64,000 nucleotides of DNA. Origin: an uncultured delta proteobacterium (lineage in GTDB: Bacteria > Myxococcota_A > Polyangia > Polyangiales > B10-G4). The DNA lies in contig CAVSGI010000018.1 in the NCBI GenBank assembly GCA_963727445.1, forward strand, positions 18,086 to 82,085. Reading direction: 5' to 3'. This document shows, in pieces, positions 1 through 64,000 of the stretch (position 1 is its first letter; every line of letters starts with the position of its first letter). The notes under the pieces were generated by a model. The model did no database searches. It was not told where the DNA came from and saw only the letters and a list, made by a program, of their open reading frames with translations. Made by a program: the position numbers and the translations under genes.

Positions 1-17
1 ACGGCATCACATGGATC

Positions 18-1712
18 ATGTTGGGCCGACATCTCCGTACGCTGGTGACCGTATCCATCACCCTGTCGCTGGTCGGCTGTGACGGCCTCATCGGGGACCC
101 CGGCGCTGCGCCCGGATCCGGCCCGGGTGGCGGCAGCGGCCCCGGCAGCCTCGACGACCCGGGCGCGCTCTGCAACGCGGGCATCCCGGCGGTGGCGCCG
201 CGGGGGCTGAGGCGCCTGACCCCAGAGCAGTACACCAACACCGTGCGGGATCTCCTCGGGGACCCCGGCTTCGCTCCGGACGTCGACGACACCGAGGAGA
301 TCATCACCGAGCGCGGCGTGCGCCAGTTCCGTACCGCCGCCGAGCTCGCGATCACCCGCCAGGCGCAGTGGACGCGCGCCGTCTTCCCCTGTGACACGAG
401 CGGCGCCACCGATGACGCCTGCGCCTCCGAGATGATCGATCAGCTCGGCGCCCGCGCCTTCCGCCGTCCCATCACCGAAGAGGAGCGCGCCTGGCTCGAG
501 GGCGTCTACAGCGACGCCGAGGCCGCCTTGTCCTTCTCGGAGGCCATGGAGGTGGTGGTGGAGGTGATCCTCGCGTCGCCCCAGATGCTCTACCTCCGCG
601 AAGCCGGCACCACGGGCGATGGGCTGCCCGAAGGGATCCAGCAGCTCGACGACTACGAGCTCGCGAGCCGTCTGAGCTACTTCCTGTGGAACACCATGCC
701 GGACGACGACCTCTTCGCCGCGGCCGCGGCCGGCGAGCTCTCCACCGGGGAAGGCCTCAGCACCCAGACCCAGCGTCTGCTCGAAGATCCGCGGGCCGAA
801 GCGTCGATCCAGGGCTTCTTCTGGGACTGGATGCAGCTCGACGGCGGCCGACTCCATCACGCTCTCGAGGACGCCGACAAAGACGGCACCCTCTACCCCG
901 AATACGGTCCCGAGCTTCGCGCGGCGATGCGCACCGAGCTCGAGGCCTTCATCCGCAAGATCGTCGTCGAAGAAGGGGGCAGCATGGAAGCGCTCTTCAA
1001 CAACAACCGCGCCTACGTGAACGGGCCCCTCGCCGAGCTCTACGGCGTCGAAGGCGGACCGACCGACGCCGACACCTGGCAGTGGGTGGAGCTGCCCGCG
1101 AGTCAGCGCGGCGGCCTGCTCACCCGCGCCGCGTTCCTGACGGTCTTCTCTGCCGCCAACGTGCAGTCGCCGATCCGGCGCGGCGTCTTCGTGGTCGAAG
1201 AGGTGCTGTGCAACGAGCTCGGCATGCCGCCCCCCAACGCGAGCGACGTGCCCGTCGAGGGCGGCACCGTGGACGGCGAGGTGCGCTCCGTGCGCCAGGA
1301 CGTCGAGGCCCGCACTTCGGGCGATGGATGCACCGCCTGCCACTCGGTGATCAACCCCATCGGCTTCACCTTCGAGGCCTACGACGCCATCGGTCGCTTC
1401 CAAACGGAGGAGGTGACCACCGGCATGCCCATCGACTCCACCGGTCAGATCCAGGGCAGCGACGTCGACGGTCCGGTGAACGACGCCGTCGAGCTGAGCC
1501 GCGCGCTGGGCAACAGCGCCCGCGTTCGCGACTGTCTCGCGAACCGCTGGATGACCAAGGCGATCGGGCAGGAGCCCGGCACCCTCGACCAGTGCGCTCT
1601 CGACGCGGCGCGCGCACGCTTCGCCGAGACCGGTACCCTGCGCGACCTGATCGTCGCCATCGTCCAGAGCGACTCCTTCCGCTACGTGAACACCGCGGCC
1701 GTGGCCGAGTGA
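18..1712 (+). CDS. DUF1592/DUF1588-type (PSD-domain) lipoprotein with CxxCH motif
   Basis: Lipobox LVGC; motifs LRRLTPEQYTNTVRDL, YELASRLSYFLW, RGGLLT, SPIRRG and CTACH..INPIGF are typical of this myxobacterial/planctomycete family. Confidence 0.85.
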   Translation: MLGRHLRTLVTVSITLSLVGCDGLIGDPGAAPGSGPGGGSGPGSLDDPGALCNAGIPAVAPRGLRRLTPEQYTNTVRDLLGDPGFAPDVDDTEEIITERGVRQFRTAAELAITRQAQWTRAVFPCDTSGATDDACASEMIDQLGARAFRRPITEEERAWLEGVYSDAEAALSFSEAMEVVVEVILASPQMLYLREAGTTGDGLPEGIQQLDDYELASRLSYFLWNTMPDDDLFAAAAAGELSTGEGLSTQTQRLLEDPRAEASIQGFFWDWMQLDGGRLHHALEDADKDGTLYPEYGPELRAAMRTELEAFIRKIVVEEGGSMEALFNNNRAYVNGPLAELYGVEGGPTDADTWQWVELPASQRGGLLTRAAFLTVFSAANVQSPIRRGVFVVEEVLCNELGMPPPNASDVPVEGGTVDGEVRSVRQDVEARTSGDGCTACHSVINPIGFTFEAYDAIGRFQTEEVTTGMPIDSTGQIQGSDVDGPVNDAVELSRALGNSARVRDCLANRWMTKAIGQEPGTLDQCALDAARARFAETGTLRDLIVAIVQSDSFRYVNTAAVAE

Positions 1713-1739
1713 GGTCCATGGGCGCTACACTCCGTGAGC

Positions 1740-3422
1740 ATGGCTCGGCTCCTCGTCCTGGCTTGCGCGATGCTCGCCACCGGCGGGTGTCGCACCCATC
1801 CCGCGACTCAGGTCGTGGTGATCTTCCATGCGCAGGCGACGCTGAGGGCCACGGCCGAGTCGATCCACGTGCGGGTCAGCACCGGAAGCGGATCGGTGGT
1901 CTTCGACCAGACCAACCCCGTGATGGCCGGCGGTGCGGGCACCCTCGCCCGCGTTCCGCTGGTCCCCGAAGGCGGCGACGCGAGCCGCACCTTCGAGGTC
2001 TTCGCCGAGCTCATCGGCCCGATGGACGTCCTCGCCGAGGCACGCGCGGTGGGGGGATACGAACGAAACACGCTCCGCGAAATCCACGTCTGGTTCGACG
2101 ACGGATGCGCGGGGGTCAGCTGCGGCGACGGGCGCACCTGCGATCGGGGAGTGTGCCTCGGAGCCTGCTTCGACGGCGCCGAGCCGGGCGCGGAGGAGCG
2201 CAGCAGCCCCACCTGCAGCGAGTGTGAGGACTGCCTCGGCGGAAGCTGCGCGCCACGCCCCGACGGAAGTGAATGCGGCTGCCCGGGCAGTGATCAATGC
2301 GTCAGCGGTGCCTGCACCACCGACCATCCCATCGCGTACGTCAGCGGCGGCCACGTTCACACGTGCGCGGCCGAGCGTGGGGACAGCCTCTACTGCTGGG
2401 GCTCGAACCGCGTCGGTCAGCTGGGCACGGGCGGCAGCGCGACCAACGTTCCCGAGCTGGTGTCCCTCGGCTCCCTGGCCAGTGGCTCCGCGGCCACCGA
2501 CCACACCTGCTGGCTGCAGTTCACCGGTGATCGTCATTGCTGGGGCTGGCGAGGCAACGGTCAGCTCGGTGACGGAAGTGACGCCAGCGAGCGCGTCGAC
2601 ACGCCCGAGGCCCCGTCGACCGCAGAGCCGGAGTGGGAGAAGATCGACTCCGGCTGGTACACGAGCTGCGGCCTGACCACCGATGGCGAGATCTGGTGCT
2701 GGGGCACGAACATGGCGGGCGAGTGCGGCGTGGACCCCATGATGGAGGACCACCTCGTTTCACCGCATCTCGTCAGCGACACCATGCACTTCATCGACGT
2801 GAGCGTCGGCGGTTTCCACTCGTGCGGGATCGCGGACGATGGTGCGCTCTACTGCTGGGGGCTCAACGGGTCGGGAGAGCTCGGCGTCGGGGACTTCGAC
2901 GACCGCTTCGAGCCCACCCGCGCGGGCTGCACCGCCGAAGGATGCTTTTCCGACTGGACGGCGGTGGGCGCCGGCGACTTCCACACCTGCGGCATTCGTG
3001 ACGGTGGCCGGCTCTTCTGCTGGGGCGGCGGGCTCAACGGTCAGCTAGGAATCGGGGTCGTACCGGAGACCAATCTCAACTACGCGTCCCCGGTCGAAGG
3101 GAGCTGGATCGCGGTGGCGGGAGGGGCGTCGCACACCTGTGCCATCGCCGAGGACGAGACCCTGTGGTGCTGGGGCAAGAACGAGAATGGCCAGCTCGGT
3201 CTGGGTGACGTTGCGCGTCGTGAAGCGCCCGAGCGGGTGACCATTCCGGGAGGAGACGGCTTCCTCCGGCTCGGCGTCGGACGCGAGCACACCTGCGTGG
3301 TACGTCGCGACGAGACGCTTTGGTGTTGGGGCTGGAACGAAGACGGCCAGCTCGGCCTCGGCTTCACCACCGCGGCCGGGGAGGTTCCCGTCGCCGGGCC
3401 CAGGCGCGTCTGCTTTCCCTGA
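1740..3422 (+). CDS. RCC1-repeat beta-propeller lipoprotein with Cys-rich linker
   Basis: Lipobox TGGC; about 7 repeats of G..HTC...LxCWGxNxxGQLG; alternative GTG start at 1734. Confidence 0.85.
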   Translation: MARLLVLACAMLATGGCRTHPATQVVVIFHAQATLRATAESIHVRVSTGSGSVVFDQTNPVMAGGAGTLARVPLVPEGGDASRTFEVFAELIGPMDVLAEARAVGGYERNTLREIHVWFDDGCAGVSCGDGRTCDRGVCLGACFDGAEPGAEERSSPTCSECEDCLGGSCAPRPDGSECGCPGSDQCVSGACTTDHPIAYVSGGHVHTCAAERGDSLYCWGSNRVGQLGTGGSATNVPELVSLGSLASGSAATDHTCWLQFTGDRHCWGWRGNGQLGDGSDASERVDTPEAPSTAEPEWEKIDSGWYTSCGLTTDGEIWCWGTNMAGECGVDPMMEDHLVSPHLVSDTMHFIDVSVGGFHSCGIADDGALYCWGLNGSGELGVGDFDDRFEPTRAGCTAEGCFSDWTAVGAGDFHTCGIRDGGRLFCWGGGLNGQLGIGVVPETNLNYASPVEGSWIAVAGGASHTCAIAEDETLWCWGKNENGQLGLGDVARREAPERVTIPGGDGFLRLGVGREHTCVVRRDETLWCWGWNEDGQLGLGFTTAAGEVPVAGPRRVCFP

Positions 3423-3430
3423 TACGAGCG

Positions 3431-4807
3431 TCAGTCGTGAATCGTGGGCTCGGAGAAGGTCGTGTCCTCGACGGCGTAGCGCACCTTGCGCCCCTCCTTC
3501 GTCGCCAGGCACGCGCCGTCTGCGCTCAGGTCCGCGAGCGCCTGCTGGGCCACGCGAAGAGAGACACCGACCGCCTTGGCGACGTCCTGCGCGGTGGCGC
3601 CGCCCTGGCTGGCGATGGCACGCAGTAGCCGGTCTTGCATCGGCTTCGCGCAGCGCGGATCCGGCACCAGCACCGGCGTCTCGAGGGCGAGCACCACGCG
3701 CCCCGCGCCGTGATCGATGGTGCCGGCTTCGCCCAGATACTCGCGCGCGCGGTGCACGCAGACGCCGAAGACGCCGCGGTGCATCTCCGCCTGGTAGTCG
3801 AACTCGTAGACCTCGCCGAACGCCTCCTCCTCGCTCATCCCCTTCGGGCCTGCGAGCGCCAGCGCAGAGATCAGCGTCTCGTTGCGGCCCTGCTTTCGCC
3901 GTCCCTGGGGGAGCACCGTCATCCCGCGGCGATCGACGAGTCCCCATCCCACGCGACAGACGCGACGCCCCGCGCCCCCGGGATGGGCAGCCACGTAGGC
4001 GATGGCGGTCTCGCCGGCGGGTGCGCTGCCGGCGCGGGTCAACAGGCCGTGAAGCGTCGGCGGCGAGTCGTGGGTCTCGCCCGCGCACCAGGCGCGCACC
4101 TCGTCCGAGGTCGGCGTGCGGGTGAGGTCGCACGCCTCGAGGATCGCGCTGACCTCCCGTGCCAGCGACGGCCAGGGGACGATCGCCGTCAGCTCGGCCG
4201 CCGCCGATCCGAAGGCGGCCACGTCGGCGGCTTCGCCCGCCGCGAGCGTGCGGGCGAGCGCGTGGGACGCCACTCCCAGAGGACCCGGCTGGCTCGCGCG
4301 GAGCGGCTCGGTGGCTTCGCCGAAGGCGCCAGAGAGCAGGAGCTCCCACGCGAGCCACGCTTGATAGCGCGCCGGCGCGACGCGGGCGATCGACGTGAGG
4401 ATCCGCGTCGCGAGATGCGGATGACCCGTGAGGCGTCGAACGCGCGCCAGCACCAGATGGGCGCTGTACTCCTGCTCGGGGATCGCCTCGGTTCGGGCCA
4501 TGCGGGAGGCGCGGCGCGAAAGGACGCGGGCCTCCTCGAGGTCTCCCTCTGCCGCCTTGGCGAGGGCCCGCAGAGCCGCGGCCTCGATCACCATCACGGG
4601 GTCGCGCGCGGCGCCGGCGTCTCTCTCCAGCGCTTCTGCCGCGAGGGCCGCTCCGGCCGAATCCCCCCGCAGCCAAAGGCCGAATGCCCGGGCCCAGGCC
4701 TGGATCGGCCCCGCCGCCGATGCCGCCGTGCGCGCGAGCCCATCGGCATCGAAAGTGAAGGCCGCTCGGTTGGCGAGGGCGAATGCGGCGGGATCGACCT
4801 GGGCCAC
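3431..4807 (-). CDS. Putative DNA-binding regulator (helical N-terminus, C-terminal winged-HTH-like regions)
   Basis: C-terminal part of ORF 3431..6325; ATAQDVAKAVGVSLRVAQQALADL...EGRKVRY resembles a wHTH; GTG start inferred at 4807. Confidence 0.55.
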   Translation of the reverse strand: MAQVDPAAFALANRAAFTFDADGLARTAASAAGPIQAWARAFGLWLRGDSAGAALAAEALERDAGAARDPVMVIEAAALRALAKAAEGDLEEARVLSRRASRMARTEAIPEQEYSAHLVLARVRRLTGHPHLATRILTSIARVAPARYQAWLAWELLLSGAFGEATEPLRASQPGPLGVASHALARTLAAGEAADVAAFGSAAAELTAIVPWPSLAREVSAILEACDLTRTPTSDEVRAWCAGETHDSPPTLHGLLTRAGSAPAGETAIAYVAAHPGGAGRRVCRVGWGLVDRRGMTVLPQGRRKQGRNETLISALALAGPKGMSEEEAFGEVYEFDYQAEMHRGVFGVCVHRAREYLGEAGTIDHGAGRVVLALETPVLVPDPRCAKPMQDRLLRAIASQGGATAQDVAKAVGVSLRVAQQALADLSADGACLATKEGRKVRYAVEDTTFSEPTIHD

Positions 4808-4815
4808 GCGGCGAG

Positions 4816-4825
4816 ATTGTATAGT
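4816..4825. promoter_or_regulatory. Overlapping divergent -10 hexamers (TATAGT on +, TACAAT on -)
   Basis: The only AT-rich patch in a 24-bp intergenic gap; 6 nt and 8 nt from the two inferred GTG starts; no Shine-Dalgarno. Confidence 0.5.
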
Positions 4826-4831
4826 ACGCCG

Positions 4832-6262
4832 GTGACCACTGGGACGCGCGAGATCGCTACGGGCTATCGGACGATCTGCGATCTGGCGAGCGGGGGGATG
4901 GGGCTGGTGGAGCTCGCCATCCGCGAGGAGGGGCGCTTTCGTCGTCTCTATGCGGTCAAGCGCCTTCGCGACTCCTACCGGGACGACCCGGACTTTCGCG
5001 AGATGTTCCTGGAGGAGGCGCGGATCGCAGGCCTGATCCGCCATCCGAACGTGGTCAGCGTGCTCGACGTCGGCGAGGACGAGCGCGGGCCGTTTCTGGT
5101 GATGGACTACGTGGAGGGGACGAGCGCAGCACAGATCATCGAGCGCGCCTCGGTCGCGGGCCGGGAGGTCCCGATGCAAGTCGCCCTCCGCATCGTCATG
5201 GACACGGCGAACGGGCTGCACGCGGCCCACGAGCTCTGTGACGCACGGGGGCGTGCCATGAGCCTGGTGCATCGAGACGTCTCGCCGCAGAACCTCCTGG
5301 TCGGCTACGACGGCGCCACCCGCGTCACGGATTTCGGGATCGCCAAGGCTTGGGGACGCACGACGCGAACGGCGACCGGCGTGCTCAAGGGCAAGTTCGG
5401 CTACCTCTCGCCCGAGCAGCTCCGCTTCGACGAGCCGGACCGGCGGTCGGACATCTTCTCTCTCGGCGTCGTCCTCTACGAGCTCTTGAGCGGCGCGCGT
5501 CTCTACAAGAACAAGGCCGGCATGGACGGTGCGCGACGCATTCTCAAGGAGCCGCCGCCCGACCTGGGCGAGGTGCGCGACGACGTTCCGGCCGAGCTGA
5601 TCGAGCTGTCCTTCTCGATGCTGGCCAAGGATCCCAGCCATCGCCCCGACGACGCCCTGTCCGTGGCCCGCAAGCTCGAGGCGATTCTCGCCGAGCTCGC
5701 CGCGCTCGAGGGCCGCGTCGAGGTGGCCGACTTCGTGAGCGAGGCCTTCGCCGAGGAGCGTCAAAACCAGGCCGACCGCGTCACCGGCGCCATCGCGTCG
5801 GCGACGGGCAAGCTCGCGCTCCCCGCCACCAATCCGGCGCGGCCCTCGGCGCGCCTTCGGGTGGTGGCGGAAGCGAGCCCGCCGGCCGAGCGGAGCAGCC
5901 GCCTGTTGCCCATGATCGCTGTCGCGGGGGTGATCGGGGTGGGCGCGGCGGTGGGCGTGATCCTCGCCACCCGCGCGGGATCCGGCGGGGCTGCTGCGCC
6001 GGAGGAGCCGCCGGCGTCCGTCGCGAGCGAGCCGCCGAGCGACACCCCGGCGCAGGATCCAGAGGCGGCGGGCGACGAGCCCGAAGTCGCGGTGATGACA
6101 CCCGAGTACGCCGCGGACGAGGAAGAGACGGCGGCGGCCGAGGAAGAGACCGCCGACAGGGCGCCTTCGCCCATGCGTCGCGGCGCGCGCATGCGCCGGT
6201 CGATGCGACCGGCCGAGACCACCTCGTCGATGGGCGGCGTACCGATGTGGGATTGGCAGTGA
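4832..6262 (+). CDS. Serine/threonine protein kinase (Hanks type) with TM segment
   Basis: ASGGMG, AVK, HRDVSPQN, DFG, GYLSPE and DIFSLG motifs; hydrophobic helix after the kinase domain. Confidence 0.93.
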   Translation: MTTGTREIATGYRTICDLASGGMGLVELAIREEGRFRRLYAVKRLRDSYRDDPDFREMFLEEARIAGLIRHPNVVSVLDVGEDERGPFLVMDYVEGTSAAQIIERASVAGREVPMQVALRIVMDTANGLHAAHELCDARGRAMSLVHRDVSPQNLLVGYDGATRVTDFGIAKAWGRTTRTATGVLKGKFGYLSPEQLRFDEPDRRSDIFSLGVVLYELLSGARLYKNKAGMDGARRILKEPPPDLGEVRDDVPAELIELSFSMLAKDPSHRPDDALSVARKLEAILAELAALEGRVEVADFVSEAFAEERQNQADRVTGAIASATGKLALPATNPARPSARLRVVAEASPPAERSSRLLPMIAVAGVIGVGAAVGVILATRAGSGGAAAPEEPPASVASEPPSDTPAQDPEAAGDEPEVAVMTPEYAADEEETAAAEEETADRAPSPMRRGARMRRSMRPAETTSSMGGVPMWDWQ

Positions 6263-7191
6263 AGCGGCTGTCGTGGGCGCTGATGGCCGTGACCTTGGTC
6301 CTCTCGGCGGGGGTCGCCCGCGCACAGAGCCGCGAGGACCGCGAGGCGCGGCGTCTCTTCGAGGAGGCCAACACCGCGCTCGAGAGCGGGCGCTTCGCGG
6401 TGGCGCGCAATCTCTTGCGCCGCTCGCTGAGCCTCGGTCCCAACGCGGCCTCCGCCTTCAACCTGGGCGTGGCCTTGCGCGGCACGGGGGAGACGCTGGC
6501 GGCGGTGGCCGTCTTCGAGGGGCTCCTCGAAGGCGAGCGCGGCGAGATCTCGGCGGGGCAACGACGCGAGGTGCAGCGTCTGCTCCGCGAGACGCGCGCC
6601 GAGATCGCCGTCCTGCACGTTCACGTGGAGGGTGCCGAGACGATCGAGGTGCGCGTCGATGGGGAACGCGTCGCCGAGGCTTCGGACGGAGAGACGATCG
6701 AGCATCAGGTCGACCCGGGTGAGCACGTCGTCACCGCCACGGCGCCCCGGCGACAGACCGAGGAGCGACGGATCGAGCTCGACCGCGGCAGCTCACGCCG
6801 GTTGAGCCTCGCGCTCGAGATGAGCGCCGACGCGCGCCTGGGCACGCTGGTGGTCGAAGCGGTGGATCCCGACGACGTGCTCGAGATCGTCGGGGTCGCG
6901 CGTGGCAGCGGGACGCTTTCCCGCGATCTCGAGCCCGGCGCTTACGAGGTGGTGGTCTCGGGGCCCGCGGGGCGACGGGAATCGACCGTCGATCTCGACG
7001 CGGGGACCACGCTGCGTGTGCGCCTCGAGGCGGACTCGGGGAGCGTGCTCGGGAGCCCCTGGCTCTGGACCGGGGTCGGCCTGGTGGTCGTGGGCCTGGT
7101 GGTGGGAGGCCTGTTCCTCTTCGTCGAGGGCGAGGACGCGCCGGTCAACGACCCGGTCTACGGCGTGATCACCACGCTCTCGGGACCCTGA
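6259..7191 (+). CDS. TPR + PEGA-like domain membrane protein
   Basis: Signal peptide ending ARA, TPR-like helices, PEGA-like beta segments (VDPGEHVVTATAP), C-terminal SPWLW+TM; GTGA overlap with the kinase stop. Confidence 0.75.
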   Translation: MKRLSWALMAVTLVLSAGVARAQSREDREARRLFEEANTALESGRFAVARNLLRRSLSLGPNAASAFNLGVALRGTGETLAAVAVFEGLLEGERGEISAGQRREVQRLLRETRAEIAVLHVHVEGAETIEVRVDGERVAEASDGETIEHQVDPGEHVVTATAPRRQTEERRIELDRGSSRRLSLALEMSADARLGTLVVEAVDPDDVLEIVGVARGSGTLSRDLEPGAYEVVVSGPAGRRESTVDLDAGTTLRVRLEADSGSVLGSPWLWTGVGLVVVGLVVGGLFLFVEGEDAPVNDPVYGVITTLSGP

Positions 7192-7290
7192 TCTGTCGCT
7201 TTCGCACCGCGTCTGTGGTCTCGAGACGACAGGTGCGGTCGCGCTTCTTCGGGCGCCTTCGAGGGCACGCTCCTTGCGGTGCACGGAGCC

Positions 7291-9492
7291 ATGCCTTCCC
7301 ACCTCTCTTCGCTCGCGCTCATCGTCTGCTCGTTTTCGCTGATGCCCGCCTGCGGTGGCGGGGGCGCCGTTGTCGAGGAGGCGCCGTCGCGCGTCGTTCT
7401 GTACCGCAACGGCGTCGGCTATTTCGAACGCGACGCGGAGGTGCACGACGGACGGCTCGACCTGGCGGTTCGCAATCACGAGCTGGACGACGTGCTGAGC
7501 ACACTGGCGGTGGTGGGACGCGGGGAGGGCGCCGAGGTGGTGCCGGTGGCGGCGCTCCCGGCGCCGGCCGAAGAAGACGAAGCGCCCGATTGGGTGCATC
7601 ACCTTCGCTTCGCCGTGGGCCAGGGCGCGCGCAGGGTCCGTGTGGCCTGGGCGACCCAGACGCCGGCCTGGCGCGTCAGCTACCGCCTGGTGCTCGGCGA
7701 CGCGACGGGCGCCCCTGGACACCTGAGCGGTTGGGCCGTGGTCGACAACACCACCGCCGAGGACTGGCGCGGCATCCAGCTCACCCTGGCGACCGCGGAA
7801 CCATCGAGCTTCGCGGTGGACCTGCGCACGCCGCGTTACGTCGCGCGCCCAGACGTCACAGGCTATATCGCGCCGCGGATCGCGGCAGGGCCGGTCTTCG
7901 CAGAGCGCGTCGCGCGAGACGACAACGTGGATCGCGACGGGGACGGGATCCTCGACGTGGACGACGTGTGTCCAGACGACGCGGAGCAGTACAACGGTAT
8001 GCAGGACGAGGACGGCTGTCCGGATCGGGGCGCGGTGATGATCGAGTCGGCGGCGCTCCAGATCCTCGAAGCCGTCTACTTCGACGATGGATCGACCGAG
8101 GTGGGGTCCGCGTCGCGGGCCATCCTGGAAGCGGTGGCGGCGACGCTTCAGGGCAATCCCGAGATCCACGCCGAGATCCACGGCCACGCCGACGCGCGCG
8201 AAACCGAGGGCTACCGCCTCGCCGCGGAGCGCGCCGGCGCGGTGCGCCAGGCGCTGGCGGAGATGGGCGTCGACCCGACGCGCCTCACGGTGCGCAGCTT
8301 CGGAGCGACCCAGCCCCTCGATCCCCGAAACACGCGCGAGGCCCACGCCCACAACCGCCGCGTCACGTTCTCGGTCGAGCGGCCCGCCGAACGCACGCCT
8401 GCCGGCACGGGCATCGACGCGGCGGCGATGGCGCGCGCCGTCCGCGGGCAGTCGGTCGCCCGAACCGGTATCGGCGGCACGCGCTACACCATCCAGCGCC
8501 CCATCGACGTGCCCGCCGGGCGTTCGGTCCTGGCGCTTGCCGTGAGTCTCGAGGTGCCCGCCGAGGAGCTCTACCTCTTCCGCCCCACGGGCGAAGTCGA
8601 GGGCAGCGACGTCCATCCCTTCCGCGCGGCGCAGGTTCAAAACGATGCAGACGTGGATCTGGTCCCCGGGCCGGTGGCGCTGTACGGGCACGGGCGTCTC
8701 CTCGGGCAGGGGATGATCGGAGGTCTGCGCGGCGGCGAAGACGTCGTGATCCCCTGGGCACTCGACGACGCTACCGAGATCACCCGCACCACCAGTGACA
8801 CCGCGACGCCCCAGGCGATCCTCTCCGTCTCCGCAGCCCGCGCGGTCCTCCGCAGCCAGGTCGAGCGTCGGGTCGTCTATCGGGTGCGGGTCGGACGGCA
8901 TGCGCCGCGTCGCATGCTGATCCGCCACGCGCTGCACGCCGGCGCGGAGCTCTACGACCCGCCCCCCGGCACCGAGAGCGGCGCTGGCGACGTCTCCATG
9001 GTGCCGCTCCCCATCGCCAGCGGCGAGACGAGCACTCTCACGCTCGTCGAGCGCTGGCACGTCGACCGAACCATCGACCTGCGCACCGACATCGACGCCG
9101 ACCTAGAGCCCTTCCTGGCCGGCACCTCCATGACCGCGGCGGAGCGCGCTCGCTTCGAGGAGATCCGCGCCGACCGCACGGCGCTCCGCCGAAGCGCCGC
9201 CCAGAGCCGCGCGCTTCGCCGCCGGCTCGACGAGCACGGCATTCGCACTGCCGAGCTGCGCGCAGCCCTCGATGCGCTACCCGAGGGCGCGGCCGTCGCC
9301 GCGGTGCGGAGGCGACTCGCGGCTCATCTCTTGTCAGCGGTGAACGACGGCGAAGCAATCAGCGCCGAGCTCGCGTCCATCCGCGCGGCGGAGGTCGAGG
9401 CGCGCGGGCGCCTCCGCGCCGCCAACGCGGCCTTCGTCTGGCCTGCGCCGGTCAGTGGCCCGGTGGCTGCTCACGGCCCGCAGGCCGAGTAG
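7291..9492 (+). CDS. DUF4139-like lipoprotein with inserted TSP3-like repeats and OmpA-like peptidoglycan-binding domain
   Basis: Lipobox MPAC; RVVLYRNGVGYFER and WAVVDNTTAEDW; DRDGDGILDVDDVCPD; GHAD..RAGAVR..NRRV OmpA motif; C-terminal coiled coil. Confidence 0.75.
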   Translation: MPSHLSSLALIVCSFSLMPACGGGGAVVEEAPSRVVLYRNGVGYFERDAEVHDGRLDLAVRNHELDDVLSTLAVVGRGEGAEVVPVAALPAPAEEDEAPDWVHHLRFAVGQGARRVRVAWATQTPAWRVSYRLVLGDATGAPGHLSGWAVVDNTTAEDWRGIQLTLATAEPSSFAVDLRTPRYVARPDVTGYIAPRIAAGPVFAERVARDDNVDRDGDGILDVDDVCPDDAEQYNGMQDEDGCPDRGAVMIESAALQILEAVYFDDGSTEVGSASRAILEAVAATLQGNPEIHAEIHGHADARETEGYRLAAERAGAVRQALAEMGVDPTRLTVRSFGATQPLDPRNTREAHAHNRRVTFSVERPAERTPAGTGIDAAAMARAVRGQSVARTGIGGTRYTIQRPIDVPAGRSVLALAVSLEVPAEELYLFRPTGEVEGSDVHPFRAAQVQNDADVDLVPGPVALYGHGRLLGQGMIGGLRGGEDVVIPWALDDATEITRTTSDTATPQAILSVSAARAVLRSQVERRVVYRVRVGRHAPRRMLIRHALHAGAELYDPPPGTESGAGDVSMVPLPIASGETSTLTLVERWHVDRTIDLRTDIDADLEPFLAGTSMTAAERARFEEIRADRTALRRSAAQSRALRRRLDEHGIRTAELRAALDALPEGAAVAAVRRRLAAHLLSAVNDGEAISAELASIRAAEVEARGRLRAANAAFVWPAPVSGPVAAHGPQAE

Positions 9493-10681
9493 AGGGCCCG
9501 CGGCCGCCCAGCGTCCCGCTGACGCGATACTGGAGGGCGCCGTCGCTGGTACGCGCAGGGCGGATCTGCGGCACCATCTCCATGGCGCCGAAGAGAGTGC
9601 GCGTGATGTCGCTCTTCTCCTTGTAGCGGTCGGTGAACTCCACGCGGAGCAGGAGATCGAGGCGGGAGCGTTCGAAGGGCTGGGCGAGGCGCACGTTGCC
9701 GCTCGCCGAGAGCGCGAGGTCGGGGCCCTCCGAGCTGAACTCCTTGATGTTCGCGACGCCCTCTTCGACCTCGAGGGAGAGCGTCAGCGTGCCCGCGTCG
9801 ATCTGTTCGATGGTCAAGCCGTCGCCCATCCCGCCGATGGGGAACTTGGCTTCGCCGTCGCCGATCTGGAGATCCTCGATGGTCACCGACATGGCCCCGG
9901 CGGTCTGCTCGGCTTCCTCGGCCACCGTGAGGTCGACGTTGCCGTCGAGCTTGCCGGTGACGGGCAGCCCGATGAGCCCGCGGACGACCCCGAGCTTGGA
10001 GAGGTCGACGTCGCTGATCTCGGCAGCCACGTGCTCTGAGGTGTCGGTCTGCTCGAACTCGCCGTCGATCGTGCCTCCGCCGATGCTGAGGTCGTAACTC
10101 AAGCCCAGCGAGCCCGTCAGCAACGACAGCAGCGACACACGCACCGTCGCCTCGTCGATCTCGACTTCGGTGGGGGCCGCATCGGGGTCGTCGGGCAACT
10201 GGGTGTACTTGACGCCTTCGACGTCGACACCGGTGAGGAAAGAGGGCGAGAGCTCGTCGATGGTGAGCTGGGCTCCGCTCGCCACGCGGCGATTGCCAGG
10301 CCCCATCGGGCGTTCGACCTCCTGGATGACGAAGTCTTTCACCCGATCGTAGGGGAAGGTCCAGTAGGAGAAGATCAGGAAGCAGAAGAACCAGAAGGCC
10401 CCGTAGCCCGCGAAGCGCAGGACGCGCTTGCCCAGCGGGGCGCTCGGCTCCGGGGCGTGGCTCGTTCGCGGTAGCGGCGTCTCGTCCCGCTTGTAGACCC
10501 GATAGAAGAGCAGGCCTACGCCCGCGACGATCGCGACGAAGAGCAGGAAGAAGATCAACCCGCCGAGCACGTCGAGCACGAAGAGCAGAAAGAGCAGGGA
10601 CAGAACGCCGAGCGCCGACAGGACGGCGATGCGTTCCCGTTGGGAGACTCTCTCCCACACGCTCTTGATGAGGGCGATCAT
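9452..10681 (-). CDS. gspN: Type II secretion system protein N
   Basis: TFPYDRVK motif after a TM segment, beta-rich body, last gene of the gsp operon. Confidence 0.8.
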   Translation of the reverse strand: MIALIKSVWERVSQRERIAVLSALGVLSLLFLLFVLDVLGGLIFFLLFVAIVAGVGLLFYRVYKRDETPLPRTSHAPEPSAPLGKRVLRFAGYGAFWFFCFLIFSYWTFPYDRVKDFVIQEVERPMGPGNRRVASGAQLTIDELSPSFLTGVDVEGVKYTQLPDDPDAAPTEVEIDEATVRVSLLSLLTGSLGLSYDLSIGGGTIDGEFEQTDTSEHVAAEISDVDLSKLGVVRGLIGLPVTGKLDGNVDLTVAEEAEQTAGAMSVTIEDLQIGDGEAKFPIGGMGDGLTIEQIDAGTLTLSLEVEEGVANIKEFSSEGPDLALSASGNVRLAQPFERSRLDLLLRVEFTDRYKEKSDITRTLFGAMEMVPQIRPARTSDGALQYRVSGTLGGRGPSTRPAGREQPPGH

Positions 10682-11301
10682 GGCGCGGGAGGTCCTGCCT
10701 TGGTGCGGCGCGCGGCCATCGAATCTTCTTCGTCGTCATCTCCGCCGCGGCCGCGGGAGTTCTTGTCGAAGGCGATGACGCCCACCTCCACGTTGTAGCG
10801 GTCGCCCGCCTGGAAGTGCTCGATCTGGATGAGCTCGAGCGCGACCGGGTAGGGGCTGTTCTCGATCTCCGCCATCATGTCGATCGCCGTCTTCAAGTCC
10901 ACCCCCGGGAGGTCCGCGCGCACGTGCCGGCGGGTGAATCCGTTGGCTACGCGCTCGGGCTGATCCGTCACCTCGAGGGGGCGGTCGTAGCCCGCTTCGC
11001 GCGCCTTGGCTTCGAGGAAGCTGCCGAGCGGCGGCGCCTGGTTGTCGTACCGCCGCTCCGCGGCCTCGCGCTCCGCTCGCATCTGCGCGATCTCTGTGCG
11101 GTGGTTGGCGATCTCCCGCATCACGGAGCGGATCTCGGCGTTCTCGTCCTCGACCTCGGAGATGGCGCTCGCCGACATGTAGATGGGCAGGAAGAGCAGG
11201 AGGGCGCCCACCACGGCGCCGAGGATGGCGACGAGCTTGCGCTCTCGATCGTTGAGGTTGTCGAAGGCGGAGCGGATCGAGTCGAAGATGCTGAGGATCA
11301 T
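10678..11301 (-). CDS. gspM: Type II secretion system protein M
   Basis: LNDRERK+TM+coiled coil; lies between gspL and gspN. Confidence 0.75.
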   Translation of the reverse strand: MILSIFDSIRSAFDNLNDRERKLVAILGAVVGALLLFLPIYMSASAISEVEDENAEIRSVMREIANHRTEIAQMRAEREAAERRYDNQAPPLGSFLEAKAREAGYDRPLEVTDQPERVANGFTRRHVRADLPGVDLKTAIDMMAEIENSPYPVALELIQIEHFQAGDRYNVEVGVIAFDKNSRGRGGDDDEEDSMAARRTKAGPPAP

Positions 11302-12803
11302 CCGTCCCTCCGCCGCCGTCGCCGGCTGTTCTCTTCGGGCGCGGGCGCGCCGGGGCAGCGGACGACCGATTCGATCTGATAGTTGAGGCCTTCGTTGTTC
11401 GGGCCAGGCGAGGTCCGGCCCTTCTCGATGGCGTCCTCGGCGATGCACTCGTGACTCTCGAGTGACTCGGTGATCTGGTCGCGTTCGGAGACGCTGGCGA
11501 CGCGCCCCTGCAGCTCGAAACGCGCGCCGTAGCCGTCCTCGTCGAGCTCGATGTGCAGGCGGCGCGTGTTGTGGGTGATCTCCGGCGGGATCTTCTCGCT
11601 GACCGCGGTCAACAGATCGTAGGCGTCGAAGCGGGGGAGCGGGTCGCGGTTGCGCGGGCCGCGCTCGACCAGCTGGCGCGCAGCGGAGGCGCTGGTGGTC
11701 CCCTCGCCGAAGGACTCCTCGGTCACGCGCTCGAGCTGAGCCGAGAGCGCGTCGCGCTCGGAATCGAGGACCGCCCACCTCGCCCAGGTAGAGAACAAGA
11801 AGGAGAGCAGAATCGCGGCGGCACAAACCCCCAGCAGTCGGGCGTGCTGGGCGATGAGCCCGCCGGTCGCGGCGGGCGTGAACTCGCCCTTGCGCATGTC
11901 GATGCGCTTGCGCCGGCCGCTCATCCGCGCGGCGAGCGCGGCGGAGCGGGCGAAGCGACCGATGCCGCCTTCACCTGAGCCGGGCCCCGGGGGAAGCGGG
12001 ACCTGAGTGACCTCGGCCGACAGGCGCTCGCCCAGCCAACCCGGCGCGTTCGGATCGGAAGCGAGCTCGCCGGCGAGGAGGATCCGTTCCGGCGCTTCGG
12101 TGCCCGAGGCGCGGAAGCTGATCATCGTGCGCTTCAGCTCCGTCTCCAGCAGGTCGGGCTTGAGGGCGCCGTGCGAGAGGGTGCGCGCCACCTCGCAGTG
12201 GCCGTTGCGTAGGACGCAGAGGTCGGTGTGATCGGCCGCCACCTCGACCAGCATGATCGGCTCGGCGGTCGTCAAATGGGGCACCAACTCGATGACGCCG
12301 TCGAGGGCGGCGGCGCCCACCGCGAGCTCGCGGGGGTCGAGCCCCAGCGCGCCCAGCTCCTCCAGGCGCGCGCGGATCTTGTCGGCGGGGACGGCGGCCG
12401 CCATCAGACGCACCTCCCCGTCGACGTCGTCCACCGGCTGAAAGTCGATGATCGCTTCCTCGACCGGGAAGGGGAGCATCGATTCGAGCTCGAAGGGCAG
12501 CACCTCCGCCGCGCGCTTTGCAGCACCGGCGGGAAGGGACACCACTCGCAGGGATGCGTCGCGTCCGTCGAGGGAGGCTGCGATGCGGTCGGGCGGACGG
12601 CCGACGGCCGCGAGGATGCCCTGCACGGCGCCGCGCTGCGCTTCGTCGAGCGCGAGCTTCCGCGCGTCTTCGGGGAGCGCGGGATCGATTCGTGGGATCA
12701 GCTCCTCGAAGTACTCCTCGATCTCGAGGCGTTTGAAGCCGGTGCGCAAGAGCGTCCCGCGCACAGCCGTCGTTCCGATGTCGATGCCCAGTATGCGTGC
12801 CAT
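11298..12803 (-). CDS. gspL: Type II secretion system protein L (PilM-like actin-fold cytoplasmic domain + TM)
   Basis: ILGIDIG start, LPFELESMLPFP, single TM, operon position. Confidence 0.8.
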   Translation of the reverse strand: MARILGIDIGTTAVRGTLLRTGFKRLEIEEYFEELIPRIDPALPEDARKLALDEAQRGAVQGILAAVGRPPDRIAASLDGRDASLRVVSLPAGAAKRAAEVLPFELESMLPFPVEEAIIDFQPVDDVDGEVRLMAAAVPADKIRARLEELGALGLDPRELAVGAAALDGVIELVPHLTTAEPIMLVEVAADHTDLCVLRNGHCEVARTLSHGALKPDLLETELKRTMISFRASGTEAPERILLAGELASDPNAPGWLGERLSAEVTQVPLPPGPGSGEGGIGRFARSAALAARMSGRRKRIDMRKGEFTPAATGGLIAQHARLLGVCAAAILLSFLFSTWARWAVLDSERDALSAQLERVTEESFGEGTTSASAARQLVERGPRNRDPLPRFDAYDLLTAVSEKIPPEITHNTRRLHIELDEDGYGARFELQGRVASVSERDQITESLESHECIAEDAIEKGRTSPGPNNEGLNYQIESVVRCPGAPAPEENSRRRRRRDG

Positions 12804-12806
12804 CGC

Positions 12807-14234
12807 TCAGTCGACCCGGTAGTAGTGGAAGATCCCGAGCGGGCCCATCGAGCCCGGGTTGGGAGGGGGTGGTTGCCAACGCGAGTGGAAGTTGACCACG
12901 GTCTTGATGCGCACCTGACTCCGGCCGGCGAAACCCGTCGCCTCGATGTAGTGGATGGAGGCGCCCGTCAGGAAGCTGCGGGTCACCTCCTGTCGCGCCG
13001 CCTGCGGGATGGTGATCGGCGTGAAGATCAAGGGATTGTCGGGCCCCAGCATGCCGACCATCATCGGGTAGAGGTCCCGCGCGCCGCCGCCGCCCTCGAC
13101 GAAGGTGATGAAGTCCTGCGAGCGCGTGAAGAGGGGCACGGGGAAGAGCGCGCGGATGGTGGAGATGAGCTGGACGAACTTCGCCGCCTCCGCGGGGTTG
13201 GAGCAGAGCGAGGCGCTCTCGACGAAGGAGCAGAGCCGCGCGAGGAGCACCTGCGGCGGTGCGGTGTTGGCGTTCACCGCGCCCGAACCGTAGATAGTCA
13301 CCGTGCGCGAGAGCGGATCGTCGGGCTTGGGCTCGATGAAGGTGGCCCAGAAGTCGTCGCCGATGCCTCGGATCAGGCGCAGCTCCTCGAGGGAGTCGTA
13401 GGGCGCGTTCTTGATGCGATAGGGGTCGTCGAAGCTGCTGTAGACGTTGTCCTCTGCGCCAGCGACCGAGACCGAGCTGGCACCGGGATCGAAGATCGTG
13501 CGCTGGGTGTCCTGGTCCCACCAATCGATGACGGCGCTGACGATGTCCAGCCGCGAGGTCTGCTGACCGTCGGCGTCGGGACGGTTGAAGAGGGGATCGA
13601 AGGCGCTCGGCGCCTGATATCCGCCCATCAACGCGAAGAGCTGCATCGCGCTGCCCCGCCGCGCCTGATCGCCATCGCGCGCCAGCGGGTCGTTGACGTT
13701 GATCATCGAGTTCTCGGCGATGGCGACGATCTCGCAGGTCGCGGGGTTGTCGTCGAAGCCCTTGGCGGCGCCCAGATCGATCCCCACCGCCCCCGCCGAT
13801 CCGGTCGCCTCCTGCAAGTTGCAGAAGGGCATCAGGATCTCGGTGGCCATGGTCCAGACCGGGATCTGCGGCGGCTGCCGACCCACCATCATCTGGTAGA
13901 TGGGCGCCACCGTGGCGCGGATCGCCTGCTCGTTGCCGACCAGGAGGCGCGTGAGATTGATGGCGCTCTTCGCCATGTACTCGGCCTGCACCTGCTCGCG
14001 CTGGGTGGTCGCGACCGCGAGCGCGGTCGAGGTGTTCTCGTGCATGTCCGCGACGAAAACGGCGAGGATGGCCACGGCGCTCAGCGCCATCACCAGCGCC
14101 ACGCCCTGTTCGCGCTCGCTACGCCGCCGCTTCTTGCCGTGGCGCCGGCGACGCCGACGCATGCGCTCGCGGGCGCGCGAGTCGTGAGAAGGGGCCAGCT
14201 CGATGCGGCCGAGGTCTCGTCGCGGCGCGCTCAT
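12807..14234 (-). CDS. gspK: Minor pseudopilin GspK
   Basis: Basic leader, G|VALVMAL, INVN, IDWWD, KNAPYDSLEELRLIRG, VNANTA. Confidence 0.9.
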   Translation of the reverse strand: MSAPRRDLGRIELAPSHDSRARERMRRRRRRHGKKRRRSEREQGVALVMALSAVAILAVFVADMHENTSTALAVATTQREQVQAEYMAKSAINLTRLLVGNEQAIRATVAPIYQMMVGRQPPQIPVWTMATEILMPFCNLQEATGSAGAVGIDLGAAKGFDDNPATCEIVAIAENSMINVNDPLARDGDQARRGSAMQLFALMGGYQAPSAFDPLFNRPDADGQQTSRLDIVSAVIDWWDQDTQRTIFDPGASSVSVAGAEDNVYSSFDDPYRIKNAPYDSLEELRLIRGIGDDFWATFIEPKPDDPLSRTVTIYGSGAVNANTAPPQVLLARLCSFVESASLCSNPAEAAKFVQLISTIRALFPVPLFTRSQDFITFVEGGGGARDLYPMMVGMLGPDNPLIFTPITIPQAARQEVTRSFLTGASIHYIEATGFAGRSQVRIKTVVNFHSRWQPPPPNPGSMGPLGIFHYYRVD

Positions 14235-14929
14235 GGGTTGTAGCTCGCGTGGTTGAGGCCCCAGATGATCGGGATGTCGACGCGGCTGGCGAAGACCATC
14301 TCTTTGCGCCGGTCACGGATGTCCGGGACCGTCAGGATGATCTTCACCTGGTAGGGGAGGCGGTTGCGGTCGGCGCCGGTGATCTCCGCGTCCCACTCGC
14401 GGCGCCACTGGTTCGACCGGTCGTCGTAGAACTCGAGCTGAAAGTCGAGCACGTCATCGACCATGATCTGGACGCGGCCACCCTCGCGCGGATGGTCGTC
14501 GATGCGGTTCTGCTCGCGCCGCGCGAGGACCTTGAGCTCGCGGTCCTCGGGATCGCGCGTGAGGAAGTAGCTGAGCTCGTTCTGGTCCGACTCGTGCGCG
14601 TCTCGGAAGAGGCGCTGGTGACTGAAGGAGGTGAAGTCGAGGCGGTCACCATTGCCGCGATCGGTGCCCACGAAGCAGGTCTTGACCGCCTGCAGGCTCA
14701 TGTCCGGGTTGAGATGATCGGACACGAACGCCATGGAGATCTCGCGCGTCATGCGCTCCATCGCCATGCGGATGACGTGATAGCGATCCGACTCGCCCTC
14801 GACCATCCGCTTGTTGCGCGACGTCTGGCTGAACGCCTGCCAGATCAACGTCGAGATGATCGCCAGGATGGCGATGGAGACCATCGCCTCCACGAGGGTG
14901 ATGCCCTCTCTGCTCCGCCGGCGCCTCAT
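14231..14929 (-). CDS. gspJ: Minor pseudopilin GspJ
   Basis: G|ITLVEAMV prepilin motif, LPYQVKI C-terminal motif. Confidence 0.85.
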   Translation of the reverse strand: MRRRRSREGITLVEAMVSIAILAIISTLIWQAFSQTSRNKRMVEGESDRYHVIRMAMERMTREISMAFVSDHLNPDMSLQAVKTCFVGTDRGNGDRLDFTSFSHQRLFRDAHESDQNELSYFLTRDPEDRELKVLARREQNRIDDHPREGGRVQIMVDDVLDFQLEFYDDRSNQWRREWDAEITGADRNRLPYQVKIILTVPDIRDRRKEMVFASRVDIPIIWGLNHASYNP

Positions 14930-15588
14930 GGCCCTGACCCGTCGTCCGCGCCGCCCATCGTCGACGGCGGCTGAACCAGGTACTGGACGACCGCGAACTC
15001 GCGGGTGCGAGCCCCTTCGCGCCAGCGAACGATGATCTTGGCCCGCTTGATCTGCTGCTCGAAGGCCGGCTTGAGGACGGGGTACGCGTAGCTCATCGCC
15101 AGCTGGGTGATCATGTCGCCGCCGCCCAGGCCCGCGGCGCCGGAGAGCACGTCCTCGACCGAGCCCGCGCCGCTGGCCAGCGCCGAAGGATCGGGTGTGT
15201 CGCCACCCTCCTCGCCACCGCCTTCGGTGAGCGCGTCGAGGGCGTTGCCTTCCCCGCCGTCTTCCTCGAGGACGGGATCGGGGAGCTCGATGGACTCGAC
15301 GACCCACTCGCAGGTGAAGCCCTCGACCTCGCCGTCCTCGCAGCAGCCGTCCTCGTCGCCGATCTGATCGACCGCCGGGAAGCCCTCTTCCATGACCTGC
15401 TCTTCGATCTCGCCCATCTTGCAGCGAGCGAGGGTCGAGGCGATGGTCACCTTCCGCGCGCGGGTCGCCACCTTGATCGCGCCGCCCTCGCTGGCGAAGA
15501 TCGCGGTGAGCGACAGGGCGAGGATGGCGACCGCCATCATCACCTCGAGGAGGGTGAACCCCTCGCGCCTCTGCGATCGGCGGCTCAT
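14926..15588 (-). CDS. gspI: Minor pseudopilin GspI
   Basis: G|FTLLEVMMAVAIL prepilin motif; operon position. Confidence 0.8.
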   Translation of the reverse strand: MSRRSQRREGFTLLEVMMAVAILALSLTAIFASEGGAIKVATRARKVTIASTLARCKMGEIEEQVMEEGFPAVDQIGDEDGCCEDGEVEGFTCEWVVESIELPDPVLEEDGGEGNALDALTEGGGEEGGDTPDPSALASGAGSVEDVLSGAAGLGGGDMITQLAMSYAYPVLKPAFEQQIKRAKIIVRWREGARTREFAVVQYLVQPPSTMGGADDGSGP

Positions 15589-16439
15589 CCGGGGTCCCTC
15601 ACGTCCGACAGGTCTTCGTCGTCGGCGTCCTCGCCCAGGTCTTCGGGCTCGAAGGCCCAGTCGTAGAGGCGAGCCCTTCCGGTGAGCGGGTGGATCTCGA
15701 CGGCGTAAACGCTGTCCGAGCCGTCGGTGAGCTGAATGACGGCGTGCTCGGTCTGGCCTCCGGGGAAGAAGTACACGGCGCCGATGCCCTCCTCGCGCGG
15801 CTCCGGCTCGTGGGGCAGGAACATTCGAAAGACGCGGATGTTCGAACCGATGGGCTGCGACTGGTACTTGCGCAGCGTCTCGCCGCCGCGGCCGGTGATG
15901 GGACCGAAGGGCGAGGCGCCGAAGCTCGGCTGGAACGTCTGGCTGAGGCGCGCCTGCGCGGCCGCCCAGGGGTCGACGCCTGCGCCGTCTTCACCGGCCT
16001 GCTCGTTGGCCGCCTCTCGGCGCGGGTCGTCGACCCGAGACAGCGTCACCTGCCCGTGCGCCTCTTCCAGCGACATCGTGGCGTCCTGCATGTTGAGGCG
16101 CAGGCGCACGGTGTTGCCCTGGGAGATGGCCCGGCTGTAGGCGAAGCGCGACGCCGCCATCAGCTTGACGCAACCCGAGCGGAGCTTCGTCCGGGTGAGC
16201 GCGCCGAGCGCCATCGTGAGGCCGCTGGCGGCGAGGGCGATGATGATGATCACCACCATGATCTCGATGATGGTCATGCCGTGTCGGCGCCTGCGCCGAC
16301 TGCCCGAGAAGGCTCGGTCTCGCGAAGCGGCAGGGCCCGTAGAGGACCGCGAAGCGGTCCGGCGCGGGACCGGAGCGCAGCGGGGCCGAGCCGGGAGTGC
16401 GCCGCCGGATTCCTTCGAGATGTGGCCGCTCCGTCGCAT
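15585..16439 (-). CDS. gspH: Minor pseudopilin GspH
   Basis: RRRRRHG|MTIIEIMVV; YFFPGG..IHPLTGR; start uncertain because of the long basic leader. Confidence 0.8.
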   Translation of the reverse strand: MRRSGHISKESGGALPARPRCAPVPRRTASRSSTGPAASRDRAFSGSRRRRRHGMTIIEIMVVIIIIALAASGLTMALGALTRTKLRSGCVKLMAASRFAYSRAISQGNTVRLRLNMQDATMSLEEAHGQVTLSRVDDPRREAANEQAGEDGAGVDPWAAAQARLSQTFQPSFGASPFGPITGRGGETLRKYQSQPIGSNIRVFRMFLPHEPEPREEGIGAVYFFPGGQTEHAVIQLTDGSDSVYAVEIHPLTGRARLYDWAFEPEDLGEDADDEDLSDVRDPG

Positions 16440-16443
16440 TACC

Positions 16444-16848
16444 CTACGAGCTGATGTCGTCCTCGTTGCCCGGCTGTCCGTCGGGCCCGCCCGAGGTGAC
16501 GGTGATGTTGTCGCCATCGCACTCGATGATGTAGTCGTTGTTCCACGGGTCGACGGTGTTCTTGCCCTCTTCGAGGGAGCCGTCCTCGAGGAGGTCGTCC
16601 ACCGTCGGGCAGTCGTTGCCGCCGTGCATGATGTAGAGCTGGACGGCGGAGTCGATCGTCTGCACGTCCGACTGGGCCGTCTTCTCCTTCGCCTTGGTGA
16701 ACTGCGGCAGCACGGCGATACCGACCGCGGTCGCGATCAGCGCCATGATGATCACCACGATCATGATCTCGACGAGGGTCATACCCTCCGTCCGCATGCG
16801 CCGGCGGCGCCTCTGGTTGTTCGTCGTCTGGGCCATGTTCCTCTTCAC
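16444..16848 (-). CDS. gspG: Major pseudopilin GspG
   Basis: G|MTLVEIMIV, DPWNNDY, SGGPDGQPGNEDDI. Confidence 0.9.
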   Translation of the reverse strand: MKRNMAQTTNNQRRRRRMRTEGMTLVEIMIVVIIMALIATAVGIAVLPQFTKAKEKTAQSDVQTIDSAVQLYIMHGGNDCPTVDDLLEDGSLEEGKNTVDPWNNDYIIECDGDNITVTSGGPDGQPGNEDDISS

Positions 16849-17279
16849 CTCACGTTGTCATCCACGAAGAAGTCTCCGCTCGGGCCTGCGCTCACTACTT
16901 CGGCTCCATCGGGGTCGTCGTAGGCCGGGCACGCCACGTAGAGCGCCTTGCCCCAGCCGTCGTTGGGGATCTCGCGAAGGTATCGATGCCCTTCGCGTGG
17001 GGGATTCGTCAGCTCGTCGGTCCCGTTCGGGCAGCGCCCCACCTCGGCACGAAACCCATTGATCGCGCGGTGCACCTCTTCGATCGCCGCGCGCGTCTGC
17101 CGCGTCCTGAGCTCGTGATCCGCCGCGCGGAACACCAGCCAGGCCGTGAACCCCAGGGTGAGCACCATCAGCGCCATGCGCACCCGCGAGCCGCCCACGA
17201 CGCCACGAAGCGCCGCCGCCCGCTGCTCCCAGGGGAGCGGGATGCCGCTGCTGCTTCGCCTCGCGCGTCGTTTCTTCAT
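16845..17279 (-). CDS. GspG-like protein with atypical N-terminus
   Basis: C-terminal YLREIPNDGWG...VVSAGPSG..DDN resembles the T2SSG domain; no canonical G|FTLxE motif. Confidence 0.7.
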   Translation of the reverse strand: MKKRRARRSSSGIPLPWEQRAAALRGVVGGSRVRMALMVLTLGFTAWLVFRAADHELRTRQTRAAIEEVHRAINGFRAEVGRCPNGTDELTNPPREGHRYLREIPNDGWGKALYVACPAYDDPDGAEVVSAGPSGDFFVDDNVR

Positions 17280-17281
17280 CG

Positions 17282-18508
17282 TCAACCACCGACGAACTCG
17301 TTGATCTGGAGCAGAGGCATGAGGATGGCAAACGCGATGCTGGCGCTGACGCCGCCCATCACCACGATGATCAGCGGCTCGAGGAGCGAGGTCATGACCG
17401 AAATCCGGGACTCCACCTGGATGTCGTAAGCGGTGGCGACGTTGTCGAGCATCTCCTCGAGCTGACCCGAGCGCTCGCCGATGGCGATCATGTGCGTGAC
17501 GATCGGAGGGAAGCGTTTGCTGCGCTTGAGCGGCTCCGCGATGCTCTCGCCCTCGCGGACGCTCGCGCGCGCGTCCTCGATCACGCGCATGAGCTCGGTG
17601 TTTCCGAGCACGTTTCGGGTGATCTCCATCGCCCGGAGCACCGGGACGCCGCTGGCGAGGAGGGTCGCCAGGGTCCGGGAGAAGCGGGTGACCGCGACCA
17701 TCAGGGTGAGCTTGCCGAAGAGCGGTGCCTTCAACACGAAGAGGTCCCATTTCTTCCGGCCGTCCTCGGTGTTGCGCCAGCGGTTGAACAGATAGACCGA
17801 GAGGGCGAGGAGGCCGAGCAGCAGCCACCAGAAAGAGATCAGGGTGTTGCTCACGAAGATGAGCAGGCGCGTGTACCAGGGCAGCATCTCGCCGAAGTCC
17901 TCGAAGATCGAGGTCACCTTCGGGACGACCACCACCATCATGATGAGGATGATGACCATCGACAGCAGCGCCATGAAGATCGGGTAGGCGAGAGCGGCGG
18001 TGATCTTGTTCTTGAGCTTGGCCTGGTTCTCGAGGAAGTCCGCCAGACGCGCCAGCACCGCCTCCAGCGTCCCCGAGGCCTCGCCCGCGGCGACCATGTT
18101 CACGTAGAGGTTCGAGAAGATCTTCGGATGCGACTTGAGCGCGTCGGCGAAGGCCGTGCCTTCGTTGACCTTGTCACGGGTCTGGGTGAAGGCGCTCTTG
18201 AGCTCCGGCTGCTCGAGCTGATCGATCAGCGCCGTCAGGGCTTCGACCAGCGGGATGCCGCTCTTGAGGAGCGTGGCCAGCTGTCGCGTGGAGACCGCGA
18301 TCTCGGCCGCGTTGACGCGACGGATCAACCGGCCGAGGTCGACGTCGCGGCGCTTCTTGATGCGCGCCTCGGACTCTTCGAGGATCTCCGTGACGAGGAC
18401 GCCCTCACGACGGAGGGCGAGCTTCAACGCCTTGGGGCTGTCCGCATCGCGGACCCCCTTGACGGTCTTGCCGCCGGGGTTGATGCCTCGCCACTCGAAG
18501 ACCGCCAT
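17282..18508 (-). CDS. gspF: Type II secretion inner membrane platform protein F
   Basis: RQLATLLKSGIPL, AGEASGTLE, IGERSGQLE, LLEP motifs. Confidence 0.95.
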   Translation of the reverse strand: MAVFEWRGINPGGKTVKGVRDADSPKALKLALRREGVLVTEILEESEARIKKRRDVDLGRLIRRVNAAEIAVSTRQLATLLKSGIPLVEALTALIDQLEQPELKSAFTQTRDKVNEGTAFADALKSHPKIFSNLYVNMVAAGEASGTLEAVLARLADFLENQAKLKNKITAALAYPIFMALLSMVIILIMMVVVVPKVTSIFEDFGEMLPWYTRLLIFVSNTLISFWWLLLGLLALSVYLFNRWRNTEDGRKKWDLFVLKAPLFGKLTLMVAVTRFSRTLATLLASGVPVLRAMEITRNVLGNTELMRVIEDARASVREGESIAEPLKRSKRFPPIVTHMIAIGERSGQLEEMLDNVATAYDIQVESRISVMTSLLEPLIIVVMGGVSASIAFAILMPLLQINEFVGG

Positions 18509-20334
18509 CAGTCGATCTCCCCGGCCTGCGTCGCTGCGAGCACCTCGTCGATGCTTGTCATGCCCGCGAGGACCTTCCGCGCGCCGTCCTCGCGGAGCGT
18601 GCGCATCCCGTTCTTGGTAGCGACGCGCATGATGGTGTTGGAGTCGCTGTTGGCGAGGATCTCGCGGCGGATCTTCTCGTCGATCACCATCAGCTCGTAG
18701 ATGCCGACGCGACCGCGGTAGCCGAGCCCCGAGCACTCGTCACAGCCGCCCGCCTTGTAGAAGACCGTCTGCTGATGGTGGGCGGGCGCGTGCACCACGT
18801 TGGTGGCTTCGGCACCGAAGAGGTCTTCGTCGGTGAGGGTGAACTCGTCGGTGGTGGTCTCCTGGACCGGCGGCGGGACATGCGGTGGTGCCGACTGGCG
18901 CAGCCGGAGGAGCTCCTGCGGGTTGTTGGGGTCGAGGCCCAGCTCCTGAAAGTTCGCGTCGGTGGGGGTGTAGGGGACGCGGCAGTGGCGACAGAGACGA
19001 CGCACGAGGCGCTGCGCGAGCACCGCCATCACCGACGAGGAGATCTGGAAGGCCTGAACGCCCATGTCCACGAGGCGGGTGACCGCCGTCGGGGCGTCGT
19101 TGGTGTGAAGGGTGGAGAGCACCAGGTGACCGGTGAGCGATGCGTGGATCGCGATCTCCGCGGTCTCGTGATCGCGGATCTCACCGACCATGATCACGTC
19201 GGGGTCCTGTCGCAAGAAGGCGCGCATCGCCGACGCGAAGGTGAGATCGATCTTCGGGTTGGTCTGGACCTGACCAATGCCCTTCAGCTCGTACTCGACC
19301 GGATCTTCGGCGGTGAGGATGTTGCGGTGCTCGGTGTTGATGCGATTGAGACACGCGTAGAGGGTCGTCGTCTTCCCGGAGCCGGTGGGACCGGTGACGA
19401 GGACGATCCCGTTCGGGCGCTCGATCAGGGTGTGCATCGTGTGGAGCTCGGAGGGGTCGAAACCGAGGTCCGTGAGCTCGAGCAGGACGTTCTCCTTGTC
19501 GAGCAGACGCATGACGATCCGCTCACCCTTCGCGGTGGGGATGGTCGAGACGCGGACGTCGACGATCTTGCCGGCGATCTTCTTGGTGATGCGGCCATCC
19601 TGGGGGAGGCGCTTTTCGGCGATGTTCAGGCCAGCCTCGATCTTCACGCGGCTCACGATGGACGGGAGGAACCCGCGGTGGGCCTGCTTCTTCTTGGTGA
19701 GCCGACCGTCGATGCGATAGCGGACGACCACGTCGGAGTCGGTGGGCTCGATGTGAATGTCGGACGCGCGGTCGCGGACGGCGGTATAGAAGAGGTTGTT
19801 GACCCACCGGATGACCGGGGCCTCGTCGGTCATGTCGATGAGGTCCTGCAGCTCGTCGTCTTGAGCCTCTCCCTCCTTCGCCTCGTCGAGGGCCGCCTCG
19901 GTCTCGCGCTCGTAGACCCGGTTGATGGCGTCCTCGATCTTGTCGCCGGGGACGGCCACCGGCTCGAGCTCGGAGCCGAGCAGGACGCGCAGGTCGTCGA
20001 GCGGCGCGAGGTCCAGGGGGTTCGACACGGCTACCTGGACCACGTCGTTGAGCTTCCGGATGGGCAGGATCCGGTGCTGGCGCGCGAAGGTGATCGGCAC
20101 CAGGCCGATCAGCTCCTCCGAGACCTCGTCCGGCTTGATGTCGCTGTGCACCTGCATGCCGGTCTCGGCGGCGAGTGCCTTGACGTAGTCCTCCTCGTCA
20201 CACGCGGCGGTGGCGAGGAGCACGTCCTTGAGGTCCGCACCGCGCTCCTCGACCGTCGTCAGCGCTTGCTGGAGCTTCTCCGGGGTCAGGGCACCATGCC
20301 GGACCAGGATCTCGCCGACGTATTGAGGAAGCAT
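18508..20334 (-). CDS. gspE: Type II secretion ATPase E
   Basis: ASDIHIEP, RLPQDGR, GPTGSGKTTT, EDPVE, LRQDPDVIMVGEIRD, LSTLHTN; two CxxC motifs. Confidence 0.96.
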   Translation of the reverse strand: MLPQYVGEILVRHGALTPEKLQQALTTVEERGADLKDVLLATAACDEEDYVKALAAETGMQVHSDIKPDEVSEELIGLVPITFARQHRILPIRKLNDVVQVAVSNPLDLAPLDDLRVLLGSELEPVAVPGDKIEDAINRVYERETEAALDEAKEGEAQDDELQDLIDMTDEAPVIRWVNNLFYTAVRDRASDIHIEPTDSDVVVRYRIDGRLTKKKQAHRGFLPSIVSRVKIEAGLNIAEKRLPQDGRITKKIAGKIVDVRVSTIPTAKGERIVMRLLDKENVLLELTDLGFDPSELHTMHTLIERPNGIVLVTGPTGSGKTTTLYACLNRINTEHRNILTAEDPVEYELKGIGQVQTNPKIDLTFASAMRAFLRQDPDVIMVGEIRDHETAEIAIHASLTGHLVLSTLHTNDAPTAVTRLVDMGVQAFQISSSVMAVLAQRLVRRLCRHCRVPYTPTDANFQELGLDPNNPQELLRLRQSAPPHVPPPVQETTTDEFTLTDEDLFGAEATNVVHAPAHHQQTVFYKAGGCDECSGLGYRGRVGIYELMVIDEKIRREILANSDSNTIMRVATKNGMRTLREDGARKVLAGMTSIDEVLAATQAGEID

Positions 20335-20339
20335 GGCCG

Positions 20340-23097
20340 TTACTCCTCGCCCCCCCCTTCGGCTGGTGGAGGCTCCTCCACCACGTTCGGCATGTCGCCG
20401 CCCTCGTCTTGATCGGGTGCGATTGGACCATCGGGTGTGATCACTATCGAGCCTTCGCTCGGCCCCAGCTCCACGTCGGCTTCCCCGACCGCGGATCTGG
20501 GGACGTGTTCTGGTGGTGGTGTGTTCAGCGCCTCCGCCGCCAACTCCATCTCGTAGTTGATCTCGTCCATCTCGTTGACGATCTCCATCACCAGGCCGCG
20601 GGTTCGCGTGTAATCGACGTAGGGCTCGAAGTCCTGATTGCCGAACACGAAGAAGCGGTCGATGAACACCTGGCGCTCTCGCATCTTCCGTTCGTAGATG
20701 GAGCGGAGGTCCGAGCTGTCGCGGATGATGTACGGCGTCAGGAAGAGGAGCAGGTTGCGCTTCTCGGTGCTCACCGTGGTCTGACGGAAGAGGATGCCGA
20801 GCAGCGGTATGTCGCCGAGCACGGGTATCTTGCTCTCCGAGTTGATCACCGCGTCACGCATGAGCCCGCCGATGACGACCGTTTGCTGATCGCGCACGAC
20901 CATCTGCGTCTTCGCCGTGCGCTTGTTGATCGGTCTTGACGCCGAGGGTTCCCTCGGCGGTGGCCTGCGCTTCGGAGATCTCCTCTTCGATCTCGAGGCG
21001 GATCTCGTCCGATTCGTTGATGTGCGGTGTGATGCGCAGGGTAGTGCCGACGTCCTGACGGGGGACGGTACCGAAGCCGCCGGAGAGGCTTCCCAGGCTT
21101 CCGAGAGCGCTCGAGCCGCTGTTGCCTCCCGAGAGCCCACCCGCAGCGAGAGCCGCGAGGCCCGCTCCGCCGCCGAGCCCGCCGAAGCCCGAGGTCTGCA
21201 GCGGCACGTTCTGACCGACGCTGATCTCCGCCTCCTCGTTGTCCATGGCGATGATGTGTGGCGTGGACAGGATGTTGGTATCGCCGCTCTTCGACAGCGC
21301 GTTGAGCGCCACGCCGAAGGCCGGCACCGAGAAGCCGAGCAGTCGCTGCGACTCGGGGATCTGTGGACCGCGCACGCCGAGGGCGAGGCCGGTGAGGGCG
21401 GTCGGGATCGGTCCCGAAGCCCAGCGAGCCGAGGGCGTTGGAGCCGACGAGGAGCAGCGAGCCGTCGGCCGGTACGTCGGCGGCGCCGCCGTGGAAGCTC
21501 ACGCCGAGGGAGTTGGAGCGGTTGACCGCCATCTCCATGATCACCGCCTCGATGAAGACCTGTCGTCGGTGCTGGCGTCGAGGCGTTCGATGACCCGCCG
21601 GAGCGCGGCGTAGTCGTGGAGCGACAGGTGATCACCAGCGCGTTGGTGGCTTTGTGCGCGGTGACGCTGATGTCGCCCTCGAACACGGCGCCTGCGCCGC
21701 CCGCCGCCACGGCGCCGCCGCCCGCTGCACCACCGGCTGGTGCGCGGCCTCCGCCGGCGCGCGCTCCACCGCCGCCACCGCCGCCGCCACCACTGCCGCC
21801 GCCGATGAGGCTCTGCAGCGTGTCCGCGATCTGCTTCGGCGTCCCGTACTGGAGCGTGGTGGACGTGGATGCCGCCTTCGCCCTCCACCGGGACGTCGAG
21901 CGCGCGGATGAGCTCCAGGATGCGGAGATAGGCGCGCTCGGTGGCCAGGATCACCAGCGAGTTGCGTGCGCTCGTCCGGGATGATGTTGGTGATGCGCAT
22001 GGCTCGCCGCGCGGCGAGCCGACCGTGGCCGGCCCTGCGGACGCCGCCGCGGCTGCGGCGGCCGGCTGACCGCGTCGCGGCGCCGCCGGGCGTGCGTTGC
22101 CGGCCGCCGCTGCTGCTCGAGCCGCCGCCGCTGCTGCCGTTGCCGGCGCTCGGGAAGATCTCCGCGAGCAGCGTTCGGCCATCTCCTCCGCGTTCGCGTA
22201 GTGGATGGGCTCGATCCAGATCTGCTCGCCCGTCGCGTGGGACGTCGATCGCCTCGAGGATCGCGCAGCATCCGGCGGATGTTCGAGCCGAGGTCGGTGA
22301 TGATCAGCGTGTTGGTCGGCGCGTAGGCGGTGACGCTGCCCTTCGCGTGACTTGAAGCGACTGAGCAGCGTCGCCGACGTCCTCGGCCGAGACGTTGCCG
22401 ACGCGGTACATGCGGGTGACGTAGCGGTCGTCGGTGGGGCTGCGCGAGCCACCGCCGTAGAACGGGATCGGCTGCTGCTCGATGCCGGAGGACTCGACGA
22501 TCTTCAGGTAGCGACCCGAGGGCACCACGGTCATGCCGTTGAGCTCCAGGATCGACAAGAACGCGCGGTAGGCCTCGGCGGCCGTGACCTTCGTCGGCGC
22601 GTAGACGGTGGCCTTGATGGAGCGGACCTTGCCCGGGAGGATGAAGCGCTTGCCGGTGATGCTGCGAGATCAGACGCACCAGGTCGGGCAGGTCGGCGTC
22701 CTCGAGGGTGAAGGTCGACGCGCGCGCCGGGGGACATCGGCTGGTAGTCGATCCCGGTCTCGAACTCCTGGATGTTGCCCATGTTGGGCTGACCGCCTTC
22801 GCCTTCGCCGCCTGTTCCGCCGAGTGCGCCACCCCCGCCCCCGCCCGTGCCCGTGCCCGTGCCGCCCCCGCCGCCAGTGCGCACCTGCGGCGTCGGGCCT
22901 TGCTGTTGCGCGCGCTGTTGGGCGAGCTGCTTGAGCGCCGGGCGAAGGCGCTCCCGGGTCTGGATCGGGAGCTGAGGACGCTGCTCTTGCTCCTCCCCTT
23001 CTTGCTGGTCCTGCTCCTGTGCGTGCGCGATCCCCAGCCCGCAGACCATGATCGAAGCCGAGACGAGAAGGATCGGCGTAGAGACTGAGTTCTTCAT
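20340..23097 (-). CDS. gspD: Type II secretion secretin D (multiple frameshifts as assembled)
   Basis: Fragments in several frames: LEDADLPDLVR, TNTLIITD, NILSTPHIIAMDNEEAEISVG, RQDVG, KIPVLGDIPLLGILFR, LLLFLTPYII. Confidence 0.9.
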
Positions 23098-24087
23098 TGA
23101 ATGTTGTACTCGAGTGCCATGGGGTTACCGCGACGCACGACGTTGACGCTCAGGTTGTTGGCCCCGCGCAAACGCGAATACGCCTCGAGCGCGCTGTCGG
23201 GACTGGTCATGTCGTAGCCGTTGATCGTTCGGAGCATGTCGCCGTTCTGCAGGCCGAGTCGGCCGAGGAGGCTGTTCCGCCGAATGCCGTAGAGCTTCAC
23301 GCCCACGGTGCGGCCGTTCTCCGTGTGGGGGATGATCCGCGCCGTACGCATCAGCTCGGCCTGGTTGGTGAGGAGCTGATCGACGAGGCCCCGGCTCACC
23401 GTGAAGTTCGTGTCCGAGTTGCGCTGGATGCCGCTCTCGATGTCGGAAGCCGCGATGCCGCCCTCGTCGCGCGCGGACTGATCTTCGTTGTCCATGCTCG
23501 AGGCGCTCACGCGCGCGGTCGGGCGGGGGGTCGCCGTCTCGGGCGCCTCCGGCTCGAACATGGTGAGCGGGCAGTGGCTGCCGGTCTCCGGACGCATCAC
23601 CACCTTGGAGGGGCCGATGGCGACCAGCAGGCGGCCATCGATGGTCATGCCCTCGCGGTAGAGCAGGGCCTTGCCGGAGGCGCCGGTGATCGCGGCGAAG
23701 GACCACGCGGGGTTGCGGGTGTTCACCAGGGCACCGACGAGGCGCACCGAGCCGTCGCAGTGGGGCAGCGGAGCGTTCGGGATCCAGCTCCTCCTCCACC
23801 AGCTCCTCGCTGCCCTCCTCGTCGGTGGCGACGGTGACGTGGCAGAGGTCGCCCGACTCCGAGTCGAAGATGTTCCGCTCGAGGATCGGGCAGGGATCCT
23901 TGCGCTCCACCGTCGCCCGGGCGCGGGGCCCGCCGCGGGGCGCGGCCGCCACCGGCGTCTCGGTGTCGAGGGCCAGAAACGTGGACGCGATGAGCCCGGT
24001 CGCGCCCTGCGCGAAGAAAAGCGCAGTCAGCGCCAACGTGACGATCACGATGGCGACGACGATCCAGCGGTCTTTCCGAGAGCTCAC
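23094..24087 (-). CDS. gspC: Type II secretion protein C with PDZ domain (frameshift near 23765)
   Basis: N-terminal TM, RNIFDS, LVGALV, C-terminal PDZ GLQNGDMLRTING. Confidence 0.85.
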
Positions 24088-24114
24088 GACAGGGATTCCC
24101 AAACGCTCTTCTGA

Positions 24115-24130
24115 AGCAACGCGCGTGCCT
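24115..24130 (-). promoter_or_regulatory. Sigma54 (-24/-12) promoter of the gsp operon
   Basis: Minus strand AGGCACGCGCGTTGCT matches TGGCACG-N4-TTGCW with exact GG-N10-GC spacing, 27 nt upstream of the gspC GTG. Confidence 0.85.
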
Positions 24131-24235
24131 AGTCGAAGGAAGGCGTTAATTCCAGCGAAAACGGCACATTTCGCCGCCTTGTTTCCCGCTCCGATGGACA
24201 AGCTGACAGGACCCTCGGCGATCGGGAGCTCCGCG

Positions 24236-24248
24236 TGACAATTCGTCA
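24236..24248. promoter_or_regulatory. Palindrome TGAC-N5-GTCA, putative enhancer (UAS)
   Basis: TGACAATTCGTCA about 110 bp upstream of the -24 element; a degenerate copy GGAC-N5-GACA lies at 24196-24208. Confidence 0.6.
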
Positions 24249-25614
24249 GTCGGGAGTCGCGCTCGGCGTCGAGCTTCCGGTAGATCGTGCGGGCGCTGAT
24301 CCCGAGGAGCTGGGCGGCCAATTGCTTGTCGCCCTGGGTGTGGTCGAGGGTGGCGTGCATGACCCGTCGCTCGATCTCGCTCATCGGCGTACCGATGGGG
24401 AAAGACAGGGTCTCCTCGCTCGCTTCGGCGCTGGCGATCGGGGCCGGGCAGATCTGCGGCGTCGAGCGTGCTCGCTCTTGCCGAGCACCACCGCGCGCTC
24501 GATCACGTTCTCGAGCTCGCGCACGTTCCCGGGCCAGTCGTAGGCGCATCAGGCGATCGAGGGCCGCGCGGCTCGGGCTCATCCGGCGTCTTGCCGTTCT
24601 TGCGGCAGTAGAGCTCGAGGAAGTGATCGACCAGGAGCGGGACGTCGTCGCGCCGATCCGCCAGGCGCGGGCGAGGTGATGGCGATGACGTTGAGCCGAT
24701 AGAAGAGGTCCTCGCGGAAGCTCGCCGCGCGAAACCGCCCTGCGCAGATCGCGGTTGGTGGCGGCGATGAGCCGGAAGCTCGCGTTCTGGGTGCTTGCCG
24801 CCGAGCGGCTCGTACTCGCCCTCCTGCAGGACGCGCAGGAGCTTGACCTGCACCGCGGGGCTGAGCTCGCCGATCTCGTCGAGGAAGAGCGTGCCGCCGG
24901 CGGCCTGGGCGATGCGGCCCTCGCGCTTCTGGACGGCGCCGGTGAAGGCGCCCTTCTCGTGACCGAAGAGCTCGGCCTCGACGATGGTCTCGGGCAGCGC
25001 CGCGAGGTTCACGCCGACGAAGGGCCCGTCGCGCCCGCTGCGCTCGTGGATGAAGCGCGCGATCAGCTCCTTGCCGGTGCCGCTCTCGCCGAGCACCAGC
25101 ACGTTGGCGGTGGAGGGCGCGGCCTGCCCCGCGGTGTCGAGGGCGTGGCGGAGGGTCGGGGGAGTTGCCGACGATGGAGCGGCTCTTGAGCGCCGACAGC
25201 TCCTGCTTCAGCGTGCGGTTTTCGGCGACCAGGCGATGGCGCTCGGCGGCCTTGCGCACCTTGGTGACGATCTGCATCCGCTTGAGCGGCTTCTCGACGA
25301 AGTCATAGGCGCCCTCGCGCATCGCCTCGACCGCGGTCTCGATGGTGCCGTAGGCGGTCATCACCACCGACTCGGCGTCGGGCGCCACCGTCGCGAGCGC
25401 CTTGATCAGCTCGATGCCGCTCATCCCCGGCATCATCAGATCGGTGAGCACCACGTCGACCTGGTGGCTGCCGGCAGCAGGTCGAGGGCCTCGCGGCCCC
25501 CTGCCGGCCGAGAGCACCCGCAAGCCCTCCTCGCGCGAAGATCCTCTCAGGGAGTCGCAGGTTGCTGCGCTCGTCGTCGACCACGAGGATGGTCGTCTCG
25601 GTCAAGCTCTCCAC
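24246..25614 (-). CDS. Sigma54-dependent response regulator, NtrC family (REC-AAA+-Fis HTH; frameshifted as assembled)
   Basis: [80 protein letters not shown] before GTG 25614; stop position inferred. Confidence 0.9.
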
Positions 25615-25626
25615 GCGGCCTCCGGA

Positions 25627-25678
25627 TGACCTTTTGTCATCTTGGTCTGACATGTTGTCATCGCCCGACAACTTGTCA
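25627..25678. promoter_or_regulatory. Three tandem TGAC-N5-GTCA operator-like palindromes
   Basis: TGACCTTTTGTCA 25627-39, TGACATGTTGTCA 25648-60, CGACAACTTGTCA 25666-78. Confidence 0.65.
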
Positions 25679-25857
25679 ACAGTCTTGCTCTCCGCCGGGG
25701 TGTGCTCGATTTGTCCGAGATCCATGATGTATTCGCCCTTTCCAAGCGAGGCGCCGATAGCGACGCGCTCCTCACCACGGGTGATGAGCAAGACCGGGGC
25801 CACCTTGACGACCTCGCGTCACATCCACAGAACGATGGCCACAGGGAGGGCTGTCGA

Positions 25858-26895
25858 ATGCTGCGCTATCGGATGTTGGGCCCGTCGGGGCTTCGGGTCT
25901 CCGAGCTCTGTCTCGGGACCATGAGCTTCGGCGAGGATTGGGGCTTCGGGGCGGACGAGAAGACGAGCCACCAGATCCTCGACACCTTCGCCGAGGCCGG
26001 CGGGAGCTTCCTCGACACGGCGAACAAGTATCACAACGGTCAGACCGAGGAGATTGTCGGGCGGTGGCTCGAGGGCAGGCGGGACCGGATGGTCGTCGCC
26101 ACCAAGTACACGCTGTCGATGGATCACGCCGATCCGAACGCCGCGGGCAACCACCGCAAGAACATGCGCCTCGCGGTCGAGGCGAGCCTTCGCCGCCTCC
26201 GGACCGACTACATCGACCTGCTCTGGGTTCACGCCTGGGACCGGCACACGCCATATGAAGAGACGATGCGGGGTCTCGACAATCTCGTCCGCGCGGGCAA
26301 GGTCTGCTACGTGGGGATCAGCGACACCCCGGCTTGGGTCGTGTCGGCGTCGAACGTGCTCGCAGATCTGAAGGGGTGGAGCCCCTTCGTGGGTCTGCAG
26401 ATCGAGTACTCCCTCCTCGAACGGACGGTGGAGACCGATTTGCTGCCCATGGCCGAACACTTCGGCCTGTCGGTTCTGGCGTGGGCACCCCTCGGTGGTG
26501 GCGTGCTCACCGGCAAGTACACGCGAGGAGATGGGGCGGTGGATTCCAAGCGCGCTCGAGGCAACGAGAGTCGCGGCCGTACGAGCGAGCGCGCGCTCGC
26601 CATCGCCCATCGAGTAGACGAGATTGCGGACGCGATGGGGGTGAGCAGCGCGCAGGTGGCGACCGCGTGGGTGCGTTCTCACGGCTACCGCTACATCCCC
26701 ATCGTGGGCGCCCGAAAGGTTTCCCAGATCGAAGACACCCTCGGCTCTGTCGACGTCGAGCTGAGCGAGGCACACCTGAGCGCCCTCGACCAGCTCAGCC
26801 GACCCACCCTGGGATTCCCGCAGCGCTTCCTCGAGAGCGAGGGCGTGATGGACACGGTCTATGGCGAGGTCCGTCAACGGATTGACGGCCGCTGA
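25858..26895 (+). CDS. Aldo/keto reductase
   Basis: GLRVSELCLGTM, DTANKY, ATKY, SLRRLRTDYIDL, GKVCYVGISD, WAPLGGG. Confidence 0.93.
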   Translation: MLRYRMLGPSGLRVSELCLGTMSFGEDWGFGADEKTSHQILDTFAEAGGSFLDTANKYHNGQTEEIVGRWLEGRRDRMVVATKYTLSMDHADPNAAGNHRKNMRLAVEASLRRLRTDYIDLLWVHAWDRHTPYEETMRGLDNLVRAGKVCYVGISDTPAWVVSASNVLADLKGWSPFVGLQIEYSLLERTVETDLLPMAEHFGLSVLAWAPLGGGVLTGKYTRGDGAVDSKRARGNESRGRTSERALAIAHRVDEIADAMGVSSAQVATAWVRSHGYRYIPIVGARKVSQIEDTLGSVDVELSEAHLSALDQLSRPTLGFPQRFLESEGVMDTVYGEVRQRIDGR

Positions 26896-27956
26896 TCAGG
26901 TCGGAGCGTCGAAGAGAGAGAGCTGCCCCGAGGGATCGGGGCGCCGAAACGTCGAGGGCCGCTCGGGCGAGCTCGCCCATCTCGTAGCCGAGGCGGCGGC
27001 AGCTCTGTTCGAAGAGCGCTTCGGTCGCCTTCCACCGCTCGCCCAGGCCGCCCATCCGCGCGTGGAAGCGGCTCTCGTCGAGCTTGCCGCCGCGAAGCTC
27101 GCGGACGGCGCTCTCGATCTTCTTCAGCCGCGGCGCCGGAAGCACGCTCTCGAGCCGCACGTGAAAGACGTCTTTGACGTCGCCGGGAAGGCGCAGGCTC
27201 GAGATGAACGCCCGCCGCGCGCCCGCCTCGCGCGCGCGCTCGAGGATGAAAGGGATGTGGCTGTCGCCGAGGCCCGGGGATCACGGGCGCCACTGCCACA
27301 CCGACGGGGACGCCCGCCTCGCAGAGAACGCGCAGCGTCTCGAAGCGTCGCGATACCGGGCTCGCCCACGGCTCGATCCGCCGGCCGGTGTCGTCGTCGG
27401 CGAAGGGGATCGACAGCCACACGAAGCAATCGGCCTCGGCCGCCAGCCGAGAGAGGAGCTCGGCGTCGCGCCGGATCACCGAGCTCTTGGTGATGATCGA
27501 GACGGGATTTCGAAACTCGAGGAAGACCTCGAGGCATGCGCGCGTGAGTCGGAACGCGGCTTCGAGCGGCTGGTAGCAATCGGTGATGCCGCTCAGCGTC
27601 ACCCGCTCGCCGCGCCATCGTCGCGCGTGGAGCTCGCGGCGAAGCACCTCGGCGATGTTCTCCTTGACGACGATCTTCCGCTCGAAGTCGGAGCCGGAGC
27701 CCCACCCGAGGTACTCGTGGTAGGGCCGCGCGTAGCAATACGCGCAGCCGTGGTAGCAGCCGCGGTAGGGGTTGAGGCCCCAGCGGAAACCGAGGTCGGG
27801 GCTGTCGTTCTCCACCAGCGCCGAGCGCGCGCTCTCCCGATAGACCTCGAGCTTCGCCGGCGGTGGCTCACCCTCCCAATCGACATGGCTTTCCACCCAT
27901 GGATTCGGTGGGTTGAAGACGCGTTGGGGTGGGCGCACTGAAAGAGTGTGCAGCAT
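26896..27956 (-). CDS. PA0069/Rv2578c-like (SplB-related) radical SAM protein (frameshifts near 27275 and 26970)
   Basis: NPYRGCYHGCAYCYAR, DCYQPLE, IITKS, APVIPG; reconstructed C-terminus ...GQLSLFDAPT*. Confidence 0.85.
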
Positions 27957-27977
27957 CCCGGAGCGCGCGTCCAGGGC

Positions 27978-28388
27978 TCACTCCGCGGGCCGGCGCACCA
28001 CCCGCAGGATCACCTCGGCGTCCGCTTCGACAGGGCGGCAGCGTTCGTCGCAGGCCCAACCCGAGACGTGAACTCGGAGCACGGAGGTGCCGGCGGTGGC
28101 GGCCAGGATCGGGATCGAGAAGCGCAGGACGGGTGCGCTCGGATCCTCGGCGTCCGCACGGAGCAGGCGGCCGCGCACCACCTCGACCGCGGTTCCCTCG
28201 CTGGTCGGCGTGAGCAGCACCGGGCGATCGCCTTCGGGGAAGATCGTGACGCGCACGATCACCGACCGGCGATCCCCGACCGTGAGGTGCGCGGGGGGTT
28301 CGATCACCAGCTCGGCGCGCGCGTCCTCCTGCGCCATCGCCTTCGTGGTGCAGGCGAGGAGCGCGAGCGCGAGGAAGCCTTCGATCAA
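27978..28388 (-). CDS. Hypothetical secreted Ig-like beta protein
   Basis: Signal peptide ending AMA; beta-strand-rich; CDERC; overlaps the upstream stop codon. Confidence 0.55.
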   Translation of the reverse strand: MIEGFLALALLACTTKAMAQEDARAELVIEPPAHLTVGDRRSVIVRVTIFPEGDRPVLLTPTSEGTAVEVVRGRLLRADAEDPSAPVLRFSIPILAATAGTSVLRVHVSGWACDERCRPVEADAEVILRVVRRPAE

Positions 28389-29491
28389 TCGGCGTAGGGA
28401 ACCGTCTCGCATTGGGCTTGGACTCCGTGCCAGCGCATGAGACTCGTCTGCGGCTTGCCCTCGTCGCTGTACTCGATGAGCGCGTAGGTCAGGCCGCTGT
28501 CCTGGCCGAGGTACTGGATGTCGAGATTGATCATGTTGATCCAGGTGCCGGTGTTCACCAGGAGCTTGTTCCCCGGCAGGCGCCGGAAGCGCGGCCCGTG
28601 GCTGTGGCCGACGATCAGCGTGTGTACGCCGCGCATCTTGCGGAGCGCGCGCACCGACGCCTCGTCGTAGCCGCCGAGGGCGATCACCTCTTCCTTGACG
28701 CGACTCGGGCAGCTGACGGATGCGCTCGCGCCACGCGCGGAGCGTGAAGATGCGGTACTTCAAGAAGTACACGGTGGAGCGCCAGAGGAAGCGCAGCACG
28801 AAGGTGGGATCGAAGAGCAGCCCGGCGACCAGGAAGCGGCCGAGTGGCTGGATGCGGTCGACGTAGTTCCGCTCTTCCTTGGCGGGGTTCATGACCTCGA
28901 GGATCCACAGCGTGCCCCAGGGCAGAGCGAGGATCTCCGAGCCGTCGCGCCGCTTCTCGACCATGCGCTCGTAGTCGACGCGATGGATGCGCTCGAGCTG
29001 ATGGCCGTGCTTTATCTGGATGCCCTCGGGCAGATAATAGGTGTCGGAGCTCGTGATGAAGCGGACGCGATCGGCCGCGTCGCCCGGAGCCACATACCGG
29101 CGGAAGAGCTCCTGCGGGCCCGGAAACCACATGTCCAGGTCGTGATTGCCCGGCAGGTATGTGACTCTTCTGTTGGGGCGGCTCAGAAATTCACGGACGG
29201 AATGGACGAAGCGGGGATGACCTTCGAGGCATTGCTTGAGCTTCTCGGTGGCGATTTCGTCCGTGATCTCGGTCGGCCACTTTCCTTCGATCTTGATCTT
29301 CAACAGGTCGAAGATGTCCCCGTTCAGGATGAGCTCGACCTCGGTGTCGGCGCCTGCGACCCGGTCGTAGTGGCTCAGAAGCTCCGCAAATCGGTCGTCG
29401 TGGAAGAAATCCTCCAAGATGTTCAGCTCACCACGGCGCCGTCCCGAGCCGAGGTGGAGATCTCTGAGACTACGAGTCGAAGCAGCTTCAT
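28385..29491 (-). CDS. Calcineurin-like metallophosphoesterase (frameshifts near 29462 and 28700)
   Basis: (S)DLHLG reconstructed, NGDIFD, GNHD, HGH, GHSH, NTGTW. Confidence 0.85.
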
Positions 29492-29640
29492 TTCGAATCT
29501 TCGATGTGGCGGAAGCTACCGAAAAACAAGGGTGAGCGCTCCTTGACTTCGCCCTTTCGTGGTCGATACTGCCACACAGTCACACTTAATAGAGGCGGGT
29601 CTCGTATGCGGGTTGAATCCGCCTCGGCAGGGAGTTCTCG

Positions 29641-31734
29641 ATGACGAGAATCGCGTTCGCATCGCTGATGGCAATTGCGTCGCTTTTGGGGGGCTGCGGC
29701 GGGGATGACTCGCTGATGCTGGGGATGTTCGACGCCAGCCCCGACGCGGACGCTGGGATGACCACGATGGACGGGGGGATGTTCCCCGACGGCGGCATCG
29801 GCACCACCGACATCGCCATCACCCGTCTGGTGCCGGACCACGGTCCCTTCTCCGGCGGCACACAGGTGGTCATCCGTGGCACCGGCTTGAGCGAGGACAT
29901 GGAGGTCAGCATCGGCGGCCGCCTCGTGCAGCCCGCCGACTTGAACCTCATCGACTCGAATCGGCTCTCGATCGTCACGCCGGCGGGTGAGGTCGGCGAC
30001 GCCGACGTCACGATCACGCTCGGCGACGAGTCAGTGACCTCCGAGGGCGCCTACCACTACGACGCGTTCTTCCTCGAGCCCAACCGCGGTGCGGTCTCGG
30101 GCGGCACTCTGGTGACCATCACCGGGATGGGTCTCGGCTTCGCGGACGGTGACACCGTCGACTTCGGTCGCACCCCGTGCACCGATCTCACCGTGGTCAG
30201 CGAGTCGACCATCACCTGCCGCACGCCGCCGATGGCGGCCGGCTCCGTGCCCGTCACCTACAACGACGTCGACGGCACAGCGGACCTCACGGTCGACAAC
30301 GCCTACACCTATTACGACAGCACCGACCCCTTCGCGGGCGGCCTCGGCGGCGGGCCGATCATGGGCACGCTCAACGTCACCGTGCTCAACAGCGGCGACG
30401 GGTCGCCCGTGCCCGACGCTTTCGTCATCGTCGGCGAGGACCTGACCACGCCATACCAGAACCTCACGGACATGCGCGGCCAGGTCACCTTCTCCGGACC
30501 CGATCTGACCGGGCCGCTGACGGTCACCGCGGCCAAGTTCTGCTTCGAGAAGACCTCGGTGGTCTCTTTCGACGCGACCGATGTGACCATCTTCCTCGTG
30601 CCGTGGATGGATCCGATGTGCGGCATGGGCGGGATGCCTCCCACCGGACGCGGGCGAAACGGCGCCTTCATCGCCGGCGAGCTCATCTGGCCCTCGGACT
30701 TCGGCCTCGGTCCGCAGCCGTGGTTCAACATCCCCGCGCCTCGCGAAAACGAAGAGAAGGTCGCCTACGTCTACACCACCCAGGCGCGCGTCGGTTACCC
30801 CAACCCCGATCCCAGCCTCGGTGGCGCCACGCAGCGCGTCCTCGAGACCGGCGACACCGGTGAGTCGGGCTACCTCTATCGCATCTTCGCCCGGCCAGCA
30901 GGCCTCGCGGTCTATGCGCTCGCGGGCCTCGAGAACCGCGACACCGGCGAGTTCATCCCCTACGTGATGGGCATCGCGCGCAACGTGCTCGCGGGCCCCG
31001 GGGAGAACGTCGACGGCGTCGACATCGTCATGGACATCCCCCTCGATCACACCCTCGACGTGCAGATCACCGATCTGCCGGCCGAGGCGCGCAGCGGTCC
31101 GGACCGCTTCAAGGTCGAGGCCTACATGGACCTCGGCGGAGAAGGTGTGATCGTGCGCGAGGTGACCACCGCCGGCCGCACCGAGAACTACGACATCGTT
31201 CGTGGCCGCAGCAACGACACCCCCTTCCGCTTCTGGGCGCAGCCGGCGCTGCTGGGTGAGCTCGCCGACGGGCGCTATCGCATCGCTGGAGGCTGGTACA
31301 CCGGCGACTTCGATTCGCAGCCCTACACCGTCGTCGTGCAGAACGGCGTGCGCGCTTTCGACGAGGTGGTGACCCTCGACGGGTATCTCGGCATCCCTCA
31401 GGCGACGTCCCCGGCCTACGGCGAGCGCATCCCGGCCGATCGTGTCCTGCGCTGGGAGTCGGACGGCGAGGATCCCGACATGCACATGATCCTCATGGTG
31501 GGTGGTGATGGGAACCCGGCGTGGCGGCACTTCGTGCCCGGAGACGTGTACGAGGCGCCCATCCCCGACCTGTCGACCATCGAGGGCATCGACGACATCA
31601 GCGCGGGCTTCATCACCTGGGTCGTCTACGCCGTGAAGATCCCCGGGTTCGACTTCGACGAGTTCAGCTACACCTATCTCCAGGACCGCTTCTGGAGCCA
31701 CTACGCCGTCGACTACTTCACCGCCACGCGGTGA
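29641..31734 (+). CDS. IPT/TIG-domain surface lipoprotein
   Basis: Lipobox LGGC; two P..G..SGGT.V.I.G IPT repeats; carboxypeptidase-regulatory-like segment. Confidence 0.8.
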   Translation: MTRIAFASLMAIASLLGGCGGDDSLMLGMFDASPDADAGMTTMDGGMFPDGGIGTTDIAITRLVPDHGPFSGGTQVVIRGTGLSEDMEVSIGGRLVQPADLNLIDSNRLSIVTPAGEVGDADVTITLGDESVTSEGAYHYDAFFLEPNRGAVSGGTLVTITGMGLGFADGDTVDFGRTPCTDLTVVSESTITCRTPPMAAGSVPVTYNDVDGTADLTVDNAYTYYDSTDPFAGGLGGGPIMGTLNVTVLNSGDGSPVPDAFVIVGEDLTTPYQNLTDMRGQVTFSGPDLTGPLTVTAAKFCFEKTSVVSFDATDVTIFLVPWMDPMCGMGGMPPTGRGRNGAFIAGELIWPSDFGLGPQPWFNIPAPRENEEKVAYVYTTQARVGYPNPDPSLGGATQRVLETGDTGESGYLYRIFARPAGLAVYALAGLENRDTGEFIPYVMGIARNVLAGPGENVDGVDIVMDIPLDHTLDVQITDLPAEARSGPDRFKVEAYMDLGGEGVIVREVTTAGRTENYDIVRGRSNDTPFRFWAQPALLGELADGRYRIAGGWYTGDFDSQPYTVVVQNGVRAFDEVVTLDGYLGIPQATSPAYGERIPADRVLRWESDGEDPDMHMILMVGGDGNPAWRHFVPGDVYEAPIPDLSTIEGIDDISAGFITWVVYAVKIPGFDFDEFSYTYLQDRFWSHYAVDYFTATR

Positions 31735-31759
31735 GCCGAACGACCGCCCGCGAGACCCG

Positions 31760-33862
31760 ATGACGAACCTCCGTCTCCTTCCCTTTCTCCTCGGTTTCAT
31801 GCTCGCGCTCGCTTCGTGCGGAGACAACACGTCTCCGGGCGACGGGAGCACGGGTGATTCCACGATCCCCATCAACGACGCCGGCGAGTTCTTCTGTGCG
31901 ACCGCCGAGTCGCAGGCCTGCATCGGTGACACCCACTGGTACTGCGAGCGGCCCGAGGGCAGTGAGTTCGTACGCAGCCAGAACGAGGACTGCGCGGCCA
32001 TGGGGCAGGTCTGCGCGCCCGACTTGTGGTGCGTGACCTGCCGCCCCGACTCGATCGGCTGCGACGGGAACACCGTCATCCAGTGCGCCTCGGACGGATC
32101 CGCGTGGATGGACCAGGAGGAGTGCAACGTCGACGAGGGCTTCGCGTGCCGGGACGGGCGCTGCGTCAACCTCTGCGAGGAGGCGCAAGCGCACCGCAGC
32201 TACGTGGGCTGTGAGTTCTTCGCGGCGGACCTCGACAACGCCTCCATCGGCGCGGGGCGCGACGCCTCGGCCCAGCAGTACGCGGTCGTGGTCTCCAACC
32301 CCGGCGGCGTGGCCACCGAGGTCACGGTGGAGCGGAACAACGCCGTCTTCGGCGCGGCCTCGGACGTCGAGGCCTTCTACACCGTCACCGTCCCGCCGGG
32401 CGACCTCGAGATCCTCGAGCTCCCCCGCCGCGAGGTCGACGGCTCGAGCTCGAACCAGATGTGCGACCCGACGGATCGCGTCTGCCCCGGCACCGAGGTC
32501 TGCGTCTGCTCGCGCATGGACACCGAGCCGCCCTGCGTCTGCCGCGTCAGCGCGACCGCCAACGGGATGAACGACGGCACTCACACCGCGGTCACCTCTC
32601 AGGCGTATCGCATCTCGTCGCAGCTGCCGATCATCGCCTACCAGTTCAACCCGCTGGACAACGTCGGCGTCTTCTCGAACGACGCGTCGCTCCTGTTGCC
32701 CACTTCGGCCATCGGCCGGCGCTATACCGTGGTGGGTTGGCCTCAGACCATCGCCAACGACGACCTCGACCCGGACCGCGACTTCGATTCGTCCCGCACC
32801 GACGAGGATCTGCGCGCCACGTTGACCATCATCGGCACCACCGAGGCGACCAACGTGCACATCACCCTGGGCGACAAGATCGACACCATGGTGGGCGCAG
32901 GCATGATCCCGGAGCTCGGCCCCGGGGGCGAGATCGATCTGGTCATCAACCCCTTCGACGTCATCAACCTGGAGACGAGCGCGCTCAACGCCGACTTCAC
33001 GGGAACCCAGGTCGAAGCCGACAAGAACGTCACGCTCTTCGTGGGCAGCGAGGCCTCGGACGTGCCGCGCTTCGACACGTACGCGACGCGCCAGTGCTGC
33101 GCCGACCACCTCGAAGAGCAGCTGTGGCCGGACGACACCAACGGTACCCGCTTCATGATCGCGCGCATGCCGCGGCGCTCGGTGTCGCTCAACGCCGCCT
33201 TCGTCAATCCGCTCACCGACAGTGTGGCGGAGCCGAACGAGCCGGAGTGGGTGCGTGTGCTCGCGACGTCGTCCGGTTCGACGACGCTCAACACCACGCT
33301 GCCCTTCCCGGACGACATGGTCACTCTCTCCGAGAACGAGAGCATCATCTTCCGGGCCGACCAGGACTTCATCCTCGAGGCGAGCCAGCCGGTCGCGGTG
33401 CTTCAGGCGCTGCCCAGCCAGGAGGCGGTGGGGATCCCGCCCGAGTATCCGGGCGGTGACCCGGCGATCATCTTCGTCCCGCCGGTCCAGCAGTATCGCC
33501 AGGACTACGTGTTCCTGACGCCGAACCTCTACGCCTTCGACTACGTCACCATCACCGCGGCCGCGGACACGCAGATCCTGCTGGACGGCATGCCCCTCGA
33601 CCCGCTGAAGTGCACCACCTCGGCAGCCGACGGCCTCATGCGCCGTCCGGGCGACCCGCCCCCCGACGAGGTGATCCACCGCTGCCAGTTCTCCTTCCCC
33701 GACGTCATCGGCCTGCCCAACGTACGCGTCGAAGACGGCGTCCAGGACGACGGCGTCCACTCCATCGTCGCCGACCAGCCGGTGGGCATCGTCGTCTACG
33801 GCTTCGACGCCTTCGTGAGCTACGCGTACGCCGGCGGGCTGAACCTGGACGTCATCAACTAG
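31760..33862 (+). CDS. IgGFc-binding-protein N-terminal-domain lipoprotein, Cys-rich
   Basis: Lipobox LASC; SYVGCEF, YQFNPL, SNDASLLLP, DHLEEQ, GDPA, SYAYAGG. Confidence 0.8.
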   Translation: MTNLRLLPFLLGFMLALASCGDNTSPGDGSTGDSTIPINDAGEFFCATAESQACIGDTHWYCERPEGSEFVRSQNEDCAAMGQVCAPDLWCVTCRPDSIGCDGNTVIQCASDGSAWMDQEECNVDEGFACRDGRCVNLCEEAQAHRSYVGCEFFAADLDNASIGAGRDASAQQYAVVVSNPGGVATEVTVERNNAVFGAASDVEAFYTVTVPPGDLEILELPRREVDGSSSNQMCDPTDRVCPGTEVCVCSRMDTEPPCVCRVSATANGMNDGTHTAVTSQAYRISSQLPIIAYQFNPLDNVGVFSNDASLLLPTSAIGRRYTVVGWPQTIANDDLDPDRDFDSSRTDEDLRATLTIIGTTEATNVHITLGDKIDTMVGAGMIPELGPGGEIDLVINPFDVINLETSALNADFTGTQVEADKNVTLFVGSEASDVPRFDTYATRQCCADHLEEQLWPDDTNGTRFMIARMPRRSVSLNAAFVNPLTDSVAEPNEPEWVRVLATSSGSTTLNTTLPFPDDMVTLSENESIIFRADQDFILEASQPVAVLQALPSQEAVGIPPEYPGGDPAIIFVPPVQQYRQDYVFLTPNLYAFDYVTITAAADTQILLDGMPLDPLKCTTSAADGLMRRPGDPPPDEVIHRCQFSFPDVIGLPNVRVEDGVQDDGVHSIVADQPVGIVVYGFDAFVSYAYAGGLNLDVIN

Positions 33863-35045
33863 TGCTCGCCTCTCCGAGGCTGCGCACCCGCGGGCTCGCG
33901 AACAAATAGAGCAGCACCACCGCGACCAGGCTCGCGCTCGTGATGTACGGCAGCTCTGCGTGGACCTCGTAGAGCGCCGTGCCGAGCAGCGGCCCGACCG
34001 TTCGTCCCAGTCCCTGCGCGGCGCTGTTGAGGCCCGCCACCGCGCCCTGTTCGTTGTCGGCGACGCAGAGGCTGAGCATCGAGGTGATGCCCGGCAGGGC
34101 CAGGCCCTGCCCCACGCCCTGCAGCAGCAGCGAGCCGGTGAGCGCGCCGAAGGTGTCGCTGAACACCAGCAGCACCAGCCCCACCATGACGACCGGCAGC
34201 CCGCCGCGCACGAGCTTCAGCGGGGGCAGCGTCACGCGCCGCACCAGCCAGCCCTGCACGAAGACGGCGATTACCCCGTAGAGCACCAGCGCGGTGCCGA
34301 CCGCGCGCGCGGTGGCGCCCTCGTCGAGCCCCAGGCGATCCTGGAAGTAGAAGGCGATGGTCTGCTCCATCGCCACCGACGCCGTGGTCGCGACCACCGC
34401 GACGCCCAACAGGGGCCACACCCGCTTGAAGACCGAGCGCTGATCGCCCGGCACGTGGCCCACGTGCTTCTCGGGCTCGGGCAGGATGGTGAAGACGAAG
34501 ATGGCGTTCAGGACGGCGACGCCGACCGAGAAGTAGACCGCCGTGAGCAGCCCGAAATAGGACAGGCCGGCGCCGATGGCGGGGCCGAAGATGATGCCGA
34601 GGCCGAAGGCCGCACCGATCAGCGCCATCCCGCTCGTGCGGTCTTCGCGCTCGGTGATGTCGGCCATGTATGCCTGGGCGGTGGGGAAGGTCGCGCTCGA
34701 GAGCAGGCCGCCGACCAGGCGCACAGACAGCAGCGACGCGTAGAGGGCGTAGTGCCCGAGCCAGCCGCGAAAGCCGGCTTCGCAGATCAACGCGAAGCCG
34801 AGGAAGGTGCCGGCGAATCCGATGATCCCCACCAGGAGGATCGGCTTTCGGCCCTTGGTCTCGCTCTGCCGTCCCCAGTACGCGGCCGAGATGAACTGCA
34901 TCAGGGAGTAGCCGGTCGACAGCGAGCCGATCTCGAGCTCGCCCAGACCCAACTGTCTTCCGAGGGGAGCGAGGATCGGAAAGAGGACGCTCAGCCCGAG
35001 GATGCTGTTGAAGAGCGCCAGGAAGAGTAGGGCCTTGGGCCGCAT
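33855..35045 (-). CDS. MFS transporter (TetA/DHA1-like)
   Basis: About 12 hydrophobic segments; motif A-like GRQSETKGRK; QAYMADIT; GIIFGPAIG. Confidence 0.9.
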   Translation of the reverse strand: MRPKALLFLALFNSILGLSVLFPILAPLGRQLGLGELEIGSLSTGYSLMQFISAAYWGRQSETKGRKPILLVGIIGFAGTFLGFALICEAGFRGWLGHYALYASLLSVRLVGGLLSSATFPTAQAYMADITEREDRTSGMALIGAAFGLGIIFGPAIGAGLSYFGLLTAVYFSVGVAVLNAIFVFTILPEPEKHVGHVPGDQRSVFKRVWPLLGVAVVATTASVAMEQTIAFYFQDRLGLDEGATARAVGTALVLYGVIAVFVQGWLVRRVTLPPLKLVRGGLPVVMVGLVLLVFSDTFGALTGSLLLQGVGQGLALPGITSMLSLCVADNEQGAVAGLNSAAQGLGRTVGPLLGTALYEVHAELPYITSASLVAVVLLYLFASPRVRSLGEASTS

Positions 35046-35079
35046 CGGAGCGGGAGTGTAGAGGATTCGAGGGGCGCGT

Positions 35080-38000
35080 TCAGTGGAAGTCGTGGCTCTT
35101 GGTGTCCGTCGCGGAGATCGGCGGGCTCAGCGCCTCGACGTGTCTCGCCTTGACGTTGATCACGTCGTGACGGCGCTCGAGCTCACCGTGGACGAGGATC
35201 ACCGGCTGGCGGGTGATGATCTCGTGCTCCCGCGCGAAGAGCTGCGGCGAGACGATGACGTTGCACATGCCCGTTTCGTCCTCCAGAGAGAGGAAAACGA
35301 AGCCCTTGGCGGTGGCGGGGCGCTGGCGCGAGTTCACGAGCCCTGCGATCCGCACCGGTCCGGGGGAGCGGCCTTCGAGCTCGCCCAGCGAGGGGATCTG
35401 ACGTTCGGCGAGCCACTGCCGGAGAAACTCCATCGGGTGGTGAGCGGCCGAGGTGCCGGTGGCTGCATAGTCGGCTCGCGTGGCGCCTTCGGGGCTCGGG
35501 GCCTCGAGGGCTGGCGGCGTCTCCTCGGCGGCGGGCCGGGGAGCGAGGGGCCCGGCGGTGGGCCGCGCCACACGGAGCACCTCCCAGAGCGCACGCCGGC
35601 GATCGCCGGAGAGGGCGTCGAGGGCGCCGGCGCGAGCGAGGCGTGTGAGGCTGCGCGGGTCGAGGCGCGTGCGCTCCGCCAGCGCCTCGATCGAAGCGAT
35701 CTTGGTGCCGAGCAGAGGCTCGAGGGCTTTTTGCGCGCCGGGTCCGAGGCCTCGCACCAGGCGCAGACCCAGGCGCAGGGCGAGGCGGTGCGGGCCACCG
35801 ACGCTCTCTTCGAGGGTCGAGTTCCAGCGACTCCGGGTGACGTCCGGCCGGCGGATCTCGACGCCGTGCCGCCGCGCGTCACCGACGAGGGTGCCGATGG
35901 GGTAGAAGCCCATCGGCTGCGCGTTCAAGAGCGCCGCGTAGAACTCCGGCGTGTAATGACGCTTGAGATAGGCCGACGCGTAGACCAGGAGCGCAAAAGA
36001 AGCGGCGTGGCTCTCGGGGAAGCCGTAGTTCGCGAAGGCGCCGAGCTGCTTCACGATGCGCTCGGCGACCGGGGGCGCGATGCCGCGCGCCTGCATGCCT
36101 TCGAGGAGCTCGAGACTGAGGCGGGCCATGCGTGCCTCTTTACGCTTGGCACCCATCGCCCGCCGCAGCTCGTCCGCGCGCTCGGGGCTGAAGCCGGCGG
36201 CGACGATCGCCACTTTCATCCCCTGCTCTTGAAAGAGCGGCACACCGAGCGTGCGCGCCAGCACCGGCTCGAGGCTCTCGTGAAGAAAGCGCACCGGCTC
36301 CTCGCCGCGCCGCCGGCGCAGGTATGGGTGCACCATCTCGCCTTGGATCGGCCCCGGGCGGATCAGCGCCACCTGCACCACCAGATCGTAGAAGCGCTCC
36401 GGCGCCATCCGCGGGAGCGTCGCCATCTGGGCCCGCGATTCGATCTGGAAGACGCCGACGGTGTCGGCTTTCTGGATCATCCGATAGGTCGCGGCGTCGT
36501 CGGGCGGCAGACGCGCGAGGTCGAGGGGCTCGCCGCGGTGCTCCTCCACCAGCTCGAGGGCGTCGGCGAGGAGCGTGAGGATCCCGAGCCCGAGGAGATC
36601 GATCTTCACCAGGCCCATCGGCTCGAGATCGTCCTTGTCCCACTGGATGACGGTGCGCCCCTGCATGCTCGCCGGCTCGATGGGGACGACGTTGGCGAGC
36701 GGTCCGCCGGTGAGCACGAAGCCGCCCACGTGAATGCCGCGATGCCGCGGCAGCCCCTCGAGCCCGCGGAGCACACGCACGAGCGCGCGCATCCTTCCGT
36801 CGCCCGGATCGAGGCCCGCGCGCGCGAGGCCGCCCGCGAGGAGCACGTCGGCCGCGTCGCCGCTGCTCCCGGCCGGGCCGTCGGTGGGGACGGTGGCGCC
36901 GACCTGCCGCGCCAGGGTGTCGCCCACCTCCGCCGGAAGCCCCAGCACCCGCGCCGCGTCGCGCACCGCGCTCCGGCCGCGCCAGGTGATCGACTCCGCG
37001 ACCATCGCGGCGTGGTCGCGCCCGTAGCGTTCGTAGACGTACTGAAGCACCTCCTCGCGGTCGCGATGGGCGATGTCGACGTCGATGTCCGGCGCCTCGC
37101 CCCGACCTTCGGACAGAAAGCGTTCGAAGAGCAGGCCGTAGCCGATGGGATCGACCGCGGTGATCTCGAGGCAGTAACAGACGGCGCTGTTCGCCGCCGA
37201 GCCGCGGCCCTGCACCAGCACGCCGATGGAACGGGCGAAGCGGACGATGTCCCAGACGATGAGGAAGTAGCCCGCGAGGCCGAGGCGCCGGATGACGGCG
37301 AGCTCGTGCTTCACCTGTCGCTCGTGGGCGTCCGTGATGCGCGAGTAGCGCCGCCGCATCCCTTCGCGGACGCGTGCCTCGAGGAACGCGTCTTCGTCCG
37401 GGGCGTCGTCGGGCAGGGGGTAGACCGGGAGCCTCGGTGACAGATCCGAGAGCCGGAAGACGCAGCGTTCGGCGACCTCGAGGGTGCGCAAGAGGCCGGC
37501 CTGTGCGCTCCGAAAACGGCGGGCCATCTCCGCCGGGCTCGCGAGCCGTCGCGCGTCGTTGGGAAAGAGCCTGTCGCCGGCTTCGTCGAGGGTGATCCGA
37601 TGCGCGATGCACGTCAGCACGTCGAGGATCGGCTTGTCGCGGGCGTGGGCGTGCCGGACGTCGCCGGCGACGAGCCACGGGAGCGCGAGGTCGTGGGCGA
37701 GGTCGAGGCGATCGCGGATCCGCCGGACGTCTTCGGGGAGCGCGTGATCGGAGACCTCGAGGTAGAAGCGCCCGCCGTGGATCTCCGCGAGCGCGCCGGC
37801 GAGGGCGCGCATCGCCGTCGCGCCACCGCGACGCTCCGCCGCGTCGAGGGCACCGTCGCGCCCCCCCGACAGACACACGAGGCCCTCGCTCCGCGCGGCG
37901 AGGGCGTCGAGGGTGACGCACGGCTCGCCGCGCGGGCGCGTCATCCGTCCGGTGGTCACGAGCTGACTCAGGTTTTCGTAGCCCGCGCGGCTCTCGCAGA

Positions 38001-38238
38001 GCAGGACGACGGTGCCGCCGCTGTCGAGGGTGAGCTCGGCGCCGATGATCGGCCGCACGCCCTCGGCGTCGCAGGCCGCGGCGAAGCGAACGACGCCGCC
38101 GAGGTCGTCGCGATCGGTGATCGCCAGGGCCCCGAGGCCGACCTCTGCGGCGACGCGCGCGAGGGTCTCGGGGGTGGAGGCGCCGCCGAGGAGCGAAAAA
38201 GCGCTCCGGCAGTGGAGCTCGACGTACTCGGCGCTCAA
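35080..38238 (-). CDS. dnaE2: Error-prone DNA polymerase III alpha DnaE2 (ImuC)
   Basis: YVELHCRSAFSLL PHP domain, GRGSAANS, PDIDVD, QWDKDD, GFPESH, C-terminal SHDFH tail; TTG start overlaps the imuB stop. Confidence 0.95.
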   Translation of the reverse strand: MSAEYVELHCRSAFSLLGGASTPETLARVAAEVGLGALAITDRDDLGGVVRFAAACDAEGVRPIIGAELTLDSGGTVVLLCESRAGYENLSQLVTTGRMTRPRGEPCVTLDALAARSEGLVCLSGGRDGALDAAERRGGATAMRALAGALAEIHGGRFYLEVSDHALPEDVRRIRDRLDLAHDLALPWLVAGDVRHAHARDKPILDVLTCIAHRITLDEAGDRLFPNDARRLASPAEMARRFRSAQAGLLRTLEVAERCVFRLSDLSPRLPVYPLPDDAPDEDAFLEARVREGMRRRYSRITDAHERQVKHELAVIRRLGLAGYFLIVWDIVRFARSIGVLVQGRGSAANSAVCYCLEITAVDPIGYGLLFERFLSEGRGEAPDIDVDIAHRDREEVLQYVYERYGRDHAAMVAESITWRGRSAVRDAARVLGLPAEVGDTLARQVGATVPTDGPAGSSGDAADVLLAGGLARAGLDPGDGRMRALVRVLRGLEGLPRHRGIHVGGFVLTGGPLANVVPIEPASMQGRTVIQWDKDDLEPMGLVKIDLLGLGILTLLADALELVEEHRGEPLDLARLPPDDAATYRMIQKADTVGVFQIESRAQMATLPRMAPERFYDLVVQVALIRPGPIQGEMVHPYLRRRRGEEPVRFLHESLEPVLARTLGVPLFQEQGMKVAIVAAGFSPERADELRRAMGAKRKEARMARLSLELLEGMQARGIAPPVAERIVKQLGAFANYGFPESHAASFALLVYASAYLKRHYTPEFYAALLNAQPMGFYPIGTLVGDARRHGVEIRRPDVTRSRWNSTLEESVGGPHRLALRLGLRLVRGLGPGAQKALEPLLGTKIASIEALAERTRLDPRSLTRLARAGALDALSGDRRRALWEVLRVARPTAGPLAPRPAAEETPPALEAPSPEGATRADYAATGTSAAHHPMEFLRQWLAERQIPSLGELEGRSPGPVRIAGLVNSRQRPATAKGFVFLSLEDETGMCNVIVSPQLFAREHEIITRQPVILVHGELERRHDVINVKARHVEALSPPISATDTKSHDFH

Positions 38239-39731
38239 TCCACCCACGCGATCAGCTCCCACTCGTCGTCGCAGGCGGCGGAGACGCGCGCGCGCAACAG
38301 CGCCAGCACCGGCCCCTCGAGCTCGGCCCAGGCGAGGAGCTCGACGCGCTTTCGTCCCGTCTCCCACCACGGCGGCGTGGTGCGCTCGACCCTCCCGAGG
38401 CGAACGACGCGGCGCCGTCGATCGCCGAGCCACACGGCGCCGCCCTCGACCGGCAGCGGCGCCGCGAGGCGGCGCCAGGGCAGGCACGGCGTGGAGACGT
38501 CGAGGCTCGCCTGGGTGGGTGTGCTGTCGATGCGATAGCGCGCGCGTTCGAGCGCCGGGCCCACCTCGCGTCGCTCGGCGCGCTTGACGGCCTGTTCACC
38601 GAAGCGCGCGCGGAGGCGTCCGAGGGCCACCTCGCGCGCCGACGGATCGTGCGCCTGCTCTCCGAAGAGCGTCGGCCCGGCCACGGCGGCGGGCGCGGTC
38701 TCCTCGATGGCGACGCGGAGGGCGGTGATCGGGGCGTCGACGACGCGGCGCTCGAGGTGGGTGCGCGCGAGCTCGCGCAAGGTGCGCGCGCGATGCACGG
38801 GCGCGCTGGTACGGATGCGCGTCGCGACCTCTCCGCCGCCGCGGGTGCCGAGGGTGATCACCATCTCGGTCGCGCCGAGGCCTTCCCGTGAGAGATCCGA
38901 GGCCAGGCGGTCGATGGCGGCCCCCAGCACGAAGAGCAGCGGCTCCATGGCGCTCTGCTCGTCGTCGAAACAGAGCGCGACCGCGCGGGGGGGCAGGGGG
39001 CGCGGGGTCTGGGGCTGGCGCGGATCGTCGCCGTCGGCGCGCCGGCGCGCGAGGGCGATCTCTGGCCCGAGGCGCCGGCCCAGGCTCCCCGGGCTCAGGC
39101 GCCGCAGCTGACCCACCGTGCGGATCCCGAGGGCGGCCAGCAGATCGCGCGCCTCGCCGTCGATCTCGAGCGCTTCGAGGGGCGCGTCGTCGAGAAAATC
39201 ACGCGCCTCCTCGCGGTCGACGAGGCGGATGCCGCCCGGCGCGGACCGCGCCGCGGCCCAGGCCACGGTCGCCGTCGGTCCCACCCCGATCGCCACCGCA
39301 CCGTAGGCGCCCATCGCGCGGCGGGCGAGGGCACACCAGGCGTCGAGGGAGCCGCTTCGCGGCAGAGGCTCCACCCAGAAGCGCGTCGCTCCCGCCACTT
39401 CGATCCGCGGCGACACCTCGAGGAGGCGCTCGACGACACGTCGCTTCTCGTCGCCGAGCATGCGCGCGTCTTCATGAACCGATCGCAACGAGGCGGCGCG
39501 CGCGCGGGCGGCGGCGAGGGTCATGCCGATGCGCACGCCGGCGTCCGTCGCGCGTGCATCGAGCCACACGATGCGCGCGGTGTGGGCGCGGCCGCGGTGC
39601 ACGGCGCGCGGCGGCTCATCGCCTTCCCCCTCGCCCCGACTCGCGTCGCGAGGCGCTCTGTCGCTTCGATGATGGGCGACGATCGGGAGCATGGGGATGT
39701 GGACGCAGGCGATCGGTGACGACGTCTTCAC
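38235..39731 (-). CDS. imuB: ImuB, catalytically inactive Y-family polymerase homolog
   Basis: GVRIGMTLAAARA, P.EALEID, LGIRTVGQL, C-terminal ER..PPWW; lies between imuA and dnaE2. Confidence 0.85.
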   Translation of the reverse strand: MKTSSPIACVHIPMLPIVAHHRSDRAPRDASRGEGEGDEPPRAVHRGRAHTARIVWLDARATDAGVRIGMTLAAARARAASLRSVHEDARMLGDEKRRVVERLLEVSPRIEVAGATRFWVEPLPRSGSLDAWCALARRAMGAYGAVAIGVGPTATVAWAAARSAPGGIRLVDREEARDFLDDAPLEALEIDGEARDLLAALGIRTVGQLRRLSPGSLGRRLGPEIALARRRADGDDPRQPQTPRPLPPRAVALCFDDEQSAMEPLLFVLGAAIDRLASDLSREGLGATEMVITLGTRGGGEVATRIRTSAPVHRARTLRELARTHLERRVVDAPITALRVAIEETAPAAVAGPTLFGEQAHDPSAREVALGRLRARFGEQAVKRAERREVGPALERARYRIDSTPTQASLDVSTPCLPWRRLAAPLPVEGGAVWLGDRRRRVVRLGRVERTTPPWWETGRKRVELLAWAELEGPVLALLRARVSAACDDEWELIAWVD

Positions 39732-40401
39732 GGACTACCTCCGCGACGCGCGCGCGTCCGCTGTCGTCGAGACAGCGCACCTCGATCAGTCTTCGCGCGG
39801 GCGCGTCGCCGACGGGGGCGACGTCCCAATCGACACGTCGCGACGCGACCGACAGGCGCAGGTGTGGCGCGAAGGGCGGGTCGCCCACGAGCACGAGACG
39901 ACTCCTGCCCTCGCGGAGCAGGCGTCTCAGGCGCCCCTTCGCCCCACGCGGCGTCGCCCACCCGCCGGCGGTGGGTGCGAGCCCGATGATCAGACCGAAT
40001 CCGCCCGAGCGGAGCAGGATGTCGAGCGCCGCCCATGCGCGATGTGGTGAAGGCGGCGCGACGATCCAGAGCGCTTGGGCGTCGGCGGGCGTTTCGGCGC
40101 CGAGCCACGCATGGGGGAGGGCGGTGGCGGAGCCATCGACCACCGCGACCGGCTCGTCCCGCGCGAGCGCAGCTCGCGCGAAGCTCGCCGCGAGGGCCAG
40201 CGTCCCCGCTCCGGGGGGCCCCACTATCGCCGCCATCTGTCCCAGGGCCAGCCCCCCCGAGGGGACGAGGAGATCGACCTCGGGCCACCCGCTCGAGAGC
40301 GGCGCCCGGCCCCCGAGGGCCACGGGCGTAGCTTCCCGAAAGTGTTGGATGATCCGGGCTCGGAGCGCCTCGACCCGAGCATGCTTTTCCGCGAGCCCCA
40401 T
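39616..40401 (-). CDS. imuA: ImuA, RecA/SulA-like accessory protein
   Basis: SGWPEVDLLVPSGGL, degenerate Walker A GPPGAGT, LLRSGGFGLI. Confidence 0.8.
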   Translation of the reverse strand: MGLAEKHARVEALRARIIQHFREATPVALGGRAPLSSGWPEVDLLVPSGGLALGQMAAIVGPPGAGTLALAASFARAALARDEPVAVVDGSATALPHAWLGAETPADAQALWIVAPPSPHRAWAALDILLRSGGFGLIIGLAPTAGGWATPRGAKGRLRRLLREGRSRLVLVGDPPFAPHLRLSVASRRVDWDVAPVGDAPARRLIEVRCLDDSGRARVAEVVREDVVTDRLRPHPHAPDRRPSSKRQSASRRESGRGGRR

Positions 40402-40412
40402 CGGTCATTTAA

Positions 40413-40455
40413 CTGAACGGACGAACAGTATAGAGTCGCACACTGACGGGATCAA
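40413..40455 (-). promoter_or_regulatory. Sigma70 promoter (TTGATC-N17-TATACT) with overlapping LexA/SOS box
   Basis: -35 at 40450-55, -10 at 40427-32; CTGTTCGTCCGTTCAG at 40413-28 matches the Myxococcus LexA consensus CTRHAMRYBYGTTCAG with one mismatch. Confidence 0.8.
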
Positions 40456-40494
40456 GGAGAGAACTTCCGGCGCCCAGAGCCGTACGAAAGAAAG

Positions 40495-41526
40495 GTGCGT
40501 GTCCTTCTCGTGGCCCTGGTGCTCGCGACGCCCGCGCTGGCGTCCGCACAAGAGCTCGTGATCGCCCGCACGGGTGCGAACGACGCCCTCGAAGCCGCGC
40601 CGGTGCAGGCGCGCGTCGGTGAGCGCGTCGTTCTGCGCCTCGCGATGCGCGATCGCCGCGGACGCCTTCGGCCCGCGCCGTCCGGAAGTGTGCGCTGGTT
40701 TCGGATCGTGCCGCACATGCAGCACGAGGACACACAGGCGCCGAACGACCGAACGCCGCAGTACTCGAACAGCGTGCTCTTCGGCCCGCGCCACGGCCAG
40801 TGGCTCGGCTACGACCAGGTCGAGTACGAGACGTCCGCGCTGGCCGAGGGAGACGAGCTCGTCGTGCGCCGCGTTCCGCCGAGCACACCTGATGGTCGCG
40901 TGCGTTTCGCTGGCGCCGGGAGCTTCTGGGTTTCGGCGACGCTCACGGAGAGCGACGGAACGGTCCTCGAGACGCCCGGCATCGACAGCCGCGATCACCT
41001 CGGGCTCTCACCTTCGGTGATGCGCGTCAGCTTTCGACAGAGCGACGACTTCCTCGGTTGGCTCGGCACCTATTTCCACGTCCCCGACATCTTCGGCTCC
41101 ACGGGCGTACAAGCGGATCGTTACGTCGGCGCCGACTGCGCGGACGTCCTCGTCGGCGCGATGCGCGCGTCCGGAAGCCGCGCGCGTTACACCTCGGTGC
41201 AGGGCATCGCGTCGGTCGCGCGTCCCATCAGCGAGGTGCTGATCCTGAGCGCAGAGGGCAACGTGCGCACCGAGGGCGGCGAGGACGTCTCCCTCGTCTG
41301 GGGCGACGGTGTGGCCGCGGGCGATCTGATGGCCATCGACTACACGACCGCCGGGGCCCAGCTTCCGCGTCCCTGGGATCACATCGGCGCGCTCCTCGGC
41401 GATGGCGATGGCGACGGGGTCCTCAGCGGCGGGGACGGCCTTCGCCACATGACCCCTGGGGGACTTGTCGATCGGCCTCTCCGGGAGGAGGGCGAGATTC
41501 GATTTCGGGTCTGGCGGCGTCGCTGA
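40495..41526 (+). CDS. Secreted hypothetical protein, possible NlpC/P60-like Cys-His domain
   Basis: Signal peptide ending ASA; GADCAD ... GDL ... WDHIG pattern. Confidence 0.5.
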   Translation: MRVLLVALVLATPALASAQELVIARTGANDALEAAPVQARVGERVVLRLAMRDRRGRLRPAPSGSVRWFRIVPHMQHEDTQAPNDRTPQYSNSVLFGPRHGQWLGYDQVEYETSALAEGDELVVRRVPPSTPDGRVRFAGAGSFWVSATLTESDGTVLETPGIDSRDHLGLSPSVMRVSFRQSDDFLGWLGTYFHVPDIFGSTGVQADRYVGADCADVLVGAMRASGSRARYTSVQGIASVARPISEVLILSAEGNVRTEGGEDVSLVWGDGVAAGDLMAIDYTTAGAQLPRPWDHIGALLGDGDGDGVLSGGDGLRHMTPGGLVDRPLREEGEIRFRVWRRR

Positions 41527-41576
41527 GAGCTGAAATCACGCGATAATTCTTCAAGAGGCCCCTTTGGGCCCTGGCG

Positions 41577-41603
41577 TGAAATACGGCGGAAAGGTCGTTC
41601 GTA
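41577..41603 (+). promoter_or_regulatory. Candidate ECF-sigma autoregulatory promoter TGAAAT-N17-CGTA
   Basis: Resembles the SigW-type TGAAAC..CGTA promoter; immediately upstream of the ECF gene. Confidence 0.45.
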
Positions 41604-41619
41604 GGGGGCGGTGACAGGC

Positions 41620-42228
41620 ATGCTCGTCTACGCCATGGCTCAGGAGCCGCCCAGGTCCGAAACCCGAGAGGTGCCGGGCCACGACGGCCGCAGCATCGAA
41701 CGCTCGGCGCGTTCGGGGGATCGGGACGCCCTCGCTGCGCTCCTGCGCGAGCACGGACCGGCGATCGGGCAGCTCTGCCACTTCGTCGCGGGCCCCCGCG
41801 ACGCCAAGGACGCGGCCCAGGAAGCTTTCGAGAAGATCGTCGTCAACATCACGAAGTTCGACCCCGACAAGGGTTCCTTCCGCAGCTGGGCGCTCACCGT
41901 CGCGCGCAACGCCTGCCGCGACCGCCTCCGCCGTCGCGGCCTCGAGAAGCGCACCTTCCTCGCCGACGGAGAGACACAGACCGAGCTCGCCAAGACCAAG
42001 GCGCCCGACCCCGAGCGCCTCGCTGTGGCGCGCGCCGGGACCAGCCGCCTGACCGAGGCGCTCGGCACGCTCCCCGAAAATCAGCGGACGGCCATCGTCC
42101 TGTTCCACTTTCACGAGGCGACCTACGAGGAGATCGCCGCTACCCTCGACGTGCCGATGGGAACCGTCATGACCTGGCTGCACCGCGCGCGGAAGAAGCT
42201 GCGCGCCGCCATGGAGGCGGACGCATGA
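41620..42228 (+). CDS. ECF RNA polymerase sigma factor
   Basis: DAKDAAQEAF, FRSW..VARN, region 4 YEEIAATLDVPMGTVMTWLHRAR. Confidence 0.93.
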   Translation: MLVYAMAQEPPRSETREVPGHDGRSIERSARSGDRDALAALLREHGPAIGQLCHFVAGPRDAKDAAQEAFEKIVVNITKFDPDKGSFRSWALTVARNACRDRLRRRGLEKRTFLADGETQTELAKTKAPDPERLAVARAGTSRLTEALGTLPENQRTAIVLFHFHEATYEEIAATLDVPMGTVMTWLHRARKKLRAAMEADA

Positions 42229-44078
42229 GCGCGCACCTCGACGAGGTCGCCCTCGAGGCGCTCGCCCACGGCCGCAACGACCTCGTGCCCGACGAGGAGC
42301 GCCTGCACGTCGCCGGCTGCGCCGAGTGCGGCGCAGCCATCGAGGAGATCCGCCGCGTGTCGAAGGACCTCTCCTTCGCCCTCGCCGCCGAAGCGCCCGA
42401 GCTCCCCGACCTCGACGCGATCATCGCGGGCGCCCTCGAGAAGGCGCCCGATCCCGCCTACGCCCGGCCGCCGCTGGCGGTGCTCGCCGGCGCCGGCCTC
42501 GCCGGTCTGGTGGCGGCGGCGGTCCTCGGGTTGCTCGCGCTTCCGAGCGCCACCTCGGTGGTGAGCTTCGTTCACGATGCGATCGCCGTCGTCGGCGGCG
42601 TCGACCGCGTGGTCACCGCCTTCGTGCCGGGAGGCTGGAGCCTCATCGCGCTCACCGGCTTCTTCGTGCTGGCGATCCTCGCCGTGCCCTTCAGTCGCCT
42701 GCTGCGCCCGGCCGCCGCCGGCGCCGCGAGCTCCTCGGTCTTCAGCGTGCTCGGGTTGGTCCTGGTGGTGGGCTCCTCGCTCTTCTTCGCGCCGAATGGC
42801 GCCTTCGCGCTCAGCTTCGAGGGCGAGTGGCCTTCGCCCGACGAAGGGCATCTGGTGTCGCTCTCGATCGACGATCAGCCGCTCAACGACGCGCTCCGAG
42901 ACGCGGCCTCGGCCGCGGGCCTCGGCTACGTCTCCCAACTCGCCGCTTCCGAGCGGCGCGTGAGCCTCGAGGTGCAGGACGCCGAGCTGCGCGTGGTGAT
43001 CGAGACGCTCCTCGGTGACGCGCGGGTGATCGCGCGGCGCACGCCGACGGCGCTGGTGCTCGTCCCGGACGCGTCCGAGCCCGAGGGCGCCGGTGACGAC
43101 GAGGTGGACGAAGAAGCGCTGCCGACCAAGCAGCAGCCCCAGCATCCGGCGCTCACCGTACCGGTCGTCCCGGAGGTGCCGCCGGTCCCCGGTGTGCCCG
43201 CGGCCCCCGCTGCGCCGCCCCTTCCCCCCGACGTGGATCTCGCGCACCTGCCGGATCGCGAGACCTTCGGCGGAGACGTGCACATCCGGCCGGGCGAGGT
43301 GGTGCGTCACGTCACCTCCACCGGCGGCGACGTCGAGGTCGAGGGCACCGTCTACGGCAACGTCACCAGCATGGGCGGCGACATCGAGGTGCGGGACGGC
43401 GGCGTGGTCCACGGCGAGCTGGTGAGCATGGGCGGCGACGTCGAGATTCGTTCCGGCGGCGCGGCCTACGGTCAGATGGTCACCATGGGCGGTGAGGTCG
43501 ACATCGAGGAGGGCGCGATCGTGACCGGCGCGCGCGTCACGATGGATCCGCCCGACGCCCCGGCGGCGATCGAGGCCGAGGCTGGGAGCGAGCACGGCGG
43601 ATTCGGCGCCTGGGTGAAGGAGTCGGTCGAGTCGGCGGCCCGACACGCGATCCTCTTCGTCCTCGGCATCTTCCTCCTCGCACTGGCGCCGGATCGCCTC
43701 GGCGCCCTCAGGCGCACCATCGCGCGCGCGCCGCTGCGCACCGCCGCCACCGGCCTGATGGGCATCGTGGGAACGGTGGTGCTCACGGTGATCCTCGCCA
43801 TCACCCTGATCGGCATCCCCGCCGCCATCGTCCTCGCCATCGTCGCCTTCCTCGGCGCTTACGTGGGTCTGGTCGCTTGTGCGTCGGTGCTGGGTGCGGC
43901 GCTGCCGACGGCCCGCCTGAAGGATCGCCCGATCCTGCAGCTGGGCGCGGGTGTGGCGGTGCTCTTCGTCGTGTCGCTGGTGCCCGGGATCGGCGGCCTT
44001 CTCACGGTGATCGCCGCGCTCGTCGGCTATGGCGCCGTGATCCTGACGCGGTTCAGGGCAGTGGCGTACGGCGACTGA
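42225..44078 (+). CDS. Putative anti-sigma factor fusion (ZAS-like HxxxCxxC, TMs, STN-like, bactofilin-like repeats, TMs)
   Basis: HVAGCAEC; ATGA overlap with the sigma gene; five GGD/E[VI] beta-helix-like repeats; multiple TM segments. Confidence 0.7.
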   Translation: MSAHLDEVALEALAHGRNDLVPDEERLHVAGCAECGAAIEEIRRVSKDLSFALAAEAPELPDLDAIIAGALEKAPDPAYARPPLAVLAGAGLAGLVAAAVLGLLALPSATSVVSFVHDAIAVVGGVDRVVTAFVPGGWSLIALTGFFVLAILAVPFSRLLRPAAAGAASSSVFSVLGLVLVVGSSLFFAPNGAFALSFEGEWPSPDEGHLVSLSIDDQPLNDALRDAASAAGLGYVSQLAASERRVSLEVQDAELRVVIETLLGDARVIARRTPTALVLVPDASEPEGAGDDEVDEEALPTKQQPQHPALTVPVVPEVPPVPGVPAAPAAPPLPPDVDLAHLPDRETFGGDVHIRPGEVVRHVTSTGGDVEVEGTVYGNVTSMGGDIEVRDGGVVHGELVSMGGDVEIRSGGAAYGQMVTMGGEVDIEEGAIVTGARVTMDPPDAPAAIEAEAGSEHGGFGAWVKESVESAARHAILFVLGIFLLALAPDRLGALRRTIARAPLRTAATGLMGIVGTVVLTVILAITLIGIPAAIVLAIVAFLGAYVGLVACASVLGAALPTARLKDRPILQLGAGVAVLFVVSLVPGIGGLLTVIAALVGYGAVILTRFRAVAYGD

Positions 44079-44081
44079 CGC

Positions 44082-44693
44082 TCAGGGATCCAACAGCGTC
44101 CGGAGCAGCTTCCAGTCCCGCATCTGGTCGGCCCATGGCCTCTGGATCGTCGCGCGCGCGCCCGGGTGATAGAGCGGCAGCACGAAGCGATGGTTCCAGC
44201 GGTGCACCTCTCCCACGTCCCACTTCAAGGTGAGTGTGTGCGGGGCGATCACCGCGAGCGACATCAGCGCCGTGGCGCCGAGGGTCACGATGATCGCCGG
44301 GTCGAGGGCGTCGATCAGCGATTGTACGAAATGGGTGCAGCGCTTCACTTCGGCCTTGCTCGGCTTGCGGCCCTCGCCGGCCTCCGTCTTCGGGCTGCAG
44401 AGCACCGCGTTGGTGATGAAGAGCTCGTCGCGCGAGAGGCGCGCGGCGGAGAGCAGCTTCTCGAAGGCGTCGCCGGTGCGGTCGCCCTTGAGCGGCACGC
44501 CGGTGGACGCGGCTCCGTGAAAGCCCGGCGCCTCGGCAATCACCAGACAGCGCGCGCTCTCGTCGCCGTTCGCTTCGGAAAGGACCCGCGGTCGGCCGTG
44601 CATCGTCGTGCAGCGCGTGCACGACTGGGCATCGGCGATGATGGTCGCGAGGCTGCTCCTCGCGCTACTCGTGGCCGCGCTCGTCCCTCCCAT
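44082..44693 (-). CDS. Uracil-DNA glycosylase, family 4-like
   Basis: CTRC, IAEAPG, ITNAVLCSP, VTLGATA, LYHP. Confidence 0.85.
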   Translation of the reverse strand: MGGTSAATSSARSSLATIIADAQSCTRCTTMHGRPRVLSEANGDESARCLVIAEAPGFHGAASTGVPLKGDRTGDAFEKLLSAARLSRDELFITNAVLCSPKTEAGEGRKPSKAEVKRCTHFVQSLIDALDPAIIVTLGATALMSLAVIAPHTLTLKWDVGEVHRWNHRFVLPLYHPGARATIQRPWADQMRDWKLLRTLLDP

Positions 44694-44783
44694 GGGCGAA
44701 GAAGGGTGCGCGGAGCCGGGCGGGAGCGCAACGTACTTTCTGTACTCGTTCGTACTGCCGAAAAGAGCTGCTAGGCTGCACCC

Positions 44784-46094
44784 GTGGCCGACCGACCCGA
44801 TCCACTCTCCGGCGACGAGCGCGACGCGCTGATGGGGCAGGCGCGCCCGCGCACGGGCCTCCCCATCGCGCCTCATGCCCCCCCCGCGCGACGTCATCTT
44901 CCTCTCGCTGCCGAGGCCCGCGACATCGATCGGCGCTATCGCCCGATCTACGCGGTCTGGGAGATCACCCTCGCGTGTGACCTGGCCTGCCGACATTGCG
45001 GCTCGCGCGCCGGCCACGCGCGTCCCGACGAGCTCAGCACCGAGGAGTGCCTGGACCTGGTCCGTCAGATGGCGGAGATGGGCGTCAAGGAGGTCAGCCT
45101 GATCGGCGGCGAGGCGTATCTGCGCGACGATTGGGTGGACATCATCCGCGCCGTGAAGGCGCACGGCATGACGCCGCTCATCACCTCCGGTGGACGCGGC
45201 TTCACCGAGGAGCGGGCCCGCGCCGGCGCCGAAGCGGGTCTCGCCAGCGTCAGCATCTCCATCGACGGAAACGAAGCGACCCACGACCGGCTACGCGGCG
45301 TGAAGGGAAGTCACGCGGCAGCCCTCGCCGCGCTGAAGAACCTCCGCGCCGCGGGCGTTCGCGTCTCCACCAACACGCAGATCAACCGCCTCAGCATGCC
45401 GGAGCTCGAGGACGTCCTCGACACGATCATCGAAAACGGCGGTCACAGCTGGCAGATCCAGCTCACCGTCGCGATGGGTCGCGCGGCCGACGAGCCCGAG
45501 GTCCTGCTCCAGCCCTACGACCTGCTCGAGCTCTTCCCGCTCCTCGCGGAGCTGAAGAAGAAGTGCGACGAAAACGGCGTGCGCCTGTGGCCGGGGAACA
45601 ACATCGGCTACTTCGGCCCTTACGAATCCGTGCTGAAGGGCACCATGCCCCGCGGCCACATGGCCTCCTGCGGTGCCGGGCGCGGCACTCTGGGCATCGA
45701 GGCCGACGGGACCATCAAAGGCTGCCCATCACTGACCACCACGCCCTGGGGCGGCGGGAACATCCGCGACAATTCCCTGCAGGACATCTGGGAGCGGGCC
45801 GAGCCCCTGCGCTACACCCGCGATCGCACGGTGGAGGACCTCTGGGGCTTCTGCCGCGACTGCTATTACGCAGACGAGTGTCGCGCCGGCTGCACCTGGA
45901 CCAGCCAGGTGCTCTTCGGCAAGCCGGGCAACAACCCCTACTGCCATCACCGCGCCCTCGAGCGGCAGCGCGAAGGCAAGCGCGAGCGCATCGAGCGCGT
46001 ACAGGAAGCGCCAGGGTTGCCCTTTGATCATGGAGAGTTTCGTCTCATACTCGAAGACGACCCGGCGGCCTCGAAGGCCGGCGGAGGAGGTTGA
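44784..46094 (+). CDS. Radical SAM/SPASM peptide/protein maturase, PlpX (splicease)-like
   Basis: YAVWEITLACDLACRHCGSRAG, WQIQLTVAMGRAAD, PGNNIGYFGPYE, GIEADGTIKGCPSL, CRDC..CRAGC, NNPYCHHR, PFDHGEF; extended -10 TGcTAGGCT 6 nt before the GTG. Confidence 0.88.
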   Translation: MADRPDPLSGDERDALMGQARPRTGLPIAPHAPPARRHLPLAAEARDIDRRYRPIYAVWEITLACDLACRHCGSRAGHARPDELSTEECLDLVRQMAEMGVKEVSLIGGEAYLRDDWVDIIRAVKAHGMTPLITSGGRGFTEERARAGAEAGLASVSISIDGNEATHDRLRGVKGSHAAALAALKNLRAAGVRVSTNTQINRLSMPELEDVLDTIIENGGHSWQIQLTVAMGRAADEPEVLLQPYDLLELFPLLAELKKKCDENGVRLWPGNNIGYFGPYESVLKGTMPRGHMASCGAGRGTLGIEADGTIKGCPSLTTTPWGGGNIRDNSLQDIWERAEPLRYTRDRTVEDLWGFCRDCYYADECRAGCTWTSQVLFGKPGNNPYCHHRALERQREGKRERIERVQEAPGLPFDHGEFRLILEDDPAASKAGGGG

Positions 46095-46101
46095 AAGACT
46101 C

Positions 46102-46603
46102 ATGGCCCGCTTGCTCCCTTGTCCTGGCTGCGAACGTCACGTGCGCATCACCGAAGCGCTCTGTCCCTTCTGCGGCGACGCCCTGCCGATGAGCTATCAG
46201 AGCGCCGGCCCGGCGCCGCTGCCCAGAGCGCGCCTCGGTCGCGCCGCGAAGTTCGCCTTCGGCGCGGCGGTCGCAGGCGCGCTCGCGGTGACCGGTTGTG
46301 GAGACGACGGCACCGCGGGCGACACCGGCGTCGTCGACACCGGCACCCTCGACTCCGGCGGCGCCCTCTACGGCGGAGCCCCTGACGTCGGCCCCGCGGA
46401 CACGAGCGCGGGCGACGACGAGCGCGGGCGACGGCAGCGCGGGCGACGGCAGCGCGGGCGACGGCAGCGCGGGTGACGCGTCCACCGACTCCGGCTCGAT
46501 GGCCCTCTACGGCGGTCCGCCTGTGGACTCCGGGGCGGCGGATGGCTCCTCGGGCGGCGACAGCGGCCCGGCCCCACTCTACGGCGCGCCGCCGTCGGCC
46601 TGA
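46102..46603 (+). CDS. Putative radical SAM substrate: Zn-ribbon + lipobox + low-complexity tail with three LYG motifs (+1 frameshift near 46417)
   Basis: GGAGGAGG RBS; CPGC..CPFC; LAVTGC; LYGGAP, LYGGPP, LYGAPP when the two reading frames are joined (about 166 aa). Confidence 0.75.
46405..46480 (+). repeat. Five-copy 15-bp tandem repeat AGCGCGGGCGACGGC (SAGDG)
   Basis: Directly visible; the first copy is 16 nt, which breaks the frame. Confidence 0.9.
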
Positions 46604-47529
46604 GCCTTCGCTCCGAAGCGGGCGCCCACGCCCAGGTGCAATCCCCAGATCCCGCCGTCGTTGAAAGCGAAGCCGGCGGGATCGTCGATGTTCATCGTGA
46701 AGGCGGCTCCGAAGAAGAGGGTGTCGAGCCACACCCGCCCGAAGACCTCGAGCGCCGTCTGAACCGGATCCGTCGTGGCGAAGAGCCCGCCCGTCGGGAG
46801 CCAGGCGAGGTCGAAGGCGATGCCCAGGGTGAGCAGCTCGGGCAAGACCCAGGCCGCGCCCACGCGGCCGTCCACGAAGAGATCCACGTTCGTGCCCTCG
46901 TCGCCCACCGGGATCATCGGCGCGATGGATGCCTCGACGAACGCGTCCACCGCCTGCGCGAAGCGGTGGCTCGCGCCTCCGCTCACGATGATGGAGAGGC
47001 GCTCGGGCGCCCAGAGCCAGAGCTTGGTGCCGCCATAGGTCGCCGCCGAGGTGTTGAACGCCTTGCGCATCGTGTCCTGCTCGACGTCCGGGACGTCGTT
47101 CGGGACCCAGGCCGTGGGGACCGCGACGCCCAAACCGATCACGCCGGAGGTCGCGGCCGCGCGGAAGCGGTGATGGGCGCCGGCGGTGACGTTGCCGAAG
47201 CGCAAGACGGCCCCGCCGGGATCCGAAGGGGTCGTCGTCTCGACGTAGCTCAGGGGCATCTCGAAGTGCGCGCCCCAGTCGCGGACGAAATCGTAGTGTC
47301 CGCGCACCAACGGTGAGACGCTGACGAGCTTGCCGCCTTCGGGGTGACCGACGAAGGTCGAGGTCCACAGGCTCATCTCGCCGCGGCTATCCCACAGGGG
47401 CTGACTCGGTGGCCCGTTGTCGCGATAGTTGACCGGGCCCTGGCGCTCGTTGAAGGCCTGCGCGCCCGCGACCCTCGGCAGACCGGCCGACAGGATCAGG
47501 ACGAAGGCGATGAAGGCCGCGGGCCGCAC
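46579..47529 (-). CDS. Hypothetical exported protein, probable outer-membrane beta-barrel
   Basis: Signal peptide; alternating amphipathic beta strands; GLHLGVGARF near the C-terminus. Confidence 0.55.
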   Translation of the reverse strand: MRPAAFIAFVLILSAGLPRVAGAQAFNERQGPVNYRDNGPPSQPLWDSRGEMSLWTSTFVGHPEGGKLVSVSPLVRGHYDFVRDWGAHFEMPLSYVETTTPSDPGGAVLRFGNVTAGAHHRFRAAATSGVIGLGVAVPTAWVPNDVPDVEQDTMRKAFNTSAATYGGTKLWLWAPERLSIIVSGGASHRFAQAVDAFVEASIAPMIPVGDEGTNVDLFVDGRVGAAWVLPELLTLGIAFDLAWLPTGGLFATTDPVQTALEVFGRVWLDTLFFGAAFTMNIDDPAGFAFNDGGIWGLHLGVGARFGAKAQADGGAP

Positions 47530-47545
47530 TGGCCCGCCTGTAGCA

Positions 47546-48061
47546 TCAGCCGACGATCTCGGCGAACCGCGGGTGGGCGCAGAGCTCCTCGAAGTCTCCG
47601 TCCTCCCAAGCGGCGACGGCCCAGGCGCGATCCAGGTAGACCGCCCGGCGGAGCGCGTCGAGGGCCCCGTCGCTGTCGCCGATCCGCGCCCGGGTGCAGG
47701 CGAGATTGTAGAAGGTCAGGGCCGAGGTGGGGTCGATCTCCGTGGCCCGCGAGAAGGCGCCGGCGGCGGCCTCGAGGCTCCCCATCGCGGCGAGCGCGAA
47801 GCCCGTGTGCATGTAGAGCTCGAAGCTCTCGACGCCCCGCTGGATCAGCTCGTCGGCGGTCGTGACGGCGCCGTCGTAGTCGCCGAGGTTTCTCACCTGG
47901 ACCCGCAACAGGCCCAGGGAGGCGGGCACGTGGCCGGTGCCGAAGCGGGCGTCCGAGTAGGCCATGGCCGCGCCGGCGAAGTCGCGCTCGGCTTCGAGGG
48001 CGCGGGCACAGAGCAGGGCGTTTGCGTGGTCGTCGACCACGTCGAGCTCATGGAGGTTCAT
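47546..48061 (-). CDS. TPR-repeat protein
   Basis: FYNLAC..A..ALDALRRAV..D TPR end-of-group-like motif. Confidence 0.7.
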   Translation of the reverse strand: MNLHELDVVDDHANALLCARALEAERDFAGAAMAYSDARFGTGHVPASLGLLRVQVRNLGDYDGAVTTADELIQRGVESFELYMHTGFALAAMGSLEAAAGAFSRATEIDPTSALTFYNLACTRARIGDSDGALDALRRAVYLDRAWAVAAWEDGDFEELCAHPRFAEIVG

Positions 48062-48071
48062 CTGGGGGGTG

Positions 48072-49149
48072 TTACGTCGGCTCCGCCGGCCGGCTTCCCT
48101 CCGCTGCCCACGAAAGGGGCCGCGGGCGCAGGGTCGACAAGGGGCGGGGCGGCGGCGAAGGGCGGGAGCTCCGCCGGGCGCGCCGCGCACGGGGCAGCTT
48201 CACGTCTTTCTGCGTGCCGCCGCTGAAGAAGGCGGCGATGTCCTCGCGCCGGACCTTCGAGGCGTCGGGGACGGCGCCGAGGAGGGCCCGCTCGAAAGCC
48301 TGGGCGGTCTCGAAGCGGCCGTCGACGTCCGGGTCGAGGGCGCAGGCGAGCACCGCCTCGAGGGCGCGAGGCACACCGCTGCGCACGGAGGAGAGCGGCC
48401 GCCGGTGCGGGCGGGCGACGTTCATCAGGAGCGAGTGCTCGGAGCGACCGAGGGCGTAGCGGTGCAGCGTCAGCATCTCCCACAGAACCACCGCCAGGGA
48501 GTAGATGTCGGCGCGACGATTGAGGCCGCGGCTCCGCACCTGCTCGGGCGACAGGTAGCGAACCTTGCCGCGGATGCGGTGGCCGGTGGTGTCGTAGTGG
48601 CGACCGCGCGCTTTGGCGATCCCGAAGTCGATGAGCTTCACGTCGCCCTGCTCGGACAACAGAATGTTGCCCGGGCTCACGTCGCGATGGACGAGGTTCA
48701 AGAGCTCGCCCTCTTCGTCGCGGGCCTCGTGGGCGGCGTGCAAGCCCCGCGCGGCGCGCACCACGATGGCTATTGCGATTCTCGTAGGGCAGAAAGGTGC
48801 CGGCGCGTGCGAGGGCGTCGAGGTGCTGCGCCAGGGAACGGCCGGGGACGTACTCCATCACGAGGTAGTGTCGCCCCCCATCCTCGCGGAGGGCCTCGAC
48901 GCGCGCGACGTTGGGGTGGTCGACGCGGCTGGCGAGGCGCGCCTCGTCCCGGAACATGGCGAGAAAGCCGGGGCGGTCCGCCAGATGCTCGTGCACCACC
49001 TTGATCGCGACCTGGCGCATCCCGGCGGGACAGCGGACGGCGCCCAAGTAGAGGGTGGCCATGCCCCCGGCTCCGAGGCGCGACAGTACGTGGTGTTCTC
49101 CGAGCGCTTCTCCGACGTCGACCAAGCCTCTACCTCCGAGCCCCACCAA
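48072..49149 (-). CDS. Serine/threonine protein kinase (frameshift near 48775)
   Basis: LGAGGMA, VAIK, HPNV in one frame; HRDVSPGN, DFGIAK, YLSPEQ, DIYSL in another; start uncertain. Confidence 0.85.
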
Positions 49150-49321
49150 AGGCCGAGCAAGGAGCGTTCCGGCGGAACCTGGGACGCGAGGGGCCCGATA
49201 TGTGGGGAATTGTGCTCTCCGCCACGTGGACTGGGGCCATCAGACCCGGGACAAACGGGCCGAGGTGGCCAGTCGAGCTGCGGTTCGACCGCCCCACACC
49301 CTCACGCCCCCCTTCTCGTGT

Positions 49322-50626
49322 ATGGTCCGCGCGGTGTTGCGCACGGCAGTCAGCATCGGCGTCTTGATAGCCGCGATCCTGGGGACGGCTGGCACGGCCC
49401 ACGCGACCCCTCAGGACATCTTCGGCTTCGGCGCACGCTCCCCCGGCCTGGGCTTCACCGGCGTGTCCTACGCCAACGACTACGAGGCGGTCTTCCTCAA
49501 CCCTTCGGGCCTCGCCCGGGCGCGGACCGACGGCCTGTGGGTGGGGCTCTCGGCGGGGACCTTCCAACTCAAGATCGACGGCAACCGCTACCCGGCGGAT
49601 TCCTCGCGCGGCATGACCATCGGCTTCACGTTGCCGCTGCCCTTCGGCGACGTGCTCGAGGATCGCCTGGTTCTGGGCGGTGGGTTCTTCACGCCCTCCG
49701 AGGTGCTCCTCGCCAGCACCATCAACGTGCCGCAGACGCCGCAGTTCAACGTCCTCGAGCGCACCCAGGCCGCCGGCATCATGGTCGGTTTCGGTTTCGA
49801 TTTTCACGACTGGATCGACGGGCTGCGCATCGGCGCCTCGGTCAGCGTCGCCGCCGACGTCATCGGCAACCTGGTCGTCTTCCTCGACGAGACCAACGCC
49901 TTCAGCTCCGTGGTGGAGACGCAGCTCGTGACCGCGTACGCGCCGATCTTCGGCGCGTCCTACGACCACGACAACTGGGGGCTCGGTCTCACCTATCGCA
50001 TGGCGCTGCAGGGGGTGATGGACCTCTCCATCTCCGCTCACGACCTGCCGATCGACATCCCCGATTTCCACGTGGGCGGGACGGTCCACTACGACCCGGC
50101 CGCCCTCGCCGCCGAGGGCTACTACCGGCCGGTCGACGATCTGCGCATCGCCCTGCAGCTGCAGACGCGCTTCTGGGACGCCTACCCCGGGCCCCAGCGC
50201 CAGGTGACGGACACCAGCGGTCAGCCTCCGAACCTCGGCTACTCCATCACGGTGTCGCCGCGGGTGAGCGGCGAGTGGACCTTCCTGCACGAGCACGGGC
50301 TGAGCGGTGACCTTCGCCTGGGCTACGCCTTCGAGCCCTCGCCGGCCGGACCGGCCCGCATGGTCGACAAGCTCGACGCCTCCGGCAACCCGACCGGTAT
50401 GCAGGTCGCCCTGCGCTACCTCGACAACCACCGCCACGTCGCGACCCTCGGCCTCGGCTTCCGCTACGAGTTCGCCGACGACATGTGGCTTCACTTCGAC
50501 ATCTTCGGCCAGCTCCACGTGCTGATGAATCGCACCCACGACATCGGCCTGACGGACGGCGGGCCGCCCATGCAGACGGGCGGGACCATGGTGGCCGGCG
50601 GCTGGGTGCTGGGGCTGACCTACTGA
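49322..50626 (+). CDS. FadL/OMPP1-family outer membrane transport protein
   Basis: Signal peptide ending AHA; FGFGARS..ANDYEAVFLNPSGL hatch motif; LRLGY; C-terminal aromatic residue. Confidence 0.75.
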   Translation: MVRAVLRTAVSIGVLIAAILGTAGTAHATPQDIFGFGARSPGLGFTGVSYANDYEAVFLNPSGLARARTDGLWVGLSAGTFQLKIDGNRYPADSSRGMTIGFTLPLPFGDVLEDRLVLGGGFFTPSEVLLASTINVPQTPQFNVLERTQAAGIMVGFGFDFHDWIDGLRIGASVSVAADVIGNLVVFLDETNAFSSVVETQLVTAYAPIFGASYDHDNWGLGLTYRMALQGVMDLSISAHDLPIDIPDFHVGGTVHYDPAALAAEGYYRPVDDLRIALQLQTRFWDAYPGPQRQVTDTSGQPPNLGYSITVSPRVSGEWTFLHEHGLSGDLRLGYAFEPSPAGPARMVDKLDASGNPTGMQVALRYLDNHRHVATLGLGFRYEFADDMWLHFDIFGQLHVLMNRTHDIGLTDGGPPMQTGGTMVAGGWVLGLTY

Positions 50627-51988
50627 TGGCGCGCTTCGCAACATCGTCGGTGCTCGCGCTCCTGTCCCTCGGCGCGCTCGCCCATCCCTCGCGTGTCCAG
50701 GCGCAGGCCACCGACAGCTTCGGCCTGAGCTCGCGGTCGACCGCCCTCGCCGGAGCGGTCACGGCGAACGTCGACGATCCGTCGGCGGGCTATTACAACC
50801 CCGCCGGCCTGGCGCGCAGCGACCACCTGCAGCTGCTGGTCGGCTACTTCTACGCCCTGCCGAGCCTGAAGGTAGACGGCGCCGACAGCAACGTCGACGA
50901 CATCAGCGGGATCGTCTTCGGGCTTCAGGTACCCGGGACCATCGGCGGCGTGAAGTTCGCCTTCGGCCTCACCGGTCACATCCCGGACGGACGGGTCAGC
51001 CGCAGCCGTTCGCTGCCGCGCCGCCAGCCGCGCTGGGAGCTCTACGACAACCGCCCCCACCGCACCATGCTCGCCGCGAACCTCGCGATCGCGCCCTTTC
51101 CCTGGCTCCGCATCGGTGGCGGCATCGGCTTTCAAGCCTACGCCGACAACAGGCTCGGCATCGGCGGTGATTCTCGGGCTCCTCGGCCGCGAGACCGAGA
51201 CCGACCTCTACCAGCAGGTGGACCTCTCCCTGAAGACCATCCGCTATCCCACGGCTGGCCTCCAGCTCCAGCCGCTGCCCTGGCTGAACTTCGGCGTGAG
51301 CTATCGGGGCGAGTACGCGCTGTCGAACGATCTGGTCGGCGAGGTCGAGGCCGACCTCCTCGCGCCGGGGCTCGACCCCTTCGCGGGCTACGTCTATCTC
51401 GAGACCGCGTCGATCAACGCCTTCGTCCCGCGCCAGCTCTCCTTCGGTGCTTCGGTGGATCCGCTGCCCGGGCTGATGGTCTCCGCCGAGCTCACCTGGG
51501 TGAACTGGGCGAACTATCGGAGCGCCATCGGCGCCTCCACGGTGCAGCTCACCATCGACGTTCCGCCCTCCCTCGACGGGCTGATCACCGTCCCCGACTC
51601 GATCACGCCGACCATGATGGTCCCGGCGCGCTTCGAGAACCGCATCGTGCCGCGGGTGGGCGTGGAGTACACGCACGAAGTCTCCGACACCTTCTCGCTG
51701 TCGGGCCGCCTGGGCTATCTCTACGAGAAGAGCCCCGCGCCGCCGCAGACAGGCTTGACCAATCTCATCGACTGCGATCGCCACGTCTTCGCCCTCGGCA
51801 TCGGCACGCGACTCGGCATGTTCCGGCCGCTCCTGCCGGGATGGGTCGACGTCGACGCGCACTTGCAGTGGTCCTACCTGCCGGACCGCGACAACGTGAA
51901 GCAGTCGCCGGCGGATCCCATCGGCGACTACCGGGCGGGCGGAGACATCTGGAACGTGGGCGCGACCATCAAGGTGGGGTTCGAATGA
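50626..51988 (+). CDS. Second FadL/OMPP1-family protein (frameshift near 51165)
   Basis: SRSTALAGA..DDPSAGYYNPAGL; RVGVEY, RLGY, C-terminal F. Confidence 0.75.
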
Positions 51989-53058
51989 GGCCGGCGCTCG
52001 CGCTTCGGCTCGGCTTCTTGGGGCTCCTCGCCGCCTGCGGCACCACCGCGCCCGAGCCGAACCCGCCGGGCCCGCTGCCGCATGGCGGAACGGGCGAGTT
52101 CCGGCCCATGACCGACACCGAGACCGGCATCAGCGGCTCGCCCGACGGCCTGTCGCTGGCGGTGCGCACCGGCGCCATCGAGTCGGGACGCGCGCTGTTG
52201 AACGGTCCGCTCTTCCTCGGCTTCGGTCCCGCTCTCGACATGCCGCCCGACCCCGATCCGATGCTGCCCGAGGGTGACGTCGACTGGGACGGCTACGAGC
52301 CGCGCGCCATCTACCGCGCGCCCAAGCGCGAAGAGGAGTACGGCTTCCAGGCGGTTCAGCCGATCCTCAGCGCGACCGAGACGTGGGAGATGGGGGAGAT
52401 CTACTCGCCCTGGCCCATGCAACTCGAGGACGGCCGCGTGCGACTCTACTACGCGAGCCCCGGGGGCATCGGCGTGGCGGAAGCGCCGAGCGCCGACGGC
52501 ACATTCACCAAGATGGGCACGGGCCCGATCATCGCGCCTTCGGGAGGCGAGGCCCCGCGGCGGCCGAGCGTGGTGCGCTCCCCGGACGGCGCGTCGTTCC
52601 TGATGTACTACGAGCTCGCGAATCGCATCATCGCCGCCTCGTCGAGCGACGGGATGACCTTCTCCACGGTGGCTGACCCGGTGGACCTCGGCGCGTTCGT
52701 CCCGCGCGACGCCGAAGACCCGAACGAGATCGGCGTCGGTGGCCCGGGCGCGGTGACCGTCACCACAGCGGTGGAGCGCCAGCTGGTGCGCCTCTACTTC
52801 GAATCGCGCCGCGAGGACGGCACGCGCTACCTGATGATGAGTGGCTCGACCGACGGCATCCACTTCGAGCGCTACGAGATCCCGGTGATCAGCGATCCGG
52901 ACCGCCGTGACCCGTCGCCGCTGGTCGTCGATCTGCGCACGACGATCCTGCACACCCATGCGCCCCGCACGGTCGGCGACCGCCAGGTCCGAGGGCTGAT
53001 CGGGACGGTGGCGCCGCGCACCGTGGTGCTGATCGAGGAGCCGGACGCAGGGATTTAG
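51985..53058 (+). CDS. Lipoprotein with glycosidase-like five-bladed beta-propeller repeats
   Basis: Lipobox LAAC; repeated P...(R/M)LYY...SxDGxxF blades. Confidence 0.6.
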   Translation: MRPALALRLGFLGLLAACGTTAPEPNPPGPLPHGGTGEFRPMTDTETGISGSPDGLSLAVRTGAIESGRALLNGPLFLGFGPALDMPPDPDPMLPEGDVDWDGYEPRAIYRAPKREEEYGFQAVQPILSATETWEMGEIYSPWPMQLEDGRVRLYYASPGGIGVAEAPSADGTFTKMGTGPIIAPSGGEAPRRPSVVRSPDGASFLMYYELANRIIAASSSDGMTFSTVADPVDLGAFVPRDAEDPNEIGVGGPGAVTVTTAVERQLVRLYFESRREDGTRYLMMSGSTDGIHFERYEIPVISDPDRRDPSPLVVDLRTTILHTHAPRTVGDRQVRGLIGTVAPRTVVLIEEPDAGI

Positions 53059-53070
53059 TGCCTGTCGGGC

Positions 53071-53829
53071 TCAGCCCGACTCGAAGCCGCAGTGCTCTCG
53101 AACCTCGTCCTTGGTGTCGAGCTCGAGGAAGCCGGCACGGCACAGGTCGATGGCGCCGTCGATGGTGAGGGCGACGTAGGCTTCGCGATGGACGTCCCCA
53201 CGGATCGGTACGAAGCGGCGCTCGTCTCCGTGGCGTTCGAGGAGCGTGTTGATGGCCTGCACGATGGCCTGCACCGTGACCGTGGGGGTGTCGTCGAGAG
53301 CGCGGAGATCGATCTCGTCGGTGTCGAGGCTCTCGTCGTAGTCGTCGATCACCGCGACCACGTGATCGCCGGAGCGGACCACCAGCGGACCGTCGTCGCT
53401 GCCGATGCGCTCGAGGTTGCAGGCCTCGAGGGAGGGGCAGAGCGCCGCCAGGCGCTGGCAGATGCCGTTGGCACCGATGCGCTGCGTATCCACCATCAGG
53501 AAGAATCGGTCGGAGTAGCGACGGCGCTCGGAGGCGGCGTCGTCACCGTTGGCGTCGTAGTACGCGTCGAGCATGTCGAGATGTCGGCCGGACTCGCTCA
53601 CCGAATCGGACGCGCCGAGAATGCGCCGCAGCTCGTCGCCATCGAGCTCGGAGAGAAGCCCCACTGCGCTCATCTCGTTCACGAAGCGGAGATCTTCGGG
53701 CGCAGGTGCGGGTGCGGGTGCCTTTTCGACGAGGCCGCTCGCGCCGCCTTCGGGGGCGGCTTCGGCCATGGGGGGCGGTGGCCGCGACGGAGAGCCGTCG
53801 CTGTCCGGCTTGGGGGGTATGTACGACAT
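53071..53829 (-). CDS. Hypothetical protein
   Basis: Protein-like, acidic ORF; no recognisable motif. Confidence 0.55.
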   Translation of the reverse strand: MSYIPPKPDSDGSPSRPPPPMAEAAPEGGASGLVEKAPAPAPAPEDLRFVNEMSAVGLLSELDGDELRRILGASDSVSESGRHLDMLDAYYDANGDDAASERRRYSDRFFLMVDTQRIGANGICQRLAALCPSLEACNLERIGSDDGPLVVRSGDHVVAVIDDYDESLDTDEIDLRALDDTPTVTVQAIVQAINTLLERHGDERRFVPIRGDVHREAYVALTIDGAIDLCRAGFLELDTKDEVREHCGFESG

Positions 53830-53989
53830 CGGTGTTCTCGAGTCACCCGCGTGCGGGGCGGAGACAGTGGCCCGAAAACGGCGAGGGCTCAACCCCTCCG
53901 CCGCCTTTCTCATTGACAGGCCCCCCCCTCTGACTGCAGGGAGAAACCGCCCCCTTCTTGGGGCAATTTCCACCCAGGATCCTCCCGAC

Positions 53990-55191
53990 ATGGCCTTCCG
54001 CATCCTCCTCCTCGAAAGCATTCATTCCGTCGCCCGCCAGAGCCTCGCCGACGCGGGGTTCGAGGTGGAGTTGATGGATGGGGCCCTGAACGAGCAGGAG
54101 CTGGCCGAGCGGCTCGAGGGGGTCCACGCGGTGGGGATCCGCAGCAAGACCCAGATGACCCGCAAGGTGCTCGAGGCGGCCGACGAGCTGATGGTGGTGG
54201 GCGCCTTCTGCATCGGAACCAACCAGATCGATTTGGAGTTCGCGAGCCATCGCGGTGTCGCGGTGTTCAACGCGCCCTTCAGCAATACGCGCAGCGTGGC
54301 GGAGCTGGTGCTCTCCGAGATCGTGATGCTCTCGCGCAACCTGGGCGACCGCAGCCGCGAGATGCACGAGGGAAAGTGGCGCAAGAGCGCGGCTGGCGCG
54401 CGCGAGGTCCGCGGCAAGACGCTCGGCATCGTGGGCTACGGCCACATCGGCAGTCAGGTCGGCGTGCTCGCCGAGGCTTTCGGGATGCGCGTGATCTTCC
54501 ACGACATCGTCAGCAAGCTGCCCATCGGCAACACCCAGCAGGCGTCGTCGCTGGAGCAGGTGCTCGAGGAGTCGGACTTCGTCACCCTCCACGTGCCGGC
54601 GACCGCGCAGACCCACGAGATGATCGGCGAGGCCGAGATCGCGCGCATGAAGAAGGGCGCGTACCTGCTCAACCTCAGCCGCGGCACGGTGGTGGTGATC
54701 CCCGCGCTGGCCGCTGCGCTCTCGAGCGGCCACGTCGCAGGCGCGGCCATCGACGTCTTTCCGCTCGAGCCGAAGAAGAACATCTCCGACGACTTCGTCT
54801 CGGAGCTGCGTGGCCAGGGCAACGTGGTGCTCACGCCGCACATCGGCGGCTCCACCATGGAAGCGCAGGAGAACATCGGCCGCGAGGTGAGCGCGTCGCT
54901 CGCCAAGTACTTCATCGACGGTGGCACCACGGGCTCGGTGAACTTCCCCACCTCGAGCTGCCCCGAACGCCGGGTCGCCACCGCATCGCCAACGTCCACC
55001 GCAACATCCCCGGCGTGCTGAGCGAGCTGAACGGCATCGTGTCCGCCGCGGACGCCAACGTCACCGCTCAGGTCCTCGGCACCCAGGGCGAGCTCGGCTA
55101 TCTGATCATGGACTTCGACGGCGCGGTCGCCGAGCAGGTCAGCGAGCAGATGAACGGGCTCGACACGACGATCTTCGCGCGCGCCCTGTAG
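53990..55191 (+). CDS. serA: D-3-phosphoglycerate dehydrogenase, E. coli-type with ACT domain (1-nt deletion in C-run 54946-49)
   Basis: GIRSKT, FCIGTNQ, NAPFSNTRSVAE, GYGHIG, TPHIGGST, HRNIPGVL. Confidence 0.92.
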
Positions 55192-55198
55192 CCAGCGC

Positions 55199-56587
55199 TC
55201 AGAGGACCTTGCCGGGGTTCAGGATCCCCTTCGGGTCCAGCACCTGCTTGAGCCCGCGCATCAGCGCGATCTCCTCCGCGCTCCGCGAGAAGCCGAGCCA
55301 CTCCTTCTTGAGCAGGCCGATGCCGTGCTCGGCGCTCACCGAGCCGTGGTGGCGCTGCACCAGCTCGAAGAGGGCGCGGTCCACCTCGTGGGTGTTCGCG
55401 AGGAAGGCGTCCTTGTCGAGGTCGTCCGGCTTCATCACGTTGACGTGGAGGTTGCCGTCGCCGATGTGGCCGAAGAGACAGACCTCCCAGGTCGGGTAGC
55501 GCTCCGCCATGAGCGTCTCGAAGTCGGAGACGAAGGCCTCGAGGCCGGCGATGGGCAAGGCGATGTCGTTCTTGTGCGGCAGACCCGTCGCCGACAGGCT
55601 CTCGCTGATCCCCTCGCGCAGCTCCCAGAGCGCGCGCGCCTGATCCTTGTTCTGCGCGAGGGTGCCATCGAGGACGAGCTCTTCTTCGAGCAGCCCTTCG
55701 AGCCATCCGGTGAGAGCGTCGTCGTCGGCGCCTTCGACCTCGAGGAGCACGTAGTGGCTCGCGTCGCTCTGCAGGGGCATCGGCACCTTGCGGTGGCGGG
55801 ACAGGCGCGCGAGGCAGGCGTCTGTCAGGAACTCGTAGGCGGAGATGGCGAAGGGGCCGGAGCGCGCCTTTCGGAAGAGAGCCAGCACGCCCGCCAGATC
55901 CGGGACGGCGAAGAAGAGCACGTCGAGGCCCTTCTGGACCGGCGCCAGCTTGAGCGTCGCTTCGGTGATCACGCCCAGGATGCCTTCGCTCCCGATGAAG
56001 AGCTGCCGCAGATCGATGCCGGTGTTGTCCTTTTCGAGAGCGCCGCCCAGGCGGAGGATCTCGCCTTTGGCGGTGACCACCGTCAGGCCCAGCACCCAGC
56101 TGCGGGTGAGCCCGAAGCGGATCACCTTCACGCCACCCGCGTTGGTGGCGATGTTGCCGCCGATGGTGCTCGAGCCCTTCGACGCGAAGTCCACCGGCCA
56201 GGTGAGGCCGTGCGCCTCCGCGTGGCGGTGAACCGCTTCGGTGATGGCGCCCGCCTCGACGTGGAGCGTGGCGCCGAGCGTATCGACCTCGCCCAGGGCG
56301 CGCATCCGTTCGAGGGAGAGCACCACCTCTCCGCGGCGCGCGACCGCGCCGCCCGCGAGCCCGGTGCGGCCGCCGGAAGGGACCACCGGCACCGAAGCCG
56401 CGTTGCACCGTGCGAGGATCGCGGCGACCTCGGCGGTCGAGCGCGGGCGGGCGAGGAGCGCCGCGTGCGGTTCGTAGACCCGCGTCCAATCACGGCCGTA
56501 GGTCGCGAGGTCGTCCGGGTCGTCGCTCAGCGCATCGTCGGGCAGGCCTTCGCCGAGCGACGCTCGAAATCCCTCCGGCAGGCTCAA
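55199..56587 (-). CDS. FAD-linked oxidase, D-2-hydroxyglutarate dehydrogenase-like
   Basis: PSGGRTGL, GGNIATNAGG, FIGSEG.LG, FGHIGDGNLHVN, SAEHGIGLLK, DPKGILNPGK. Confidence 0.85.
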   Translation of the reverse strand: MSLPEGFRASLGEGLPDDALSDDPDDLATYGRDWTRVYEPHAALLARPRSTAEVAAILARCNAASVPVVPSGGRTGLAGGAVARRGEVVLSLERMRALGEVDTLGATLHVEAGAITEAVHRHAEAHGLTWPVDFASKGSSTIGGNIATNAGGVKVIRFGLTRSWVLGLTVVTAKGEILRLGGALEKDNTGIDLRQLFIGSEGILGVITEATLKLAPVQKGLDVLFFAVPDLAGVLALFRKARSGPFAISAYEFLTDACLARLSRHRKVPMPLQSDASHYVLLEVEGADDDALTGWLEGLLEEELVLDGTLAQNKDQARALWELREGISESLSATGLPHKNDIALPIAGLEAFVSDFETLMAERYPTWEVCLFGHIGDGNLHVNVMKPDDLDKDAFLANTHEVDRALFELVQRHHGSVSAEHGIGLLKKEWLGFSRSAEEIALMRGLKQVLDPKGILNPGKVL

Positions 56588-57804
56588 GGCTCCTCCGTCG
56601 CACGAGTGCTCGCGCTCGCGGCGAAGATCATGTCGTGGGAGACGATCTCCGCGAGGGTCTCGGCCGAGGGCTCGCCCACGATCGCGATGCGGGCGCACGC
56701 CGCCTCGCCTCCGGAGAAGACGATGTTCTGCATCTCCTGCACGTTGATCTCCGCGCGGCGCAGCACGTCGAGGACGTGGGCCAGCACGCCGACGCGATCC
56801 GCGTGACGGATCACCAGCACGTGCGTCGCTTCGGACTGCTGCGCGAGGTTCACGCAGTTGGGGATCGGCAGGCCGCGGCCGTAGGCATCCACGATGCGCA
56901 GCACCTCTTCGGCGACGGCCTCCTCGGCTTCGACGGTGCTCGCGCCGATGTGATGCGTGCCGTAGACGCCCGGCTCCCGCGCGATGGCGCTGTCGAAGTC
57001 GGCCTGCCCCGAGGCGGGCTCGTCGGCGAAGACGTCCAGGCCGGCCATCAGACGCTCGCTCTGGACAGCGCCCAACAGGGCGTCCTGATCGACCACCTCG
57101 CCGCGGCTGGTGTTGATGAAGAAGGCGCCGGGGCGCATCGCGTCGAAGACGCTCTGGCCGATGCGCCCCCGGGTCTCGGGGGTGAGCGCCAGGTGGACGC
57201 TGACCGCATCGCCGAGGGAGGCGGCCTCCTCCGGCGTCTGCGCGCGGACGATCCCCAGCTCCTGTGCGGCTTCGGGCGTGAGGCTCCGCGACCAGCCCAC
57301 GACCTGCATGCCGAGCGCCTTGGCGCGAACGATCACCTCGCGCCCGATGGTGCCGCAGCCCAGCACCGACAGGGTGCGGCCCCTCAGGCCGCGGGCGCCG
57401 CCGAAGCGCTTCTTGTCCCAGTGGCCCTCTCTCAGGCGTGCGACGTTGTCGGCGATGCGGCGATCGAGGTTGATCAGATGCCCGATGGCGAGCTCGGCGA
57501 CCGCCGCTGCGTTCTTGCCCGGGCAGTTGGCCACGTAGACGCCGCGCGCCGAGGCGGCCTCGAGGTCGATGGTGTTCACGCCGGCACCCGCGCGAATGAT
57601 CAGCGACAGGCTCGGCGCGGCGGAGACGTCGGCCTCGGTGACCTTGGTGCTGCGGACGATCAGCACCTCTGCATCCGACGCGGCGAGGCGCGCCGTGAGC
57701 TCCGCGTCCGAAAGGGTCGGTTCGACTTCCACCTCCGCCCCCAGGTCCTGGAGTCGGCCCGGAACGAAGGAAGCCAGCTTGTCGGCGACCAGCACGCGCA
57801 TCAT
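56584..57804 (-). CDS. Second phosphoglycerate/2-hydroxyacid dehydrogenase with ACT domain
   Basis: RAGAGVNTID, NAAAVAE, GCGTIG, NTSRG, HHIGAST, HADRVGVLA. Confidence 0.85.
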   Translation of the reverse strand: MMRVLVADKLASFVPGRLQDLGAEVEVEPTLSDAELTARLAASDAEVLIVRSTKVTEADVSAAPSLSLIIRAGAGVNTIDLEAASARGVYVANCPGKNAAAVAELAIGHLINLDRRIADNVARLREGHWDKKRFGGARGLRGRTLSVLGCGTIGREVIVRAKALGMQVVGWSRSLTPEAAQELGIVRAQTPEEAASLGDAVSVHLALTPETRGRIGQSVFDAMRPGAFFINTSRGEVVDQDALLGAVQSERLMAGLDVFADEPASGQADFDSAIAREPGVYGTHHIGASTVEAEEAVAEEVLRIVDAYGRGLPIPNCVNLAQQSEATHVLVIRHADRVGVLAHVLDVLRRAEINVQEMQNIVFSGGEAACARIAIVGEPSAETLAEIVSHDMIFAASASTRATEEP

Positions 57805-58416
57805 CTAACTCCCCGCTTCGTCGTTTCGGCAGAGCACGAACCACACGTTCATGATCTTTCCCCGGCGGCTCGCCCGCCCGATCGACACGTGCTCGCTCAC
57901 GCCGCGCACCACGTCCTGGGTGCCGTTGTAGACGAAGAAGGACAGGCGTGCATCGTTCGGCAGGATCTCGGGCCAGTGGTCGGGCCGCCGGGGAGGCACC
58001 CGCAGGTAGTCGACCAGGATCTCGTCTTCGCCGTGGTTCGCCGCCACGAAGAAGCCGGGGCCGACGACGGTCTCCACGAAGCCGTTGTTGCGGTTGTAGC
58101 CCCAGAGCTCTCCGCGGCCACGTGCCTCCTCGTCGTCCGGGCGACAGAAGACCTTGGCGAAGCGCGTGAAGGCCGGCAGGGTGTTCCGGCCTTCGAAGAC
58201 GACCTCCGTGAACGCGGGGTGGGATGGCGGTACGAAGTCCTCGACCCGGATCCGCCGGTGTCCGGCGGCGGCTTCGAAGAGCCGGCGCTGCTGCTGCCGG
58301 CCGAGGGAGGTGACCTCTCGAATGCGGTCCTCGTTCGACAGTCCGTCGAGCAGCTCCTCGATCGCGCCGAGGTCGAGCTCGGGTGCGTCGAACATCTGGC
58401 GGAGGCGGTCGGGCAT
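57805..58416 (-). CDS. Hypothetical protein
   Basis: Protein-like ORF directly upstream of the dehydrogenase pair. Confidence 0.6.
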   Translation of the reverse strand: MPDRLRQMFDAPELDLGAIEELLDGLSNEDRIREVTSLGRQQQRRLFEAAAGHRRIRVEDFVPPSHPAFTEVVFEGRNTLPAFTRFAKVFCRPDDEEARGRGELWGYNRNNGFVETVVGPGFFVAANHGEDEILVDYLRVPPRRPDHWPEILPNDARLSFFVYNGTQDVVRGVSEHVSIGRASRRGKIMNVWFVLCRNDEAGS

Positions 58417-58466
58417 CTCGGCCAGGGATATAGCATCTCGTCCACCAGGCGGTCCTGGCGGCCGTT

Positions 58467-59429
58467 TCAGGGCAGTAAGGACGAGAGCAGCGGCGCGAGG
58501 CGGGCGGGATCGCGGCACGCCTGCGTCGGGCCTTCGAGCCACGCCGAGCGCGCGTCGTCGTCGACCTGGACGAGGGTCGTTTCGGGGGCCTCGTCGCTCG
58601 GCGCGCCGATCACCGCGTGCAGCGCCGCCGTTCCGTGGGTGAAGGTATAGCCGCATCCGCCGCTCGGCCGCTCCTCGCCCGTGCCCGCGCGTCCCTCGCT
58701 CGCGCGCACGTCGGGTCCGCACGCCGCGGCCACGTCGCTGGGCAACAGGATGTAGCGCGCGCAGCCGCCGGCGGGCAGCTCGGGGCCGCCCGCGACGCGG
58801 TAGCCGACGACGCGCTCGCTCCAATCAGCGGCGAGCGCGCCAGGGGAGGGCGCCGGGCGGAAGACGCCGCGCTCGCTCACCTGGCCGAGACCGCTGCAGT
58901 ACACCTCGTCGCGGGTGTGGGTGGTCTCGGTCGGGAAGGGCGCGCCCGCGGGGTAGTGGCAGCGGCGGGTCAACGTCGCGCAGGGACCGACCGCGTGCCC
59001 TGCGACCTCCTGGCTCTCGCCCACCTGCCGTACCTCCACGTCGCATCGCACCTCGACGTCGCGTTCGGCCAGCGCGTAGTCGTAGCGAGCGCCCGCCACG
59101 AGGGGTGCGCGAAGGACCGGGCTCAGGTGTCGGCCCTCTGGCGTCACCAGGAACACGCCCTCGTCGCTCGCGGCGAATCGCTCGGCGTGAACGTGCCCGG
59201 TGCCGTGGACGACGCGCGCTCCCGACGCCGCGTCGACGCCGGTCACGCCTTCGAGGCGGATGGAGCCGTCATCGGCCTCGATGCGCCACCTGTCCCCCGG
59301 CTGAAGCGGAAAGAACGGCGCCACCGCGAGCCCCTCGTCGGCCGCCGCGCGGGCCGGGGCAGGCGCCTGCTCTTCGCTCTGTCCCTCGTCGCAGGCGACG
59401 AGCATCAGCGCGAGCAGGAGCGTCCTCAT
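58467..59429 (-). CDS. Hypothetical lipoprotein
   Basis: Lipobox LVAC; FFPLQPGDRW. Confidence 0.6.
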   Translation of the reverse strand: MRTLLLALMLVACDEGQSEEQAPAPARAAADEGLAVAPFFPLQPGDRWRIEADDGSIRLEGVTGVDAASGARVVHGTGHVHAERFAASDEGVFLVTPEGRHLSPVLRAPLVAGARYDYALAERDVEVRCDVEVRQVGESQEVAGHAVGPCATLTRRCHYPAGAPFPTETTHTRDEVYCSGLGQVSERGVFRPAPSPGALAADWSERVVGYRVAGGPELPAGGCARYILLPSDVAAACGPDVRASEGRAGTGEERPSGGCGYTFTHGTAALHAVIGAPSDEAPETTLVQVDDDARSAWLEGPTQACRDPARLAPLLSSLLP

Positions 59430-60118
59430 CCGTGCGGCAGGCCCTGGGCGCCGTTCACGATCCAGGTCGCGACGACCTCGGCCGCAGCGATCGTGGCCTG
59501 ACGCTCGAACTGGACCCAGTCCTCGCGGGCGCGGGAGCCGACCATGTGGGTCGCGCCGAGGACGCAGGTGAAGGGGACCTGCGCGAGGAGGCAGGCGTGG
59601 GCGATGGCGAAGGCCTCGAGGTTCTCGGCGTGGCAGCCGTAGGCCTGCGGGATGTCAGCGGCGAAGGCGTCGTCGATGGTCTGCGCCAGGGGCGAGGCCA
59701 CCGTCACCCGATGGGTGCGCTGGCCGGTGGCGGCGAGGCCGGAGGAGAGCATCGCGTGACACGAGAGCGAGGTCTGCATCGGCTCCGGGAAGCTCGACTT
59801 GCCGAGGCGCACGCCCGCGTCGACGAGCTTGAGGTGATCGGTGACGAGCACGTCGTGCGGTCTGAACTCCGGAAAGCCGGGATAGATGCCGCAGGTGCCG
59901 AGGTGGATCACCGCGCGGGGCAGGAGCTGAAAGACGCGCTTCGCCGCCGAGCCCCCCGCCACCGCCATCCCCAGGCCCACCGTCTTCGCCGAGACGTGCA
60001 GCCCGCGAATCTCCCCCGTCATCCGTTCCCCGAGATGCGTGCGGAGGCCGCGCAGGTCCGGGCCGTGGGCGGCGAGGATCAACAAGTCGACGCGCTCTGA
60101 CGGGACGACCGATTCCAT
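59426..60118 (-). CDS. Nucleoside phosphorylase/nucleosidase-fold protein (MqnB/MTAN-like)
   Basis: VGLG, VIHLGTCG, ENLEAFAIA, THMVG. Confidence 0.65.
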   Translation of the reverse strand: MESVVPSERVDLLILAAHGPDLRGLRTHLGERMTGEIRGLHVSAKTVGLGMAVAGGSAAKRVFQLLPRAVIHLGTCGIYPGFPEFRPHDVLVTDHLKLVDAGVRLGKSSFPEPMQTSLSCHAMLSSGLAATGQRTHRVTVASPLAQTIDDAFAADIPQAYGCHAENLEAFAIAHACLLAQVPFTCVLGATHMVGSRAREDWVQFERQATIAAAEVVATWIVNGAQGLPHG

Positions 60119-60231
60119 GGGCCCCGGGAAGATAACGCAGATCCGACCCGGAACGAGTGCCGATCCGGTATGTTCCCCCCGTGGTTTCCGGCTCAGAGCC
60201 CCCCGTTCGGCCACCCCTCGAACGATCCCGC

Positions 60232-61252
60232 ATGGTCTACCGCTGGGACCTGGACAAGACCTACCTGCGCACCGAGTTCGACACGGTGCGGGATCTGCTG
60301 CGCACCGCTTTTGAAAAGCCGAGCCAGAAGCGCACGGTCCCCGGGGCCGCGGCGCTGCTCCGCGAGCTCCGCGCCACCGATCCGGCGGGCGTCTTCATCC
60401 TGTGCGGCAGCCCGGAGCAGATGCGCCAGGTGCTCGAGGCCAAGCTGCGTCTGGACGGGGTGCGCTGGGACAGCTTCACGCTCAAGCCGAGCCTGAAGAA
60501 CCTCCTGAAGGGTCGCTTCCGCTTCCTCAAGGATCAGGTCGGCTACAAGCTCGCTTCGCTGCTGGCGGCGCGCGCCAGCGTCGACGACGACGACCTCGAC
60601 GAGATCCTCTTCGGCGACGACGCCGAGGCGGACGCCTTCATCTACTCGCTCTACTCCGACATCTGCGCCGGGCGGGTGGGCCGAGACACCCTGGTCGCGG
60701 TCCTCGAGCGCGCCAAGGTCTATCCCGAGGACATCCCGGAGCTCGCCGCGCTGGCGGACCGCATTCAGCCGCACGACGCCAGCACGCCGGATCTTCATCC
60801 ACCTCGAACGCGTGTCGCCGGTGAGCGTCTTCGCCGAGTTCGGCGCGCGGGTCTGCCCCTTCTACAACTACTTCCAGCCCGCGCTGGTGTTGGTGGAGCT
60901 CGGCGCCATCGACGGAGACGCGGCGCTGCGGGTGGGCGCGGAGATCGTCATCCAGCACCACTTCAGCCCCGACGCGCTGATCGCGAGCTTCATGGACATG
61001 GTTCGGCGGCAGCAGATCGGGCAGAGCACCGCCGAGAAGCTCCTTTCGGAGTTCGAATCGGAGGATCCCGCGCGCTTCGCGGGGGCCGCACCGGCGCTCG
61101 AGGCCTTCGCCGCGGATCTTTCCAGGCGCCTCGAATCCCTCGAGACGCCACCGCCCATGGACAACCCCATCGTGGACTACGTAGGCCTCTTTTCGCGCGA
61201 CAAGGCCCGTGCACGCGCCGCTCGTCGCCGATCGCGGTCCCGCGGCCGCTGA
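60232..61252 (+). CDS. HAD-like phosphatase-domain protein (frameshift near 60780)
   Basis: WDLDKT (DxDxT), GYK, LFGDDAEAD. Confidence 0.7.
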
Positions 61253-61322
61253 TCGCTCGACGCTGCCGGGACCGGACACTACACTGGTGTCTCAGCCGCG
61301 CTGGCTCCCCCCAGCCGACCCC

Positions 61323-62576
61323 ATGTTCGTCACGCGTCACCTCCCCATCACGCTCCTCGTTCTGCTGAGCTCCGCCTGCGGAGCGAAGACCGGGCTCGAC
61401 GTGCCCGACGGCGACATGGACGCCGCCAACGACGGCACCCTCGACGCGGGCATCGACAGCGACGTCCCCTGCATCGAGGTCCCGGTCGACGGCGGGCCCA
61501 TCGACCTGCCACTCACCACCGAAGCCCAGGTCGGCCGGGCCGACGTCCTGTTCCTGATCGACACCACCGCCTCGATGCAGGACGAGATCGACCGCATTCG
61601 CGACTCGATCCGCGACCGCCTCGCTCCCGCGATCGAGCGGACGCTCCAGGACACGCGCATCGGCGTCGCCACCTTCGCGGACTTCCCCATCGAGCCTTAC
61701 GGCGACGCGGACGCCGGTGACCAGCCCTTCCGTCTGGTGTCGCAGATGACCGACGACCTGGCGCAGATCCAGGCCGCGGTGAGCTCCATCCGCCTGGGCA
61801 ACGGGCGCGACGAGGCGGAGAGCCACGTCGAGGCGCTCTATCAGGTGGCCACCGGCGAAGGCCTCGGCTCCTGGGTGTCGGCCTCCTTCGGCTGCCCCTC
61901 GGGCGGCATGGGCTACCCGTGCTTCCGCGGGGACGCGCTGCCGGTGGTGCTCCTCTTCACCGACGCGCCCTTCCACAACGGGCCTGACGACACCCAGCCG
62001 TACATGGGGATCACGCCTGCGCCGCACAGGTACGACCAGGCAGTTGCGGAGCTCACGAGCCGCGGGATCAAGGTCATGTGCTTCGACTCCGGCGACGGAG
62101 GGGCGCTGGGAGATCTTCGCCGCGTCTCCACCGACACCGGGGCGATCGCCACCGACGGCAGCCCGCTGGTCTTCGATGTGGGCCGGCGCGGCGAGAACCT
62201 CAACAACGAGGTCGTCAGCGCCATCGAGCTCTTCGCGTCCGCCATCGAGTTCGACGTCGACACGGTGCTCGCCGATCCCGACCCGAGCGACGGCGTCGAT
62301 CCGCGCGACTTCGTGGAAGGGATCGTCCCGGTGAGCGCCAACCCGCCGGACGGGGTCTCGTCGTTCGATGACACGACGTTCTACGGCGTGGTCTCCGGCA
62401 CCGACCTCCTCTTCCGCCTGACGCTGCGCAACGACGCCATCGTTCCCGGGCCCACCGCCCGCCGCTTCCGCCTCGAGATCACTTTCCGGGGCGATCGGAG
62501 CATTCGGTTGGATCGGCGGATCATCGAGATCGTCATCCCCGGCGCGGACGGGTCCGGATGCGACGGACCGATGTAA
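61323..62576 (+). CDS. VWA-domain lipoprotein
   Basis: Lipobox SSAC-GAKTGL; MIDAS-like DTTASM; FTDAPFHNG. Confidence 0.8.
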   Translation: MFVTRHLPITLLVLLSSACGAKTGLDVPDGDMDAANDGTLDAGIDSDVPCIEVPVDGGPIDLPLTTEAQVGRADVLFLIDTTASMQDEIDRIRDSIRDRLAPAIERTLQDTRIGVATFADFPIEPYGDADAGDQPFRLVSQMTDDLAQIQAAVSSIRLGNGRDEAESHVEALYQVATGEGLGSWVSASFGCPSGGMGYPCFRGDALPVVLLFTDAPFHNGPDDTQPYMGITPAPHRYDQAVAELTSRGIKVMCFDSGDGGALGDLRRVSTDTGAIATDGSPLVFDVGRRGENLNNEVVSAIELFASAIEFDVDTVLADPDPSDGVDPRDFVEGIVPVSANPPDGVSSFDDTTFYGVVSGTDLLFRLTLRNDAIVPGPTARRFRLEITFRGDRSIRLDRRIIEIVIPGADGSGCDGPM

Positions 62577-63818
62577 CGCGGCGCCTCCTCACGCCGCTCT
62601 TGCTCCTCGCGTCGGCTTGCGGTGCGAAGACCGGTCTCGACACGCCCGATGCCGTCGTGATGGACGCCGCGCCGGACGCCGTGGTGGATGCCGGACCGCC
62701 TCCGACCTGCATCGTGGTCCCCCCCGGCACCGACGTCGTCCGCGCGGACTTCACCGTCCCGGTCACCCTGGCCGTCGTCGACGTCTTCTTCCTGATCGAC
62801 GCCACCGCGAGCATGCGGGACGAGATCGACAACGTGCGCGAGCGCCTCGCCGACGTGGTGGTGCCCGGCACCCGGGCGCAGATCCCCGACGCCGCCTTCG
62901 GGCTGGCCTTCCTCGGCGAGTTCCCCGTCGAGCCCTACGGCCCGGACAGCGTGCGTCCCTACGAGCTCCGCAGCACGATCACCGATGACATCCCCCGCAT
63001 CGAGGCCGAGCTGCAGGACGTGCCGACCTGGGGCAATCGCGACGATCCGGAAGCCCAGGTAGAGGCGCTCTACCAGGTCGCCACCGGCGAGGGCCTCGAG
63101 CCCTGGATCTCGCCGAGCCTCGGCTGTCCGCGCGGCGGGCTCGGGGGCGTCTGCTTCCGGCGGGACTCGCTGCCGGTGGTGATGCTGATCACCGACGCGC
63201 CCTTCCACAACGGCCCCCCCGGCGTCCCCCCCGTCGACGTCTACGACTTCACGGGTCCCCATTCCTACAGCCAGGCCGTCGCTGCGCTTCAGGCGCTGGA
63301 CATCAAAGTGATCGGGCTCGGCGCGCGGGATGCGCGCCGCACCTCGCCTCTCGCACATCTGACCGAGGTCGCCCGGGACACGGGCGCTGTCGGGCCGAGT
63401 GGTCCGCTGGTCTTCGACATCGGCTCGCGGGGGGACGAGGTCGGCAGTGGGATCGTGGACGCCGTGCGCTCGCTGGCCGAGGGCCTTCCCCTCGACGTCG
63501 ACGCGGTGGTGCAGGACGTCGGGGGCGACGCCATCGACGCCCGGACCCTGGTCTCGGCCGTTCGCCCCCTCCGGGCCGAGCCGATGAGCGGAATTCGAGA
63601 ATCTCGGGGAAGACTTCCTGGGGGTTCGGCCTGGGACCCTGGTGACCTTCCAGTTGGAGATAGACGCGAGCGGGCTGCCCCCTTCGGATTCGACACGGCG
63701 CGTTCCTGCGCGCATCATCTTTCGTGCGTTCGGTCGCAGTCGACTGGGCCGGCAGGACGTCGTCATCGTGCTGCCGGGATTGGATGGCGGTGGCTGTGAG
63801 GACCCCGGAGACGAATGA
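62558..63818 (+). CDS. VWA-domain lipoprotein paralog (frameshift near 63600)
   Basis: ASAC-GAKTGL; DATASM; ITDAPFHNG; the paralog-like C-terminus IVLPGLDGGGC* is in a shifted frame. Confidence 0.75.
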
Positions 63819-63825
63819 GGACCTA

Positions 63826-64000
63826 GTGCGCCCCATCACTATCCAGACCCTGGCCGTTTTGCTCCTCGCGTTGGGTTGCGGCTCGAAGTCGCCGCTCACC
63901 ATCCCCGAGCCCACCGATGCCTCGATCGACGTGGTGATGGACACCGCTGTGGACACGCGCATCGACGCCGAGCCGCCCTTCGACCGCTGCGTCGAGCTGC
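63826..64000 (+). CDS. Third lipoprotein of the tandem array (partial)
   Basis: MRPITIQTLAVLLLALGC-GSKSPL...CVEL parallels the N-termini of the two preceding genes. Confidence 0.6.
   Translation, partial: MRPITIQTLAVLLLALGCGSKSPLTIPEPTDASIDVVMDTAVDTRIDAEPPFDRCVEL

Follow-up and report, generated by a model that had tools for sequence, protein, structure and literature searches.

A splicease-like radical SAM/SPASM enzyme and an adjacent zinc-ribbon protein with a lipoprotein-type signal and Leu-Tyr-Gly sites: a candidate two-gene cassette of Myxococcota

The window, by which we mean the whole 64,000-nucleotide stretch of DNA that was analysed, carries a gene for a radical SAM/SPASM enzyme followed by a small gene for its putative substrate (Table 1). 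The enzyme ORF begins with a GTG and, as read from the sequence, ends with a TGA at 46092-46094; it contains the cluster motif CxxxCxxC (C65/C69/C72) and Pfam matches to Radical_SAM (residues 60-198, 4.1e-23) and SPASM (residues 296-361, 1.8e-08), that is, the radical SAM motif and the auxiliary-cluster domain expected of a PlpX-type splicease. The initial annotation had described such a gene with a small gene 7 nt further on and a ribosome-binding site, and the coordinates agree: the substrate starts with an ATG at 46102, leaving a gap of 7 nt (46095-46101) after the enzyme stop, and GGAGGAGG provides a Shine-Dalgarno-like sequence. Because GGAGGAGG sits within the 3′ end of the enzyme gene, the arrangement suggests translational coupling of the two genes. 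Neither a Y protein nor an RRE was found, the Pfam matches being limited to Radical_SAM, SPASM and Fer4_12. When the 7 neighbours in the window were compared with 109 loci, each had matches at no more than 6 of them, indicating that no other neighbour is conserved and that none of the seven is a third conserved gene of the PlpY-like type; no protease, transporter, sigma/anti-sigma, UDG or 316-aa secreted protein was conserved beside the enzymes of relatives.

Table 1. Position of the two genes and of their sequence features within the window.
Feature	Position	Strand	Remarks
Radical SAM/SPASM enzyme gene, splicease-like maturase	44784-46094	+	ORF, 436 aa; Pfam, NCBIfam
Shine-Dalgarno-like GGAGGAGG	46083-46090	+	11 nt upstream of the substrate ATG; within the 3′ end of the enzyme gene
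Putative substrate gene, frame A, residues 1-106	46102-46419	+	Zinc ribbon, linker, signal-like helix, lipobox, acidic tail, first LYG
Four-Cys zinc ribbon C7-x2-C10...C21-P-F-C24, R12-H13-V14 nearly invariant	46120-46173	+	
Signal-peptide-like segment R42-A-R-LGRAAKFAFGAAVAGALAVTG, ending in lipobox V-T-G-C66	46225-46299	+	Predicted signal peptidase II site
Site 1, A-L-Y90-G-G-A-P	46363-46383	+	Tyr codon 46369-46371
15-nt tandem repeat (SAGDG units), unit AGCGCGGGCGACGGC	46405-46478	+	4.9 copies; first unit 16 nt
Single extra base, frame A to frame B	~46420	+	Codon-by-codon reading
Putative substrate gene, frame B continuation	46421-46603	+	60 codons + TGA 46601-46603; SAGDG repeats, sites 2 and 3
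Site 2, A-L-Y-G-G-P-P	46502-46522	+	Tyr codon 46508-46510
Site 3, P-L-Y-G-A-P-P	46574-46594	+	Tyr codon 46580-46582; 7 codons upstream of the stop

In frame A, the small gene reads MARLLPCPGCERHVRITEALCPFCG...RLGRAAKFAFGAAVAGALAVTG-C66-GDDG...ALYGGAP...TSAGDD, followed by Arg-rich nonsense up to a stop at 46476, and a second frame (ORF 46298-46603) encodes (SAGDG)n...ALYGGPP...PLYGAPPSA and its stop. Skipping one base at about 46420, within the first unit of the tandem repeat, joins both frames into a protein of about 166 residues with tyrosines at positions 90, 136 and 160. Reading of both frames confirmed the earlier claim that the tyrosines of the three LYG motifs are the sole aromatics of the tail, since F, W, H and any further Y are absent after Cys66 from the used parts of both frames. 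All three sites are indeed present in the sequence, but the assembled gene is frameshifted and their count in one protein requires read-through. The protein has no Pfam or NCBIfam match, in agreement with the view that it is not a Nif11-type precursor, and it has 77 homologues, for which every name given by the source is 'hypothetical protein'. Ahead of Cys66 it follows the pattern of a lipoprotein signal, with an n-region (R42, R44, R47, K50), an h-region FAFGAAVAGALAV and the lipobox V-T-G-C66, which conforms to [LVI][ASTVI][GAS]-C. Lipoprotein signals are expected at the extreme N-terminus, whereas here a 41-residue extension with the zinc ribbon comes first, which places the lipobox Cys at the atypical position of residue 66; family members often have A or T rather than L at lipobox position -3. 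A Tat signal was considered and rejected, as RLGRAA lacks a conserved twin arginine.

Sequence comparison supports the view that the neighbouring ORF is a conserved partner of the enzyme with zinc ribbon, lipobox and xYG sites. A search of other myxobacteria, proposed in the initial annotation, found the ORF and its LYG-type sites conserved beside homologs of the enzyme: one to three adjacent ORFs with zinc ribbon, lipobox and YG occur at 24 of 29 loci of relatives, and a strict substrate pattern was passed by 50 of 80 GTDB loci. Of the remaining 30 loci, 9 had less than 700 bp of downstream flank and six others carried variants. The GTDB loci yielded 75 ORFs, 73 of them on the strand of the enzyme (57 downstream and 16 upstream). 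In 93 family tails, Tyr is followed by Gly in 241 of 246 cases, and since Gly accounts for only 21% of tail residues this pairing goes beyond chance. The family proteins contain 1-6 sites, most often 2, with the consensus [PA][LAPV]YG[AG]PP, and conservation of the C-terminal xLYG[AG]PP site reaches 90% or more (columns 247-251 of the substrate alignment). An adjacent precursor with conserved X-Tyr-Gly sites, here three LYG, is a further mark of splicease systems. In an alignment of 32 sequences, C21, P22, F23 and C24 are invariant, as are G46, R47, A48, F53 and A55 of the signal-like segment; C7, C10, R12, H13, V14 and C66 are at least 90% conserved, and sub-threshold matches to zinc-ribbon Pfam families were obtained for 20-22 of the 32 members. 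Of 107 family members, 93 fit R...hydrophobic...[GAS]C, and in a paralogous clade all 10 loci retain the Cys, within A-C-Y-G or G-C-x-Y-G. In Labilithrix luteola, the adjacent protein has YA where others have YG. Enzymes of this kind were found in 53 of 201 sampled Myxococcota genomes (about a quarter) at E ≤ 1e-100, a count that includes more distant enzyme clades.

The enzyme, which had been called PlpX-like, matches best TIGR04103 ('nif11-class peptide radical SAM maturase 3', which we take to be equivalent to IPR026482) with 506.5 bits (E 4.3e-152) and TIGR03913 with 500.4 bits (E 3.8e-150), both scores lying under the curated cut-offs of 725 and 591.75, respectively. The next NCBIfam family follows at 155.8 bits, and sactipeptide, PQQ and mycofactocin maturases are among the further matches. 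In a tree of 49 sequences, the window enzyme falls in a clade of 45 rows (SH-aLRT 85) with an unresolved base, which also contains a Nostoc 'nif11-class peptide radical SAM maturase 3' and GDL-type enzymes of Azospirillum, Ralstonia and Aureibacter. Within it, the branch nearest to the enzyme is, with weak support (SH-aLRT 80), that of the uncharacterised GDL/DUF1843-associated enzymes, the PlpX-type reference being placed in an unresolved polytomy. The references of the tree, including the sole 'type I' one, come from plasmid records and are named by annotation, PlpX, PcpX and RhaX not being among them; a scan of genome contigs for references returned myxobacterial-type loci only. Of 18 aligned sequences, 16, among them the Nostoc and GDL references, retain the motifs VWEITLxC, GNN[IVL]GY[FY]GP and G[ND]NPYC, with single substitutions in a few rows; in the two most distant rows the motifs are degenerate. 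The window enzyme is 54% identical to the Nostoc member annotated as PlpX-type, which adjoins a Nif11 precursor whose core ...ALYGLPPELF has the same local motif as the window sites. The closest PDB match is SkfB (1.2e-24), and there is no close solved relative. The earlier designation is thereby upheld in part: scores, tree and motifs argue for a superclade related to spliceases, shared with an annotated TIGR04103 member, and because the enzyme lies below both cut-offs and on a branch nearer the TIGR03913 side than the PlpX-type reference, it is better described as splicease-like than as a PlpX equivalog.

Modelling of the enzyme-substrate complex gave an ipSAE of 0.89 (runs 0.87, 0.89 and 0.90), against 0.00 for the best of 3 controls. 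This score expresses model confidence and is no measurement; 116 of 157 solved complexes and 2 of 215 mismatched pairs attain its pass mark, counts that are roughly applicable here (own alignments, riding ligands). The runs share at least 55% of contacts, with a partner pLDDT of at least 56. The modelled interface comprises substrate residues 1-13 and 22, 38-58 and 86-96 (GGALYGGAPDV), placed against inner-barrel positions of the enzyme, and the contacts of lowest error involve residues 10-13. The model supports a predicted arrangement in which the zinc ribbon, the signal helix and an LYG site are seated on the enzyme, with the LYG in the barrel.

The explanation that we favour, and hold to be somewhat probable, is a two-gene, Y-less splicease-type cassette in which an extended lipoprotein signal peptide serves as the leader of the precursor. 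It builds on the adjacency of the genes, the conservation of the family and of its sites, the family placement of the enzyme and the passing complex model; from these we infer the splicing chemistry and the lipidation, as well as leader removal, location and function. In the cytoplasm, the enzyme would bind the precursor through the N-terminal zinc ribbon (C-x-R-H-V strand), which we propose as the docking 'leader', and through the conserved RLGRAAxFAFGAA helix, and its barrel would receive the threaded, disordered acidic tail. At each [PA]-L-Y-G-[AG]-P-P site a tyramine unit would most likely be excised, leaving an alpha-keto-beta-leucine amide in the backbone. The segment RLGRAA...VTG-C66 would double as lipoprotein signal peptide so that, after Sec export, Lgt would lipidate Cys66 and signal peptidase II would remove zinc ribbon and signal together. 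With the signal segment as leader, the lipoprotein pathway would therefore act as leader protease, exporter and lipidating step. The predicted product, a disordered lipoprotein some 100 residues long and acidic in composition, would carry at most three keto-amide groups; tethered to the membrane, it would most plausibly inhibit or trap Ser/Cys proteases. More tentatively, and as a possibility to which we give a little less than even weight, the cassette may represent a RiPP-like pathway that leaves its late steps to the housekeeping machinery for lipoproteins and yields a 'lipo-spliceotide', a disordered protein anchored in the membrane and bearing several alpha-keto-beta-amino warheads. Zinc ribbon and unusually conserved signal would then recruit and activate the splicease, perhaps keeping the signal hidden as long as the tail is unmodified, before the leader directs Sec export, lipidation and its own removal by signal peptidase II; in the paralogous C-Y-G clade, the lipidated cysteine itself would become a beta-amino acid.

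That the two genes are chance neighbours, the small ORF not being a substrate of the enzyme, is very improbable given the same-strand adjacency across the phylum, the co-conservation of the sites and a complex model at 0.89 versus 0.00 for controls. It is also unlikely, if far less so, that the same pair performs another reaction at Tyr-Gly, such as cross-linking, hydroxylation, epimerisation or C-C coupling, with no excision of tyramine. Radical SAM/SPASM enzymes are chemically diverse, the enzyme remains under both equivalog cut-offs and, for the GDL/DUF1843-associated branch nearest to it, the literature examined offers no characterised member; against this, 54% identity links it to an enzyme annotated as PlpX-type, the nearly invariant Tyr followed by Gly (241/246) corresponds to a known splicease requirement, and [PA]LYG[AG]PP closely resembles the ALYGLPP of Nostoc and the splice tag RPLYGLPI (PMC10533398). 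The substrate might instead be a bitopic inner-membrane protein, with the zinc ribbon in the cytoplasm, an uncleaved hydrophobic anchor and the modified tail in the periplasm. Such a topology would suit the hydrophobic segment, which begins only at around residue 45 and follows a folded domain, and zinc ribbon, TM segment and disordered tail form a common bacterial layout, the structural neighbours of the substrate being 'zinc ribbon domain-containing proteins'. We judge it improbable on account of the [GAS]-Cys kept right after the hydrophobic run in 93 of 107 members, with Cys66 itself at least 90% conserved, of the Arg/Lys ahead of the helix, as in a signal n-region, and of the paralogous clade with its Cys in all 10 loci; a mere membrane-spanning anchor would have no use for this residue.

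The frameshift near 46420 probably reflects an assembly indel, because a second gene, for a Ser/Thr kinase and 2 kb distant, is likewise divided between two frames, pointing to indel errors in the assembly, which has 27 contigs. It is rather unlikely that this copy is a real pseudogene or truncated allele, in which case the cell would make either no product or one of 124 residues with a single LYG and an Arg-rich end, and the enzyme would serve two intact, unlinked substrate genes. The break is present in the assembled sequence and sits in a slippage-prone tandem repeat, and two intact family members without an adjacent radical SAM gene do exist elsewhere in the genome (C1:50918-51439 and C2:4465-4866). 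The out-of-frame part, though, keeps two perfect sites and the family C-terminal end, so that any break would be very recent; among 92 surveyed substrate-like ORFs, the window's own is the only one whose YG motifs run on in another frame, and the same-genus ortholog P0003 is intact. No sequencing run containing the stretch was found (best share of words 0.12), and four runs at 85% likeness gave short fragments of relatives only, with no contig spanning 46405-46425.

To our knowledge, the cases of tyramine splicing described to date concern small secreted peptides and engineered proteins. If the two-gene splicease-type reading with a lipoprotein leader is correct, backbone beta-amino keto-amides would be regular in the envelope lipoproteins of a whole phylum of predatory, protease-secreting bacteria, a widespread and as yet unnamed envelope feature of Myxococcota, and RiPP pathways would have a new route without dedicated protease and transporter. 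Protein engineers would also gain splice tags that occur in nature, have several sites and are defined by a leader, together with a zinc ribbon usable as a docking handle. The reading further makes a prediction for roughly a quarter of the sampled Myxococcota genomes that mass spectrometry can test, namely the loss of C8H9NO (135.07 Da) at YG sites. Reportedly, 939 predicted splicease systems were classified by Scott and colleagues in Chem in 2022 (doi 10.1016/j.chempr.2022.09.017). Among the top-ranked matches of a non-exhaustive literature search, none linked spliceases to lipoproteins, zinc ribbons or myxobacteria.

Among the closest parallels are the binary, Y-less spliceotide systems RhaX/RhaA, RcsX/RcsA and RasX/RasA of Rheinheimera, compared here by their published descriptions (PMC11414181, PMC11626197). 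Spliceases act at XYG, LYG included (PMC11626197, PMC11414181, PMC10533398), a leader helix activates the binary enzymes (PMC11414181), and the keto-amide products inhibit Ser/Cys proteases (PMC11414181, PMC11626197). As described there, the Rheinheimera systems share with the window a radical SAM/SPASM enzyme and a precursor with no PlpY-like protein, XYG targets that include LYG, and a leader element that binds and activates the enzyme, as is proposed for the window, with a structure model placing the YG in the active site. They are described with a soluble helical leader, whereas here a zinc ribbon is fused to a lipoprotein-type signal peptide; the myxobacterial precursors differ further in carrying 1-6 sites along an extended tail that is acidic and disordered, in having no linked protease or transporter gene and in a product predicted to be lipid-anchored. 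With the type I systems PlpX/PlpY/PlpA and PcpXYA the enzyme has in common the best match TIGR04103 and the signature motifs, and PlpX has been linked to IPR026482 (PMC11002830). The Nostoc type I locus has both a Nif11/NHLP-type leader and a PlpY-like partner, whereas the window locus has neither, and it belongs to Myxococcota, not Cyanobacteriota.

Some radical SAM/SPASM enzymes modify exported proteins before translocation, as the anaerobic sulfatase-maturating enzyme does and QhpD on QhpC. The cassette would resemble them in that a protein with a signal is modified by radical chemistry in the cytoplasm and then exported, but it would differ in its chemistry and belongs to another enzyme branch, and we know of no role of the signal peptide as recognition element in the sulfatase-maturating or QhpD systems. 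The same idea of an enzyme-lipoprotein pair is found in TIGR04133 and TIGR04134 ('radical SAM/SPASM protein with associated putative lipoprotein'), which are hypothetical equivalogs; the window enzyme belongs to a different branch, scoring 154.4 bits with TIGR04133 against a cut-off of 425, and its substrate has the zinc-ribbon extension. The second-best match and nearest tree branch is TIGR03913, the GDL motif peptide-associated maturase, for which no characterised function was found in the literature examined and whose name is borne in NCBI by a homologue (P0095) with 75% identity. The partner in the window differs from those of the TIGR03913 systems in having neither DUF1843 nor a GDL motif. 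The DUF1843 partners of Azospirillum also contain YG, in RPYGPA and AAYGDVP.

The enzyme, a radical SAM (rSAM)/SPASM protein, and its partner lie on contig C18 of the window's own genome (assembly of 9.47 Mb in 27 contigs, 85.6% complete). Reading the sequence confirmed what the initial annotation had described here: a small gene starts 7 nt past the rSAM/SPASM gene and is split in two, and the three LYG Tyr codons (46369, 46508 and 46580) encode the sole aromatic residues downstream of Cys66.

Features of the enzyme–partner locus and its surroundings (window positions)
Feature	Position	Strand	Remarks
ECF sigma factor, 617-aa membrane protein (no Pfam match; possible anti-sigma factor), UDG-superfamily gene	41611-44078; 44082-44750	+; -	Upstream of cassette
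Enzyme ORF	44784-46094	+	436 aa; Pfam Radical_SAM and SPASM domains
GGAGGAGG (Shine-Dalgarno-like)	46083-46090	+	Upstream of partner ATG
Enzyme TGA stop	46092-46094	+	Sequence reading
Partner ATG	46102	+	7-nt gap after enzyme stop
Four-Cys zinc ribbon (C7, C10, C21, C24)	Partner N-terminus		Frame from 46102
Pro-rich linker	Partner, after zinc ribbon
R42-A-R-LGRAAKFAFGAAVAGALAVTG-C66	Partner, after linker
Asp/Gly/Ser/Thr/Ala-rich tail	Partner, after C66		Carries A-L-Y90-G-G-A-P
T-S-A-G-D-D	46402-46419		Last sensible residues of first frame
15-nt tandem repeat	46405-46478		4.9 copies; first unit 16 nt
Second partner frame	From 46421		SAGDG repeats, A-L-Y-G-G-P-P, P-L-Y-G-A-P-P-S-A-stop (46603)
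Kinase C-lobe	48072-48764	-	Pfam Pkinase positions 118-258, other frame
Kinase N-lobe	48765-49149	-	Pfam Pkinase positions 2-90

Beyond 46419 the first frame of the partner reads as Arg-rich nonsense until a stop at 46476; skipping one extra base at about 46420, within the overlong first unit of the tandem repeat, joins the two frames and explains the break. An assembly indel is favoured by three observations: the Ser/Thr kinase gene lying 2 kb downstream is likewise split in two frames near 48765, a second frameshift less than 3 kb away and a possible sign of indel errors in this assembly; YG motifs continue in another frame in just one of 92 substrate-like ORFs from the window and 109 related loci, the window copy itself; and the frame is intact in the 144-aa ortholog from the same genus (P0003). 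A recent true slippage within the repeat is a less likely alternative.

Using the 124-residue N-terminal product of the partner as query, 77 proteins were found, all of whose source-given names are "hypothetical protein" and whose organisms, where stated, are Sandaracinus amylolyticus, Sandaracinaceae or "Deltaproteobacteria" MAG; the Atlas clusters are unnamed and belong to Myxococcota, and Pfam gave only sub-threshold zinc-ribbon matches for the family. In an alignment of 32 sequences, C21-P-F-C24, G46-R-A48, F53 and A55 are invariant, and C7, C10, R12-H13-V14, C66, Y90-G91 and a C-terminal Y-G...P are at least 90% conserved. The pattern of an Arg, a hydrophobic run and [GAS]-Cys fits 93 of 107 non-redundant members. 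In the tails of these 93, Tyr is followed by Gly in 241 of 246 cases, Gly making up 21% of residues, and Phe, Trp and His together account for 79 of 7892 residues. The site consensus is [PA]-[LAPV]-Y-G-[AG]-P-P, with one to six sites per protein, most often two.

An enzyme homologue (E ≤ 1e-60) was found in 32 of 61 related genomes, the window's own included; of 29 loci retrieved from these genomes, 24 carry one to three adjacent partner ORFs. A GTDB-wide scan returned 588 relatives from 599 candidates; the best 80 of these are myxobacterial-type records, among them Labilithrix luteola DSM 27648 and Polyangium jinanense SDU13, save for one bin labelled Acidobacteriota. By the strict pattern, partners were present at 50 of these 80 loci, with 75 ORFs distributed as 57 downstream and 16 upstream on the enzyme strand, one on the opposite strand and one unclassified. 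Nine of the 30 loci lacking a strict match have less than 700 bp of downstream flank, and inspection of 13 others revealed six variants (L087, L089, L103, a fusion at L094, a YA site at L109 and an enzyme-fused ribbon at L116). Among 201 evenly drawn genomes of the phylum, 53 have a match at E ≤ 1e-100, a count that includes more distant enzyme clades. None of seven window neighbours searched across 109 loci occurred in more than six, so the conserved unit is the enzyme with one or more substrates, without protease or transporter; the ECF sigma, membrane protein and UDG genes show no conservation beside the cassette in other genomes. The feature is real: enzyme and zinc-ribbon/LYG partner are a conserved pair, and Tyr-Gly is its conserved site.

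Against NCBIfam, the enzyme scored 506.5 bits with TIGR04103 (nif11-class peptide radical SAM maturase 3, presumably the same family as IPR026482; curated cut-off 725) and 500.4 bits with TIGR03913 (GDL motif peptide-associated maturase; cut-off 591.75), the third-ranked family reaching 155.8 bits, and it falls short of equivalog status for both and for TIGR04133. Reference enzymes were drawn from plasmid records and identified by annotation. A Nostoc gene annotated as TIGR04103, adjoining a Nif11 precursor that ends in ...ALYGLPPELF and a small downstream ORF, is 54% identical to the window enzyme; GDL-type enzymes of Azospirillum, adjoining DUF1843 proteins with YG, are 51–53% identical. A quick maximum-likelihood tree was built from 49 sequences, its references being annotated rather than experimentally proven spliceases. 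In it the enzyme falls in a 25-row myxobacterial clade (SH-aLRT 94) to which the GDL-type branch is weakly sister (80); a 45-row clade (85) encloses both together with the Nostoc reference, which sits in an unresolved basal polytomy, and leaves distant rSAM/SPASM proteins outside. VWEITLxC, GNN[IVL]GY[FY]GP and G[ND]NPYC are kept in close form in 16 of 18 aligned sequences; the remaining two, the most distant rows, have degenerate versions. Judged by these scores, the tree and the common motifs, the enzyme is related to spliceases (tyramine-excising rSAM enzymes), yet is an equivalog of neither TIGR04103 nor TIGR03913. The earlier designation as PlpX-like is supported in part, by the common clade and motifs; the scores lie below the family cut-offs, and the GDL branch is weakly the nearer. 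PlpX itself is assigned to IPR026482 in a review (PMC11002830). A PDB search found no solved structure closely related to the enzyme, and PMC11414181 states that none had been solved.

The complex was modelled with enzyme residues 51–436 (9 aligned rows), SAM, three 4Fe-4S clusters and substrate residues 1–105 (32 aligned rows). Three runs gave ipSAE values of 0.87, 0.89 and 0.90, against 0.00 for the highest-scoring of three controls. The pass mark was reached by 116 of the 157 solved complexes and by 2 of the 215 mismatched pairs, counts that apply approximately here given our own alignments and riding ligands, and the 0.89 expresses model confidence, not proof of binding. The runs had at least 55% of contacts in common, with partner pLDDT of at least 56. 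The confidently predicted interface comprises ribbon residues 1–4, 6, 10–13 and 22, the lowest-error contacts joining residues 10–13 to enzyme 277–282 (NNIGYF, full-length numbering); substrate segment 38–58, including the RLGRAAKFAFGAAV helix; and substrate 86–96 (GGALYGGAPDV), facing inner-barrel positions. This arrangement mirrors the AlphaFold models of PlpX, PcpX and RhaX by Richter et al., which have XYG at the catalytic centre and an activating site occupied by a leader helix (PMC11414181).

The system would work like binary spliceotide systems. As the model suggests, the zinc ribbon and signal helix may serve as leader or activator of the enzyme, which, by family and motif, would excise tyramine to leave alpha-keto-beta-Leu at up to three sites. 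Since the lipobox is conserved and no protease or exporter is linked, Sec export, Lgt lipidation of Cys66 and Lsp cleavage removing ribbon and signal would follow; the 41-residue extension before the signal is atypical. The product could be a tethered Ser/Cys protease inhibitor, by analogy with Leu-derived keto-amide spliceotides, for which elastase and chymotrypsin inhibition at sub-micromolar IC50 is reported (PMC11626197). Among the matches listed in our literature search, spliceases were linked to no lipoproteins, zinc ribbons or myxobacteria, and "signal peptidase" and "lipoprotein" are absent from a 2023 review of RiPP leader proteases. The key mining study, as described in PMC10849128 and PMC10533398, used YG enrichment near rSAM/SPASM genes and covered 939 predicted systems and 27 characterised ones, spread over 189 genera; this approach would probably have caught Sandaracinus or Labilithrix, so the myxobacterial family may be on record there already.

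Two more intact partner genes occur in the window's genome, at C1:50918-51439 (-) and C2:4465-4866 (-) (loci L130 and L131). Neither has an rSAM gene next to it, each carries two YG sites, and both are distant from every splicease-like gene; a single enzyme may act on all three substrates. The genome also encodes a paralogous enzyme, 50% identical, with its own partner type (C20:457897-462150, L002). This clade (about 50% identity; also L036, L120-L125, L127 and L129) has a different Zn-ribbon/lipobox partner with a single Tyr-Gly directly after the lipobox Cys, as A-C-Y-G at 8 of 10 loci and G-C-x-Y-G at 2 of 10; splicing here would turn the lipidated cysteine itself into the beta-amino acid. 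A third clade (SH-aLRT 100) comprises L126 and L128 (genomes G024 and G035) from myxobacteria, where partners are Zn-ribbon/lipobox proteins with Glu/Pro-rich tails and E/A/M/R-Y-G sites, and L135 from a Tropicibacter plasmid, which adjoins trypsin-like and M23 peptidase genes.

At L094:2641-4440 (+), from a Polyangiaceae MAG, the rSAM reading frame stays open past the enzyme: a hydrophobic segment follows, then a lipobox-like G-C and a tail bearing three xYGPA sites. Either enzyme and substrate are naturally fused here, or the stop codon has been lost. Enzyme ORFs at L034 and L037 end in YG-bearing tails (...EKYGAPPMRK and ...CECDYGEPPPPQCCP), which may be self-substrate tails or read-through. 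In the Acidobacteriota-labelled bin (L116:2875-4419, +), the enzyme, grouping with the GDL-type branch, has a C-terminal CxxC...CPHC zinc ribbon, recalling the fusion of leader to enzyme engineered by Richter et al. (2024). DUF1843 proteins by "GDL motif" maturases at L133:3305-3760 (Azospirillum sp. B510 plasmid) and L134 (Aureibacter) carry YG (RPYGPA, AAYGDVP) as well as GDL, and on this basis TIGR03913 enzymes may also act at Tyr-Gly. In Labilithrix luteola DSM 27648 (L109:4080-4568, +), the adjacent Zn-ribbon/lipobox protein has I-P-I-Y-A-A-A-P and no YG, and its Tyr-Ala may be a natural site variant.

Follow-up and report, generated by a model that had tools for sequence, protein, structure and literature searches.

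The gene directly downstream of a splicease-like radical SAM enzyme in an uncultured delta proteobacterium encodes a precursor that, as judged from its sequence, starts with a front end of 66 residues in which a zinc-ribbon-type domain precedes a predicted lipoprotein signal peptide. The explanation that we favour, at a probability somewhat above even, is that the ribbon docks on or activates the enzyme, that LYG sites are rewritten to keto-amides and that lipoprotein processing then cuts the front end off. A wider proposal, which we place a little below an even chance, is that the ribbon would act as a portable switch that turns spliceases on: in GDL systems it would belong to the enzyme, and in myxobacteria it would have moved to the signals of pre-lipoproteins, where signal peptidase II would discard it and leave membrane-anchored lipoproteins with several reactive keto-amides.

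The enzyme and precursor genes

The window, which is the whole 64,000-nucleotide stretch of DNA that was analysed, contains the following features of the pair.

44784..46094, + strand: splicease-group (PlpX-like) radical SAM/SPASM enzyme, 436 aa (TIGR04103, TIGR03913, Pfam Radical_SAM and SPASM)
46083..46090, + strand: Shine-Dalgarno-like GGAGGAGG within the final codons of the enzyme gene; the precursor ATG follows after 11 nt (sequence)
46102..46603, + strand: precursor gene, comprising ribbon, linker, signal helix, lipobox and an acidic low-complexity tail with three LYG (sequence)
46108..46185, + strand: zinc-ribbon-type domain, C7/C10/C21/C24, homologous to the C-terminal ribbon of TIGR03913 enzymes; metal binding predicted
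46231..46296, + strand: conserved helix start R-L-G-R-A-A-x-F-A-F-G-A, then a predicted type II signal peptide h-region (AlphaFold helix, conservation, hydrophobicity)
46288..46299, + strand: lipobox V63-T64-G65-C66, with Cys66 as the predicted lipidated +1 residue and Gly at +2
46366..46374, + strand: first candidate splice site, L89-Y90-G91 (LYGGAP), before the frame break
46414..46429, + strand: frameshift, a 16-nt unit amid 15-nt repeats (unit lengths 15, 16, 15, 15, 15, 15)
46505..46513, + strand: second candidate splice site (LYGGPP), read in the shifted frame
46577..46585, + strand: third candidate splice site (LYGAPP), shortly before the stop at 46601-46603

The enzyme gene starts with GTG at 44784, with an in-frame ATG at 44832, and its product carries CxxxCxxC at residue 65 and SPASM cysteines at about 296-387, without a ribbon of its own. 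It scores 506.5 bits against TIGR04103 (nif11-class maturase 3), which we take to be the same family as IPR026482, and 500.4 bits against TIGR03913 (GDL-associated), reaching neither cut-off (725 and 591.75, respectively), while the next-best family gives 155.8 bits. Only positions 14-390 of the 477-position TIGR03913 model are aligned, the C-terminal extension being absent. The enzyme is also 54% identical to a Nostoc protein annotated as nif11-class maturase 3 and, by these sequence comparisons, belongs with the spliceases; PlpX itself is placed in IPR026482 in the available text of PMC11002830. Structure searches found no solved splicease structure.

The precursor gene begins at ATG 46102, after a gap of 7 nt. 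On translation its cysteines are spaced C7-x2-C10-x10-C21-x2-C24 (CxxC-x10-CxxC), a Pro-rich linker separates the ribbon from R44-L-G-R47, and residues 48-65 form an Ala/Gly/Phe-rich stretch, with one Lys at 50, that ends in V63-T-G-C66 (Cys66 codon at 46297-46299). The unusually long n-region with two CxxC motifs that had been described ahead of the hydrophobic stretch and lipobox is therefore present, at 47 residues. Beyond Cys66 lies an acidic tail of Asp, Gly, Ser, Ala and Thr. The AlphaFold model gives residues 1-30 a pLDDT of 88-93 and places a helix at 47-63. Profile scans showed that neither Pfam nor NCBIfam names the precursor family, and an ESM Atlas search with the precursor returned unnamed Myxococcota clusters only.

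Both flanks of the pair are on the opposite strand and consist of a family-4 uracil-DNA glycosylase and a 316-aa ORF without an assigned family; as the original prediction had stated, no PqqD/RRE-like gene, peptidase or ABC exporter gene is adjacent. No promoter-like site was found in 44600-46800. The precursor had no match to Nif11/NHLP leaders in NCBIfam and Pfam scans, nor had the window neighbours scanned against Pfam any match to DUF1843. Because PlpY is not a true RRE fold, according to the available text of PMC12710340, PlpY and PqqD were both searched for. A single PqqD in the genome exceeds the cut-off; it belongs to a separate operon with a different radical SAM/SPASM gene (L008; G000 contig C6, ~335-338 kb), which is unrelated to the splicease loci. 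The predicted lack of a PlpY homolog held genome-wide: a PlpY-positioned Nostoc protein, Y-like by position only, found nothing better than E 2.3 in this 86% complete genome. Such an absence is expected, since all non-cyanobacterial spliceotide pathways are described in the available text of PMC11414181 as lacking Y, with parts of the leader standing in; the same text shows activation of the enzyme by PlpY, by a helix of the leader and by a copy fused to the enzyme.

The ribbon and its counterpart on GDL-type enzymes

The ribbon was originally suggested to be the element by which the enzyme recognizes its substrate, and sequence comparison agrees with a recognition or activation role. Because a homologous ribbon is fixed at the C-terminus of GDL spliceases and is absent from the myxobacterial enzymes, the ribbon is likely a docking or activating module for the splicease. 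This assignment is made mainly because its placement, on the enzyme in GDL systems and on the substrate here, beside the separate Y of type I, parallels the movable activator described in the available text of PMC11414181.

Profile-profile comparison of the precursor ribbon with the C-terminus of GDL enzymes gave an HH probability of 96.8% (E 2.9e-10) over 29 columns, which cover the ribbon only, and identical 10-residue spacing (125/141 and 23/23). The precursor ribbon profile scores 17-40 bits on all 23 GDL-type enzymes, 21 of which were retrieved using the ribbon region as query, versus at most 4.7 bits on 93 trimmed myxobacterial enzymes and 0.1 bits on the type I enzyme. A ribbon is present in only 2 of 108 untrimmed enzyme frames, both frameshift-like. 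A reciprocal profile made from enzyme tails only ranks the eight precursors of the window's genome 1-8 among 112,637 ORFs (28.2-13.0 bits; next ORF 12.0), 248 of which have the four-cysteine motif. The curated TIGR03913 model, which does not depend on our choice of sequences, matches four precursor ribbons weakly at its positions 417-460 (E 5e-4 to 1.4), and an ESM Atlas search with the GDL tail gave generic ribbon clusters only, all sub-0.9. Generic ribbons in unrelated multi-ribbon proteins can reach 17-24 bits (19 of 112 repeats score at least 17 and 2 of 112 at least 23), which overlaps the three weakest GDL-enzyme scores; the ribbon homology thus rests partly on context, because generic repeats of the same spacing score similarly. 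L026 and L071 seem to encode fusions of ribbon and enzyme, and the window's genome a fusion of Ku and precursor; these cases resemble frameshift artefacts and were left out of the counts.

GDL-type enzymes of Azospirillum and Aureibacter possess the same kind of ribbon plus a helix at the C-terminus, and in the Tropicibacter enzyme the ribbon is fused at the N-terminus instead. A model of a natural enzyme-ribbon fusion (pTM 0.88; ribbon and helix pLDDT 94-97) is compatible with a docked ribbon, its scores giving no contacts. Against Pfam the precursor ribbon has sub-threshold matches only (DZR_2, E 0.008), and the nearest folds are NZF/RanBP2 fingers, at ~1 A rmsd over 26-27 residues with E-values of 0.19 or worse. 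These zinc fingers share the CxxC-x10-CxxC spacing and are protein-binding modules; the likeness is one of fold, and kinship is putative. The metal may be zinc or iron. Residues kept in the family are R12, H13, E18, P22 and F23.

The helix start matches the ribbon in conservation (0.66 for residues 44-53 and 0.60 for the ribbon, versus 0.26 for the linker), half-ribbon precursors occur, and GDL enzymes have a long helix after the ribbon. These observations would suit an alternative that we consider unlikely, in which the activator is the conserved helix start (44-55), like the RhaA leader helix, and the ribbon is accessory or structural, lipoprotein export being retained. A helix does serve as activator in the sole characterised binary system, and according to the available text of PMC11414181 PlpY can be aligned with the leaders of types II, III and V. 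However, the ribbon alone is common to the enzyme-fused form, the helices align neither with each other nor with the PlpY-like family, and R12, H13, P22 and F23 are kept in at least 90% of rows, beyond what holding a metal needs. A likeness seen by eye among the precursor helix, the GDL helix and the PlpY-like protein was dropped when profile comparison failed (probability ~0.1). At two loci (L145 and L150), distant enzymes lie beside YG lipoproteins whose head keeps a single CxxxC pair.

The predicted lipoprotein signal

The reading of the precursor as a lipoprotein, also part of the original prediction, is backed at the sequence level by lipobox statistics and by the genome's two LspA loci and four Lgt loci. 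Two sets of ribbon-led ORFs were collected independently, both with profiles spanning the hydrophobic part, and their Cys and lipobox counts are therefore biased upward. Conservation of Cys66 was borne out in each. Among the ribbon-led ORFs of the fetched loci, a Cys lies 18-46 residues past the ribbon in 149 of 151, and the lipobox pattern, which we take to be PROSITE PS00013-like, occurs in 118 of 146 unique ORFs versus 646 of 19,351 internal Cys of the genome (3%). In the second set (134 single-domain library matches), the Cys is found in 132 and the pattern in 117. The window precursor itself fits the L-[AST]-[GA]-C lipobox given in the available text of PMC3222651, save for Val at -3.

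Within the family, Ala or Gly occupies -1 of the Cys in 140/149 ribbon-led ORFs, the 12 positions before it are uncharged in 135/149, and +2 is Gly in 86/149, with Lys not among the ten commonest +2 residues; by the rules given in the available text of PMC3222651, sorting to the outer membrane is the default guess. The M. xanthus +7 Ala matrix-sorting signal from the same text is present in the window protein but in only 16 of 144 members, and thus is not a family feature. Basic residues, an uncharged h-region and a lipobox Cys are all found; the short n-region of a lipoprotein is not. The h-region maximum (Kyte-Doolittle) is 1.93 in the family versus 2.42 in 385 ordinary lipoprotein-like starts, and the Cys lies at a median position of 62 versus 19 in these controls, whose length was limited by the search pattern. 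Tat export was rejected, the S/T-R-R-x-hydrophobic motif occurring in 0/146 and any RR in 31/146.

An h-region markedly weaker than that of ordinary lipoproteins, together with the 28 of 146 ORFs that miss the lipobox pattern, leads to a second alternative, that the hydrophobic stretch is an enzyme-binding leader only, with the protein remaining in the cytoplasm or inner membrane or its peptides being freed by an unlinked protease. A folded n-region of 47 residues is likewise atypical. We regard this alternative as quite improbable given the near-invariant Cys in both sets and the residues before it described above. In addition, several full-length relatives have weak, sub-threshold NCBIfam lipoprotein matches across the signal segment, and the precursor tails resemble those of ordinary lipoproteins in the window's genome.

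On the preferred lipoprotein reading, Cys66 would be lipidated and signal peptidase II would cleave before it. On general grounds, the weak h-region and the missing Tat motif would point to export through Sec after translation, leaving a cytoplasmic enzyme time to do its work. The suggestion that the ribbon itself delays export fares less well: the weak h-region and the lack of a Tat motif are circumstantially in its favour, but a ribbon in a cytoplasmic n-region need not block Sec.

Candidate splice sites and the frameshift

Tail tyrosines in the family are mostly followed by Gly (374 of 421 in complete tails, mostly as YGAP or YGGP; 287 of 309 in the second set). Spliceases excise tyramine at XYG, as described in the available text of PMC9811515 and PMC11414181, and by analogy the XYG sites of the precursor would lose tyramine (C8H9NO) to give an alpha-keto-beta-amide.

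As assembled, the precursor ends at a stop at 46476 after 124 aa; if an extra base is an error, the product has ~166 aa and, on translation, the stop codon of the shifted frame is 46601-46603. High third-position G+C moves to another frame at 46414-46429, and the frame after the break has a coding-type G+C pattern. The 1-nt frameshift is probably an assembly error, because SerA and a kinase within 10 kb of the precursor are also split and because a same-genus genome holds an intact 144-aa counterpart (locus L129) with the same gene downstream. A kinase and SerA (Pfam-confirmed) and a probably FadL-like gene are each split between frames at window positions 48058-49149, 50485-51988 and 53573-55191, which points to indel errors in the assembly.

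Only 1 of 41 genes in a cross-species comparison gave matches in two frames, and neither public contigs nor three small-share DNA sequencing runs spanned the frameshift. The enzyme, as noted above, is under both family cut-offs. A third alternative, to which we assign a probability slightly lower still than the second, is that the enzyme performs some other tyrosine-centred radical chemistry than tyramine excision, or that this copy of the precursor has decayed with a real frameshift; the literature searched yielded no characterised myxobacterial member. The identity to the type I family member, the almost pure YG signature, the split genes nearby with the intact counterpart, and the position of the first LYG ahead of the frame break all argue against it.

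Several tails depart from this pattern. Two ribbon-led lipoproteins beside one enzyme carry Asp-Tyr-Ser rather than X-Tyr-Gly (L177:1199-2021), and one distant radical SAM frame closes with Cys-rich repeats that each hold a YG motif, as if it were an enzyme-substrate fusion (L157:1947-3722). Two orphan paralogues have tails that are Pro-rich rather than Asp/Gly-rich (L003:4688-5170 and L005:5109-5471), one of which continues in frame from an apparently frameshifted Ku gene.

Proposed mechanism and its implications

Sequence comparison shows that the C-terminal ribbon of GDL spliceases is missing from the window enzyme and sits on its substrates instead. In the cytoplasm the ribbon, probably together with the conserved helix start, would bind the enzyme and act in trans like PlpY or the RhaA leader, so that one enzyme could serve every ribbon-tagged protein of the genome. 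Tyramine would then be cut out at each XYG, as in PlpX chemistry. The weakly hydrophobic signal would take the unfolded tail through Sec after translation, Lgt would lipidate Cys66 and LspA would remove residues 1-65; with this processing no dedicated peptidase or exporter would be needed. More speculatively, the product would be a disordered stalk that is anchored in the envelope and bears several keto-amide groups, plausibly acting as protease inhibitors, a role borrowed from other spliceotides as described in the available text of PMC9811515.

If the wider proposal is correct, the ribbon would be a metal finger by which RiPP enzymes recognize their substrates, a type of element other than RREs and helical leaders, and it would license backbone rewriting of a genome-wide set of pre-lipoproteins. 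The pathway would be a RiPP pathway with a membrane lipoprotein as its product, matured by housekeeping machinery, and a large unannotated myxobacterial family would gain a function. GDL-type enzymes would be predicted to be natural self-activated spliceases, and a 25-residue tag could direct installation of beta-amino acids in proteins.

Comparison with known systems

Binary spliceases are already known, as is the lack of PlpY in non-cyanobacterial spliceases, according to the available text of the sources cited here. The type I systems PlpX/PlpY/PlpA and PcpXYA (TIGR04103) have a closely related radical SAM/SPASM enzyme and the same XYG target; unlike them, the window system is without a Y protein and without a Nif11/NHLP leader, and its substrates are predicted lipoproteins headed by a ribbon, most of which have 1-6 sites. 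The binary type II system RhaX/RhaA, as described in the available text of PMC11414181 and PMC11626197, likewise has two components and no Y, the front of the precursor supplying the activator; there, however, the activator is a helix and the leader is removed at GG, whereas here it is likely the ribbon and the predicted cut is at the lipobox. GDL maturases with DUF1843 peptides (TIGR03913) share an enzyme core of ~50% identity and a ribbon with the same cysteine spacing, but theirs is fused to the enzyme C-terminus, and their substrates (L125, L127) are helical peptides of 56-64 aa that have no signal peptide and carry the Tyr site close to the N-terminus.

The TIGR04133 system (rSAM_w_lipo) offers a curated example of a lipoprotein as partner of a radical SAM/SPASM enzyme, and we take this partner to be the TIGR04134 lipoprotein of Bacteroidota. 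The window enzyme is distant from TIGR04133 (154 bits; cut-off 425), TIGR04134 had no match on 11 precursors, and we know of no ribbon on TIGR04134 partners.

No description of the precursor family was found in the literature searched, which did not cover the tables of Scott et al. 2022, and the available text of PMC11626197, PMC10885120, PMC10533398 and PMC12114271 does not mention it. Scott et al. 2022 may already list myxobacterial enzyme-precursor pairs; 27 enzyme-substrate pairs from a survey of 189 genera were confirmed there, as reported in the available text of PMC10849128.

Distribution in this genome and across Myxococcota

The window's genome holds seven close paralogues of the precursor including the window copy, the other six being at other sites with no splicease within ~5 kb. 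A second splicease-like enzyme, on contig C20 of the same genome, has a ribbon-led lipoprotein upstream (L007:5326-6970). Seven paralogues and a second enzyme-substrate pair indicate, at the level of sequence, that this is a dispersed network and not one isolated two-gene unit. The minimal two-gene pathway that had been envisaged falls short of this, since six of the seven paralogues are orphans elsewhere and a second enzyme exists. In the contig C20 partner Tyr-Gly directly follows the lipobox Cys, which thereby becomes the X of the Cys-Tyr-Gly site; the CYG type recurs at about a dozen distant loci.

A ribbon precursor lies beside the enzyme in 71 of the 80 best among 568 related enzyme loci, almost all of which are titled Myxococcota or unclassified proteobacteria. 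Where the sequence continues for 500 nt or more downstream, this is so in 56 of 62 loci, and arrays hold up to five precursors. Beyond enzyme and precursor, no family recurs in more than eight of these 80 loci. Of the 235 neighbour ORFs with a length of 120 aa or more, 112 were scanned against Pfam and included no PqqD and no C39 peptidase; they contained one ABC-2 permease, one M90 peptidase domain and otherwise scattered housekeeping genes. A further 40, more distant enzyme loci were picked by hand, 20 from genomes without a precursor match and 20 others. These show a ribbon-led neighbour in 26 by profile and in three more by eye; two have a neighbour with a single cysteine pair, and nine are without such a neighbour within ~2 kb.

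Across 251 genomes of the phylum, the precursor profile matches 50 and the enzyme 64. The enzyme is found in 41 of the 50 precursor-positive genomes, and in 26 of 26 at E<=1e-5, compared to 64 of 251 overall, although related genomes are not independent. A search at E<=1e-10 gave 1,893 cluster representatives, a count that includes some generic multi-ribbon proteins. In a quick tree the Nostoc nif11-class maturase 3 (type I) and the GDL enzymes fall among the Myxococcota enzymes; this tree, of 48 rows from a subset of the enzymes, with long outgroups, one GDL row skipped and an unreliable root, gives support to no direction of transfer.

At five loci (L031, L050, L051, L084 and L096) the precursor array is flanked by two splicease-like genes. 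The Tropicibacter plasmid NZ_CP124618.1 carries a splicease-like enzyme with an N-terminal ribbon and a remnant signal-like segment (L126:2701-4323), which nests among Myxococcota enzymes in the tree; this locus has no obvious small precursor, and several of its neighbours have single YG motifs.
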